DNA from: Macrostomum lignano
Lineage: Eukaryota
DNA length: 64,000 bases
Reading direction: 5' to 3'
NCBI GenBank assembly: GCA_002269645.1
Contig: NIVC01001601.1
Span: forward strand, 62,001-126,000
A model generated the notes under the pieces. The model saw only the letters and a program-made list of their open reading frames with translations, was not told the origin of the DNA and did not search any database. Shown piece by piece: positions 1-64,000 of this stretch. Position numbers and translations under genes: made by a program. The stretch's first letter is position 1. Each line of letters opens with the position of its first letter.

Positions 1-139
1 AGCCCGAACTCAAATATCTCTGGTCAAGAAGCGTCACCCAGCTGACAGTGACTGAGTGACTGCTAACTGGTATGTGACGGTGTGTAACGCCTCCAGGTGT
101 TGTAAGCTGGGGCTGAGAGAGAGAGACGTCCAAACACGC

Positions 140-235
140 GACATCGGGGGGCTCCAACTCCCCCAGGACAACGCCCCGGCCCACACAGCTAAAAAAACTA
201 TCGAGTTCATGAAGCAGAACCGCGTCCATCTTTAC
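140..235 (+). pseudogene. Short Tc1/mariner-like transposase remnant
   Basis: Translates as QDNAPAHTAKKTIEFMKQNRV, resembling the Tc1-family QQDNAPxH motif around the second catalytic Asp. No other transposase motifs or TIRs are recognisable. Confidence 0.4.
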
Positions 236-614
236 TTCTTCGACTTCTTTACGGGCCAAGCGTCTGCTCAGGGGAGTTAGAGTTGAGACGCTGTTGAGAC
301 ATCCTCCAACATCCTGTTTGACACTACTCAGTTGGAGTGGGGGTAGCTGCTGTTTTACGTGGCTTGAGAAGATGAGAGGAAGCGCATCAATGCAGCTGGA
401 GGTTACTTCGAAAAGTGCTACGAGTAACATATGTTTTTATTCAACATTGTGGTTCTGTGTGAGTTTTTTAACTACTATTAATAACTATTACTAATTCCTA
501 CAAAAATAGCCGCATCAAAAACGCACCGAAAAAATGACACCAAATAATCGCAACTTTTTTTATTCACAAGTGCATCGAAATGTTTCTTATAAAATACCCG
601 AACAAGCTGCCCAC

Positions 615-3600
615 CTGGACACAAACTCGGACACCTTGGCCTGCAGACTGGACAGCAGCCGTTGATCGCCTTTAGACACGAGCTGCGGCTCGCAGGGCGC
701 GGGCAACGCCAGCAGGTGGACCCCGGTGCCGGTGGCCGTCACCAGAATGCCGCAGCTGGCCACCGACATGCGGGTTCGAAGCCCGAACAGGCCGTTCATG
801 CCGCGCAGGCGCAGCTTCTGCACCAGCTGGCTGTGCAGCTCGTACTCGATGAAGGGCAGCCGGTCGCTCACCTCGCGAGCGTTCGCCTCGCCTTTGGCGT
901 CTCGCTTGGGCCGCCAGACTCTGTTTGTGGGGAGATTAGGGATAAAAATCCCATTTATAATAGCTCAGTCACTGCAGATTAAATCCCATTTAGCTCAGTC
1001 ACCTGGCCTGAATGAGCGCCGGTTGTCCGCAGGTGGCCAGTTCGGCCGGAGTGTCCGAAGTGGCCAGCAGGATGTCCGGGACGCTGCCGCGGCCGCAGAC
1101 GGCGCAACGGCTGAAGGACACGGGGAAGGGCGGGCTGGACTGGCTGTACAGCACGTGCAGAGCGCGACAGCTCGATGGCGGCTGCTGGGAATCTGGAAGA
1201 AAAAGTGGTGAGCAATCAAGATAGCAGCTCCTACCAGCTCTCATTCTGATTGGCTGGCTAACCACCTCACTCCTACCAGCTCTCCTACTGATTGGCTGGC
1301 TACCCACCTCACTCCTACCAGCTCTAATCCTGATTGGCTGGCTACCCACCTCACTCCTACCAGCTTTAATACTGATTGGCTGGCTACCCACCTCACTCCT
1401 ACCAGCTCTCATTCTGATTGGCTGGCTAACCCCCTTACTCCTTACCAGCTCTAATCCTGATTGGCTGGCTACTCACCTCACTCCTACCAGCTCTCATTCT
1501 GATTGGCTGGCTAATCACCTTACTCCTACCAGCTCTCATTCTGATTGGCTGGCTAACCCCCTTACTCCTTACCAGCTCTAATCCTGATTGGCTGGCTACC
1601 CACCTCACTCCTAACAGCTCTCATTCTGATTGGCTGGCTAATCACCTTACTCCTATCAGCTCTCATTCTGATTGGCTGGGTACCCACCTCACTCCTAATA
1701 ACCGCTCTCATTCCGATTGGCCGGCTACCCACCTCACTTCCACCAGATTGGCTGGCTAAGTTTCTCCAGCTGCTATCTTGCCATCCAAAAAAGCTTTGCA
1801 ACTCACTCTGAACATCTTCTAGAGAGTTCAGCTTAGCAGCCGTGCCGTATGCGCTCAACACAATAAGATCATCGGCGATGCACGTCTCCTCGTTATAGCC
1901 TATCACGGTCGAGCAGCCAAAAGCGCGCGCGTGGGCGCGAACCTCGGAGCGTATCTCAGACCACCAGGCGTCGCGCGCGTCTGGTGCATCCGGGCTGTGA
2001 ACCAGGAGTTTCACGGATTTGGCGGCCACTGTGCCACCAAGGCTGGCGACTAGACCCGTTGGCAGACAGGACATAGTCACAAATGGTGTGTCCTAAATTG
2101 TGGAGTATAGTTATGGTGCGAATTTTGATTGATATCAAACCTAGCCAATCAGAGATCGCAGAACTGCAGTGAGGTGGGTGACTAACCAAACAGCCAATCA
2201 GAGATCGCAGAACTGCAGTGAGGTGGGTGACTAACCAAACAGCCAATCAGAGATCACAGAACCGGAGTGAGGTGGGTGACTATCCAAACAGCCAATCAGA
2301 GATCGCAGAACCGGAGTGAGGCGGGTGACTATCCAAACAGCCAATCAGAGATCACAGAACCGGAGTGAGGTGGGTGACTATCCAAACAGCCAATCAGAGA
2401 TCGCAGAACCGTAGTGAGGTGGGTGACTATCCAAACAAGTAATCAGAGATCGCAGAATCGGAGTGAGGTGGGTGACTATCCAAACAAGTAATCAGAGATC
2501 GCAAAATCGGAGTGAGGTGGGTGACTAACCAAACAGACAATCAGAGATCGCAGAACCGGAGTGAGTTGGGTGACTATCCAAACAAGTAATCAGAGATCGC
2601 ATAATCGGAGTGAGGTAGGTGACTAACCAAACAGACAATCAGAGATCGCAGAATCGGAGTGAGGTGGGTGACTATCCAAACAGCCAATCAGAGATCGCAG
2701 GACTGTCCTGGGGTACCAAACAGCCAATCACAGATAGCAAAAATCAAACTGATTTCAGCATGGCTATGAAAGTCATTCTCACACATTCAGCGGCAGCGCT
2801 GGGGGCCCCGGCAGTCATCAGAGACGCCAGTGGCCGCAGATTGGCGGATTCCGAGGCAGAAGTGGCGACAACCAGCAATTTGTTAAATCCGGGGCCAGCG
2901 TCGGCCACATCAGCGGACTGTTGCTGCTGAACTGCGGACTGCTGTTCCAAGGTGCCGTTAGTCGCTGCAGAGTCACCGGCAGGCTCTGCAGCCGGAGCGG
3001 CAGCAACAGACAGCGAAGACTGCACAGTAAGCGAAGTCTCCGTAGCCAGGTGAGCAGCAGATTTCGATGCTGTCAGGCTGACGGCCGTGCCAATGCCGCG
3101 GACAACAATACCGGACTCGCCTTCCAAATCGAAGTGCAGCCGGTAGCCAATCACGGCGTTGCCGCCCATGCCGAGGACTCGAAGGCCGAGCTTGCGTTGC
3201 AATTGGCCGTTTAAACGGCTGAATAAGCGCTGCCTGCACGGATAGAGCGAAATTGTGACTGACTGCCGATATGTAGAGTAGAAAACTATTTTAAGCCAAG
3301 TTTCTAAGAAATCTTAGAGTGGGGTTGTGTCCTAGTGGGGGGTTTTAGCCTAGTGGGGCGTTGTAGCCTAGTGGGGGCGTTGTAGCCTAGTGAGGGGTTG
3401 TAGCCTACTGGGGAGTTATAGTCTAGTGGGGGTTGTAGCCTAGTGGGGGTGTAGCCTAGTGGGGCTTGTAGCTTAGTGGGGCTTGTAGCTTAGTGGGAGT
3501 TGTAGCTTAGTGGGGGTTGTGGCCTAGTGGGGGTTGTAGCCTAGTGGAGCTTGTAGCTTAGTGGGCGTTGTGGCCTAGTGGGCGTTGTGGCCTAGTGGGG

Positions 3601-6600
3601 GTTGTGGCCTAGTGGGGGTTGTAGCCTAGTGGGGGTTGTAGCCTAGTGGGGGTTGTAGCCTAGTGAGAGTTGTAGCTTAGTGGGAGTTGTAGCTTAGTGG
3701 GAGTTGTAGCTTAGTGGGAGTTGTAGCTTAGTGGGAGCTGTTGCCTAGTGGGGTTGTAGCCTAGTGGGGGTTGTAGCCTAGTGAGAGTTGTAGCTTAGTG
3801 GGAGTTGTAGCTTAGTGAGAGTTGTAGCTTAGTGGGAGTTGTAGCTTAGTGGGAGCTGTTGCCTAGTGGGGGTTGTAGCCTAGTGGGGGTTGTAGCCTAG
3901 TGAGAGTTGTAGCTTAGTGGGAGTTGTAGCTTAGTGGGGGTTGTGGCCTAGTGGGGGTTGTAGCCTAGTGGAGCTTGTAGCTTAGTGGGGTTTGTGGCCT
4001 AGTGGGGCTTGTAGCTTAGTGGGGGTTGTGGCCTAGTGGGGGTTGTAGCTTAGTGGGGGTTGTAGCCTAGTGGGGGTTGTAGCCTAGTGAGAGTTGTAGG
4101 TTGTAGCTTAGTGGGAGTTGTAGCTTAGTGGGGGTTGTGGCCTAGTGGGGGTTGTGGCCTAGTGGGGGTTGTGGCCTAGTGGGGGTTGTGGCCTAGTGGG
4201 GGTTGTAGCCTAGTGAGAGTTGTAGCTTAGTGGGAGTTGTAGCTTAGTGAGAGTTGTAGCTTAGTGGGAGTTGTAGCTTAGTGGGAGCTGTTGCCTAGTG
4301 GGGGTTGTAGCCTAGTGGGGGTTGTAGCCTAGTGAGAGTTGTAGCCTAGTGAGAGTTGTAGCTTAGTGGGAGTTGTAGCTTAGTGGGAGTTGTAGCTTAG
4401 TGGGAGTTGTAGCCTAGTGGGGGTTGTAGCCTAGTGGGGGTTGTAGCCTAGTGAGAGTTGTAGCTTAGTGGGAGTTGTAGCTTAGTGGGGGTTGTGGCCT
4501 AGTGGAGCTTGTAGCTTAGTGGGGTTTGTGGCCTAGTGGGGCTTGTAGCTTAGTGGGGGTTGTGGCCTAGTGGGGGTTGTAGCTTAGTGGGGGTTGTAGC
4601 CTAGTGGGGGTTGTAGCCTAGTGAGAGTTGTAGCTTAGTGGGAGTTGTAGCTTAGTGGGGGTTGTGGCCTAGTGGGGGTTGTAGCCTAGTGGAGCTTGTA
4701 GCTTAGTGGGGTTTGTGGCCTAGTGGGGCTTGTAGCTTAGTGGGGGTTGTGGCCTAGTGGGGGTTGTAGCTTAGTGGGGGTTGTAGCCTAGTGGGGGTTG
4801 TAGGTTGTAGCTTAGTGGGAGTTGTAGCTTAGTGGGGGTTGTGGCCTAGTGGGGGTTGTGGCCTAGTGGGGGTTGTAGCCTAGTGGGGGTTGTAGCCTAG
4901 TGGGGCTTGTAGCTTAGTGGGGGTTGTGGCCTAGTGGGGCTTGTAGCTTAGTGGGGGTTGTGGCCTAGTGGGGGTTGTAGCCTAGTGGGGGTTGTAGCCT
5001 AGTGGGGGTTGTAGCCTAGTGAGAGTTGTAGCTTAGTGGGAGTTGTAGCTTAGTGAGAGTTGTAGCTTAGTGGGAGTTGTAGCTTAGTGGGAGCTGTTGC
5101 CTAGTGGGGGTTGTAGCCTAGTGGGGGTTGTAGCCTAGTGAGAGTTGTAGCTTAGTGGGAGTTGTAGCTTAGTGAGAGTTGTAGCTTAGTGGGAGTTGTA
5201 GCTTAGTGGGAGCTGTTGCCTAGTGGGGGTTGTAGCCTAGTGAGAGTTGTAGCTTAGTGGGAGTTGTAGCTTAGTGGGGGTTGTGGCCTAGTGGGGGTTG
5301 TAGCCTAGTGGAGCTTGTAGCTTAGTGGGGTTTGTGGCCTAGTGGGGGTTGTAGCTTAGTGGGGGTTGTGGCCTAGTGGGGCTTGTAGCTTAGTGGGGGT
5401 TGTGGCCTAGTGGGGGTTGTAGCTTAGTGGGGGTTGTGGCCTAGTGGGGTTGTAGCTTAGTGGGGGTTGTGGCCTAGTGGGGGTTGTAGCTTAGTGGGGG
5501 TTGTGGCCTAGTGGGGCTTGTAGCTTAGTGGGGGTTGTGGCCTAGTGGGGCTTGTAGCTTAGTGGGGGTTGTGGCCTAGTGGGGGTTGTAGCCTAGTGGG
5601 GGTTGTAGCCTAGTGAGAGTTGTAGCTTAGTGGGAGTTGTAGCTTAGTGGGGTTGTGGCCTAGTGGGGGTTGTGGCCTAGTGGGGGTTGTGTGGTTAGAG
5701 CGGCGGACTTACGACTGAAAAGTCGGGGGTTCGATTACCGATCCCACTCGGAACAATTTGTGTCTTTGAGAAAGACACTTAACTCTGCATTGCTTCAGTT
5801 CACCCAGCTGTAAAATGAGTGTCAGCATTAGCTGGGGTAATTAAAGATGTGTGGCGACCCCCCCGTCCTTGGACTGAACAGTCGTATGCAGCCTTTAGAT
5901 GGGACGGGCAGTAGCTGCGGCTGAGCTGTCGGTTGCACATCTGCCCATTGGGGCAGTTGTGATCAATCATCATTATTATTAATTAGATATGAAGGTATGA
6001 ATGAAACAATCAATCGAACCCCAAGAAAGGATTTGATTTCATTTGCCGATATGTAGAGACAATAATTTTAAAGCAGAGAAAATTGAATTCATATGCTTAA
6101 TTCTGAGAGAAGCCTGATTCGAACCTATGTCAGCTCGAGAACAGTTGTGCCTCACTGGCCCTACCTGGCCTCATTAGACGCCCTGGAAGTTCGAAGCTTC
6201 TCTATCCATTGGTATTCGGGATCGTCGTTGACAACCAGCTCTTCAACAAAGCCGAGCAGCTGCAGCAGGGTCTGGCCGACCGGTACGCCCGGGTGATAGA
6301 AGAATTTCACGCCTAGAGACGACTCCCTGTACCTGTTGGTGTCGCTGAACAGGTCCAGGTTCACCGAGATCTGGATGTCACCCCTGATGCCGTGCATCGT
6401 GTCGTATAGGGGGAACCAGCCCGACATGCCCCGGCTGCCGTCTTTGCCCAGCAACGGGTTCAAGTCGATGTACACCTGGGCGGTGAAAGTTCCATTGGAA
6501 TTCTTATAGTCTCTAATCATTGAATCACCTGTATCTAGATCACTAACCATTGAATCACTTATCTCTAGACCTCTAATCATTGAATCACGTGTCTCTAGAT

Positions 6601-7318
6601 CTCTAATTGTTGAATTACGTGTCTCTAGATCTCTAATCATTGAATCACTTGTCTCTAGATCTCTAATCATTGAACCACATGTCTCTAGATCTCTAATCAT
6701 TGAACCACATGTCTCTAGATCTCTAATCATTGAACCACATGTCTCTAGATCTCTAATCATTAAACCATTTGTCTTCAAATCTTTAATCCTTGAATCATTT
6801 GTCTCTAGATTTTAAAAAATTGAACAATTTGTCTTCAAATCTTTACTTATTGAATCACTTGTCTCTAGATATATAACTAGATGTATAATTCTAAGCATTC
6901 AAGTGTCTCTAGATCTCTAATTCTGGATTTGGTTAGTTCGGATAGATCACTATCTAATGATCCCATAACTCTAGATTCCTAATCATAAAATCCTTATTCG
7001 CTAAGACTGCATGCACATTCTTCAGTCTCCCAGGCTCTCACAAGTCTCACTTGCCTTCCCAATAGCATCGTGTGAGCTGTAGGTGTCATAGTCCAGGACC
7101 CGAATCTGCAAGGCCTCATCCTGCAGCTCTTCATCGTCCAGCTCAAACTTAAACCATTCCGTATTCCACTGCGGATTCAAGCTGCGCCTGGCGACTTCTG
7201 TTTTATAAGACGCATTGCCGAGTTTCAGTTCGACAAAAGCGTCAGTGGAATAGCTGGCCCTGTCCATCACAGGCAGGTTGCGAGCTGACAGGATTTTCAC
7301 TCGTACTCTGCCAGGCAT
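615..7318 (-). CDS. C2CD5: C2 domain-containing protein 5 (KIAA0528/CDP138-like), 5' part; gene continues beyond window start
   Basis: Exons with consistent phases: 7318-7055 (MPGRVRVKILSARNLPVMDRAS...HDAIGK), 6475-6165 (VYIDLNPLL...GFVEELVVNDDPEYQWI...SNEAR), 3233-2783 (QRLFSRLNGQLQRKLGLRVL...FDLEGESGIVVRGIGTA), 2092-1807 (DTPFVTM...AAKSVKLL...DAWWSEIR), 1192-1003 (CRALHVLY...VPDILL...LIQAR), 920-~615 (LPFIEYELHSQL...GLFGLR). Colinear with the C2CD5 sequence as I recall it. The exon 6 end is the least certain boundary. Confidence 0.93.
1228..1758. repeat. ~42-bp CCAAT-containing minisatellite filling C2CD5 intron 4
   Basis: Unit ACCAGCTCTCATTCTGATTGGCTGGCTACCCACCTCACTCCT, about 12 copies. 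Confidence 0.95.
2143..2730. repeat. ~49-bp CCAAT-containing minisatellite filling C2CD5 intron 3
   Basis: Unit AGCCAATCAGAGATCGCAGAACCGGAGTGAGGTGGGTGACTATCCAAAC, about 12 copies. Confidence 0.95.
3319..5690 (+). repeat. 17-bp satellite (GGGGGTTGTAGCCTAGT)n, ~2.4 kb, in C2CD5 intron 2
   Basis: Tandem copies seen directly, with variants such as GAGAGTTGTAGCTTAGT. The unit equals the 5' head of the adjoining SINE. Confidence 0.97.
5691..5985 (+). mobile_element. tRNA-derived CORE-like SINE, copy 1
   Basis: GTGGTTAGAGCG...GGGGTTCGATT (A/B boxes), then TGAGAAAGACACTTAACTCTGCATTGCTTCAGTTCACCCAGCTGTAAAATG (CORE-like), a 3' hairpin CTGCCC-ATTG-GGGCAG and an ATC/ATT tail. Homologous to 19877-20148 and 35918-36215. 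Confidence 0.85.
6509..6870. repeat. 30-bp minisatellite in C2CD5 intron 1
   Basis: Unit TCTCTAGATCTCTAATCATTGAACCACATG; explains the RDLETCGSMI repeats in ORF 6161..6778. Confidence 0.92.
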
Positions 7319-9462
7319 GACAGCTGCAGGTGAGACAGGGAGCAACAGGAGTGCCAGCTTAATCAAATAGATTATCCATCTGTTCTGCGGCCATTTGCTA
7401 ATAACTCAGTTCTGTTTTAGAAAACAATGTAGCTGCCTAATTAGAGAGCAGAGGCAACAGTCTACTCAGAGGGCTGCCTAGAGAACAGGGGTAACAGTCC
7501 AGTAACAGAGGGCTCTTCTCAGAAGACAGGGGCAACAGTCTACACAGAGGGCGGGCTACTTAGTAGTGGCAGCAATCTACCATGTGCTATGTGATAGTTA
7601 TAGTACCATGAGATAGTAGCATGTGCATACCTAGATTTGTTTTAAACAATTCTCATTTTTAACAATTTTTTTTATTAATTTTATAGGCTATATATTGTAC
7701 AATGCTAGCTGTTTTAGGCTATAAATTTTAAAGATATAAGTAATATATGACTAATATATTTGCTATTAAATAGTAGACAAACAATTGTTAGCCTAGTAGA
7801 AAAATATTTTTCCATCTGCAAATACAAAATTTTAAGTAATGTTAGCCATTATTAGTTGATAGATTAGTTGATAGATAAATAGAAGTCATTTTTTAAGGTA
7901 TCTAGATCTTGTCTTGATTTATTGTTTTGATTAAATAAAAAATCAGTAGCATACCCAGGATTTTCTATTGAGGGCATATGATAGATAGTGCAGAACCAGA
8001 ATATCCTAAACATTTTAGGAAAGAAGCAATTAAATACCTTTTTATAATTATGGCAATGAAAGACCTTTTTGGAAGCCAGTGCAATGAACAATAATATCTA
8101 TCCTTTCTTAGGCAATTGGGGAGGGGGCATAGCCCCCTACTTTATATATTACTAATTTATTTTTTTCTAATATTTGTAAAGCCAGTTCTTTAAGCCTTTT
8201 TCCTATCCTAGTTTAAATTAACAAATCTAAATCAAAAGATTTATATAACATTTTATATTGTAATATTTTGTTTAGCTTTGCCTTTAGTTAGTAAATTCAA
8301 GTAGGCCCTAGGCTTTATCTATGAGCTAAGAAACTTGAACTTGATTTAAAAGCTTAAAGATAACTAACAAAGCAAGTAACAAATAGGCCTATTATAATAT
8401 TAGGCCTAACTAATTTTAATAAATATTTTAGTTAACTAAAATATGTAAAATAATTATTAATATTATATAGACATGGCCTAGACCTAGTTGCATGATTAAA
8501 TTCCTCTTTTATAAAGTGTTATAAATTTATAAACCTACTTACCTACATTAAATATGACAACCTTTGGCTTTAATCAAAATTTATTATGCAAAAATCCAAA
8601 ATAGAGAACAACAAACAACAACAGATAAGCCTTAATTCTACATGTACCTTGGTCCTCCAGTCCAGCCTAAATCCAAACCTCTAAAGCAAACACCAATTTC
8701 AGCTATGTTTAGGAATGATGGAATGATGGTGATGGATAGGTTAAACAGTTGGAAAACAAGTGAATGATAAGGGCTAATGAATTAGCAGCAGACCAGCAGC
8801 CTATAAAAAATAGTAATTTTCGAATAATTTACTGATATACCTAGAACCAAGTGGCCCTGTCCCCCAGGCTGCCAAGGGCAAGGGGTCTGGTGCCGACCCC
8901 CCCCTTTCTCTTAGTTAGTTATCTTCAAACATTGTTTCAACTGTTTGGTCTTCTATGATTCATATGGCCGTATTTTCATGCATCACAACTACGGCCCACG
9001 CTACAAGAAGCTGCATAGAAAGCCTGGGCTGTGAGTCTGGCAGTCAGGAACACGCACATTTCAGAGCACTTTCTAAGAACAACGGGTAATAATTCTTACA
9101 AAGTTTAATTTCGAACTTACTGCATAAACAGTCAAACAAAACATTAAACTTATTTTTAAAAGATATGGCACTATACATAGCTTTCTGCAAGATACTTAAT
9201 TTTTATTTTTTAAGATAGATATATATAATAATGTTTAATTCCAATTGGGGCCTGCGCATATTCGCCTGTAAACCCGATATAGTTGAGTACAATATTACGC
9301 TATTTCTTGTAGTTTGACTTAAACTTAAAATTCCGCAGCTATTTAGGACAATCGAACGTTTAATACTTAACTGCTACTTTCAGAAGCAATTGGCCATACG
9401 TGCCATCATCGATAACTGCAGATATGTCGTCGTCCATATGCCGAATTCTGCATATGAAGATC

Positions 9463-9736
9463 CAGTGGCGTCGCCTCCGGGGAGGGACAGGGGGGACATC
9501 TCCCCCTAGTAAAAGCTATATAGGGGGAGATACCATTAATTAATGCTTTGTCCCCCCAACCCCACCTTGTCAACCGTGAAATCAATTGCTTCAGGTCGCG
9601 CCAAAAATATAGCGCCTGCGGCGCCTATAATGAGTGCGGACAATGCACCCATTCACAAAATAATGTACTTAGTTGTGTACATTTAGCTGAATTTTTACTT
9701 TGACCCCCCATCATGAAATCCATGGCGACGCCCCTG
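9463..9736 (+). mobile_element. MITE (non-autonomous DNA transposon, possibly hAT-type)
   Basis: Terminal inverted repeats CAGTGGCGTCGCC (9463-9475) and GGCGACGCCCCTG (9724-9736) match at 12/13. Internal homology to 18871-19060 and 43690-43851. No TSD found. Confidence 0.75.
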
Positions 9737-12572
9737 GCTGATTCTGTAGAAGTACAGGTAATTCGAAATCCATCGCCGACACCTATTATAAGGTAGGATT
9801 CTTAGATTCTATTTAATATTCGCGAGTCTTACACGTACATGCGGACATGCATGTAGTGTTACGACTGCAGTTTGTGTACATGCATGTACACAGTACTTGT
9901 AACTACGAAAATACGTTTTATATTTACATTAACAGTATTGTGAAACTACGAGCGTAACAATCAGCGCCCCCGTTGGTAAGGCAAAAGAATAAAATAAACA
10001 TTTTTGAAAAAAAAAACTACATGCAGCTTCTGACCTACAATTCAAGTCACTATATAGCAAAACCTCTGACGACTTAAAAGCTGCATGGCACTAAAAAATA
10101 ACATGCATACACATGGTCGCAGGCCACTCTGCGGATTTACAGGTAGAGCGGGACAGGCTGCTATATACACGTATGTATTTGGACATGTACGCGATTCATG
10201 TGCACACGCTCACATAGGATGTACAGCGGCCCTGACTTTCTTGAGTGACATGTACACTCTCTGTGCCTAGGGGGGTTGGCCCTCTTGGCTGTGAATCGCA
10301 CGACTTTAATCGAACCAGGTGTCGCGGCCCTTCTACCGTAGAGCTGCCTTTGCCCCCTGCCCCTTATTTTCACAACAGAACAGTTGAAAATAATCAGAGT
10401 CCATCAGTCTTTAACGTCAGCAACGTGGTTAAATTATTTTTTACAGAAATTAAAAGCGCTGGGCGTATAACAGGGGAACGGGACAGTAAAAAAGGAGTAT
10501 TAATTTTTGTATTTTAAAATAATTTCTATAGATATTCAGCCCATGTCTGTGTAATCTCTTCCAGCTACATTTAATATCTTTTGTAATTGTTTCAGCAGCG
10601 TTCACCAAGGCAAAGATCAGCAGTTTGTCAGAGCGAGAAGCGGTGTGGGAGCAGGAAATTGTTCAGCAGCAAAAGAGAAGTTTAGGCAACAAAAATACGG
10701 ATGAAAGAGAAACAAAAAACACAGGAGCACAAAAAAACTGTTGTTGAGTGACAGCAATTAACGCGCTTGTGTACAGAATAGTACTTTAAGTAGTCAATAC
10801 CAGGTTTTCTTTGTAAAAAAACTCCAACTTCCGTTCGCGACCGTGCAAAGGCAACCGGTACTGCCGACACTGGATTTTAACTCTTTGCAGCTTTAAAAGA
10901 GATTCGGTTTGTGCGAGAGTCTGGGAGCGCAATAAAGATAGAGGAGGAGAGAAAAAACACAACTTTTAAATTCCATTGCTGTTTTGAATTGGTCTTGTCT
11001 TATAACTCGTAAATTAATCAGCAGTTTGTGTGTTGTTGGCCAAGCAAAGAAAAAAGGCAATGGCTTGAGCAAATGAGCGAAACACAGAAATACATGACAG
11101 AGTTGGCAGGGGGGCAGTGGCTAGTCTACGCATACTAATTAATCTAAGCTGCTGAATGCATTCATTCATGCACAGCAGCTGGGTTATTGTAAACTTTCAG
11201 GCAGCCAAAAGTGTTATGCAACTAATCTACTGCAATCCGAGTGTTATAACATTCGGTGTTGTAGAGCAACCAGAAAATTTTAGTGGAATAGCAAAACCAA
11301 CAGCTTCGCTGGCAACAAATCCACGGAGCAGTTCCAGAGGTGCAAGTTGATGACCAATGACGCAAACAGAAAAAATACCGAAAGAGTGATCGAAAAAAAA
11401 AACTTGGTAAACAGAAAAATTGAATGATGATGTAGGGATGTCTTGTATTGTCCCAAACTTGAAGGTTTCATTTCTAGGAGTTTCACTGTCAGTCCAAGAG
11501 AGCAGAGCACAGATACTAAAATAACTAGATGAGCCACTCAGCACATTTGCGTGTAAACTACTTTCAGTTCAGCAGTAAGTTAAACTGAAGAATTTTAATG
11601 TATTTTTAAAGCCAAGGCTTATTCATTGGCTCTCACCCCCAGCCTAAACCCTCCAACCGTGTCTTTCCACTCTACCCTCGCCCACCCCCAATTTTTATTG
11701 CCTTTCCCGGAATTCCAAGACTAAAGCTGCCATGTACATTTCAGTGGACTGACTAATGTACATTATTGCTGAACCAATTAGCAAGTTGTTTACATCTGCA
11801 AGCTTTGGGCTTCTAAACTTACATTTATCCAAGTCATGTCAGCTGCCTTTATTTTTATAAAATGGCTTGTGTATTCTTCATTGCTACTGAACTGAAAGTA
11901 GAAAGCTGTTTTACTAAGTATATGTGGCTGAGTGGCCCATCTACTTATTTTAGAATCTGTGGAGCAGACTGGAACAACGAGGACTTCAGATCGGCGAAGG
12001 GAACAAAACAAAACTTTTAGCTACAGTAAAACAAAAGAGTCAAAAAAATAAAAAAGCGCTTGAAAGAAAGATTCAAATCTGCGTATTATACGACCTAATA
12101 TCTATAGATAGTACTTGTATCAGCAGTGTAAAGAGTAGACAGAATGAAAAATAGCGAAAAAAACTCCGGAAAAAAGAATAACGTAGAAAAAAACTATTCG
12201 TTGATTGAACAGCCCGGATAAGCGGCAGTCATCACAGTTTGAACAAAATATTTCTAGATCTAAAGTAAAATCTGAAGCGACAAAGGAAAATCGGGGGCGG
12301 GCAGGTTTGATTTGCTTCAATAGAATTGAAGTTCCTTTGGACACAGCGAAGTTCAGTGGAGGGGACACAAAGTGTCAAGCAGACAACTGTGGGACGAGAG
12401 CTGTTTCCATTAGTGGCAAAGCAAGCAACAAGGAAAGTAACAAAATTTCTGGCTTATTCCAGGGCAGGCCAGGGCAGGGAGAGAGAGCGAAAGCTATTTC
12501 AGAAACTCGACAGTTTAACTAACTATTCGTGAAGTCACCTTCGTTCCCCAGATCGGCTCACAGTCGACAGCT

Positions 12573-15500
12573 TCAATAGGACCCTCGCGGGGCCATCGGG
12601 AAGGTCTTGCGAATGCCGAGGCACTTCTCGCGGTCGATAAACAGCGAGTTGTTCTTCACTGACAGGTCGTGTTCCAGGGCCGACTTCGTCTTCAGCAGGT
12701 GTTGCAGGGCGTTCTCAGCTTCCCGAAGCTTTGCCTGCAGCTGCTCCACGGTTTCGCGAATTTCCTGAACCTCAGAAACCAGCCTGGAAGAAGATAGAGG
12801 TAAAGTACGAGTATGACATTCCTTCATTGTAAACTCACTCCTAGAGATCTGATTAGCCGACAGCCACCTCACTCCTAGAGATCTGATTAGCCGACAGCCA
12901 CCTCACTCCTAGAGATCTGATTAGCCGACAGCCACCTCACTCCTAGAGATCTGATTGGCCGACAGCCACCTCACTCCTAGAGATCTGATTGGCCGACGGC
13001 CACCTCACTCCTAGAGATCTGATTGGCCGACAGCCACCTCATTCCTAGAGTTCTGATTGGCCGATCAGCCAGGATTGAGACGCTGTATTTTATTTTAGCC
13101 CCCTGAAAAAAGAGACCAAAGGGTACTATAATTTGTTTGTTTTCTTGAATTCAAAAGTCAACTTCATTTGCCTGCCATAAACTTAAGTGTTTGGTGTGCT
13201 TGGCTCCAACAGGCTATCCTCACCTGTGCTGCGCTGGGTCGCGACAGAGCTCAACGTTTGGCCGGTGGATTCGAGTCTCCAGGCGAGTCTGCGCCACCTG
13301 GTAGGGCGCCTCCTTGTCCTTGATAGACTTCTTCAAGAACTCGATGTTCTTTTCCATATCGAAGACCTCCTGCAGCACTTTGTCCAGGTGAGTCTGCAGC
13401 TTATTCCTGGCGTCGGTGCACTCCTGGACTCGTTCGCTCAGCGCCGTGTTGACGCAGTTGAACTGCTTCCACATGTCGTTGGCGCAATCGTTGAGCACCT
13501 TGTCCAGCTCGGCGCGGAGGTTCTTGCTAGCCGCCCGTTCAGCCTGCGAGCGCTGGATGTTTTCGTTGCTGAACTTGGCCCAGGTCTCCGGGACAGACAG
13601 CCTGTCAAGGTAGCAAACGGTACCGGATGAGTTAGTACGAGCGTAATGTATACGCTATACTCTCAGCGCCATTTTTATTAACCTAAGAGTACTTACGTTC
13701 TGTCGAGTTGCTCGATTCCGTTGTGGAATGCGATACCGCCGGACGTGTTGCGCAGGCCGTGGCACTTCTCATCGAGGTGCTGGGCTGAGAATTTGTCGGC
13801 CGTGTCCTTCTCCAACTCGTGCTGGGCAGCTCGGTTCAGGCTGCGAGTGAAGGAGTGGAGTTTGAGAAGGTATACACATTTAGCCTTGAATAAGGCTGCA
13901 TGTAGACTGGGGTAGAGGTGGTTAGCGGTGTTGGACATTGGTGGGGGGTTATGCGGCCGTTGATAAGGCTGTACACTGGGGTGGAGGTTAGCGGTGTTGG
14001 ACAGTGGCGGGGGGTTAGGCGGCCGTTGATAAGGCTGTACACTGGAGTGGGGGTTAGTGGAGGGTTAGTGGAGTTGGACAGTGGCGGGGGGGTTAGGCGG
14101 CCGTTGATAAGGCCGGCTGTACACTGGGGTGGAGGTTAGCGGTGTTGGACAGTGGCGGGGGGGTTATGCGGCCGTTGATAAGGCTGTACACTGGGGTGGA
14201 GGTTAGCGGTGTTGGACAGTGGCGGGGGTTAGGCGGCCGTTGATAAGGCTGTACACTGGAGTGGGGGTTAGTGGAGGGTTAGTGGAGTTGGACAGTGGCG
14301 GGGGGTTAGGCGGCCGTTGATAAGGCCGGCTGTACACTGGGGTGGAGGTTAGCGGTGTTGGACAGTGGCGGGGGGGTTAGGCGGCCGTTGATAAGGCTGT
14401 ACACTGGGGTGGGGGTTAGTGGAGTTGGACATTGGCGGGGAGTTAGGCGGCCTTGAATAGGGCTGTGCACAAATGTGGGGGGGGGTTAGTGGACTTGGAC
14501 ACTGGACAGTTGGCGGGGTGTTAGGCGGCCGTGGATAAGGCTGTACACTGGGGTGGGGGTTAGTGGAGTTGGACATTGGCGGGGAGTTAGGCGGCCTTGA
14601 AATAGGGCTGTGCACATATGTGGGGGGTTAGTGGACTTGGACACTGGACAGTTGGCGGGGTGTTAGGCGGCCGTGGATAAAGCTTTACAATGGGGTGGGG
14701 TGGAACAGGAACTGTCAAGCAAATCGAGATACCATGCACTGTACTCGTATTTATAGCACGATGATCATTTGAAAAACTCACTTTAGCTGCACATTGGCCT
14801 TGTCAATAACAGCCCTGATCTTGTCTTGACATTGTTTGATAACATCCACCTCCTGTTAATGGAACATATTTATTAATTATTTAGAATTAGAACGGTAACT
14901 TAACTTTTTGGAATCAATATGTACTTTATGCAGACAACAAGCTTAGGACTTAAGACTTAGGACTTCGATAATAGACTTAAGGCAGGTAGTTATTCATGCT
15001 CATCTTTATGAGCCCAGACGACACAAGCTGACACAGTGTGTACAGCGGCTTTGCCTTTTGCATAGTCAGGTATACTCACAGCACACTCTTGTGCCTTGAA
15101 GTGGATGAGTACTCGCTTTATGCTAATTTCCGTGCAAAAAAGTCTACTTAACCCAAAACAGTTCAGCCCTATAATAAAACGATAAGGCATGAAATTTTAC
15201 ACCGTTTTTATTTGTGGCCAATCAATGATTTGGTGCCATTATCTCCAAACCCCCTTACAGGTACAGCGATCTATATATCCCATTATCGGAGTTTTTGTCC
15301 AATAACAGCACTAATGCATTTCGGCATCGCATGTCGTTGAACAGAAAGTGACCCAAAAAGTCACCGTAAGATTGCACACCCTGTACCTACTAGTCTGCCC
15401 TCGCCCACATTCCTCAAGCATTCATTTCACAGCATTTTTTGAACTACATTTCCAGAGCAATGGCAATAAAAATATACAGGTCTACATTAGCTAAATTTCT

Positions 15501-16505
15501 CCATTCAAACGTTTTTTATACACTTTAATGCTGTCCAAATCTTCCAGCTCACCCTCAGCAGGTCTTTCTCGACCAGGTCGTGCACAAGATCGATGCCCTG
15601 ACGCTTCTCGCGGTTGTACAGGCACTCCTGCGCCACGTGCAGCGGGTTTTCGGTCTCGCCGAGGGCCTTCTCCGCGATGCGCTTGGCCTCCTGCAGGCTG
15701 GAAATCTCGGACACCATGTTGTCGGTCTCGTGCTGCAGCTCCGTCTTCCAGAAGTTGATGTCCGTGACACGCTCGCCGAGACGTTTGCCGCTCTCCTCCT
15801 GGGCTCGCTTGGTCCGGTCCTCGCCTTCGCGGCAGAGTCGCAGCGTGTCGTATCGGATGCGCTCCGCGTTGCCGCGCACTCGGTCGGACACCGAGTAGTT
15901 GCTGAGGTTGGCGCTCATCCAGTCGTTGGGCGTGTAGCGAGTGTAGAGAGCGTTGCGCGCCGCGGAGAACACTGGCGGTACCTGTCGCCAGTTAGGATTA
16001 GTGTGCAGGGGATTTTGATACTTAGACACTTACACGCTCGCACAAGGTGTACAACGATCCGAATTTTCCTATGTCAGGCACAATGTGCATGCTCTATGCC
16101 CTGAAGGATTGGCACTTTCAAATTCCGAATTCATGTGCCTGCGCTTTCAGTCGACTCGTTACCGCTGAGCTCTCAATGCACCCTAATCCATAGACCTTGA
16201 AAAGCTATTTGACTCAGTAAGCAAGAATTTCTTACCTTGATGCCCTCCAGCTCAGCCAAGTTGGCCCGAGCGCTCAGTGGGCCCGACTGGCTCTGCATTA
16301 GGGCCGTCGTCGGGCTCACCTTAGCCGTCTGGTAATAGGTGCTCGGTCGCCATGGCAACGAGGTCAGTGATCGCCTCAGCGGAGACGGACCCGGCATGGT
16401 GTCGAAGGTCTTCTGCGCACCGACGGCTGGCAGAAAGCAGGCGGACTGTGCGGTCCGCGGTCCGGTGGTGTAGCTGGCGGTCTGCGTGTGGCCCAGGTAC
16501 TCCAT
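12573..16505 (-). CDS. TEKT3: Tektin-3 (ciliary/flagellar microtubule inner protein), 500 aa
   Basis: Exons 16505-16236, 15981-15553, 14852-14782 ([23 protein letters not shown], too short for the ORF track), 13840-13697, 13601-13224, 12783-12573. All introns GT-AG, phases consistent, total 1503 nt. Motifs [30 protein letters not shown] and the tektin nonapeptide RPNVELCRD. Confidence 0.95.
12833..13066. repeat. 34-bp CCAAT-containing minisatellite in tektin intron 5
   Basis: Unit CTCACTCCTAGAGATCTGATT(A/G)GCCGACAGCCAC, about 7 copies. Confidence 0.93.
13905..14700. repeat. Complex G-rich minisatellite in tektin intron 3
   Basis: Recurring GGCGGCCGTTGATAAGGCTGTACACTGGGGTGG...GGACAGTGGCGGGGGTTA with length variants. 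Confidence 0.9.
16346..16359. promoter_or_regulatory. RFX X-box inside tektin coding exon 1
   Basis: GTCGCC-AT-GGCAAC is a 14-bp match to the X-box consensus GTYNCC-AT-GGNAAC. Function is inferred. Confidence 0.5.
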
Positions 16506-16721
16506 GAGTGGTTCGAGCTAGACGATTTCGGAGCTGAGTTCAAAGAATCTGACGGCTCAGAAACAAATCAAGCGGCTGTTTGTCCGGCGAAGCTGGAACG
16601 GAAGTCAAACAAAAACTGACTGAGCCAAAACTGAGATGAAACTCGGCTTCTTGATGGCTTCAACTTCCCGCGCGCTGAGTTTTCAAATCTGCCGCCGGCC
16701 CGGTCCCCAGGGAGAGACGCC

Positions 16722-16736
16722 GTTGCCCTTAGCAAC
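16722..16736. promoter_or_regulatory. RFX X-box in tektin promoter
   Basis: GTTGCC-CTT-AGCAAC fits GTNRCC(N0-3)RGYAAC, about 220 bp upstream of the tektin ATG. RFX control of ciliary genes is well established. Confidence 0.7.
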
Positions 16737-18870
16737 GGGGCGGGGATGAAGTGGAAAGGGGGGTTGGAGCAAAGAGGGAGAGAGCTGGGATGTCTGTCCA
16801 AGCTGTCTGAGACAATGGGATGCTTGAAGACACCGCCGGAGCATACGGTATTGGGGCTGCCTGGTGGAGTGGGAGGCTACAGTCGGAGGCAGCATAAGTG
16901 GGGATATTTTCCTTTTCCTCAACCGCACTCTAGTGCATTTAACTTTACTGTGCCCTCCACAGCGTTTCACTCTACTCCCTTACCAAACCCCTGCCATTTT
17001 CAATCTACCCAATTATCTCGCGCTGAAGGCTTCCAGCTGGGAAGGCCTCAACCCCCTCCTAATTAATTATTAATAAGCTTGCCTATCCCATGCACACAGC
17101 CTGTCTATCCGGAGTCCCACAGCAGCTCTTCAAGCGGGAACCGCCACCCAAATTTTCTCTTTCAAGTCCCCCTGCAGCGTTCTGGCGGTGAGGGGATGCC
17201 GCTGACATGCAAAAAGGCAAAGAGACAAAGTGAGTGATGTCTGTTCCAACCAGTTAGAGGCAGATCTTCATGACATGAGCATTTGCTGACAGTGACAGGG
17301 TTTCAGTGTTACAGCCAGCAATAATGCAAATACACATGCAACATTGCAACTGGCTGAAGTGGAGCTGAAATCACCTAAGTTAGAAAGATGCATGAAAATA
17401 CCTGTGCACTCTGAATTCTAACATTGTTAGAATGTTTCAAAGCCACTAAAAGTATAGAATATGTTTTGAGACTGCTAAAACATTTTAAAATTAAATTAAA
17501 TTAACAATTGTCTTATGACTGCAATATTCCAAATAATATTGGATCCACAGTCATGCAATGAAATTTTCAAATATTGCTTCATAAGAATAAAAAGCATATG
17601 TTACTTAATGAAAAATAAAAAACATACAACAATTTCTTTTACAGCAAGACCCTAATCACCTTTGCAAATGAATAAAATGGCTACCTCAAAGAAAAATGGT
17701 TTGAGTTGTTATATAACACTATATAAAATATGTAAATCTATAGCATATACATACTGCTGCCTCATTAACAAAAATCATCATTATTGATTCCATTTGAAAT
17801 GAGTGCAACACAAATGCAGCCACAACAGAATCATCTGTAGTAACTTTGCAACCTAGAATTTTAACGCATGGAAAAATATTTAAATTAATGAATCTAGTCA
17901 AAAATTAATTCAAAACCTGTCTGTTTTTAATGCTTAAAAGACACCTTAAGATTTTGAAAATGAATAATCTGACGGTTTACACAGAAGGTAGAATATGCTT
18001 GTACTAAATTTATTCATTGAACCAGTATTTACTGGTAACTAAGGACGTTGTTACTTTTTATAAAATAATTAAACGTGCGAAACAAGAGGATTGCTGTCAA
18101 ATAGTCTGAAACGACCGAAAGCAGTGTTCATAAACTGAACTTAAAACATTGTCTTGAGTATTACATCTAAGTAGTACATAATCAAATATCATTGGGAAAG
18201 TGGCTGAAAACTGCGTGTTTCGTTACCTTACCAGACTTTTTGACACATCTTAAGAACACAGACTCAGACAAAATCGTTTTTTGTCATTGAAAAGTACTGA
18301 AAAAATCATTTACCTTAATGATTGTTAAATTTAACTAAATGTAACCTAGCAACAATAAATACTCTAGAAATTATGTCAATTATATTCTTGCAGGTATGAA
18401 AAAACTTAATCATAAAGTTGTTTTGAACAACTTACATCTTTAGGCAAAAATAAATAGAAGTTGTTTTACTGCAAAACGTAAACTAAATTACACCGATATT
18501 ATTTTATTTAACTCATGAATGGTCATGCAAAGGAAATTAGGCATTCCTCAAGACTCTACTAATACCCCAATTCTATAAAATGAGGAAAATTTTGTTTATG
18601 ATTGTACGACGTATTTTACAATAGTCTTTTTTGCATCGTGAGTAAAATATATATAAAAACTTTAGTGCATGGGCGCGTTAATTGAACCTCGGTAGCGAAC
18701 GTACGCACATGTAACAATACCTGCCACACATCTCTTCACCAACTAGCCGGCTAAAGTACAGTACAGAAAAGCTAATCATTTTCTTCAAGCTAGCTTCAAA
18801 TAACTCCATAGACACAACCTTCCCCACGCGAACCAATATAATTTTATTATCTCAGACACAAACTTAACGG

Positions 18871-19060
18871 CAAGGGCGTCGATGTCACTGGGGAGAGGGC
18901 AGTGGAAATGCCCCAGTAAGAGCTGTTGGGGGGGACATGTTATGCTTTGTTCCCCACCCCACCTTATAACTCTTTATCGAAATCACGAGTTTTGCTTTTG
19001 GACTGTCAAAATATAATTCAAGCGCCTGCGGCGCCAAAAAGAGTACATGCGGTGCCGAAA
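18871..19060 (+). mobile_element. Degenerate MITE copy (9463 family)
   Basis: Starts CAAGGGCGTCG and shares ATGCTTTGT(T)CCCC..CCCCACCTT and AGCGCCTGCGGCGCC with the 9463 copy. Confidence 0.6.
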
Positions 19061-19529
19061 AAGCATGGTACTAAAAACCCGAGAATGAAATTTAATATTT
19101 GTCGAAATTAAAGTCAACCGCAGCAGTCTAACAGAAACCTGTGAAATTGAAGGCCAAAACTTAGGCAGCACAAGTTTCAATCGAACATGTCTCTGAACTT
19201 ATTGTAATCGTACGTACATGTAGCTCATTTACGCTCCGTACAGTACAGCATACATGTACATGTATGCATGCATGAAAGAAAGTTTACGAAAGCTCAGTTT
19301 TATTTGTATCGACAAATATCGTACGTAAGGGTGTAGTTTAAATAAAAACCATTGCTGTTCAAAGTTTTCTATTTTGCACTTTATAATCATTTACATGTAC
19401 ATGTACAAGTAACACAGTAGCTACTGTACCAATTTCTAACCAATTACCAGTGTCAACCTAGAGAACAGACAGCTAAAAACTAAGCAATGCAAATTAGTGA
19501 CATTCTGAGCGCCATGGCTCAGCATTAAT

Positions 19530-22333
19530 TCAGACTGAAGTTTGGCCACCTCCTCCACTGACGGCAGTTCCAACAGTTCCGGTACTTCCGGTCCTGGATT
19601 CCAAAGCGAGGACGTCCTCGTCTTTCAACACTGTGAACGACGGCCCAGCCTGTTTGAAGGCTGCGCGCTTCTGTTGCACCTGCTGCTGCTGCTGCTGCTG
19701 CTGAGGAAGCTGCTGAGGAAGCTGCTGAGACATCGACTTGGCCGCCGCTTTTCTGCGACTTTGGCATATCATCTGACCCTCGGCGGCCAGGCCCATGAAG
19801 ACCAGGTCCACAATCTTGGGGTCCTCAGCCGCCGACACCTGTGAGAAACGATTGTTTGTTTGACGAAGCAATTAAAGGGCAGATATGCAACCGACAGCTC
19901 AGCCGCAGCTATATTGCAGCGCATCTGAAGGCTGCGTACGGCTGTTCAGTCCAAGGACTGGGGGGCCGCCACACGCACCCTCAATTACCCCAGCTAATGC
20001 TGTCACCCATTTTACAGCTGGGTGAACTGAAGCAATGCAGATTCAAGTGTCTTGCTCAAAGACATTAAATAGTTTCAGTGGGATCTGGAATCGAACCCCC
20101 GACCTTCAAGTCGTGAGTCCGACGCTCTAACCACTAGGCTACAACCCCAGCTATAAGCAGCTATAAAACACGGCAATGCAAGTTGACTAACCGCACGTAC
20201 TTTGAAGCATCAATAAGTACACAGGTATATCCTCGTAGTTTACGTATAATTTTCGTGTTGTTAGCGAACAAAAAGGGCGATATTTGAATCCACACGGCCA
20301 GCGAGAGAAATGAATAACTGTCAGTCTTTTCGCTTGCCCGGGGATTTGTACTTAGTCATCTGTTTTCCACTTCTCCTGTTCACATGGGCGGATTGGAGAG
20401 ACAGAGAGGGGGCAGTTGCGGCGTCATGTGGTCATCGCAGCTCCCTCCCGAATGCTTCACCTCCATACCTATCCATAATTTCCAAGTTGGTTCTTCAGGC
20501 CATCGCAGAGGCACCCAAGCTGCATTCGGTGCCTCGATCCTGACAATCGGCACAATGTGCCCTCCGTGTTCGCTGCAGTTTCTAAAACGTCATCACAGAT
20601 ATGTTTTCCCAGACTACTATTTCTCCCTACTGCATGCAGCTGTTACACAGATGTCCATCTCCGTATGTCCTCATTAGAGCAATCAGTCAGCAGATGCACC
20701 TGCGATATAAAATGTGTAAATCTACGCGAGGACCTGAACAGTTGGTGGCACAGCTGGTGATGGTGTCTGACTTCCTGGGGTGCCGCGAGTTGATGCACTT
20801 TTATGCTACTGAACGAACTACCTTAGCTAGTTTTGAATCTACCTCACGGGCTATAAATCTACCTCTCTAGTTCTGAATCTACTTCTCTGGCTCTGAATCT
20901 ACCTCTCTGGTTCTAAATCTACCTCTCTGGCTCTGAATCTACCTCTCTAGTTCTGAATCTACCTCTCTAGTTCTGAATCTACCTCTCTAGTTCTGAATCC
21001 ACCTCTCTGGTTCTGAATCTACCTATCTGGTTCTGAATCTACCTCTCTAGTTCTGAATCTACCTCTCTAGTTCTGAATCTACCTCTCTAGTTCTGAATCT
21101 ACCTCTCTGGTTCTGAATCTACCTATCTGGTTCTGAATCTACCTCTCTAGTTCTGAATCTACCTCTCTAGTTCTGAATCTACCTCTCTAGTTCTGAATCT
21201 ACCTCTCTGGTTCTGAATCTACTTCTTCCGGTTCTGAATCTACCTCTCTAGTTCTGAATCTACCTCTCTAGTTCTGAATCTACCTCTCTAGTTCTGAATC
21301 TACCTATCTGGTTCTGAATCTACCTCTCTACCTCTCTAGTTCTGAATCTACCTCTCTAGTTCTGAATCTACCTCTCTAGTTCTGAATCTACTTCTTCCGG
21401 TTCTGAATCTACCTCTCTAGTTCTGAATCTACCTCTCTAGTTCTGAATCTACCTCTCTAGTTCTGAATCTACTTCTTCCGGTTCTGAATCTACCTCTCTA
21501 GTTCTGAATCTACCTCTCTGGCTCTGAATCTACCTCTCTAGTTCTGAATCTACCTCTCTGGTTTTGAATCTACCTCTCTAGTTCGGAATCTACTTCTTCC
21601 GGTTCTGAATCTACCTCTCTAGTTCTGAATCTACTTCTTCCGGTTCTGAATCTACCTCTCTAGTTCTGAATCAACCTCTCTGGTTCTGAATCTACTTCCC
21701 TGTGGTTTTGAATTTACCTCGCTGGCTCTGAATCTACCTCTGTCGTTCTGAATCTACCTCTCTGGCTTCGACTTTATCAAACTTCCTGTCACTGTGTCTA
21801 CCTACATACACCGATACATAATCAAATTAACCTTCTGGAAATTTATATCAGCATCTTACAGTTCAAATCTTAGTCAAACAAACTTTGCTGGATTTCGGTA
21901 ACTCTTGCGGCGAGGGAAACCCTTCTGCGGGCTTTTATCCACGCTTAGATCTGCGCTTCTGCGCTCCACATGATCGAGACGGCGCAGTTATTTGGCAACA
22001 GCTGCCATCTGCACCAGGAAGCCCTGCATCAGCACCTCCATGCCGGCTTCTCTCCGATGGAGAAAAGCTGACGGCTACCGCAATAAAATGAACTGCAGGG
22101 CCCCGTGCGGCATCGGAACGAGATTTAAAATCGCTATTTGATAGCCATTCGGCACTGTGTTCCCCAATCTGCTTCCGATATTCTCTGTTCTTATCCAGCG
22201 TATTTCTGATTTATGACCCACTGTGCTGCACATTCGGCTGCTTATAGAAATATCAGTTAGACGGATTGCAAGAAGACAGACGGGTATACAAATAGGATTG
22301 TAATACAGAATCGAAAAATAAACAGACAGACAC

Positions 22334-22414
<81 letters not shown>

Positions 22415-22435
22415 GAGACAGAGAGACAGGCAGGC

Positions 22436-22483
<48 letters not shown>

Positions 22484-23839
22484 CAGAAGCGAGTCCTCAC
22501 CAGGAAGTGGCGGCAGTGGAACTGGCTGCTGAGGATCTCCATATCCGCCTTGTCCACGTGTCCCCTGTGCGCCATGTCCGTCTTGTTGCCAATCAGGACA
22601 ATCGGCAGCCGCTCAGAGCCCCGAACGGAGCGAATCAACTCGAGGAACAGCCGGGTTCTGGGCGCGCTGTCCAGCATGGTGACGTCATAGATGACCAGGA
22701 AGCAGTCCGCCCAGTCCAGACAGGCGGACAGGCCGGAAAATCCGCGACGCTATTGAGGCGCGAAGGAGGAGTTGACAGGGTTGGTAAAAACTGGGAAAAA
22801 TACCTGGGCGTCAGAGGTTGGGATGTCAGGATTTGTTGTGACAAAAGTATGGATGTCAGATGAAGAATGTTTGAATCAGAATTTCAGTTTCAAGAACCGG
22901 GATGTCAAAATCTGGGGTGTCAGATAGTTATGACTCAGAAGTTGACAAGTTGACTTCAGCATCATCTTGTTAGAATTTGGAGTGTCAGCAGTTGGGGTGT
23001 CAGCAGTGGGGTTGTCAGCTGTTGGGGTGCCAGCAGTCGGGGTGTCAGTAGTCGGAGTGTCAGAAGTGGGGTGTCAGCAGTTGGGATGTCAGCAGTTGGG
23101 ATGTCAGCAGTTGGGATGTCAGCAGTTGGGATGTCAGCAGTTGGGATGTCAGCAGTTGGGATGTCAGCAGTTGGGGTGTCAGCAGTTGGGATGTCAACAG
23201 TTAGAGTGCACGGACTACTTAAATAAACGACAATTAGGTAGTCCGTGTTAGAGTGTCATCAGTTGCAGCGTCAGAATGTGGGGTGTCAGCAGTTGGGGTG
23301 TCAGCAGTTGGGATGTCAGCAGTTGGGATGTCAGCAGTTAGAGTGTCATCAGTTGCAGCGTCAGAATGTGGGGTGTCTTCAGTTGGTTTCATAATTCGGG
23401 GTGTCAGCAGTTGGGGCATTAGTAGTTGAGGTATCAGGAAGTCGGACTGTCAGATAGTGAGGCTGTCAGTGCGGTTGTCAGAAGTTTGAGAGTCAGTGAA
23501 TCATCCGGCAGGGTTCCGGCATCTATGTCAGCAATCAAGATCAGCAGACCTCATACGAAGATGTGTCCAGAATCTCGACATCGATGGGATTCTCCTGCAC
23601 CACGATCTGGTGCCTGTAGATGACGTCACAGCTGGATTGATAGGACTCGATGAACTTTTTAGTCATGTAGCGAACTAAAATGGCTGCAAAACAGTTCGCG
23701 CACAATGCAGCAAGAAGTCACTTCTCATTGCGTTTGCGTTTTCTGCAGAAACTGAAGCAGTTTGCTCACCTGACTTGCCGCTGCCATCGGGACCGATAAG
23801 GATCAGCCTGACCGGCCCGCCGCCGCCACGCTCCGACAT
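19530..23839 (-). CDS. RERG/RERGL-like Ras-family small GTPase, 253 aa
   Basis: Exons 23839-23770 (MSERGGGGPVRLILIGPDGSGKS, P-loop), 23683-23550 (AILVRYMTKKFIESY...VEILDTSSYE), 22749-22501 (WADCFLVIYDVT...IVLIGNKTD, G4), 19838-19530 (VSAAEDPKIVDLVF, G5, then polyQ and ...GGQTSV stop). Phases 1/0/0 are consistent. Subfamily assignment is from recalled motifs. Confidence 0.85.
19877..20148 (-). mobile_element. tRNA-derived CORE-like SINE, copy 2 (intact head)
   Basis: Minus strand begins GGGGTTGTAGCCTAGTGGTTAGAGCGTCGGACTCACGACTTGAAGGTCGGGGGTTCGATTCC, followed by the CORE-like segment and the 3' region shared with the other copies. Ends ~35 nt before the GTPase exon 4 acceptor. Confidence 0.88.
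20836..21770. repeat. 20-bp satellite (TTCTGAATCTACCTCTCTAG)n in GTPase intron 3
   Basis: Tandem copies seen directly. Confidence 0.96.
22322..22482. repeat. (GACA)n microsatellite
   Basis: Seen directly; abuts the GTPase exon 3 donor. Confidence 0.96.
22975..23480. repeat. 15-bp minisatellite (GTCAGCAGTTGGGAT)n in GTPase intron 2
   Basis: Tandem copies seen directly; gives the LGCQQ repeat ORF. Confidence 0.92.
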
Positions 23840-23949
23840 ATTTTTTTAATTACTTTTAATTAAACCCGATTGTTCCGACTGGGTCTGTGTGTGTGTGAAT
23901 TTGACAATCAGGTGAGCTGAGGTACGGCCTGTGTGGATTCTTGTAATCC

Positions 23950-24303
23950 GTGTCCGTCTGTCTTAGTGTCTGTCTTAGTGTCTGTCTCAGTGTCTGTCCT
24001 AGTGTCTGTCTTAGTGTCTGTCTTAGTGTCTGTCTTAGTGTCTGTCTCAGTGTCTGTCTTAGTGTCTGTCTTAGTGTCTGTCTTAGGGTCTGTCTTAGAG
24101 TCTGTCTTAGTGTCTGTCTTAGTGTCTGTCTGTCTGTCTTAGTGTCTGTCTTAGTGTCTGTCTTAGTGTCTGTCTGTCTGTCTTAGTGTCTGTCTTAGTG
24201 TCTGTCTTAGTGTCTGTCTTAGTGTCTGTCTTAGTGTCTGTCTTAGTGTCTGTCTTAGTGTCTGTCTTAGTGTCTGTCTTATTGTCTCTCTGTCTGTCTT
24301 AGT
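23950..24303. repeat. 12-bp repeat (TGTCTTAGTGTC)n
   Basis: Seen directly. Confidence 0.95.
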
Positions 24304-24721
24304 GTTTGCCTCAGTTTTTTACCTCGCAAACGCACCTGCGTCAGTGGCGTCAGTGAATCCTGGGCCAGGAGCAGTCACTGGCTGGTTCGTACTGCGGACG
24401 CTCTTCTCAGCTGATGCAGCTGCGCAAACTCTCAGACGCAGGTTCACGTTTCGCTTGACTTGACTTTCTGTTCCGATGTCGTCGCCTTCGAGTGGACTGC
24501 CGCGAGGGAACAAGTATAAGACAGATTTAAAGCTGGGATTGAAATCCACTTCCAGAATTTCTTCCCGTCTGCACCCGGCCATCTGGCGCTGTCAATTTTG
24601 CCTCTCCCTCTGTGGACTCCCCGCACTGCTGTGTGCGGCCAGCCAATGCTGCTGGCTTTGCGGTGCGAAGAACCGCTGCGAGGGTCCGCGCCAACCTCTG
24701 CACCCGCCCGGGTCAATTGGT

Positions 24722-25257
<536 letters not shown>

Positions 25258-25539
25258 TGCAGATGCTCGCTTCTTAATGCTGCAGAATGGGGAAGCAAGT
25301 CTCAGTGTAAACACAACTGTTGCATCTACAAGGCTAGAAGAGATTCCAGTACAAACCTCTTCGCCCTGAATTCATTTGTCTAAACAAACACTTCTTCGAC
25401 TGCTTCCCAACATTTTAATACAAGAATATTTTCAAGACCTTCTACAGTCAGAACATCGGCATCTGACCTGCCTTGACCATCTAAAAATGTCTGCACAATA
25501 AGCTATGAAAGATTCTGCTGGTGGTTACCAGAAGAGTGC

Positions 25540-26667
25540 CAGTGTCACTAGAAGGATGCCAGTGTCACTAGAAGGATGCCAGTGTCACTAAACGGATGCC
25601 AGTGTCACTAGAAGTGTGCTAATGTCACTAGAAGGATGCCAGTGTCACTAGAAGTGTGCCAGTGTCACTAGAATGATGCCAGTGTCACTAGAAGGATGCC
25701 AGTGTCACTAGAATGATGCCAGTGTCACTAGAAGTGTGCTAATGTCACTAGAAGGGTGCCAGTGTCACTAGAAGGATGCCAGTGTCACTAGAAGTGTGCT
25801 AATGTCACTAGAAGGATGCCAGTGTCACTAGAAGGGTGCCAGTGTCACTAGAAGGGTGCCAGTGTCACTAGAAGGGTGCCAGTGTCACTAGAAGGGTGCC
25901 AGTGTCACTAGAAGGGTGCCAGTGTCACTAGAAGGGTGCCAGTGTCACTAGAAGGATGCCAGTGTCACTAGAAGGGTGCCAGTGTCACTAGAAGGGTGCC
26001 AGTGTCACTAGAAGGGTGCCAGTGTCACTAGAAGGGTGCCAGTGTCACTAGAAGGGTGCCAGTGTCACTAGAAGGGTGCCAGTGTCACTAGAAGGGTGCC
26101 AGTGTCACTAGAAGGGTGCCAGTGTCACTAGAAGGATGCCAGTGTCACTAGAAGGATGCCAGTGTCACTAGAAGTGTGCCAGTGTCACTAGAAGGGTGCC
26201 AGTGTCACTAAACGGATGCCAGTGTCACTAGAAAGGTGCCAGTGTCACTAGAAGGGTGCCAGTGTCACTAGAAGGGTGCCAGTGTCACTAGTAGGATGCC
26301 AGTGTCACTAGAAGGATGCCAGTGTCACTGAAAGGGTGCCAGTGTCACTAGAAGGGTGCCAGTGTCACTAGAAGGGTGCCAGTGTCACTGAAAGGGTGCC
26401 AGTGTCGCTAGAAGGGTGCCAGTGTCACTAGAAGTGTGCCAGTGTCACTAGAAGGGTGCCTGTGTCACTAGAAGGGTGCCAGTGTCACTAGTAGGATGCC
26501 AGTGTCACTAGAAGGATGCCAGTGTCACTGAAAGGGTGCCAGTGTCACTAGAAGGGTGCCAGTGTCACTAGAAGGATGCCAGTGTCACTAGAAGGGTGCC
26601 AGTGTCACTAGAAGGGTGCCAGTGTCACTAGAAGGATGCCAGTGTCACTGAAAGGGTGCCAGTGTCA
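25540..26667. repeat. 20-bp satellite (GCCAGTGTCACTAGAAGGGT)n
   Basis: Tandem copies seen directly. Confidence 0.97.
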
Positions 26668-28205
26668 ACCAAATCTTTAGCTTAAAAAAGCAATTCAGCT
26701 AATTTGAGCAGGTAGTTCTTACTGCCAAATGAAGTGTACCGCTAGGTAGAATTGCGAAATTACTCATTACAAACTCTGCTTCCGCATTATTAGAAATAAG
26801 CACAATAAAATACACTGCCATTGTGCCTTAGATTCCGTTCCATTCGGACCGCAGTGTATCCTGCAATTCTAACGCTACAGCCAGGCAAGGTAGTTTGGGG
26901 TAAGCTAACAAAATCTTATAACAGAAAGAGACATGAGTAAGCTGAGCACACATGAGTATAGCTAGCATCAAGCGTCTGTAAGATCGGCACACATAGACTT
27001 GCCGCCTCGCCGGTTTGCGGATAACGAAATCAAATTCCGATAGACTGCTCACATAGAAGCGGCTTCGAAATCGCCGAGTGAAGTGTGCTTGCTACGATAT
27101 TGGTTTATGCGGATTCAAGGCGTTCTAAAAATTTGTATCTGGAAAGCAGTGGAGTGTCCAAATACGCGCGTACGAGTAGTCCATGGACGATGTTTTACAA
27201 CGCTGGAACTGAAGCGACCATGCAGCGAGTGAGTTTGATAGCCTGCCTGAGCATCAAAATTTGTGTCTGCATGAGCTGTCATGCCAATGGGGCTGAAAGG
27301 GAATTGCTGCGTTGGGACGTGCTGCAAAATTCAAAACAGACTTCTCCCATGGGGCGGCGGCCCAGTCCGATAGCTGGGCCTCCTCTGGCCGACCCGAAGG
27401 CCTATCTGTGCGCTACAATCTCAATTTCGCCCCATTCCATTCCGCTGCATCCGCTGTGCAACTTTCGAGGCATAAAAATTTCCAGCTCAGTTTCGATTTT
27501 ACTCTCTGTGACGGGACCGATGCGAATCCCCGTCCGATAGGCCGGCCCAATGGCCTAGCAAATATCTCAGGCAGAATAATTTAGCCTCGGTATTAAAACG
27601 GGTGGCCGCGGCTCTAGGTCGTATCGGTTTCACAAACGACAAAATTTGCGCATCCAAGTTGTGAATCTATCCTTTCCACTCATTCGATTCCCTCTCCTAA
27701 CAGCGCATTTGCTGGGTCATCTGTCAACCATCCCTGTTGAAGATCAGCATCAGGTACGTTGCGGGCAGCTTCGCCTCTCGTAGCCCTCACCGTTGAATCT
27801 ACTGCTGATGGAAGATTCGCGTTGCGAATCGCGTAAAATACTATTTATCCACAGACTGGTGGGGATAGACCTTTTCGGGCCGCACTTAGACACGAATTCC
27901 CCACGCTCTCTCAAACGGACTGGCCTAAAAGGACGCTGGCGAGTGCGAGCTGGAAAGAGCGATTAGAAAAGCGTTTCCCAGTCCTCTTCTGGGCCGCTTG
28001 GTTTTCAATAGTACACCTCCTTTGTATCCCAAGGCGGGCAAGCCCACAGTTGCACAGAAAGATAGTGCAGACTTCGATTGGTGAAAGTCTCTTGAAACTA
28101 AGACAGCCGCCCATTTTCCAGTAATCTATTGTACGTTAACATGTAAAGTGCTTGGATAAGTTATCTGAAGTCCCCGTTTCGTCCCGCTTGCGCAGTGACA
28201 ACAGC

Positions 28206-30491
28206 ATGGCGGCTTCTCACGCGGTCGAGGAGGAGACGCTGCAGCTGCAGCCTCCGCCGAGCAAACTGAACAGATTGCTGGCTTTCTGCCTGATGTTCTT
28301 CGTATTGACAACCGTGCTGCTTGCCGTGGTAATTTTCCTGCTGTTCGTGTACCTGCCTGCTCGAGACTGCGGTCCTGACGTCTGCACCACCAGGGAGTGC
28401 ATCGAGGTGGGCGCTTTTATCACACAGAACGTTAATTTGACTGCCGACCCGTGCGAGGACTTCTTTGAATATGCGTGTGGCGGCTACGCAGACAGGAACC
28501 GGTACAACAGCCAGTCGATCAAGACAGGCATAGGAGCCTACGTGGACATGATCAAGAGCCTGCAGAGCAAGATCTTTGAGTTGCTCTACATTGACGGCAT
28601 GGTGAGCACGGACGATCCCGAGATGGCCGTTCTGTACAACATCAGCCGATCCATGTTCCACTCCTGCATGTCCTGGCATGATGCCTTCTGGACAGGTTCC
28701 AGTGTTCTGTCGTCCTTTGTCGATCCGCTGTTCGAGTTTGCCACAGACGGAATCCGAACGAACCAGCTGAGCTCCGTGGAGCAGCTTCTGGGTCAGTTGA
28801 TGAAGCGCGGGGCCACCGGTTTGGTGAAGCTGGCGCTGACGGACAGCGAGTACTCGGTGATCCTGTCGGCTGAGTCCGATGGGAGCAGTGAGTTCAACGA
28901 CACCAAAATCAGCATCAAAACTGACCTGTTCGGCTTCACCAGTAGATGGACTCGCGAGGACCTGCAACCGGTGCTGGACGCTCTGACAGTCAACATTACC
29001 CTCAACTTTGCCAAGATCCTTCGTCTGAAGGGAGGCGTTGACAAACTGATTCGCACTCAAAATCAGCTGTTCGACCTCACTAAACAATTGCCAGCTGACG
29101 CAGCAATAGACGAGTTGTACAACGGCACGCTGGAAAGCCTCCAGCAGCTGAAGCCCGGAGCAACCTTCAACTGGAGCCGCCTGCTTTTCTATGCATTTGA
29201 TCGACAAATCCCACCGGACCACGGAGTCTCCGTACAGAACGTCAGCATTCTGTACCGCGTGCTGGACAATCTGGCCAAAACAGCCACGTTTGGCGTTGAC
29301 GAATACAGACCAGAGTGCGCCTTCCTCCTACTCGACTCTGTCCTTTCGTTTGCCAAGTTTTTCCCGGAGCCGCTGCGCGGTCAGGTGACCAAGCTGAAGC
29401 AGACGGGCATAAATGTGCAGGAGGTTCAGTCAACCACGGACGAAGCCACCTATCCCAAGTTTTGCATGCTGTTCGCCATGACCAGCATGCAGCCGGTGGT
29501 TGTTGACATGTTCACCCGCGCGTTCATTAAACAGGGCTTCTCGGACATTCACCGCATCATAGAGGACGTTAAGCAGGCGATGGAACAGAATGTCGACGAC
29601 GAGACGTGGATCTCAGAGAAGGGCAAGCTGTCTATAAAGTCGAAAATCCGCTCGGTAAAGCAATCCGTGGGCTACGACCCGATGAGCCCCGAGAGCATTA
29701 AAGCGTACTTCTCCACCGTCAGGAAGCTGTACAAGAAGGACAGAGGATTTGGACACTTTGTTGGCCTCTACCAGCTGATTGAAACTAGCAAGCAAGCCCA
29801 GGTAATGACAGCCAATTCCACCGTGTCCTACTTTTTCGTTACAAATCCGCTGCAGGTGAACGCGTTCAACTTTATGGAACGAAACACAATAATCTTCCCG
29901 ATGGGCATCCTTGGTCCGTATCTGTACGATCCAAAGTATCCGGTGTACTTGCGATATGGCGGCATCGGCACCGTCATCGGGCACGAGATCGGGCACAGCT
30001 TTGATGACGCTGGCCACATCCTGACCGACAGTGGATCGGAGGGCCACTTTTGGGACAACAGCACCGAGGCGGGCTTCCTCAACCGAACTGGCTGCTTAGT
30101 GGACTCATTCAGCGCCATGGAGCTCGGCAAGGGGACGCGTCTGGATGGAAACGCCACTCTGGGCAACAACATTGCGGATGTCCTGGGCATAAGCAGCGCC
30201 TACAGAGCTCTGCAAAACCAGCTCAAACGGCCAGGCAGCACGGAGCCGAAGCGCCTGCCGGGAGCACTAAAGAGCCTCACGCCAGAGATGATGTTCTTCG
30301 TGCAGTTCGCTCAGATCTGGTGCGAGAAGGTGCCACCAGAGGTGTACGTGACCAGATACAAGCAGCCGACTCACAGCCCGCCGAAGCTGCGGATCCTAGG
30401 CAGCCTGAAGAATTCCGAGGAGTTCGCCAGGGTGTTCTCCTGCAAGGCTGGCAGCGGCATGAACCCGGCTAGCAAGTGCCGACTCTGGTAG
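28206..30491 (+). CDS. Neprilysin/endothelin-converting-enzyme-like M13 family protein, type II membrane, intronless
   Basis: Single ORF from ATG 28206. N-terminal TM (LLAFCLMFFVLTTVLLAVVIFLLFVYL), CTTRECIE, ADPCEDFFEYACGG, VNAFN, GTVIGHEIGHSFDD (HExxH), GNNIAD, AQIWC, HSPPKLRI and terminal NPASKCRLW. Confidence 0.95.
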   Translation: MAASHAVEEETLQLQPPPSKLNRLLAFCLMFFVLTTVLLAVVIFLLFVYLPARDCGPDVCTTRECIEVGAFITQNVNLTADPCEDFFEYACGGYADRNRYNSQSIKTGIGAYVDMIKSLQSKIFELLYIDGMVSTDDPEMAVLYNISRSMFHSCMSWHDAFWTGSSVLSSFVDPLFEFATDGIRTNQLSSVEQLLGQLMKRGATGLVKLALTDSEYSVILSAESDGSSEFNDTKISIKTDLFGFTSRWTREDLQPVLDALTVNITLNFAKILRLKGGVDKLIRTQNQLFDLTKQLPADAAIDELYNGTLESLQQLKPGATFNWSRLLFYAFDRQIPPDHGVSVQNVSILYRVLDNLAKTATFGVDEYRPECAFLLLDSVLSFAKFFPEPLRGQVTKLKQTGINVQEVQSTTDEATYPKFCMLFAMTSMQPVVVDMFTRAFIKQGFSDIHRIIEDVKQAMEQNVDDETWISEKGKLSIKSKIRSVKQSVGYDPMSPESIKAYFSTVRKLYKKDRGFGHFVGLYQLIETSKQAQVMTANSTVSYFFVTNPLQVNAFNFMERNTIIFPMGILGPYLYDPKYPVYLRYGGIGTVIGHEIGHSFDDAGHILTDSGSEGHFWDNSTEAGFLNRTGCLVDSFSAMELGKGTRLDGNATLGNNIADVLGISSAYRALQNQLKRPGSTEPKRLPGALKSLTPEMMFFVQFAQIWCEKVPPEVYVTRYKQPTHSPPKLRILGSLKNSEEFARVFSCKAGSGMNPASKCRLW

Positions 30492-30997
30492 ACTGTCGAT
30501 CGACAGTCCTGTGGAGCCTGAACTGTGACCAAATTGCCGGGTTTTTACAGATAGGCTAAATGCAGCTTAGCAAATTATAAAAATTATTCAATCATGCTTA
30601 TCCCCAATGCGCACTCATATTTACCTCTACAGCGAGCTAGAAATGTTTACTCGCAAACAAAATTCTCTTGCATAGTTAAATTCGATTTTTTTTTTTGATA
30701 AATATTCCCGCAAAACGAATCCCGATATTCGTTTTGATTTTTTTCCTTAATCGCCATCAATAAAATTTTCCTCCCCTAGCGCTTTTACCAGAAAATATCT
30801 GCGCCAAAGTCGAATTTTAACACCGAATTAAAAAATGAAATTAATAATACAAGCGTACATCAACTGTGCAATAATAAATGTGCCGCTTATAAATAAGAAA
30901 GGTGATGGGATGTCTTTGTCTTTTTGTCATTTCCGTGTCAGTGCAAGCAAAAACTTCTAACATGGACCATGGAAGTCCTTGATTTTACAATACGAGC

Positions 30998-33145
30998 TAA
31001 AGCCCTTGACTCTATCAGGGAGGTCCTTGACTCTATCAGGAAGCCCTTGACTCTATCAGGAAGTCCTTGACTCTATCAGGGAGGTCCTTGACTCTATCAG
31101 GAAGCCCTTGACTCTATCAGGAAGCCCTTGACTCTATCAGGAAGGTCCTTGACTCTATCAGGGAGGCCCTTGACTCTATCAGGGAGGTCCTTGACTCTAT
31201 CAGGAAGGTCCTTGACTCTATCAGGGAGGTCCTTGACTCTATCAGGGAGGTCCTTGACTCTCTCATGAAGTCCTTGACTCTATCAGGGAGGTCCTTGACT
31301 CTATCAGGGAGGTCCTTGACTCTATCAGGAAGGTCCTTGACTCTATCAGGGAGGTCCTTGACTCTATCAGGGAGGTCCTTGACTCTATCAGGGAGGTCCT
31401 TGACTCTATCAGGGAGGTCCTTGACTCTATCAGGGAGGTCCTTGACTCTCTCATGAAGTCCTTGACTCTATCAGGGAGGTCCTTGACTCTATCAGGGAGG
31501 TCCTTGACTCTATCAGGAAGGTCCTTGACTCTATCAGGGAGGTCCTTGACTCTATCAGGAAGGTCCTTGACTCTATCAGGGAGGTCCTTGACTCTATCAG
31601 GGAGGTCCTTGACTCTATCAGGAAGGTCCTTGACTCTATCAGGGAGGTCCTTGACTCTATCAGGAAGGTCCTTGACTCTCTCATGAAGTCCTTGACTCTA
31701 TCAGGGAGTTCCTTGACTCTCTCATGAAGTCCTTGACTCTATCAGGGAGTTCCTTGACTCTCTCATGAAGTCCTTGACTCTATCAGGGAGTTCCTTGACT
31801 CTCTCAGGGAGGTCCTTGACTCTATCAGGAAGGTCCTTGACTCTATCAGGGAGGTCCTTGACTCTATCAGGGAGGTCCTTGACTCTATCAGGAAGGTCCT
31901 TGACTCTATCAGGGAGGTCCTTGACTCTATCAGGAAGGTCCTTGACTCTATCAGGGAGGTCCTTGACTCTCTCATGAAGTCCTTGACTCTATCAGGGAGT
32001 TCCTTGACTCTCTCATGAAGTCCTTGACTCTATCAGGGAGTTCCTTGACTCTATCAGGGAGGTCCTTGACTCTCTCAGGGAGGTCCTTGACTCTATCAGG
32101 GAGGTCCTTGACTCTATCAGGGAGGTCCTTGACTCTATCAGGGAGTTCCTTGACTCTCTCAGGGAGGTCCTTGACTCTATCAGGGAGGTCCTTGACTCTA
32201 TCAGGGAGGTCCTTGACTCTATCAGGGAGGTCCTTGACTCTCTCATGAATTCCTTGACTCTATCAGGGAGGTCCTTGACTCTCCCATGAATTCCTTGACT
32301 CTACAATGAAGTCCTTGACTCTACAATGACGTCCTTGACTCTACAATGAAGTCCTTGACTCTACAATGACGTCCTTGACTCTACAATGAAGTCCTTGACT
32401 CTACAATGACGTCCTTGACTCTACAATGAAGTCTTTGACTCTACAATGAAATCCTTGACTCTACAATGAAGTCCTTGACTCTACAATGACGTCCTTGACT
32501 CTACAATGACGTCCTTGACTCTACAATGACGTCCTTGACTCTACAATGAAGTCCTTGACTCTACAATGAAGTCATTGACTCTACAATGAAGTCCTTGACT
32601 CTACAATGATGTCCTTGACTCTACAATGAAGTCATTGACTCTATCAGGGAGGTCCTTGACTCTCTCATGAAGTCCTTGACTCTATCAGGGAGGTCCTTGA
32701 CTCTCTCATGAAGTCCTTGACTCTATCAGGGAGGTCCTTGACTCTCCCATGAATTCCTTGACTCTATCAGGGAGGTCCTTGACTCTCCCATGAATTCCTT
32801 GACTCTACAATGAAGTCCTTGACTCTACAATGACGTCCTTGACTCTACAATGAAGTCCTTGACTCTACAATGACGTCCTTGACTCTACAATGAAGTCTTT
32901 GACTCTACAATGAAATCCTTGACTCTACAATGAATTATTTGACTCTACAATGAAGTCGTTGACTCTACAATGAAGTCATTGACTCTCCCATGAAGTCGTT
33001 GACTCTACAATGAAGTCCTTGACTCTACAATGAATTATTTGACTCTACAATGAAGTCCTTGACTCTACAAGGAAGTCCTTGACTCTACAATGAAGTCCTT
33101 GACTCTACAATGAAGTCCTTAACTTTAAAATGATGTCCTTGACTG
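30998..33145. repeat. Composite 21/20-bp satellite (CCTTGACTCTATCAGGGAGGT and GTCCTTGACTCTACAATGAA)
   Basis: Tandem copies sharing the CCTTGACTCT core, with two unit variants in alternating blocks. Confidence 0.96.
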
Positions 33146-33705
33146 GAAGTTAAGTATAAAAATATTTATATTTAAGTTAAATATTATAAAAGACATAGAA
33201 TTTTCTGTTTACACTACTATTAGTAAAATTCCAAGAATTAGTACCTTGACTTGTCTCTGTGGTACAGGAAGAAAGTTTCAACGCTGACCAAGTAGGCTGG
33301 GAGGAGTTACCGAACTAGACTTTTAGTATACGAAGTATGAAGAAGACTGTTGCGGGATGTAAGTAATTACGTCTCTTTTTGTCTTCATGGGATAGACAAC
33401 AACTGCAAACTGTTTCCAGGTGATGTGGCTTACAGGCTTACAGGGCTGTACGTAGAAAGAGACAGCAAGAGTGACTTCAGTACAGAATCAGCTTAAAATG
33501 TGGCTTGAAAGAAACCAACTCAGCTTCCAAAAAGCAACTCGGCTTTAGATTCCAAGAAACTAAAATAGCAGCTTTTAAAAAGCCACTTAGCTAAAAAACA
33601 GTATTAAGTAGTATCTAAAGCAACTCAAGATCCAAAAATCAAGTTTAACCATAAGAGCAGCCTAAAATACAATTTCGTTGAGTTCTGTTCAGTTTAAATT
33701 ACAAG

Positions 33706-34775
<1,070 letters not shown>

Positions 34776-35364
34776 AAACTGGAAACCCCAGTGTAAAGAA
34801 GCGCACTGAAATTCCAAAATTTTCCAGACCCGCAGAAATTCAGATTTTTTCTGGGTATCTCCAAACGTTTTGTTTGTGGTAGGCAATAAATTATAGCTGT
34901 CAGCCATTCCGTCAGCTACTATTGACGCCAGCTCTCGTGGAGGGCTGAGCTATTTATTCATCTTCAGCAAGAAGAATGGACCAAAATTGTGGGTAGGTAC
35001 GGTAGGGTACAGAAGCGTCAGACAATGCGAGAGTCACACAAGCATTCAGGCCAAGTTATACGTGAGTCCACGCATTAATAGTTCGCTTGAGAAGTTCAGC
35101 AAACACAGCTCGGCTCACCGCAACCAGCTTTGTATGTCTTTGAGTTAATAAAGGAATACAACGGGGCCTTATTACCCAAGCAACAGCCCGCTTGAAGAAA
35201 TTCTTCTAGTACTTTTGGAAACGCTATATGATGTGAGACTCCAACCTGATTCACCCTGATCCCTACTACAAAAGTTAGGATTGTAACTCCAATCCAACTA
35301 CTCATCGGCCTAAATGTGGGAAGAGACAACAAAAGTAGAACAGGTACTCATAAGGATCTCTATA

Positions 35365-35908
35365 CAGCTCCCAGGAAACCAACCCAGCTTCCAGGAAACC
35401 AACCCAGCTTCCAGGAAACCAACCCAGCTTCCAGGAAACCAACCCAGCTCCCAGGAAACCAACCCAGCTTCCAGGAAACCAACCCAGCTTCCAGGAAACC
35501 AACCCAGCTTCCAGGAAACCAACCCAGCTTCCAGGAAACCAACCCAGCTCCCAGGAAACCAACCCAGCTTCCAGGAAACCAACCCAGCTTCCAGGAAACC
35601 AACCCAGCTTCCAGGAAACCAACCCAGCTCCCAGGAAACCAACCCAGCTTCCAGGAAACCAACCCAGCTCCCAGGAAACCAACCCAGCTTCCAGGAAACC
35701 AACCCAGCTCCAGGAAACCAACCCAGCTTCCAGGAAACCAACCCAGCTCCCAGGAAACCAACCCAGCTTCCAGGAAACCAACCCAGCTCCAGGAAACCAA
35801 CCCAGCTCCCAGGAAACCAACCCAACTTCCAGGAAACCAACCCAGCTTCCAGGAAACCAACCCAGCTTCCAGGAAACCAACCCAGCTTCCAGGAAACCAA
35901 CCCAGCTT
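35365..35908. repeat. 20-bp satellite (CCAGGAAACCAACCCAGCTT)n
   Basis: Seen directly. Confidence 0.97.
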
Positions 35909-35917
35909 CGATAACAC

Positions 35918-36215
35918 CTGCCCTAATGGGCAGGAGTGCAACCGACAGCTCAGCCGCAGCTATTGCGCGGCGCATCTGAAGGCTGCATACGGCTGTTCAG
36001 TCCAAGGACTGGGAGGTTGCCACACACACCCTCAATTACCCCAGCTAATGCTGGCACCCATTTTACAGCTATGGCGATTTTAAGGCAGTTGTAGCCTAGA
36101 GGTTAGACGTCGCTCTCACGATTGAAATGTCGGGGGTTCGATTCTGGACCCACTCCGAATAATTTGTATCCTTGAGCAAGACGCTTAACTCTGCATTGCT
36201 ACAGTTCACCCAGCT
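35918..36215. mobile_element. SINE copy 3, split by an internal inversion
   Basis: The 3' half lies on the minus strand (35918-36070) and the 5' half on the plus strand (36084-36215). Both junctions fall at AGCT. Confidence 0.82.
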
Positions 36216-36847
36216 AACAGTTAAAACAGCTCTGCCAAGCGGAGTTCTATAGAATACAAATGCGCAGGCACAGGCAGTAACAATGTCATTCCAATGAACA
36301 TTCCGCTGACCTACAGTTAATTACCTGAGGCTGAGGCAGCACTAGCAGAATTTACCAGACGGCTAGGAAATAGAGGGTATGTAAAGAAATAGTTTTTTTG
36401 CGCAGACTATAGGTATCTGTGAGACGTTCTCCTAACTATTCTAGTGCTTTTGAAGCTGCAACACGTGCTGTAGCTGTGCGTTATACTCAAATTAGTCTTA
36501 AGTAGCCAAACAAGGTGCAAGAGAGGACCAAAAACAAAATGGAGACGTTGGCGACAGACAATGCGAGAGTCGCAAAAGCTTTCGACAAAGTCTGTACTGA
36601 GGCCACACAATAGAAGGTCTTATACAAAGGTCGGAAAACAGACCATTGAAGCTGCTGGCTATGGTATTTGAGTGCTACCTATATCTGAGCCAAGCAAATG
36701 TGCCCTGCTTCTGTCAGCTATTCTTTAAAACTAAAATTTCAATACTGACCATGGCATAATTATTGGCTACACAAAACCTAAGGCCTTTTGCTGGTGACCA
36801 GTTTTGGCTCACCCGAGTGTTTTAATTAAGCGAGAGAAAAGGTTGTT

Positions 36848-37130
36848 TGACGAAGGTAGCTGGACGAAGGTTACTTGACGAAGGTAGCTGGACAAAGGTA
36901 GCTGGACGAAAGTTACTTGACGAAGATAGCTGGACGAAAGTTACTTGACGAAGGTAGCTGGACAAAGGTAGCTGGACGAAAGTTACTTGACGAAGGTAGC
37001 TGGACGAAAGTTACTTGACGAAGGTAGCTGGACAAAGGTAGCTGGACGAAAGTTACTTGACGAAGGTAGCTGGACGAAAGTTACTTGACGAAGATAGCTG
37101 GACGAAAGTTACTTGACGAAGGTAGCTGGA
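36848..37130. repeat. GACGAAGGTAGCTG / GACGAAAGTTACTT minisatellite
   Basis: Seen directly; related to 42757-43160. Confidence 0.9.
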
Positions 37131-37599
37131 TGAATGTTGTTAACTGGATGAAGGTTATTTTAAAAGTCTGAGTCGATGATTGGAATAGCCCGATCGGAGT
37201 TAGGACAGAGGTACCCGGGGAGTGAGAGGGCAAAGGAGGCGAAATCTGTGCGGATGCGGAGATGGGACGGCGGGTGGTTGAAAAGCGCCTGACAAGAATG
37301 GCAGGTGACAACAGACCGAATGCACCTTCGCCGCGATCCTGCCTGCCAGATTACTGGCAAGAGCTGCTCATCGACTCCCTCAGGGTTCCCCCACGGATCA
37401 GACCCTGCCAGCCCCTCTGGTCCCCCTGGGCCTGGTTGGCAGAAGAAGGTCTGGACAAAGGTTTGCATACGAAGGTCGCTAGTTGAAGGTTCTTGAACAT
37501 GGAGCACGAAAGCAAAACCCAACCTCACATAGTCTTGAAGACAAAGAACGCTAATTCATGCTGCTATCGTTTTCGCGGCTGAGCAGAACGGGTTCCGGC

Positions 37600-38720
37600 C
37601 CCATCGCGGCACATTGGCGCAGATCCTGGCTCTTCGCCGAGTCATCGTGGAAGCGCAGGCCCAGAGCCTGATTGCTCTCTTTATTGACTTCAGGAGGGCC
37701 GAGCTCCCAATGGTGCTCCGTGCGTACAATGTGCCAGAGCAGCTGATTTCCGCCGTCATGGCGCTGTACCATGGCACGAGCGCTGCTGTGCTGACACCGG
37801 ACGGCCTGTCGAATTTCTTTGAGACATCTTCTGGGTTGCTTCAGGAAGTTACGCTTGCGCCGCTCCTGTTCGTCCTGGTGCTGGACTGGGTGGATCGCTC
37901 TTTCTTCTAGCGACGACGGCTTTCTTCTGCAGCGACGCGTGGGTCGACACGTGGGCGGCTCAGCGTGCTTGGCTACGTCAAGGCGCCGAGGGCGCCGAGC
38001 ACCAGCTGGACCGGCTGTTAAGCTTTGCGGCGAGCGTCGGCCTGGTGGTCAACACGCAGAAGACTGCCGTGCTCTGCATGCTGGACGACATCGAGGCTGC
38101 GATTTTCTTCCGAGGCGCTGACGGGAGGGCGACGAAGCTTCCGCTCTGTCAGCAGTTCGTCTACCTCGGCATCTGGTGTGAGTTGTTCGCGAGGATCTCC
38201 GACGTTGCCGTGGACTTGCCTGGGCTGCCTTCCGCTCCGTGAGGGTTTTCCTGCAATCAGAAGCCCTGCCTGACCGCCAGAGGGCGGCGCTGTTCCAGGC
38301 GGTGGTCGAGACTGTCCTGTTGTACGGACAGTCTACGGACAGTCCTGAGACTTGGACGCTGACAGATTCGCTTGAACAGCAGGTCGATGCGGCGCACGCT
38401 GGTCTGCTGCGCGCCGCCTTCAGGATCGGCTACGAGCGAGTCACCAATGCAATGCGGCACTCCATCGCCGCACCGGCCTGTCCCGTACAAGCAAACTGTT
38501 GCGCCGTCGGCAACTCCAGCTGGGAGGCCATATTATCCGAGCCAAGTCCTACTGCCCGCAACCGGTGCAGGAGGTTCTGCTGCTGACGCTGCAGACACTA
38601 CCGGCGGGGGCAGGCGCTCACTCGGTGTTTCGTTGACACCGCCTGCTGGCTGATTCCCTCGTCCTGGACACGCGCCCTGTGACGTTGTCTTTGCCTCTCT
38701 CGACCCGCTTAACTGGCTGA
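37600..38720 (+). mobile_element. Decayed non-LTR retrotransposon (RTE-like reverse transcriptase fragment)
   Basis: Frameshifted pieces FIDFRRA..., LRAYNVPEQLISAVMALYHGTSAAVLTPDGLSNFFETSSGLLQEVTLAPLLFVLVLDWV, VNTQKT, QQFVYLG, LFQAVVETVLLYG...ETWTLTDSLEQQVDAAHAGLLRAAF match LINE RT and post-RT motifs. The YADD motif is lost. Confidence 0.82.
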
Positions 38721-39361
38721 CAACGAATTTTTGTTGTTGCAGCACAGAAAGAAAACAATGGGCCAAGCAGAAATGGAAAACCTGCTTTTTGGGGCTGGGG
38801 GCGGCCAATATTGCTGAGAATACAGCTAAATCTGACAAAAAGAATTATGGCTTGCTTTCTCTCTCCCTATAGAGCACCTGCAGTAAACAAAGCGCTTGAC
38901 CGGAATACGGTTGAGTTTATTATCAAGTATTTGGCACACTGGGGGGGGGTTCTGCTGCTGAGTTGAATGACATTTTTCGAGTATGAGATAAGAGTCTCAT
39001 AAAAAGGGAAGAGCTGAGACTGCAGGATAGCAATAAAAATTTGAGAAAGAAGTTTACTGCATTATACGAAAAACAGCATTCGTTTCATTTTGGAGTTTTT
39101 TTAAACTGGACAATTAAACAAAACCATAAACAAGCAGTTTATTATGAGCAGGAAAGACAGCCCCTAGTTTTCACTATAACTATTTTCGTGCCTCAAAGAA
39201 CAATTGCTGAGTCGTGCAGCTAATTGAGCAGCAATTCATGGCTCATCCGGTACTCTAACTCAAGGGCCGGCAAATTTTTTTACCGAAAAAAACCGGACTA
39301 GATAAATATCCCAGCTCGTAGCTGCTGGTCAAATGCGAAACAGAGGGCGAGGGAATAGAAG

Positions 39362-39985
39362 GTGAGAAAGGAGAGGAGGGAGAGAGGAGAGGAGGGAGAG
39401 AGGAGAGGAGGGAGAGAGGAGAGGAGGGAGAGAGGAGAGGAGGGAGAGAGGAGAGGAGGGAGAGAGGAGAGGAGGGAGAGAGGAGAGGAAGGAGAGAGGA
39501 GAGGAGGGAGAGAGGAGAGGAGGGAGAGAGGAGAGGAGGGAGAGAGGAGAGGAGGGAGAGAGGAGAGGAGAGAGGAGAGGAGAGGAGGGAGAGAGGAGAG
39601 GAGGAGAGAGGAGAGGAGGGAGAGAGGAGAGGAGGGAGAGAGGAGAGGAGGGAGAGAGGAGAGGAGGGAGAGAGGAGAGGAGGGAGAGAGGAGAGGAGGG
39701 AGAGAGGAGAGGAGGGAGAGAGGAGAGGAGGGAGAGAGGAGAGGAGGGAGAGAGGAGAGGAGGGAGAGAGGAGAGGAGGGAGAGAGGAGAGGAGGGAGAG
39801 AGGAGAGGAGGGAGAGAGGAGAGGAGGGAGAGAGGAGAGGAGGGAGAGAGGAGAGGAGGGAGAGAGGAGAGGAGGGAGAGAGGAGAGGAGGGAGAGAGGA
39901 GAGGAGGGAGAGAGGAGAGGAGGGAGAGAGGAGAGGAGGGAGAGAGGAGAGGAGGGAGAGAGGAGAGGAGGGAGAGAGGAGAGGT
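39362..39985. repeat. 16-bp purine-only repeat (GGAGGGAGAGAGGAGA)n
   Basis: Seen directly; polypurine/polypyrimidine tract. Confidence 0.97.
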
Positions 39986-40882
39986 GAGAGATGCTTCACC
40001 GGCCGGGGTTTGCCGATCCCTGGTCCAACTATTGATAATTGGGCTAAGGAGACCAAGGACCAAGAGATAAACCAAACTGTCCGATGGCTAGGTTGAGCAT
40101 TAACTTTTTATGAGACTCAATATCTGGAATTTTTGCCGACCTGTTGGGAATTTTCAAATCTAAAACTCGCTTGCTTTTTACTGTGCTGCAGACAAAACGA
40201 GATGAAGAGGCAAGTAAACTGCACTCAGCCAGAGGGTGAGCTCGTAAACCGAGGTGGTTCAGAGAGTGGGGCGATGACTGACAATTGTACTCTTACTAAA
40301 CTGATAGAGAATTTTGAGTGTTTGGAGAGCTCTCGGCTTCAGTTCGTAGGCTTTCTGTTCACGACAAAAAAACTGCTGAGTGGGCTGTAGAGTTCGAACT
40401 AATTACAGTGCTTGTAAAAGTGCATTAGAAACTGAGAAAGCTTGTGACTGATTTATTAATAGAAAAATCTGTTCGAATTTGAAGAGGACTTTTATTTTAG
40501 ACAAGAATTATTACTTCTTGCTTTTGAATAAAAACTTTTTTACTGATTTGAACAAGAAATAGAAGTAAGTTATAGGATAAACGTTTGAGGATCCGAATCA
40601 ACAAACAATTCTGTACGAGTGTAGTTAGTCCTAGTTGGCTACGAGTGCCAAACTCCCAAGCGTTGCTCTACCTGGATGAGTAAAAAAATCGTACAGAAAA
40701 GAAACAGTAAACACAGCAAATTAGAATTAATTTAGTATAAAAAATAGATTCATAATTAGTAAGGAAATAAACACAAACTAAACTACAAAGACAGCGCTGT
40801 TTATAGTGTTAGCTAATTGTGTTAGCAACCGTTTTAACAGAGTCAATAAAGAACGTCCATCAGGTGTCCATTAAAACCTTTT

Positions 40883-41914
40883 TCAAACGGCCGCCCTAGC
40901 AACGGTCATAGCAACGGCGAGGCTCAGCCCGACACTGTTCAGCTTGTCGGCTCGAAGCCAGGAGGCGCCTCTGGGCAGGCCGGGCGTGCTGCCGGAGTTG
41001 AAGGACCGAACCACGATTCGGCGAGCGCCGAACGGGCTGGTGGGGTTCAGCGGCACCGGCGGCCGGAAGTTGCTGATCATGGCGCTGCCGTCCGGGTACT
41101 TCAGGCTGCGCAGGGTTGCCAGCACGGACGGGGGCACACGCTGGGCCTGCCGGTAGACGGTCCACATGACGTTCTGGCGACAGTCAGGCGTGGTGAGCGA
41201 GCCGCCGTACAGGTAGTACTGCGACCGGTCAGCGGGCACGAGGTCTCCGAGGGGAAAGGCGTCCATGTCAACCTTGGGCGGCTCGAAGGTCTCGTTGGCG
41301 CAGCCGGCGCAGCGCTGCAGCCGCGGGTCCGAGGCCACCAGGCTGATCATGTTGGCCAGCGGCCCGCTGTAGGTCGTCACCGAGCTGTCCGGCTCGTACA
41401 GGATGCCCAACACGGCCAGACCGCTGAAGCTGTTGGCGGCGTCTTCGAATTTCGAATAGAACTGGCAGTTCCACATGACAACGTGGCCTTCCAGAGGGTA
41501 GTGCCGGCCCTCCATCCAGTGCTCGGAGCCGTGCGAGTCGTCCGCGCCCCAGTGCCAGTGAATTGAGTGCGGCCGGAAACAGCTGTTCGGGTGTCCGGGC
41601 ACAGTGACGTTCATCATAGCCGAGGAAAAGAAGATGCTGACTTTGTGGCCATCGTTGTACACTTTGAACTTTCTGCCGGGCGTGTTGTCCTCCACAATGG
41701 AATAGGGCGGCAGGTCGGTGTCGTACCGGGCCTCGCTGTAAATCAGCTTGATTGGGGATTGGGCTCTTCCGCCGCACCACTTCTTGAAGGCGGACGGCCA
41801 CTCCGATGGGTCATTGGACACGTAGTCCCAATCGGTTGGGGCAGATTTGCCCCCTGGGAGCTGGACCAGCAGCAGCAGGCCTAGAAGACCAGTGAACTTC
41901 ATTAGCATACTCAT
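40883..41914 (-). CDS. Alpha-carbonic anhydrase, secreted or GPI-anchored, intronless, 343 aa
   Basis: Signal peptide (FTGLLGLLLLVQL), WDY, QSPI, NDGHKV (His64), HSIHWHWG (His94/96), SEH, EGHVV (His119), YGGSLTTPDC (Thr199), NFRP and a hydrophobic C-terminus. Confidence 0.95.
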   Translation of the reverse strand: MSMLMKFTGLLGLLLLVQLPGGKSAPTDWDYVSNDPSEWPSAFKKWCGGRAQSPIKLIYSEARYDTDLPPYSIVEDNTPGRKFKVYNDGHKVSIFFSSAMMNVTVPGHPNSCFRPHSIHWHWGADDSHGSEHWMEGRHYPLEGHVVMWNCQFYSKFEDAANSFSGLAVLGILYEPDSSVTTYSGPLANMISLVASDPRLQRCAGCANETFEPPKVDMDAFPLGDLVPADRSQYYLYGGSLTTPDCRQNVMWTVYRQAQRVPPSVLATLRSLKYPDGSAMISNFRPPVPLNPTSPFGARRIVVRSFNSGSTPGLPRGASWLRADKLNSVGLSLAVAMTVARAAV

Positions 41915-41990
41915 TATGTCAGACTGAGTCGGTAACTAATTACTTGCAATTACTATCGACAATTAGAGAGCTTTCGTCTTAGCAACCTCG

Positions 41991-41998
41991 TATTTATA
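41991..41998 (-). promoter_or_regulatory. TATA box of the carbonic anhydrase gene
   Basis: TATAAATA on the minus strand 77 nt upstream of the ATG, with a (GA)n tract at ~42093-42146 further upstream. Confidence 0.55.
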
Positions 41999-42098
41999 GC
42001 TAATTTAGCAGTGAGCGCGGGCCCCTCGCCTCCTATGTTGACAAATTAGCTTCAGTAGAATTGCGTCTTCAGTAGGTTTGGCGACTCCAGCTGAGAGA

Positions 42099-42150
<52 letters not shown>

Positions 42151-42756
42151 GCCATATTTAACGACGCAAATACGATTATAGCCAGGTGTTAGGAGAGGCG
42201 AGCAATGCTGCCTAGAAACAATCCGAAACTCGCATCTCCCCCCCTCCCTCCCAAACCTCTCAAGTCTCCTGCCATCTCAATCTCGCTGATGGTAAACAAC
42301 ATCACGCGAACGCAATAAAAGTGCAGCAGAGACCATCTTCTTGTCTTCTCAAGTCATAGGCTACGAGCGTATATCTTCGTTCAAACTAAGTGCCTCCTTA
42401 ATTCTTCGTTTTTTGTTGAACGGGGGTTGCCTTGTGCAAGCTTACCTACTCCAAAGCACTGCCTATGGAATTTTTTCAGCATGTCGCGCTCACTCAAAGC
42501 AATGAAGAGGGTGAGTTTGCGTGCTGTAAGTAAAAGCAATTTAGGCTCTTACACACAGAACGCATTACCTAGTGAATCGAAACCTGCTCAAAATAGCAAC
42601 TGAAACTCCAACAAAACTTTTTGTAGATGACGAGTGACAGAGAGTCTGCAGTCTTGCTTCATCAAACTACAAGAAGCAAACAGAATCTTTCTCTATGTTA
42701 TTGACAAACTGCATAATAATGAACTACTGAAGTAATAGAAACTTGTACAATTTTTG

Positions 42757-43160
42757 ATGGACGAAGGTTACTGGATAGACGAAGGTTACTGGATGGACGA
42801 AGGTTACTGGATGGACGAAGGTTACTGGATGGACGAAGGTTACTGGATGGACGAAGGTTACTGGATGGACGAAGGTTACTGGATGGACGAAGGTTACTGG
42901 ATGGACGAAGGTTACTGGATGGACGAAGGTTACTGGATGGACGAAGGTTACTGGATGGACGAAGGTTACTGGATGGACGAAGGTTACTGGATTGATGAAG
43001 GTTACTGGATGGACGAAGGTTACTGAATTGACGAAGGTTACTGAATTTACGAAGGTTACTGGATGGACGAAGGTTACCGGATGGACGAAGGTTACTGGAT
43101 GGACGAAGGTTACTGAATTGACGAAGGTTACTGAATGGACGAAGATAAATGTATCAGGAT
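42757..43160. repeat. 18-bp minisatellite (GACGAAGGTTACTGGATG)n
   Basis: Seen directly; gives the DEGYWM repeat ORF. Confidence 0.95.
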
Positions 43161-43505
43161 GAAGGTAGCTGGACCAAGGTTTCTAGACGAAGGCCCTTTA
43201 CACGGCTGCTGCTGTGTCGCGCCGGGACATCCGGTGGTTGCCGGTGTCCGCAGCGCGGTCCCCCTTTGGAGAGTCCAGGACGTGAATAAGTCGCTCGTCC
43301 GAAAGTCCTCAGGTACATGTGTAGCTAACAGAAATTCTAGGGGCCTGAAAACGTCGGAAAATTAGCCCGGGTTTGGGACGAGCTAGGTGAGCCTGTCCTG
43401 ATCGCAAAGGATTTTATGGTGGGGGAACAAAGACAAGAATTCTAAAAGTACATGTATGTGACTGAATTCCTTCGTGTACATCATTCTGTTGACAGTGTTG
43501 TCACA

Positions 43506-43851
43506 CTCATTTTGGTGCCGCAGGCACTCATTTTGGCGCGACAGGCACTCATTTTGGCGCGACAGGCACTCATTTTGGCGCCACAGGCACTTATTTTGGC
43601 ACCATAAGCACTCATTTTGGCGCCACAGGCACTCATTTTGGCACCATAAGCACTCATTTTGGAGTCATTTTGGTGCCGCAGACACTCATTTTGGCGCCGC
43701 AGGTGCTAGGCTTTGTCGCCCTGAAGCAAAATTATTGTATTTCCACAAGATCACAACGCCACAAGGTGGGGTGGGACGAAGCATTGGCATGTCCATAGCG
43801 TTTACTGGGGGGGACATGCCCCCTGCCCCCCCCCAGTGGCGACGCCCCCTG
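43506..43851 (-). mobile_element. MITE copy (9463 family) with internal 21-bp tandem expansion
   Basis: Minus strand starts CAGGGGGCGTCGCCACTGGGGGGGGCAGGGGGCATGTCCCCCCCAGTAAA, homologous to 9463, then runs into ~9 copies of GCCTGCGGCGCCAAAATGAGT-type units (43506-43700). Confidence 0.72.
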
Positions 43852-44544
43852 ATGCCCCGCATCCTTAACACCACGCTTAGAGGCAGAATGGCCATTCCGC
43901 ACTACGGATTTTCCCTGGGAGGTGACGATGTGCTAAATTATATATAAATAAAAATTAGTGTTCGTCTAACTCGAAATAAAAGAAATATTTTATTAGAAAT
44001 AGGTTCTCTGTGCGCTTTGAGTTACCCCATACTTTGCATTACAAACTGTTACTTAATTCGAAATTATTTTAGATTTCAACCACTTTTGTGGGTTTTTGTA
44101 ACAGTTTAGTGTAATGTCCGCGTAAAATAATTATTCAAGCGTGGTAGACTAGTATTAGTAGACTGCACGTACATGCAAATACACATGTTTTTTGTTGAAG
44201 AATATCGTTTTCAGCCTTCTAGATAGAACGATTACATTCAGAACAACAACATACTGTCATATATTAGGCAACTCCCTGCCCGCACATGATGCTTCCCAAA
44301 TATTCCCGAAATATAGAAGTTCCTTTGAAAGTATCCATAAATACTCGTAGAAGGCATCCAGCATTGTCTTCACTCGAGCCTGGCTTTTGCATACGGGAAA
44401 CTGTCAGACAAAAGCGAACCAAAAAACAACCGTCTTTTTACGCATCATTTACTGTATTTAATATCGCTACGAGAATTCGTGGATATCAAGGAACAGTAGT
44501 TATTAATACTTCTAGATACGCCTACAGAAGGAATGACTTATTGC

Positions 44545-46305
44545 GGAGCTGTTGGAGTGGTGGAATGGGGGCGGAGCTGTTGGAGGGGTGGCGGTATGGG
44601 GGCGGAGCTGTTGGAGGGGTGGCGGTTGGGGGCGGAGCTGTTGGAGGGGTGGCGGTATGGGGGCGGAGCTGTTGGAGGGGTGGCGGTTGGGGGCGGAGCT
44701 GTTGGAGGGGTGGCGGTATGGGGGCGGAGCTGTTGGAGGGGTGGCGGCATGGGGGCGGAGCTGTTGGAGGGGTGGCGGTTGGGGCGGAGCTGTTGGAGGG
44801 TGGCGGTATGGGGGCGGAGCTGTTGGAGGGGTGGCGGTATGGGGCGGAGCTGTTGGAGGGGTGGCGGTTGGGGGCGGAGCTGTTGGAGGGGTGGCGGTAT
44901 AAAAGGCGGAGCTGTTGGAGGGGTGGCGGTATGGGGGCGGAGCTGTTAGAGGGGTGGCGGTATGGGGGCGGAGCTGTTGGAGGGGTGGCGGTTGGGGGCG
45001 GAGCTGTTGGAGGGGTGGCGGTATGGGGGGCGGAGCTGTTGGAGGGGGGCGGTATGGGGGCGGAGCTGTTGGAGGGGTGGCGGTATGGGGCGGAGCTGTT
45101 GGAGGGGTGGCGGTTGGGGGCGGAGCTGTTGGAGGAGTGGCGGTATGGGGGCGGAGCTGTTGGAGGGGTGGCGGTATGGGGGCGGAGCTGTTGGAGGGGT
45201 GGCGGTATGGGGGCGGAGCTGTTGGAGGGGTGGCGGTTGGGGCGGAGCTGTTGGAGGAGTGGCGGTATGGGGGCGGAGCTGTTGGAGGGGTGGCGGTATG
45301 GGGGCGGAGCTGTTGGAGGGGTGGCGGTATGGGGGCGGAGCTGTTGGAGGGGTGGCGGTATGGGGGCGGGGCTGTTGGAGGGGTGGCGGTATGGGGGCGG
45401 GGCTGTTGGAGGGGTGGCAGTGAGCTGTTGGAGGAGTGGCGGTATGGGGGCGGAGCTGTTGGAGGAGTGGCGGTATGGGGGCGGAGCTGTTGGAGGGGTG
45501 GCGGTATGGGGGCGGAGCTGTTGGAGGGTGGCGGTATGGGGCGGAGCTGTTGGAGGGGTGGCGGTATGGGGGCGGAGCTGTTGGAGGGGTGGCGGTATGG
45601 GGGCGGAGCTGTTGGAGGGGTGGCGGTATGGGGCGGAGCTGTTGGAGGGGTGGCGGTATGGGGGCGGAGCTGTTGGAGGGGTGGCGGTTGGGGGCGGAGC
45701 TGTTGGAGGGGTGGCGGTATGGGGGCGGAGCTGTTGGAGGGGTGGCGGTATGGGGGCGGAGCTGTTGGAGGGGTGGCGGTATGGGGGCGGAGCTGTTGGA
45801 GGGGTGGCGGTATGGGGGCGGAGCTGTTGGAGGGGTGGCGGTTGGGGCGGAGCTGTTGGAGGGGTGGCGGTATGGGGGCGGAGCTGTTGGAGGGGTGGCG
45901 GTATGGGGGCGGAGCTGTTGGAGGGGTGGCGGTTGGGGGGAGCTGTTGGAGGGGTGGCGGTATGGGTGCGGAGCTGTTGGAGGGGTGGCGGTATGGGGGC
46001 GGAGCTGTTGGAGGGTGGCGGTATGGGGGCGGAGCTGTTGGAGGGGTGGCGGTATGGGGCGGAGCTGTTGGAGGGGTGGCGGTATGGGGGCGGAGCTGTT
46101 GGAGGGGTGGCGGTATGGGGGGCGGAGCTGTTGGAGGAGTGGCGGTATGGGGGGCGGAGCTGTTGGAGGAGTGGCGGTATGGGGGGCGGAGCTGTTGGAG
46201 GAGTGGCGGTATGGGGGGCGGAGCTGTTGGAGGAGTGGCGGTATGGGGGGCGGAGCTGTTGGAGGAGTGGCGGTATGGGGGGCGGAGCTGTTGGAGGAAT
46301 GGCGA
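44545..46305. repeat. ~31-bp G-rich satellite (GGCGGAGCTGTTGGAGGGGTGGCGGTATGGG)n
   Basis: Tandem copies seen directly, with extreme G skew. Confidence 0.97.
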
Positions 46306-46862
46306 TGGCGTGCAAAGCTGTGATTGAGTTGTGAAGAGCGCGGATTTATCCTGAGACTTTTTGGAGTAGTGATCGAAGTTATCAAGTCGACGAAGATCGA
46401 CTCTGGGCATAAACTGTAAGTCTATGTCTATTAAGGAATGTAGTCTAAAAAATACATTGACAGGAAAGCAAAGTTCAGTTTTACAAAAAAATAAGTTTTA
46501 GTCCATTAGGAGGTTAGCAAAATTGTCAGTAATAAACAGAGTTCCACCGGAACTTTCAGCGTCCAGGAAGTGCCCGTTGGTCAACCGCCTGCAATCGCCG
46601 AGTGTTAGTCTGCCCGTGGGCAAATGGAGCAAATCATGTTGCTTGAGTCACGTTTCTGAATTTTGTGCACGTGAAGGTACGAGTATAGAGTCAAGAAAAA
46701 ACTATGGGAAACCCTAGGGCCATTGATTCATTTTTTACTTATAATGGACTCAGACCTTGACTAATCCCTACTTCACTGAAATTAAACAACGAGCCGCATG
46801 CAGGACTCTCGTATGACAATGCAATCAAGGTAAACAGAATCACAGCATTTCGTGGAACTTAC

Positions 46863-47785
46863 GGTCATTCGGTTCATGTATGTAAGTGCCGAACACCTGA
46901 ACCTCGCAGAGCATCATCCATATATGGTCTCGGTTATGCACCATCACTACGTTACCCACTAGGTTGCAGTGGAAGGTCTTGACACTGAACGCATCGTGAG
47001 ACATGTACGATCCGCACTCGTTGCCATCTACTGTGACCTTGAAGTTCCACAGTCTCTTAATAGTGCGGGATCGATTATGTTGAACACTTTGATCTGGGTG
47101 ATGCGGGCAAGCCTATGTGTTTTTGCCATCCACCAGCCCTTCTCCCGGAGGGTGTGGCTGCAAGAGTTCTGATTGCCGTACTGGTTAGTGTTTCCGTCGA
47201 TGGCTCTGCTGCAGACCCATGTCGAGTAAGTTGAGCTCTGGGAGCAATTGGTGAGCGCAGCATACCTGAAATCATAAAATCAGTTTACGTTGTCGCATCG
47301 TATTTTTGTGTTTTCTGTATTTCTGTGATTAAATATTAATCACTAGCACTAAAATTAAATAATGTTTAGTTCGACAAGGTGTCATGGGACTTACTTGGCC
47401 AACTTGACGCTTCATAGACTTGGTTGTGAAACCTGCCTCCACAGGTGCCGCTGCTGCCACTGTACTGCATCGAGCACTTCTCTTCCTGCCTCCTCGGGTA
47501 CCGACCGAACTTGCTGCCGCACCAGCACTCGTTGGAGTTCTGCAGGCCAAAGTCCTGCTGGTGCCACTTCTCACAGAGCTGGTCGCAAAGACCAACGTAC
47601 ATGCCTCTATCGTCGAGGAAGCACCCGATGTAGCGATACGAATACACTGGAATAGCGAGCGATCCAGCGAATTATTTGCAACCCATTTTGTACCAACTCG
47701 CACTTCTAATGCTAAAAATGCACCAACCTTGCGATAGTGAATGAAGCAGGCAGGTTGCCATCAGTAGCCAGGTGCCGCGCGCCAT
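46863..47785 (-). pseudogene. Secreted WSC-domain + F-type lectin (FTP/fucolectin) domain gene with two frame disruptions (pseudogene or assembly indels)
   Basis: Exon 47785-47728 (MARGTWLLMATCLLHSLSQ, signal peptide); exon 47646-47395 (YRYIGCF...FGLQNSNECWCG...CGG...VY, WSC); exon ~47265-46863 (YAALTNCSQSSTY...RAIDGNTN...CSHT...WWM...IKVF then NR...RLWNFKVTVDG...C...C...LCEVQVFG, FTP). A GTAAGT donor follows at 46862. Confidence 0.78.
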
Positions 47786-50700
47786 TTTTACTGAGAAAAT
47801 TTAAGAGCCCAATCTTCTCTTAGTTCGGAAATTGAGCCAGCTGGTTATTATAATTTATTTAAGAAACTCACACAACCAGGATATGCGCAGCTCCGCTGTA
47901 TCTGTAAGACTTCTCTTAGGTCTCCGGCTATACTTCTCTGGTCGTCTAGGCGGTCTTGCTGGATTACTTCCGCTGTCTTCGGAGCCTAAGAGAGCTTATA
48001 AAAGAGATCGCTACTCGTGCCTGTAGCACAAATAACAAATATGAGTCTTTAGATTTTTGGTTAACTACACTGGAATCCAGGCTATAGAATTAGAGTCTCA
48101 GCAAGAGTTGCCCATTTCCAAAGAGGCCGTGTCTATTTTATAAATCTTTCGATACACGCCATCCCCCGCCACTGATTAGCAACGGGGGTGCCAGAACAGA
48201 CGCAGCAACATTAGATTAGCGAGTTGCTACGGGGCGAGAGAGATAATTTGAAATCTGTTATTTGGTCGCATCAGGATGTGTTCAAAGGCAGATCCACGCA
48301 CGTCACCGCTGCCCTTGGCCTGTTGACCATCGCTCTGTCTCGCCCGCCAGTCGGGGTATCTTGCCGTATCGCTTCTCCTGGCACCGCACCGACTGACTCT
48401 GCCTGTACATCGGCTGACGTTGAAGTCATCTCGCTTGGTCTGTAATCTTGGGGAAAGGTGACAGTAAAATTCTTATCATATCTATAATTTATTTCAATTT
48501 CTATCTGTTCTTTTAATTTCTTTTACTTAGGTGCCTTATCTCTAAAGTTCTGTTTCCAGTCCTTTAGCTTTCGCTTTACCTCTGACGACCTTTAATGATG
48601 CTTAATTTTTGCTAATTTCTAATCCCTATAGTATCCCCCTCACTCCAGCACCAAATCCTTCATCTCTGTGTGCTCCTACTCAAGTCTTCTCAAACTAGAG
48701 CTAGCTAGTACGCTCGTAATGAAGCCAAGTGACTGCCCCAGAAAATGAGTGCTTTAATTGCTAACTCGGTGTTTCCTTTCTTATCCCGGTGTTTTAGCAA
48801 ATGCAGGATTTGCATTCGAAATCGAATTCGATTCGAAAATAGAACTCGAAACAAGTTTACGCGGTTTGCGAGTATAGTTTAGTTAAGTTTAGTTTAGTTC
48901 ACTTGTACAGCTCAAGCTGCTGACCCAGAGACACTGGCCTGGCTATTGTGTTAGCCACATACAAGGCCAGCCCAGCGTATTCACTTGTTTATTTTTAAAG
49001 CTTCCAATGCCACTCGATACAGCCAGTAAAACAAACTTACTTGCTAAAGAGTAGTTCTCAAGACAGGGCTTCTGGTGCAAATGAACAAAAAACATCCTCC
49101 CTGATTAGATTGGACGCGCAAATCTATTATGCATAACATCCAACATCCCCCTAGGAAGCTGTGGTGGATTTACGAGTACACTGCCATTATCCGCCTCTCG
49201 ATCAGTTAATTAAGAGGGTAACCACGACGCTCTCTCAGGCTTTGGATCATGCGTTCTCATATCAAGGGAGAAGCGGTGTGGAGCTACTGCCAGTACAGTG
49301 GACCCCATTGGGCCAGCTCTGCCGTAGCACCACCAGCTCCAGATCTGTCCTGGACTGCAACGCCCAGCTCAATGGATTCCGGGCAACGATGGTCCTGGGC
49401 CCCCATCGATCCCTGCCTCGGTGATCAACTCCCGCGTCAAGCGCTGAGCTGATTTCGAGCATCTCCGCAGTTGGGCGCGACCACCCGAAATTTGTTCTAC
49501 CGCGTCCCCTGTCCTTCCACACTCGTTTTTTTAGCCCTCATGCTAACTGCAGGGGGACATTAAAAGCAGTCAGCATATGGGCTCTCCATGCATGGCTGCT
49601 TCTCTCGCCCGTTTCCTTTAGGGCCTTTGGAGTGGCGCCCCCCCCCCAATTTCTGTCGTTCAGGCACTGAAAACGCGGAGCCCTTTTACCTGCTATACAG
49701 ACTGCCACTGTCTTCACCAGGGCCAGGCTCACTCAACCTTAGGCCAAACTCGGCTCTCTCTGACGTTTGCAAGCCCAAGAGCATACTCCTGATGGGTTCG
49801 GCCTTTTTAAGCCTATAGCTTCGGGCCTCGGAACTCAGAAATGAATCACTTAAAGCTCCGGCCTCTCACTCCTGCCAGATGGTCAGCCCCGTGGTAGCTA
49901 GATTGTGGGCGAGCAGCAAGGTCCTATAGCTAAGAGAAGACAGCGAGAGACAAGCAGGGAGAATTTGAAAGGTTGAGATTAGCTAATCCACAGACTAACT
50001 AACCCGCTGCCACCAGTCCGTGCGCCCCGGCTCACCAAACCGGAGCTATCGAAATCGGACTTCCGACTAGAGGGGCACTGCACTTACCTGCCATCTAGTG
50101 TCTTTTAGCTGTCTAAATCTCGAAGTCATTGCCGAATAGAAGGGACGCTGCTGTGACTAAGATCGCATTGGCCATGCAGGGACAGAGAGGACTTCTGCAG
50201 GGGGTTCTTGCCCTGGCGAGCCTCTATACACTACTGAAAGTACTATTTCATTACCAAATTCCTAGAAGTACACGTACAAATACACGTAACTGCACGCTTT
50301 TGGCACTAAATGTGTTAACATGTCGACAGACAGCGATGATGTAGATGTACTGTTACTTTCGGAGACCTTCAGACTAATATTTATCTCGTTTTAGCCGCTT
50401 AGCTGCCTGAGACCGCGCGAAAGCGCCAGTCTGGCACTTAATTCGCATGCTTATCATTATTTCTGAGATCGACTGATTGACTGGGAACTGTGCCGCTTCC
50501 GGTCCACTGTGACCCCTGCCCCTAGATCTAGCCACTCATCTCAGCTGGCATTGCGAAAAAGAAAGAAAACATTAAGTCTTTAATTTCCAGATTTAACTTT
50601 CTCACTTAATCCGCAATCCTAGACACTTTAGATTGAGTTAGAGCGAATGGCTACTTTTAATATTAACTGACACTTCTGCCTCGAGATTGGCACACAAAAG

Positions 50701-51102
50701 CAAGTAAGCAAAAGTGCAAATCCTATCATACTACCTAGGAAGGGGTCAGACAAAGGGCGCACCCAGTTAAGCAGGTCAAGAAAGCCTCTCACCAAACCAA
50801 TCAGAGGACCTATCTGCCGGTAGCCAAGGAATCCACAGAGACCGCAGCGCTCGGATGGGATGCTGCTGCTGATCTTAACAGACGAGTGCCTGCCGGTGGT
50901 CGTTGCTGCTCTTAGATCACTGCCGGGAAATATCGATGATGCTTCTCAGGGGGAACTTAGCTGCTGAAGCCGGAACTGCCGGGGGAAGGGGACCAGACGT
51001 CGAAGACGCAGCAGATACCGAAGGGGCCGTCTAAGACGGGGTTAGGACCGTGCAAGAAGGGAGGTCCCAGCCGGACTTTTTGAGCGCGGGTCGAGTTGCC
51101 GC

Positions 51103-51234
51103 CTTTTATAGCTCTCATGCGGCCGATTTGTTATAACGCGCGCCGAATTTTCTGATTGGCTGAGAGCTTTTTTAAAATAGGCGCCGAATTTTCTGATTGG
51201 TCGAGCCGGGGGCAGTCAGGTCGACTCTGATTGG
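51103..51234 (-). promoter_or_regulatory. TATA plus triple CCAAT promoter-like module
   Basis: Minus strand carries CCAATC at 51229-34, 51195-200 and 51154-59, and TATAAAAG at 51103-51110. GCGCCGAATTTTCTGATTGG is duplicated. Confidence 0.5.
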
Positions 51235-53684
51235 CTGAGCTCAAGACCCCAAAACCTACCCCACCAGGTGGCCTTCAGACCCCAGGGAAGATGACAGGTG
51301 CGGTCATAAATCATGCGCAAAACATTATAAAAGCCACTTGTCTAGACACCCTGGCGCCAAAAGTGACAGCAAAACACCATAAATTAAAAGAGAATTGTAA
51401 CAGAGCGAGTGGGGAGAAGGCTGGAAAGGCCTCTTTGACCCAGACAGGCTGGAGCCAAAAGTGACAGCTAGACCGCCATAAATCACTAAAAACAGTGAAA
51501 AAGCCGCAAATCTGGGGTCAGATGGGGTTAAAACCATCACTCCCAGACTTAGTGTCGCCCGTCTACTGCTAGAGGTCAATCCGTCTCAAACCCAGACAGT
51601 CTGACCTTCAAAGATGCGTAACAATCCAAAATTAGAATCCTAAGAGAAGTACATTGAGTATTTATCATAATTAAATAGTGATGGCATAAATTAGTGTAGA
51701 ACTTAGCCTGGATGAGAGAATGGAGAGAGGTTCCTAAGCTAGCCTAACTGACAGTATTCCCCTATAGGGGAAAAAGCGCATCGCGAAATGTGCGGTTTTA
51801 AGATTGCAAAAAGATGCGTCCTCATCACTCCGCTGCACGCCCGGTACGTCAGGGACACGTAACAAGCTGAGTTCTTTTCCCCACCTCAGCTGTGAGGAGG
51901 ATAGCGCTGCAGTCAAGAGCGACCGTTCCTCCCTGAGCGACAGTTGTGGTGGTGTAAGCTCCACTGCAAAACAAGAGCTGTGAATTGATAAACATTCAGC
52001 AAATATATGATAACGAAGTCGCATTCCAAGCTTAATAGCTACACACCAATTATTAAGTTCACAAGTACCTAGCTAAATTCGTGACCATTGAGGCACACAG
52101 CTGTTACCAAATAGCTATACCATGGTTTAATGAGCTGAACTCAATAGACTAGAAGTCCTTAGCTGAAATATTTTGGGGCAAAACTTTTGAACCATAATCT
52201 ATAAGATTTTACTACGGTCGCATTTGGGGCCTAAGTTTAAAATTTTGATTTAAAAGTTTTAAAATATAGCGACATGGAAAGATGCCAACATTTTGCAACG
52301 GATTGATAACGAGAAAACGTATTAAAATAAATATGCTAAGCACTAATTCTCTACACATTTTATAAAGGTTTTGTAAGTCTTAAGGACCTTATAAAATTAT
52401 TATAAAATCCACTCTAAGACATAATTAAACGACCTTAAAATATCTTGAGTCATTGAAATCTCATCCGCATAATTTAGATTTTAGTACCACGTAGTTACAA
52501 ATACAAGTTGTGTGTGCGTCTGTGTGTGATGTGCTATGAAGGTTAGCTTATTCACTGAGTAAGACTAGCATGCATGCATTATAGAAGTAGTAGTTATAAT
52601 ATATATATGGCAAACTCAAAAGCAAATGCTTTTATGTCTCGAGCTGTCTTTCAATCATCAGTAACAGCCAAGCAAACAACCATCACTCTCAGTATGTTAT
52701 GACGTCTCTAAACTTAGAGAATTCATGCAGAGAGGTTTCGGTTTGCAGGCCGTCCCACCAAGTCCCAAGGCCCAAGAAAAGACTAGGCGGCTAGGCCTAG
52801 GCCCCATTTAAGCCGAAAATAAATAAAAACTTGTAAGTTAAGTGCAATGTTTCAAAAATGTTTGAACCATGGTTGACAAAATGACAATGATATAGGACAC
52901 CCATGTAGTAACGAGTGCTGGCTACAATTGCCTTCATTTACTGAATGGCTGCTAGTTTAACTAGTTTTTAACTGCATCTAAAGCTTTGATTTGTTGCCGG
53001 CACTCGTTACTGCACCAATCCTATGCACTCCTGACCCCTGCCTAACAATGATTCAATATTTTTATTTGAGATATATTTCTTCATACATTTTAAGTTTAAC
53101 ATGAATTCTAACACATTGGTCTTGAATCTATATAACTTTGTCTTTATTTTATGCAATATATAGCTTTAAGTATCATAATATATAATAATAATGTCATCTT
53201 TAAATCAATTAGGCCCTAAGTCTCTTAGAAAAATGCAATTAGATGAGCAATTTTTTAAAAACTCTTTTAGACCTGTCTTTAGTTATATTGATTGCAATAT
53301 TAGGCTCTATCAAGAAAGTATTGTTTATTTATAAGTGATTTTTTGTTTTTATTAGATATAGGGTGCCTATATAATTTTGTGAACTTTATCTATTATTCAT
53401 AATTATTTTTAATTTAGGCTGTCGTATATAGGGGCCTATATTTATAATATTTTATAAACCTACAATCAAAATAAGATCTTGTTAGTTATTACTTGCACAT
53501 TGTCTTTGGCCAAGTTCATAAGAAAAATATCCATTTAAAATATTTTAAACAGATGTTGCTATTATTGTTCTTCTGGTCTCTCATTTCTATGGCTCTGGGT
53601 CTACTTCAAATATCAATGTGAAAGCCAAATAACTGAGGCGGCAGATTCAACTGATTTTTCGGTTTTTCGATTTTTAGCGGTTTC

Positions 53685-54002
53685 TGATACTCCCAATTGG
53701 GGTTCTTATATTCTAAGAAATGATTAAGTCTTTAAGCGATTTCAATATTTAGAACAAACTAAATTTGCTTATCAAAAACCGAAAGGCAGCAAACGGTTGC
53801 TTCCTCAAGTCTGCTCAGCGTGTCTATTTATACCCAAAATTTGTTATAGTTTAAACAAAATAATAATTGCAGAAATATTTTTGCAAACCACAACATTCAA
53901 ACAAATATTTCGCGCAGATTTGAATAAAGGTTTTTCTAAGAAAGGCAAACATAAAACGAGTAAAATTTAAAAGTATTAGAGCTATTATTAATGCCTGTCT
54001 CA
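53685..54002 (-). repeat. 3' LTR (318 bp)
   Basis: Differs from 61950-62267 at 4 positions. Minus-strand ends TGAGAC...GTATCA form a 5/6 terminal inverted repeat. Confidence 0.88.
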
Positions 54003-54014
54003 GCTGCCTTCCCT
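54003..54014 (-). other. Polypurine tract
   Basis: AGGGAAGGCAGC immediately precedes the 3' LTR on the minus strand. Confidence 0.6.
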
Positions 54015-54447
54015 AAACGCAAATTTTGAACAATAAAATTTACAAAAATGTTTGCGTGAAAAATTTGCTAAGTAGTATTACTAGTATTATAAGGCAAAGA
54101 TTTGTGAAGAAATTCAAAAGAACGATAAGTACATATTTATGAAAAGGCAGTAAAAAGGCAATGGCATAACAAAACTATTTAGTAGTCGCTAATAATAAGG
54201 AAGAGTTAGTAGTGTGAAACAAAGCAAGTGTAGCAACAGAGAACTAAAATACAATTTAAGCAAAAAAGGCAATACAGGTAACGAAAAATATAAAAAAAAT
54301 GTAAGCTAGTAATAATTTCCTATAAGCATAATTGAAAGAAGAATTTAGCTACTAAATGCTACAAATACTACTAAGCTAGTAATAAAGCAAAAACAAAAAC
54401 AATATCAGTACTTTTGCAAATGTTCGATTCAGAGTAACCCTTGTCAT

Positions 54448-55437
54448 TTAGAAGTAGCAATTTCGCGGGAGGTCTCTGTACTCGAGCCATCCGAGCTGGG
54501 TGAAAACCCATCTCACCTCAATGTTGACAAGCTGTCTCTGAATTGGCTGTCGGCTGGCATCCAGATCGTCTCGAAATCGGTCGATGGCGTATCGCAGCAG
54601 AGCGATGGCTTCCTCTCGCGAAAGTCGGGTTCTCAGCTGCCTCAGGCTTGGCCACAGGTAAGCCCGCTGTGGCAACGCCTGGTCGAGGCGCAGGTGGGCT
54701 ATCCTTTCCAGATAAACCCTGATGCCGTGCACAACTCGTTCGAGCGTAACGCCGTGCATGTCGATAAGGGCTAGCGCCGTTTCATGGTACTCTCGCCTTG
54801 GCTGTAGCGGCGGATTAGGCACAGGCTGCAGTGGCTGCCTGGGTGTTGCTGGCTGATGTGGCGGAGGCGGCTGCTGCTGCTGTGGCGGCCGACTCGGCGG
54901 CTGCGGCTGGTTCGACGGCTGCGGCAGACGTCTTGGCGACGAATGGCGCGGCGGCTGTGGTGGACGTCTCGGCTGACGTCTCATTGCTGACTGCTGTGGA
55001 GGCGCGGCCAGCTGAAGGGTGCGCCGCTCTTCTCCGGCGCATGGTCTTACGACCAAAGACTTGATTGGCGCTTTTGCTTGAGCATCCAGAAGAGCGGCCC
55101 TCTTGGCTGGAATTGATGATTGTTCAGCGGCTGGCGGTCGCTTGCCTGTTCCTGACAGGGCTCTTGGTCTCGTCGGAGCTCGCAATGGCGCCTCCTCAAT
55201 GTCAGGCGCCGATCGGCTGGTTGATGGCGCGAACGTCGCTGCAGGCTGATTTGCTGATGAAGCTGGCGGCCGAGCTGACGGTACTGGCGACTCAGCTGGC
55301 GGCTCGGCTGGCTGCTCAGCTGGCTGCTCAGCCGGCTGGTCTGGAGGTCGAACTGGCGGCGCTGGAGGCTGCGCTGGAGGCTCAGCTGGCTGGTCTGCTG
55401 CGGCGGCGACGGCTAATTCCTCCATGGAGTCGTCCAC
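54448..55437 (-). CDS. Extra ORF3 of the Gypsy element, function unknown, not env-like
   Basis: 329 open codons in gag/pol sense between pol and the PPT. Pro/Ala/Gln-rich N-terminal part and a ~115-aa complex C-terminal part. No signal peptide or TM segment. The first in-frame ATG is at 55425. Confidence 0.65.
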   Translation of the reverse strand: MDDSMEELAVAAAADQPAEPPAQPPAPPVRPPDQPAEQPAEQPAEPPAESPVPSARPPASSANQPAATFAPSTSRSAPDIEEAPLRAPTRPRALSGTGKRPPAAEQSSIPAKRAALLDAQAKAPIKSLVVRPCAGEERRTLQLAAPPQQSAMRRQPRRPPQPPRHSSPRRLPQPSNQPQPPSRPPQQQQPPPPHQPATPRQPLQPVPNPPLQPRREYHETALALIDMHGVTLERVVHGIRVYLERIAHLRLDQALPQRAYLWPSLRQLRTRLSREEAIALLRYAIDRFRDDLDASRQPIQRQLVNIEVRWVFTQLGWLEYRDLPRNCYF

Positions 55438-55861
55438 AAATCTTTTAAGAAATTATCTAAGTCGTCGTCCATTCTAGCTCGCAATATATATTCTTGCGGT
55501 ATTAACTCAAGATTGACTTGGAGAGGTGTGATCGACGGGTCTATGGAGCTGCAGGGAGTTCAATTGTATATCTGAAAAACTGGACCGCATCTTCGTGTTC
55601 GCACGAGAGGGGGTTTAGCAAATTTCTAACGAGCTCGCTCATTGGCTCACACCGTTACTAAGCGTTGCTAGGATTTTTATGCGGAACGAGTTTCGAACAA
55701 TACCTGCACAATTCTGTATACTCTACTGTTAGTAATGCGCATAACATTTTTACTGTATATGCAAATTTAATATTTTTGTATTTTTATAGATTTTATGATT
55801 TTTACTTTTTATGAGTTTTATATTGAGTCTATTTACACATTTTTACATGGATTCGGCCTCA

Positions 55862-58800
55862 TTACTTTCGGTAATGAGAATATCGCCTCCGGGGAACAAA
55901 GCCTGTTGCGACTGAGTTCTCTCGGGGTCTCAAATTATATTGATGTCTTTGTTCGGCTCTTTCATTCTCACCTATCTCTAATGCGTCATCTTCCTCAGCT
56001 AACTCAGTTCTTTCACTGTCTGTTGACTCATCTTCTATCTCATTCTGCTCAATTTCCTCTTGCTCAACTTCTTCCTCAATTGGCTCGATCTCTCTTGCTC
56101 TCCACTGAATTCTTTCGTCTTCCGAACTGTCAGTTTCTATTATTGGCTCTAAATGATTTTTCTTACTAATCTGTTGCCTTCCCTTATTTTTCGGCTCTCT
56201 CTTTTTCTGTTGTTCTCTCTGCCTTCCCCTATTTGTAGGTTCCGTCTCTTTATTTGGTTCATTCGGCAAATCTATTTGCGAGTTGGGTACTGGAGTGAGG
56301 TTGTTTCGATGTACGAGCATCTTCTCGCCAATCCTTACTCCGTCTATTTCTCGCTGTACTCGAAATACTGTTTCGGAAAGTCTCGCAAGGACTCTGAATG
56401 CTGCTCTTTTCTTGCGGTGAAATTTATGGCTTTCTTCACTGTGTAATTGCGGATTGTTAATCAATGCGAGGCATCCAACCGGTACATGCTTCGGTGGCTT
56501 GTTCTCAGCATTGTCCTCCTCTCTACGGTCCTTTACCTTCTCTAGCTTCTTCTGCACGAGTTTCTGTGCTTCTTCGAGCCTTTCAGCATGGTTTAGCACA
56601 TAGCTCGGATAATCGTGATACTGCTTTGGCCTTCGAATAATACTGTCTATCCTAAGATCTGCCTCCCTACCAAATAGCAGGTAGTGCGGCGTGAATCCGG
56701 TGGTCTGGTTCACACTAGTGCGCACAGCTACCAGAGCTGCGGGAATTAGCAAATCCCAGTCGGAATGATCTTTCTCTACTAGACAAGTTACTATTGACTT
56801 TATTTGTTTATTGAATCTTTCGACTAGTCCGTTACTTTGTGCGTGATACGGTGTGGTGCATGTATGCTTGATGCCATACATCCTACAAAATGCTTGGAAC
56901 TGACGGCTGACGAATGTCTTGCCATTGTCAGTGTGGATCCACTGGCATTGTCCGTATTCGCTAAAGATTCTTTCTTGTATGATCTTAATCACTATATCCG
57001 ATTTCTGATTTCGCACTGGGAACGCAAATGGGAACCGAGTAGTGCTATCTACTACTGTTAGTACGTAGCGATGACCTCTTCGACTCTCTTTTGAGATCGG
57101 CCCAATCAGGTCAATATGGATCCTATGAAACGGTTCGCATATTGGAAAGGACTGCACTGGCGCCTTCACCTTATTTCCTGCCTTACTCTCTAAACAAGGA
57201 ATACATTCCGAAATATACTTCTCTACTGCAGTTGCTAGTCCTGGTCGCCAAAATCGATCGCGCACACGTTGCAGTGTTTTATCACGACCTAGGTGACCTG
57301 AGAGAGGACTGTCATGCAACTCTCGGAATACTTTTTTCTCAATGTTCTCTGGCAACACGACCTTCTGTGTCCCGTCTTCGTCTATGGTCAATAACTCGTC
57401 TTCTAGCTTCATCTGCTTATAGAACTTTAACATCTGCTTCAACTCTCTAGTTGCATCCTTTGGTAATTTCGGTTCTCGGATACTCTGCTCCTTCCAGGCT
57501 ATCAGCGTCCTCATAGAAGGGTCGTCACGCTGAGCTGATGTCAGCTGCTCCTTCTTAAGCGGGACGAAGAGATAGTCGGTTAGGAGTTTCCGACAAGCGG
57601 TCTCACTAACGTTTTCTTCCGCATCCTCATACACTTCTTCATCATCAGCGAAGTAATCGCTGGCGTCCTCATACTCTTCTTCTTCATCTTCGAAATATTC
57701 TCTTGCATCTTCGTACTCTTCATCGTCTTCTACTTCTTCTCTAATTGGATCAGTCTGACAGCTCTGGTGCTTACAGCTTGAGATATTGGTCTGACTTCGG
57801 TTTACCGTAACGGTAGGAAGTACTGGACCTATCTCAGCTTTAGTGCACTTTTCTGCCTTAGTCTCCTGATTATCTTTTAATCTTTCTGCGGGTCGTCTGG
57901 ATAGTCCGTCTGCATTGGTGTGTTTAGCACCGCTGCGGTGTTCAATGTCATACTGAAACTCACTTAATCTCTCAATCCATCTACCGAGGATTCCCTGCGC
58001 TTCAGTCTGGCGAAGTAGCCATAGGATAGCGCGATGATCTGTTCTTGCCAGGAATCTCTTTCCGATGAGATAGAATCGGAAGTGTTTCATTCCGTCAACT
58101 AATGCTAGCAATTCTTTTCTTGTGATTGGATACCTCTTTTCTGATTCCTTCATGGCTCTGCTAAAGTACGCGATGGGCCTTTCAACTCCATCGGATTGTA
58201 TCTGACCTAAGCAGGCCCCAATCCTGTCATCACTCGCGTCGGTGTCAAGCACCATTCGAACTTCTTCATTGTCAGTGAACTCTGGGTATGCTAAAACTTC
58301 TGTTGATGTCATCTTCTGCTTTAGTAGCGCAAAGGCTTCATCATGACTCTTAGTCCATTTCTCCCTAAAATTCTGAATTCCCTTCTTAGTTAGCTGGAAG
58401 AGCGGGTGCGCTGCTTCCGCGTAATTCTTCACGAACCTACAGTAATAGTTACATAGACCTAGGAAGCTTCTTAATTCTTTAACGTCCTTAGGCGTCGGCC
58501 ATGACTGAATTGCTTCTATCTTAGCTGGATCTGTCTTAATTCCTTCTCTACCAACTATGTGTCCTAGATATTTAAGCTCTTTTTGAAATAGATTACATTT
58601 CTTCGGCCTTAATTTTAATCCGGCTGTTACTAGTCTCTGGAACACTTCTCGTAGGTGATCCAGGTGATCCTCAAATTTCGTTGAGTAAGTTACTATGTCG
58701 TCAATGTACGACATGGCGAATTTATGTTGAATCCCCATCAATACTAGGTTCATTAGTCTCTGGAATGTTCCAGGTGCATTAGATAGTCCCTGCGCCATGA

Positions 58801-60409
58801 CCTGATACTCGAACTGTCCCATAGTCAAAGTCGAAAATGCTGTCATGAATTTATCCTCTTCCTTAATTGGTACCTGCCAATAACCTGAATTTAAGTCTAA
58901 ACTACTGAAATATTGACTTCCCGTTAGATGAGAGAAAGTTTCCTGAATATTCGGCAACGGATACGGATAGTAGTTAACTCGAGAGTTCAAGACTCTGAAA
59001 TCGCTGACAATCCTAATAGTTCCATCTTTCTTAGGCACTATTACTAATGGCGTCGAATAAGTGCTATAGCACGGCCTTATTAAATTTTTAGCGAGCATAT
59101 CGTCTAACTGTTCGTCTACTTGCTTCTGCAGATGTGGTGGTATTCTGCGAGTAGGTATTCTGACTGGCGTCGTATCCTTCAGCGAGATTTCGTGGGTCAC
59201 TAGATGAGTGAGGCCCATCTCCTGGCTTGTCTGCGAGAATGCTTCCCTATTCTCTTTCAGCAGCTCTACTACCTTTTCTTTCTGCTCTGATGATAGCTCA
59301 TCTGAGATGTTAATCTCCTGAATCCATTCATCAGTACGAGTATCAGCAGTTTCAGCGCATTTCGCGGATTTAACTTGTCCGGTGTCATTCTTGGTAACGA
59401 AGTACGTTAGTTCTTCGGCTTTTAATGGCTTGGCAATGCCTACCATTGCTGATTTCCTAATCACTACGTCGTTATTCTGCCTATTGATCACTTCTACCAC
59501 ACCAGTTCCATTACTCATCGTTAATAAGGTTGGAACCATATCCAGTGTGTCATCTTTTACTGAGATATGTCCTTTGGTGGTCTCAATCATCATTGGCGTA
59601 CCGAAGTTCATTTCAGCTCGTTTAGCTAGTTTGACTGGTATTCTTAAAGCACTATTAGCTGGCACAACTACCTTGTCGTGACAGTAGACTCGGCACACTC
59701 GTACCGGCAATTTAGTAAACTGCATCGGAATGCAAACTCCGGTTTTTAAAATCATCATTCCTTTGTCAAAACTCATACTCTCGCAAAAGTTCATAAAGAA
59801 ATCCATTCCTAGGATATCATCACACTCATGGTTGCACAGCAGGAAGTCGGTCACAATTTCTACTTCTCCGAACATTATCTTTATTGTCACTTCTCCTTCG
59901 ATTCGCACAATCGATCCATCGAATGTGGTCACTCTTTGATCAGATGGCCTGATCTCTTGTTCTCTACATACTCTTCTCCAAGTACTTTTACTTAGAAAGT
60001 TACGACCGGCTCCTGTGTCTAACAGAAAGCGAATATTCTGCTTGCGGATCTTTCCGTCAATGACTGCTTCTCGGCCTTTCTTCTCTGTGCCGGCATCTAA
60101 ACTTGTCTCTTCTTCTGCACTTTCATTCAGCTTGACGTACTCTTCTGGCTTCGGAGTACTTTTCTTGGGTAAGCAATCAGGTGCACGCGTAGTATTTACA
60201 TTCGGTACTGTATGTGCATTCGCATGTTTTTTGTTGGGTTTTCTAAACTTATTATAATTTTCGCATGATTTGTACTTGTACTGCTTATTAACTTTGTACG
60301 CATTATTAACTTTGTACGCATTATTTACAAATTCAGAGGCCTGAATTTTGCTCTGGATTTCGCTAGAGGGACGTGGCCTCGTTATTCGGCCCTCGCTTCT
60401 CAGTTTCCC
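55862..60409 (-). CDS. pol: Gypsy Pol (protease, RT, RNase H, integrase), reached by -1 frameshift
   Basis: The frame is open without stops from 60409 (translated by hand), extending the track ORF. LLDTGA (PR), LDLNSGYWQ and YIDDIV (RT), LDTDASD...ELLAL...TDH (RH), HDSPLSGH...CIPC (zinc finger), HIDLIGP/TDNG/ERFN (DDE). Confidence 0.96.
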   Translation of the reverse strand, partial: GKLRSEGRITRPRPSSEIQSKIQASEFVNNAYKVNNAYKVNKQYKYKSCENYNKFRKPNKKHANAHTVPNVNTTRAPDCLPKKSTPKPEEYVKLNESAEEETSLDAGTEKKGREAVIDGKIRKQNIRFLLDTGAGRNFLSKSTWRRVCREQEIRPSDQRVTTFDGSIVRIEGEVTIKIMFGEVEIVTDFLLCNHECDDILGMDFFMNFCESMSFDKGMMILKTGVCIPMQFTKLPVRVCRVYCHDKVVVPANSALRIPVKLAKRAEMNFGTPMMIETTKGHISVKDDTLDMVPTLLTMSNGTGVVEVINRQNNDVVIRKSAMVGIAKPLKAEELTYFVTKNDTGQVKSAKCAETADTRTDEWIQEINISDELSSEQKEKVVELLKENREAFSQTSQEMGLTHLVTHEISLKDTTPVRIPTRRIPPHLQKQVDEQLDDMLAKNLIRPCYSTYSTPLVIVPKKDGTIRIVSDFRVLNSRVNYYPYPLPNIQETFSHLTGSQYFSSLDLNSGYWQVPIKEEDKFMTAFSTLTMGQFEYQVMAQGLSNAPGTFQRLMNLVLMGIQHKFAMSYIDDIVTYSTKFEDHLDHLREVFQRLVTAGLKLRPKKCNLFQKELKYLGHIVGREGIKTDPAKIEAIQSWPTPKDVKELRSFLGLCNYYCRFVKNYAEAAHPLFQLTKKGIQNFREKWTKSHDEAFALLKQKMTSTEVLAYPEFTDNEEVRMVLDTDASDDRIGACLGQIQSDGVERPIAYFSRAMKESEKRYPITRKELLALVDGMKHFRFYLIGKRFLARTDHRAILWLLRQTEAQGILGRWIERLSEFQYDIEHRSGAKHTNADGLSRRPAERLKDNQETKAEKCTKAEIGPVLPTVTVNRSQTNISSCKHQSCQTDPIREEVEDDEEYEDAREYFEDEEEEYEDASDYFADDEEVYEDAEENVSETACRKLLTDYLFVPLKKEQLTSAQRDDPSMRTLIAWKEQSIREPKLPKDATRELKQMLKFYKQMKLEDELLTIDEDGTQKVVLPENIEKKVFRELHDSPLSGHLGRDKTLQRVRDRFWRPGLATAVEKYISECIPCLESKAGNKVKAPVQSFPICEPFHRIHIDLIGPISKESRRGHRYVLTVVDSTTRFPFAFPVRNQKSDIVIKIIQERIFSEYGQCQWIHTDNGKTFVSRQFQAFCRMYGIKHTCTTPYHAQSNGLVERFNKQIKSIVTCLVEKDHSDWDLLIPAALVAVRTSVNQTTGFTPHYLLFGREADLRIDSIIRRPKQYHDYPSYVLNHAERLEEAQKLVQKKLEKVKDRREEDNAENKPPKHVPVGCLALINNPQLHSEESHKFHRKKRAAFRVLARLSETVFRVQREIDGVRIGEKMLVHRNNLTPVPNSQIDLPNEPNKETEPTNRGRQREQQKKREPKNKGRQQISKKNHLEPIIETDSSEDERIQWRAREIEPIEEEVEQEEIEQNEIEDESTDSERTELAEEDDALEIGENERAEQRHQYNLRPRENSVATGFVPRRRYSHYRK

Positions 60410-61425
60410 TGGTTATTCGAGCGGTTCTGCATCTGCGGAGCGTTCTGCTTGGCACTCCTGCACTGCTTTGCAATGTGGCCAATCTTCCCGCAGTTATAGC
60501 AAGTCTGCGGCTGTTGTCTCGGCTGACCCTGGTTTGGGTGCTGCTGCCGGGCGAACATTTGCTGTCGCGCCTGCGCTCCATTGCCATACTGTGGCGGAAC
60601 GGGCTGCGGCTGCTGGGGCTGGTATCTCTGTGGATACTGCCTGGCTGCCTGAGCGTACGAATAATTTTGCGAAAACTGCTGCTGATTATTCTGCATCTTC
60701 TCCTCTCTTAGCTCCTGCAAAGCTCTCTTCTGCTGTTCAATCTCGAACTTCTGCTTCCTAATGATCTCTTCCAGTCTTTCTTGTTCAGCCTTCCTCTGCT
60801 GTTCTTGTTCTTCCTCGCTCTTAGCTACTCTCATGCCTGAATTCCTGCGTGACATGTTCCAGGCTGCTTCCATTCTCCTCAGCATTCTTCTGGCTTCCTG
60901 CAGATTAGCTGGCTGAGCGAAGATCAGTTTCTCGCGGGTTTCAGGTGGAACTCTCACACCCTTGATGAACTGTTCCACGATCTCCTCTTCCCGCTGTTCC
61001 ACAGTCATGTTTGGGAAGGCTCGCGAAGCTAGCTCAATTAGACAATCGGTGTACGATTCTACTAACTCATTTCTGCCTTGCATTCGGCCTCTAAATTCTT
61101 CCCTAAACTCTGCTGAACTGCCAATTCTGCCAAAGCGTTCTACAAGTCTTTCTTTAAATTCTTCGTACTCCAGATCATCTGGGAGGTTCAAACGCTGAAC
61201 TGCTGCGAATGCAGTAGCCAGGTCGAGGTTCGCGAGAAGCTCTTGCTTCCGGTTATCCTCTTCGATACCCTCAGCTTCACAGCGCTGGTCGAAGGCAGTC
61301 AACCAGATCCTAATATCTTGACCTGGCGTGAATTTCTGAATTTTCACATGCCTTTGTGGTCCTAACTCTAACCTGTTTCTTAGCTCTTCAGCTAGCATCG
61401 CAATCGCATCATTTGCGTTGGCCAT
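60400..61425 (-). CDS. gag: Gypsy Gag, 341 aa
   Basis: Capsid-like region (FREEFRGRMQGRNELVESY...EQFIKG) and a single CCHC knuckle CYNCGKIGHIAKQC. Confidence 0.93.
   Translation of the reverse strand: MANANDAIAMLAEELRNRLELGPQRHVKIQKFTPGQDIRIWLTAFDQRCEAEGIEEDNRKQELLANLDLATAFAAVQRLNLPDDLEYEEFKERLVERFGRIGSSAEFREEFRGRMQGRNELVESYTDCLIELASRAFPNMTVEQREEEIVEQFIKGVRVPPETREKLIFAQPANLQEARRMLRRMEAAWNMSRRNSGMRVAKSEEEQEQQRKAEQERLEEIIRKQKFEIEQQKRALQELREEKMQNNQQQFSQNYSYAQAARQYPQRYQPQQPQPVPPQYGNGAQARQQMFARQQHPNQGQPRQQPQTCYNCGKIGHIAKQCRSAKQNAPQMQNRSNNQGN
60403..60409 (-). promoter_or_regulatory. -1 ribosomal frameshift slippery site G GGA AAC
   Basis: The heptamer is in correct phase directly before the gag stop, and the pol frame opens only one codon earlier (TAA CCA GGG AAA CTG). 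Confidence 0.85.
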
Positions 61426-61531
61426 CTCTGATCTTGTCAGGTTCTGCTATTTCTCTAGTCTTCTAAGGTTTTTGCCGTTTCTCTGATCTAATTCGCGCCG
61501 TTTCTCTGATCTAATTCTCGCCGTTTCTCTG

Positions 61532-61549
61532 ATCCCACCGCTGCCACCA
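61532..61549 (-). other. Primer-binding site complementary to tRNA-Leu 3' end
   Basis: TGGTGGCAGCGGTGGGAT is the 18-nt complement of ...ATCCCACCGCTGCCACCA, the 3' end of eukaryotic tRNA-Leu(AAG/TAG) as I recall it. Confidence 0.85.
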
Positions 61550-61949
61550 AAAGCTGTCGTAGGGCTCTTATTTAATCCTTTGTCTAGCCTTACTTGCTGC
61601 CACCAAAGTTGTTACAAAGCTATTTCTTCTTAACAATTCTACTGGTTGTTAATTGTAATTCTACTGGTAGCGCATGTACTTCTATTGGTAGCGTATGTAC
61701 TTCTATTGATAGCGTATGTACTTCTATTGTACTTTCTGGCCTGAGCGGTCTAATAGCACTGTCTATTCTATTCCTATGCTTCCCCTAATATTATTCTCTC
61801 AGTCCTGGGCGTTCCCTGGATCAGAGGGTCACAGCTTATGCTCTTTCTCTGCCCTGAGGCGATCTTCTCTCGTTATGAGGCGGTTCTCCTGCCCTGAGGC
61901 GAATTTACAATTTACTGCCCTGAGGCGGTTTCTCGCTTGTAGCGGTTTC

Positions 61950-62267
61950 TGATACTCCCAATTGGGGTTCTTATACTCTAAGAAATGATTAAGTCTTTAA
62001 GCGATTTCAATATTTAGAACGAACTAAATTTGCTTATCGAAAACCGAAAGGCAGCAAACGGTTGCTTCCTCAAGTCTGCTCAGCGTGTCTATTTATACCC
62101 AAAATTCGTTATAGTTTAAACAAAATAATAATTGCAGAAATATTTTTGCAAACCACAACATTCAAACAAATATTTCGCGCAGATTTGAATAAAGGTTTTT
62201 CTAAGAAAGGCAAACATAAAACGAGTAAAATTTAAAAGTATTAGAGCTATTATTAATGCCTGTCTCA
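61950..62267 (-). repeat. 5' LTR (318 bp)
   Basis: Direct repeat of 53685-54002; contains a minus-strand TATAAATAGA at 62088-62097. Confidence 0.88.
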
Positions 62268-63195
62268 ATAATAACTTATAGACCATTGTATTTGATAGTC
62301 ACAATCTCAATATATTATCTTACAAATAGGCCTATAATGTCTAAGATAGAATTCCAAATAAGAAGCACATTCAGTTCAAGTTACAAGGGGTTTCTAATTG
62401 TATAGGTGAACCAAAGGTTTAGTCTATTGTGGAATGCGGGATGCTTGTTGGTTCAGTTTTAGTGAGTCAATTTAGCAGTTTTGGCATTTGGGTTAAGACC
62501 CTAATTGTGTCAATCAAAGGTTGTTCTACAAAAATAGAAGGCAAAAAGGAGGGAAAAGGGAGGCAAGCTTCTTGCTTGGTTGACATGGGCTTTTTTAATA
62601 CTTTTTGGTCTTGATCACATTGGATGGTATATAGCTACTTTCCATTAGTTTGGGTTGTGTCCTCAGCTTTTGCTAGTTGGAGCACATACATTGGTTAAAA
62701 TACATTCATTCTGGATAAGAACTTTTTAGAGCCAAAATGTGTCACTTCATATTATTAGATATTTTATCTAAAAATTTTTAGATCTTTTATCTACTATTAT
62801 ACTAGATCTATAATAATTCTAAGCCTAAGAAGGTTGGGCAAAATCTAGATTATTAGCTATATATGGCTTAAGAAACCTTTAAATAAAATTTAGGGTATTT
62901 AGTTACTTTTTGTAATAGTAATATGGTTTACTTTATATCTTAGTCTTATTTTATGTGTTCTTTGCTCTTTTTTTCTAAAAATATTTGTTATTTTTTCTTT
63001 CTTTATTCTTTTATTTACTTATCTTTGTTTATTAATAGAAAACCACTATTATAACAATAATAATAATAATAATAACAACAAAAATATGAAGTCATTATTA
63101 GAGTAGGACATATTAGATAGGCCCTAGTACATTGCAGAGCCTAAAAGTTAAAATCAATGTTAGGTGCCCATGCCCTAGTATTGCATACTAGGTAG

Positions 63196-64000
63196 CAGTG
63201 GCATAGTCAGGGGGAGGCCCCCCATTGCCTGGGGGATTGGGTTGGGTGTGGTGGGTACCAAAAACCATGAGGCAATTGAGTGCTTGCAGCGCCAAAATGA
63301 GTGCCTGCAGCACCAAAATGAGTGCCTGCAGCATCAAAATGAGTGCCTCCAGCACCAAAATGAGTGCCTCCAGCACCAAAATGAGTGCCTGCAGTGCCAA
63401 AATGAGTGCCTGCAGTGCCAAAATGAGTGCCTGCAGCACCAAAATGAGTGCCTGTAGTGCCAAAATGAGTGCCTGCAGCACCAAAATGAGTGCCTGCGGT
63501 GCCAAAATGAGTGCCTGCAGCGCCAAAATGAGTGCCTGCAGCACCAAAATGAGTGCCTGCAGCATCAAAATGAGTGCCTCCAGCACCAAAATGAGTGCCT
63601 CCAGCACCAAAATGAGTGCCTGCAGTGCCAAAATGAGTGCCTGCAGCACCAAAATGAGTGCCTGTAGTGCCAAAATGAGTGCCTGCAGCACCAAAATGAG
63701 TGCCTGCGGTGCCAAAATGAGTGCCTGCAGCACCAAAATGAGTGCCTGCAGCACCAAAATGAGTGCTTCCAGCACCAAAATGAGTGCCTCCAGCACCAAA
63801 ATGAGTGCCTGTAGTGCCGAAATGAGTGCCTGCAGCACCAAAATGAGTGCCTGTATTGCCAAAATGAGTGCTTGCAGTGCCAAAATGAGTGCCTGCAGCA
63901 CCAAAATGAGTGCCTCCAGCACCAAAATGAGTGCCTGCAGTGCCAAAATGAGTGCCTGCAGTGCCAAAATGAGTGCCTGCAGCACCAAAATGAGTGCCTG
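63196..64000 (+). repeat. MITE-like head followed by 21-bp satellite (GCCTGCAGCACCAAAATGAGT)n, running off the window end
   Basis: CAGTGGCATAGTCAGGGGGAGG at 63196, then more than 30 units from ~63284. The unit is the reverse complement of the 43506-43700 unit. Confidence 0.93.

Follow-up and report, generated by a model that had tools for sequence, protein, structure and literature searches.

A conserved non-env third gene of a Ty3/gypsy retrotransposon clade in the flatworm Macrostomum lignano

Our analysis indicates that ORF3, an open reading frame behind pol in a retrotransposon of Macrostomum lignano, is the third gene of a whole Ty3/gypsy clade in this flatworm. The element lies on the minus strand of a 64,000-nucleotide stretch of the genome, hereafter called the window. 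ORF3 is under purifying selection (omega ~0.06). It represents an orphan family with a confident small predicted fold, a likely internal promoter, signs of exchange together with the LTR promoter, and a possible fragment kept by the host. The initial annotation of this DNA had proposed a non-env third ORF in the env position of a gypsy element, and this proposal is borne out: the ORF is conserved, selected and devoid of env features.

The host element is a Ty3/gypsy LTR retrotransposon (Metaviridae), as is evident from its LTRs, primer-binding site (PBS), polypurine tract, gag, and the PR-RT-RH-IN order of pol. The 5' LTR (61555..62267, 713 bp, TG...CA) has a TATA box at 62098-62089 and is 98% identical to the 3' LTR across 343 nt; its end was defined with the help of the PBS and of a contig joint from sequencing run X1. 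The PBS (61532..61549), which we take to be of the tRNA-Leu type, recurs as an identical word behind the 5' LTR in most relatives. It is followed by gag (60400..61446), with one CCHC zinc knuckle (PF00098, E 3e-7), and by pol (55862..60412), which encodes protease, RT, RNase H and integrase in the Ty3/gypsy order. ORF3, counted from its conserved start codon, extends over 54448..55472, and then come an AT-rich 3' UTR (54016..54447), the polypurine tract (54003..54015) and a 3' LTR (53660..54002) that is truncated in the window copy. This LTR ends at ~53660, after 343 of its 713 bp, with loss of a short flank. In one X1 contig that flank is joined to a complete LTR end, and a 4-bp target duplication is visible.

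In each of the four runs, contig depth over the U5 part of the LTR (61538-61831) was far higher than elsewhere in the element. This part contains partial PBS-like repeats; it is probably common to many families. The window also holds tandem arrays at 63169-64000 (21 bp), 43483-43741 (21 bp), 44504-46341 (31 bp) and 42666-43223 (18 bp), of which the two 21-bp arrays are mutually related and lie in opposite orientation.

The minus strand has a stop-free frame of 334 codons (55452-54448) in the interval from the stop of pol (55862) to the polypurine tract. Its GC content of 0.61 exceeds that of pol (0.43) and of the 3' UTR (0.28), in agreement with the earlier description of a GC-rich, same-sense ORF in AT-rich surroundings. 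Frames of at least 325 codons appeared in 1 of 300 dinucleotide shuffles, so that length by itself is modest evidence; it is the conservation across copies that makes ORF3 real. In the window copy, the frame does not include the ATG at 55472, and a first ATG in register comes at 55425. The initial annotation had correctly placed the upstream ATG one base out of frame, but alignment with other copies puts the frame break at 55436 and not at 55438-55440, and the residues that it had guessed around the break are read otherwise in natural open copies.

The same one-base break occurs in contig C1352, which matches the window at every one of 1601 nt compared. Contig C1351 (locus L061), by contrast with the window copy, has a single frame from the upstream ATG, although it shares the same flanks and has only 2 mismatches in 8.9 kb, and a separate insertion (L062, contig C390) likewise has a single frame from this ATG. 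In runs X1 and X15, the sole contig over the break site likewise differs from the window there, at full depth. The open copies and these contigs therefore mark the break in the window as an assembly error or a rare allele.

The family is large. Its C-terminal domain (CTD; 54451..54798 in the window) has at least 150 matches in the genome at 27–100% identity, a lower bound since 150 of 225 candidate matches were scored, and 115 of these 150 are stop-free within the match. From the matches we took 40 loci of ~10 kb, chosen to span the 27–100% identity range, and the CTD was present in 39 of them. An integrase match precedes it in 25 of these 39 loci, that is, in all 25 loci with such a match; another 13 contain a gag-like ORF and lack PR, RT and integrase, and the last one had neither an integrase match nor a gag-like ORF. 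The LTR pairs that were found are mostly 97–100% identical, and hence the clade is young in insertion while old in sequence. Two loci show nested insertions: a 733-codon ORF of another element lies inside L085, and an RNase H-like fragment splits ORF3 in L069. Locus L120 was considered as a capture of the gene by a distant gypsy element, and was rejected because it is a decayed fragment.

Codon models gave an omega of 0.063 across 23 sequences of the CTD, 0.096 across 14 of the N-terminal part of ORF3, 0.055 across 10 CTDs of elements without pol and 0.010 across 13 RT sequences, values that are rough because synonymous sites are near saturation. Among 253 pairwise comparisons of the CTD, none of the 25 with dS between 0.05 and 1.5 reached an omega of 1; the median of these 25 was 0.5, and the least saturated pairs gave 0.12–0.24. 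The initial annotation had considered that other copies might lack the ORF, or might show random stops and a dN/dS near 1. Instead, the ORF is kept and omega is far below 1.

A profile search of 1.84 billion representative proteins returned 8 matches, 5 of them at E ≤ 1e-10. Five are proteins of Macrostomum lignano, one is P0002/P0009, and two are weak and look spurious. P0001 is identical to the ORF3 of L073. P0009 has the same layout as ORF3 but is at most 45% identical to anything scored in the genome of the window, which implies that the family exists beyond this assembly.

The 19 natural ORF3 proteins that we examined range from 279 to 535 aa and share one architecture. The first 25 residues have a net charge of -6 to -9 in all 19, just as the acidic N-terminus predicted earlier would require; in the window this region, a predicted amphipathic helix (55398..55472), is split by the frame break. 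A Pro/Gln/Ala-rich linker follows, free in length, with a few conserved basic motifs, so that the disordered Pro/Ala/Gln region with a basic segment noted in the window copy is a property of the family. K/R motifs occur in 17 of the 19 proteins, and those in the window (55009..55194, together with one short helix) resemble nuclear localization signals and may act as such. The CTD comprises ~115 residues and is mildly basic (net charge +1 to +8 in 19/19). AlphaFold2, run on 27 aligned CTDs, predicted five helices (pLDDT 89, pTM 0.82), which upholds the expectation of a helical C-terminal domain. A full-length model of the natural copy L061 has further predicted helices at residues 5-25 and 123-133. 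The homodimer prediction for the CTD scored 0.01, which speaks neither for nor against a dimer. C-terminal prenylation was considered and rejected, since the last Cys does not keep to one CaaX position and one clade lacks this residue.

Relatives of this predicted fold were not found. None of 27 members matched Pfam at E 0.01 (best 0.014), and the best E among PDB sequences was 0.48; neither search revealed a recognisable enzyme domain. The ESM Atlas gave no match by features and a TM of at most 0.27 by structure, and Foldseek against PDB and BFVD gave no match at E ≤ 0.001. A wide VIA-align search found none of 48,161 chains at Z ≥ 8. Its top rows included the KaiA C-domain (Z 7.6, rmsd 3.6, 85 aligned) and the Gle1 CTD (Z 7.5, rmsd 3.6, 116 of 121 aligned), both at the background level for helical bundles. 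A word-indexed search of near and longer proteins also returned no match, but it is weak evidence, as it missed known relatives too.

Judged by signal peptide, membrane anchor and furin site, the ORF3 protein sequences are not those of an errantivirus-type or other env, as the initial annotation had already recognised. No TM-like or signal-like stretch is present in any of the 19 proteins, whose top 19-residue hydropathy is 0.45–1.11. An R-x-K/R-R site is lacking in L061, which is near-identical to the window copy, and occurs in 3 of the 19 family proteins at non-conserved places. Likeness to viral fusion proteins was absent from the Pfam, PDB-sequence, Foldseek (PDB and BFVD) and VIA-align results, although absence from such lists is not exclusion. 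The possibility raised earlier, that the domain is an env or transposase fragment brought in by a nested insertion, finds no such match either.

How ORF3 is expressed is best explained by transcription from an internal promoter between pol and ORF3, which the sequence patterns make likely. Of 20 families, 11 have a TATA box 70–125 nt 5' of the ATG, where 0.16 would be expected, with at most 3 in 300 shuffles; these families are mutually related, but the box nonetheless recurs in unalignable lineages. A conserved block just upstream of the TATA box is found in 15 of the 20 families, and CCAAT in 14 of 26 spacer sequences. The predicted promoter in the window (55549..55672) consists of an X-box-like pair (55672-55654), CCAAT (55648-55638), the conserved block (55600-55572) and a TATA position (55571-55562) that is degenerate in this subfamily.

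The initial annotation had instead proposed expression by splicing to an acceptor upstream of ORF3. The acceptor pattern is indeed present in the window, at 55558-55549, but it occurs in only 4 of 20 families, and the dinucleotide after the conserved block is AG in only 4 of 15. Splicing to this site was therefore rejected as a clade-wide mechanism, and the internal promoter fits better. The window subfamily itself has the block, CCAAT and the X-box-like pair, lacks a canonical TATA box and keeps the AG after the block. For this subfamily, splicing or trans-splicing of a putative ORF3 RNA is possible, the latter because trans-splicing is described as common in M. lignano (PMC5730564).

Four gene models of the family are included in an RNA-based annotation, with the body-region class 'Non-Specific' (PMC7336406); they attest some transcription of the family and imply no start site. 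Contigs of the sequencing runs cover the element without a splice or leader joint, and are neutral on this question, being blind to starts and levels. The gene identifiers of the family had no match in the supplements of PMC12801592, PMC5730564 and PMC5816591. Similarly, four short element motifs had no match in supplement 5 of PMC12801592, which covers only the six HSE families of that study. Canonical heat-shock elements were absent from all 20 LTR starts examined here.

No ungapped motif common to the internal promoter and the LTR exceeded shuffles in any of 18 elements, in a comparison where shuffles could be shorter than the input and short or degenerate sites would escape. The U3 regions of 18 elements (62267-62098 in the window) barely align, yet they keep motifs that we call Forkhead-like (16/18; 2.2 in shuffles), STAT-like (9/18; 0.1) and E2F-like (11/18; 0.6), by patterns that were picked after viewing the sequences. 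The motifs hint at expression in dividing cells.

In all nine pairs with RT more than 95% identical, RT dS is only 0.02–0.055, whereas CTD dS is at least 1.37 or saturated. Such pairs are similar from roughly the middle of the LTR onward through gag-pol, and then lose similarity abruptly across ORF3, the 3' UTR and U3. We examined 19 pairs, which are not independent of one another, and of the 12 that are at least 95% identical upstream, 10 step down between -105 and -18 of the ATG. This step coincides with the expected start of a putative TATA-driven ORF3 RNA. The pattern points to exchange of the block of ORF3, 3' UTR and U3 as a cassette between elements, and the identity step would most simply be read as template switching where a co-packaged subgenomic RNA has its 5' end. 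Over 66 non-independent pairs, U3 similarity correlates with RT identity (rho 0.55) as well as with CTD identity (rho 0.52), a point against a private link of U3 to ORF3. Conflict between the RT and CTD trees was discarded as proof of exchange, because the RT grouping is not rejected by the CTD tree (p-AU 0.16). The case for exchange consequently relies on the step in dS, and exchange would be mostly within subclades. Moreover, since ORF3 and U3 adjoin, linkage alone would make them travel together.

Cassettes are also shared between pol-less and autonomous elements (L075/L074, 97%; L067/L068, 95%). Among the 13 pol-less elements, which have dropped pol and kept ORF3 and U3, the ORF3 frame is uninterrupted in 12. 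This lineage (L065-L067, L069-L073, L075, L077, L085-L087) consists of elements of ~5–6 kb that retain the pol tail, the predicted internal promoter and ORF3. Its mini-gag of 191–197 aa shares 30–42% identity with the gag of autonomous elements and has a degenerate zinc knuckle; the frame is open in 10 of 13 elements, and omega is 0.15.

The CTD also exists outside any detectable element, as an open gene annotated as a transcript. This CTD-only ORF of 118 aa (P0005/P0010; NCBI gene model Mlig026206, from an RNA-based annotation, PMC5730564) is present at three places with shared flanks: C846:44212 (L101:1501-1857), C3012:52820 and C2203:58541. In two copies examined both ways, gag, pol, pol-tail, PBS and LTR had no match within ~9 kb on either side, except for two matches of 27–36 nt and a PBS-like word 2 kb downstream of one copy. 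The gene has the conserved block at -179 and a TATA box at -151, which support a putative promoter independent of the LTR, and AATAAA 107 nt past the stop. Its protein is 33–42% identical to element CTDs, without the acidic helix, linker and C-terminal tail, and second codon positions have changed least (0.33–0.40, versus 0.63–0.77 at third positions). Only 4 synonymous and 2 conservative differences separate the three copies, which are so few and so near-identical that they test host selection weakly. The gene may be a host-kept fragment and a candidate for host co-option. The initial annotation had considered that ORF3 itself might be a captured host gene, but no host relative was found, and because the lone copy outside elements carries the element's promoter, the flow seems to have been from element to host.

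What might ORF3 do? By analogy with foamy viruses, we tentatively favour a role in the nucleus, where ORF3, like Tas, would activate its own element or protect it from silencing; this we consider quite possible though short of probable. A short RNA would run from the internal promoter to the 3' LTR, the basic motifs would carry its protein product to the nucleus, the basic helical CTD would bind to the element's DNA or chromatin, and co-activators would be recruited by the acidic helix, as in Tas. Template switching onto the co-packaged short RNA would swap ORF3 with U3, and, if swapped together, regulator and promoter would travel as a pair. Outside the elements, the CTD-only gene might, as a conjecture, serve the host as a decoy. 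The internal promoter, the acidic helix, the basic motifs and domain, the pairing with U3 and the retention in pol-less elements all fit such a role. Against it, the promoter and LTR have no motif in common that we could detect, whereas Tas binds both, and the predicted fold matched no DNA-binding fold. Furthermore, the U3s are rich in host-factor-like motifs, so that a private activator may perhaps be unneeded.

An alternative explanation, which we consider rather unlikely, might be that ORF3 acts on the element's RNA in the manner of CERV or Rev. It would bind a signal in the 3' UTR, U3 or R and assist export, stability or packaging of the full-length RNA, with the acidic, leucine-rich helix as an export signal. 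Arg-rich motifs and a basic CTD would suit this task, the 3' UTR belongs to the exchanged block, and Cer1 offers a precedent (PMC10309623). The appearance of the mRNA-export factor Gle1 among the top structural rows adds little, as the similarity is not above background and not significant. However, CERV is translated from a spliced mRNA, and the RNA on which it acts contains splice sites; we found no conserved acceptor here.

Counter-defence is an unlikely alternative on our reading of the evidence. The CTD or short motifs would then bind a factor by which the host silences or restricts elements, in the piRNA, RNAi or chromatin pathway, without specificity for the own element, and diversity would reflect an arms race. 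This would account for the short conserved motifs in a long disordered linker, for the CTD dN of 0.17–1.19 against an RT dN of 0–0.10, and for the many old variants kept in subclades of near-uniform pol. Yet a general suppressor could be borrowed in trans, and pol-less elements keep ORF3 open almost throughout; nor did any of the measurable pairs give an omega of 1 or more.

Improbable in our judgement is self-restraint or exclusion of competing or over-abundant copies, as by p22 of Ty1, with the host copy as a co-opted brake. An internal promoter and many divergent types would be expected of such a factor, and the single-domain host copy recalls yeast DRT2 (PMC10951436), but p22 and DRT2 are capsid fragments, the ORF3 CTD has no capsid match, and retention by pol-less parasites is harder to explain. 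Finally, we give hardly any credence to an env remnant, a nested-insertion piece or a functionless chance GC-rich frame: the broken frame of the window copy, the stops in 35 of 150 matches and the 1 in 300 shuffles that reach the length are outweighed by an omega of 0.06–0.10, by the position behind integrase wherever integrase was matched, by the lack of TM, signal or env match and by the confident predicted fold, and the selection data largely refute it.

The Tas-like role could be part of a wider scheme that, taken as a whole, we hold to be doubtful and decidedly unlikely: a foamy-virus-like circuit that evolved independently in an animal Ty3/gypsy clade. It would combine an internal promoter, a family-specific activator or anti-silencer of new fold, a regulator and LTR promoter swapped as a cassette via a subgenomic RNA, and a host-captured binding domain that, without the activation helix, would be a dominant-negative defence gene. 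The accessory proteins of LTR retrotransposons in animals are, with few exceptions, poorly understood, and non-env third ORFs can mostly be recognised as captured enzymes. M. lignano has RNAi and transgenesis, and LTR reporters have already been used in it (PMC12801592), so that questions about ORF3 can be tested there, including by what means retrotransposons remain active in stem cells that piRNAs guard, and whether such regulators are made into decoys by their hosts. Our literature searches found no description of the ORF3 family. In term searches, 'ORF' was absent from the main text of a recent paper on M. lignano LTR elements (PMC12801592), and the genus name from the main text of PMC13524379.

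Several known systems resemble ORF3 in part. Foamy-virus Tas (Bel1) is a protein of low sequence conservation with an acidic activation domain, and its gene has an internal promoter (PMC3798896). Like Tas, ORF3 is located at the 3' end behind a (predicted) internal promoter, and encodes a poorly conserved protein of the 200–300-aa kind with an acidic domain and a second folded domain. Unlike Tas, it belongs to an env-less Ty3/gypsy element and carries its acidic part at the N-terminus; we found neither a sequence or fold match nor a motif common to internal promoter and LTR, and its activating role is a prediction.

Among elements of other animals, the ORF3s of bdelloid LTR retrotransposons (DEDDy exonuclease, GDSL esterase) are also non-env third ORFs after pol, modular and shared between families, and one non-autonomous bdelloid family keeps its ORF3 (PMC5408684). 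They are recognisable captured enzymes or TM proteins, reportedly from spliced messages (PMC5408684), whereas here the predicted fold is an orphan and the predicted promoter is internal. In Oikopleura, the env ORF3 of the Tor3b/4b elements is transcribed from a promoter in or after pol, Penv (PMC4402516), and provides a precedent for the internal promoter proposed here. Tor ORF3 is a true membrane glycoprotein (PMC4402516), in contrast to the flatworm ORF3, which has no TM, signal or furin pattern. CERV of C. elegans Cer1 is likewise a novel accessory protein of an animal gypsy-type element, and is nuclear; its mRNA is spliced, and its task is the export of genomic RNA (PMC10309623). It differs from ORF3 in position and expression, and we saw no homology.

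Beyond animals, the VANC proteins of Arabidopsis VANDAL transposons are also fast-diverging accessory proteins that differ between sister families and are maybe paired with their own cis-sequences (PMC5735166). They belong to plant DNA transposons and act on DNA methylation via tandem-repeat targets (PMC5735166), whereas ORF3 has no Pfam match and no target motif was found for it. Yeast DRT2, a domesticated Ty1' restriction factor, is a single element-derived domain that is transcribed outside a full element (PMC10951436), like the CTD-only gene. DRT2 is a capsid domain with tested activity (PMC10951436), while the stand-alone gene of the flatworm derives from ORF3 and would be a putative restriction factor. 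Non-env third ORFs (PMC5408684), internal promoters (Tor) and novel accessory proteins (CERV, VANC) are already known kinds.
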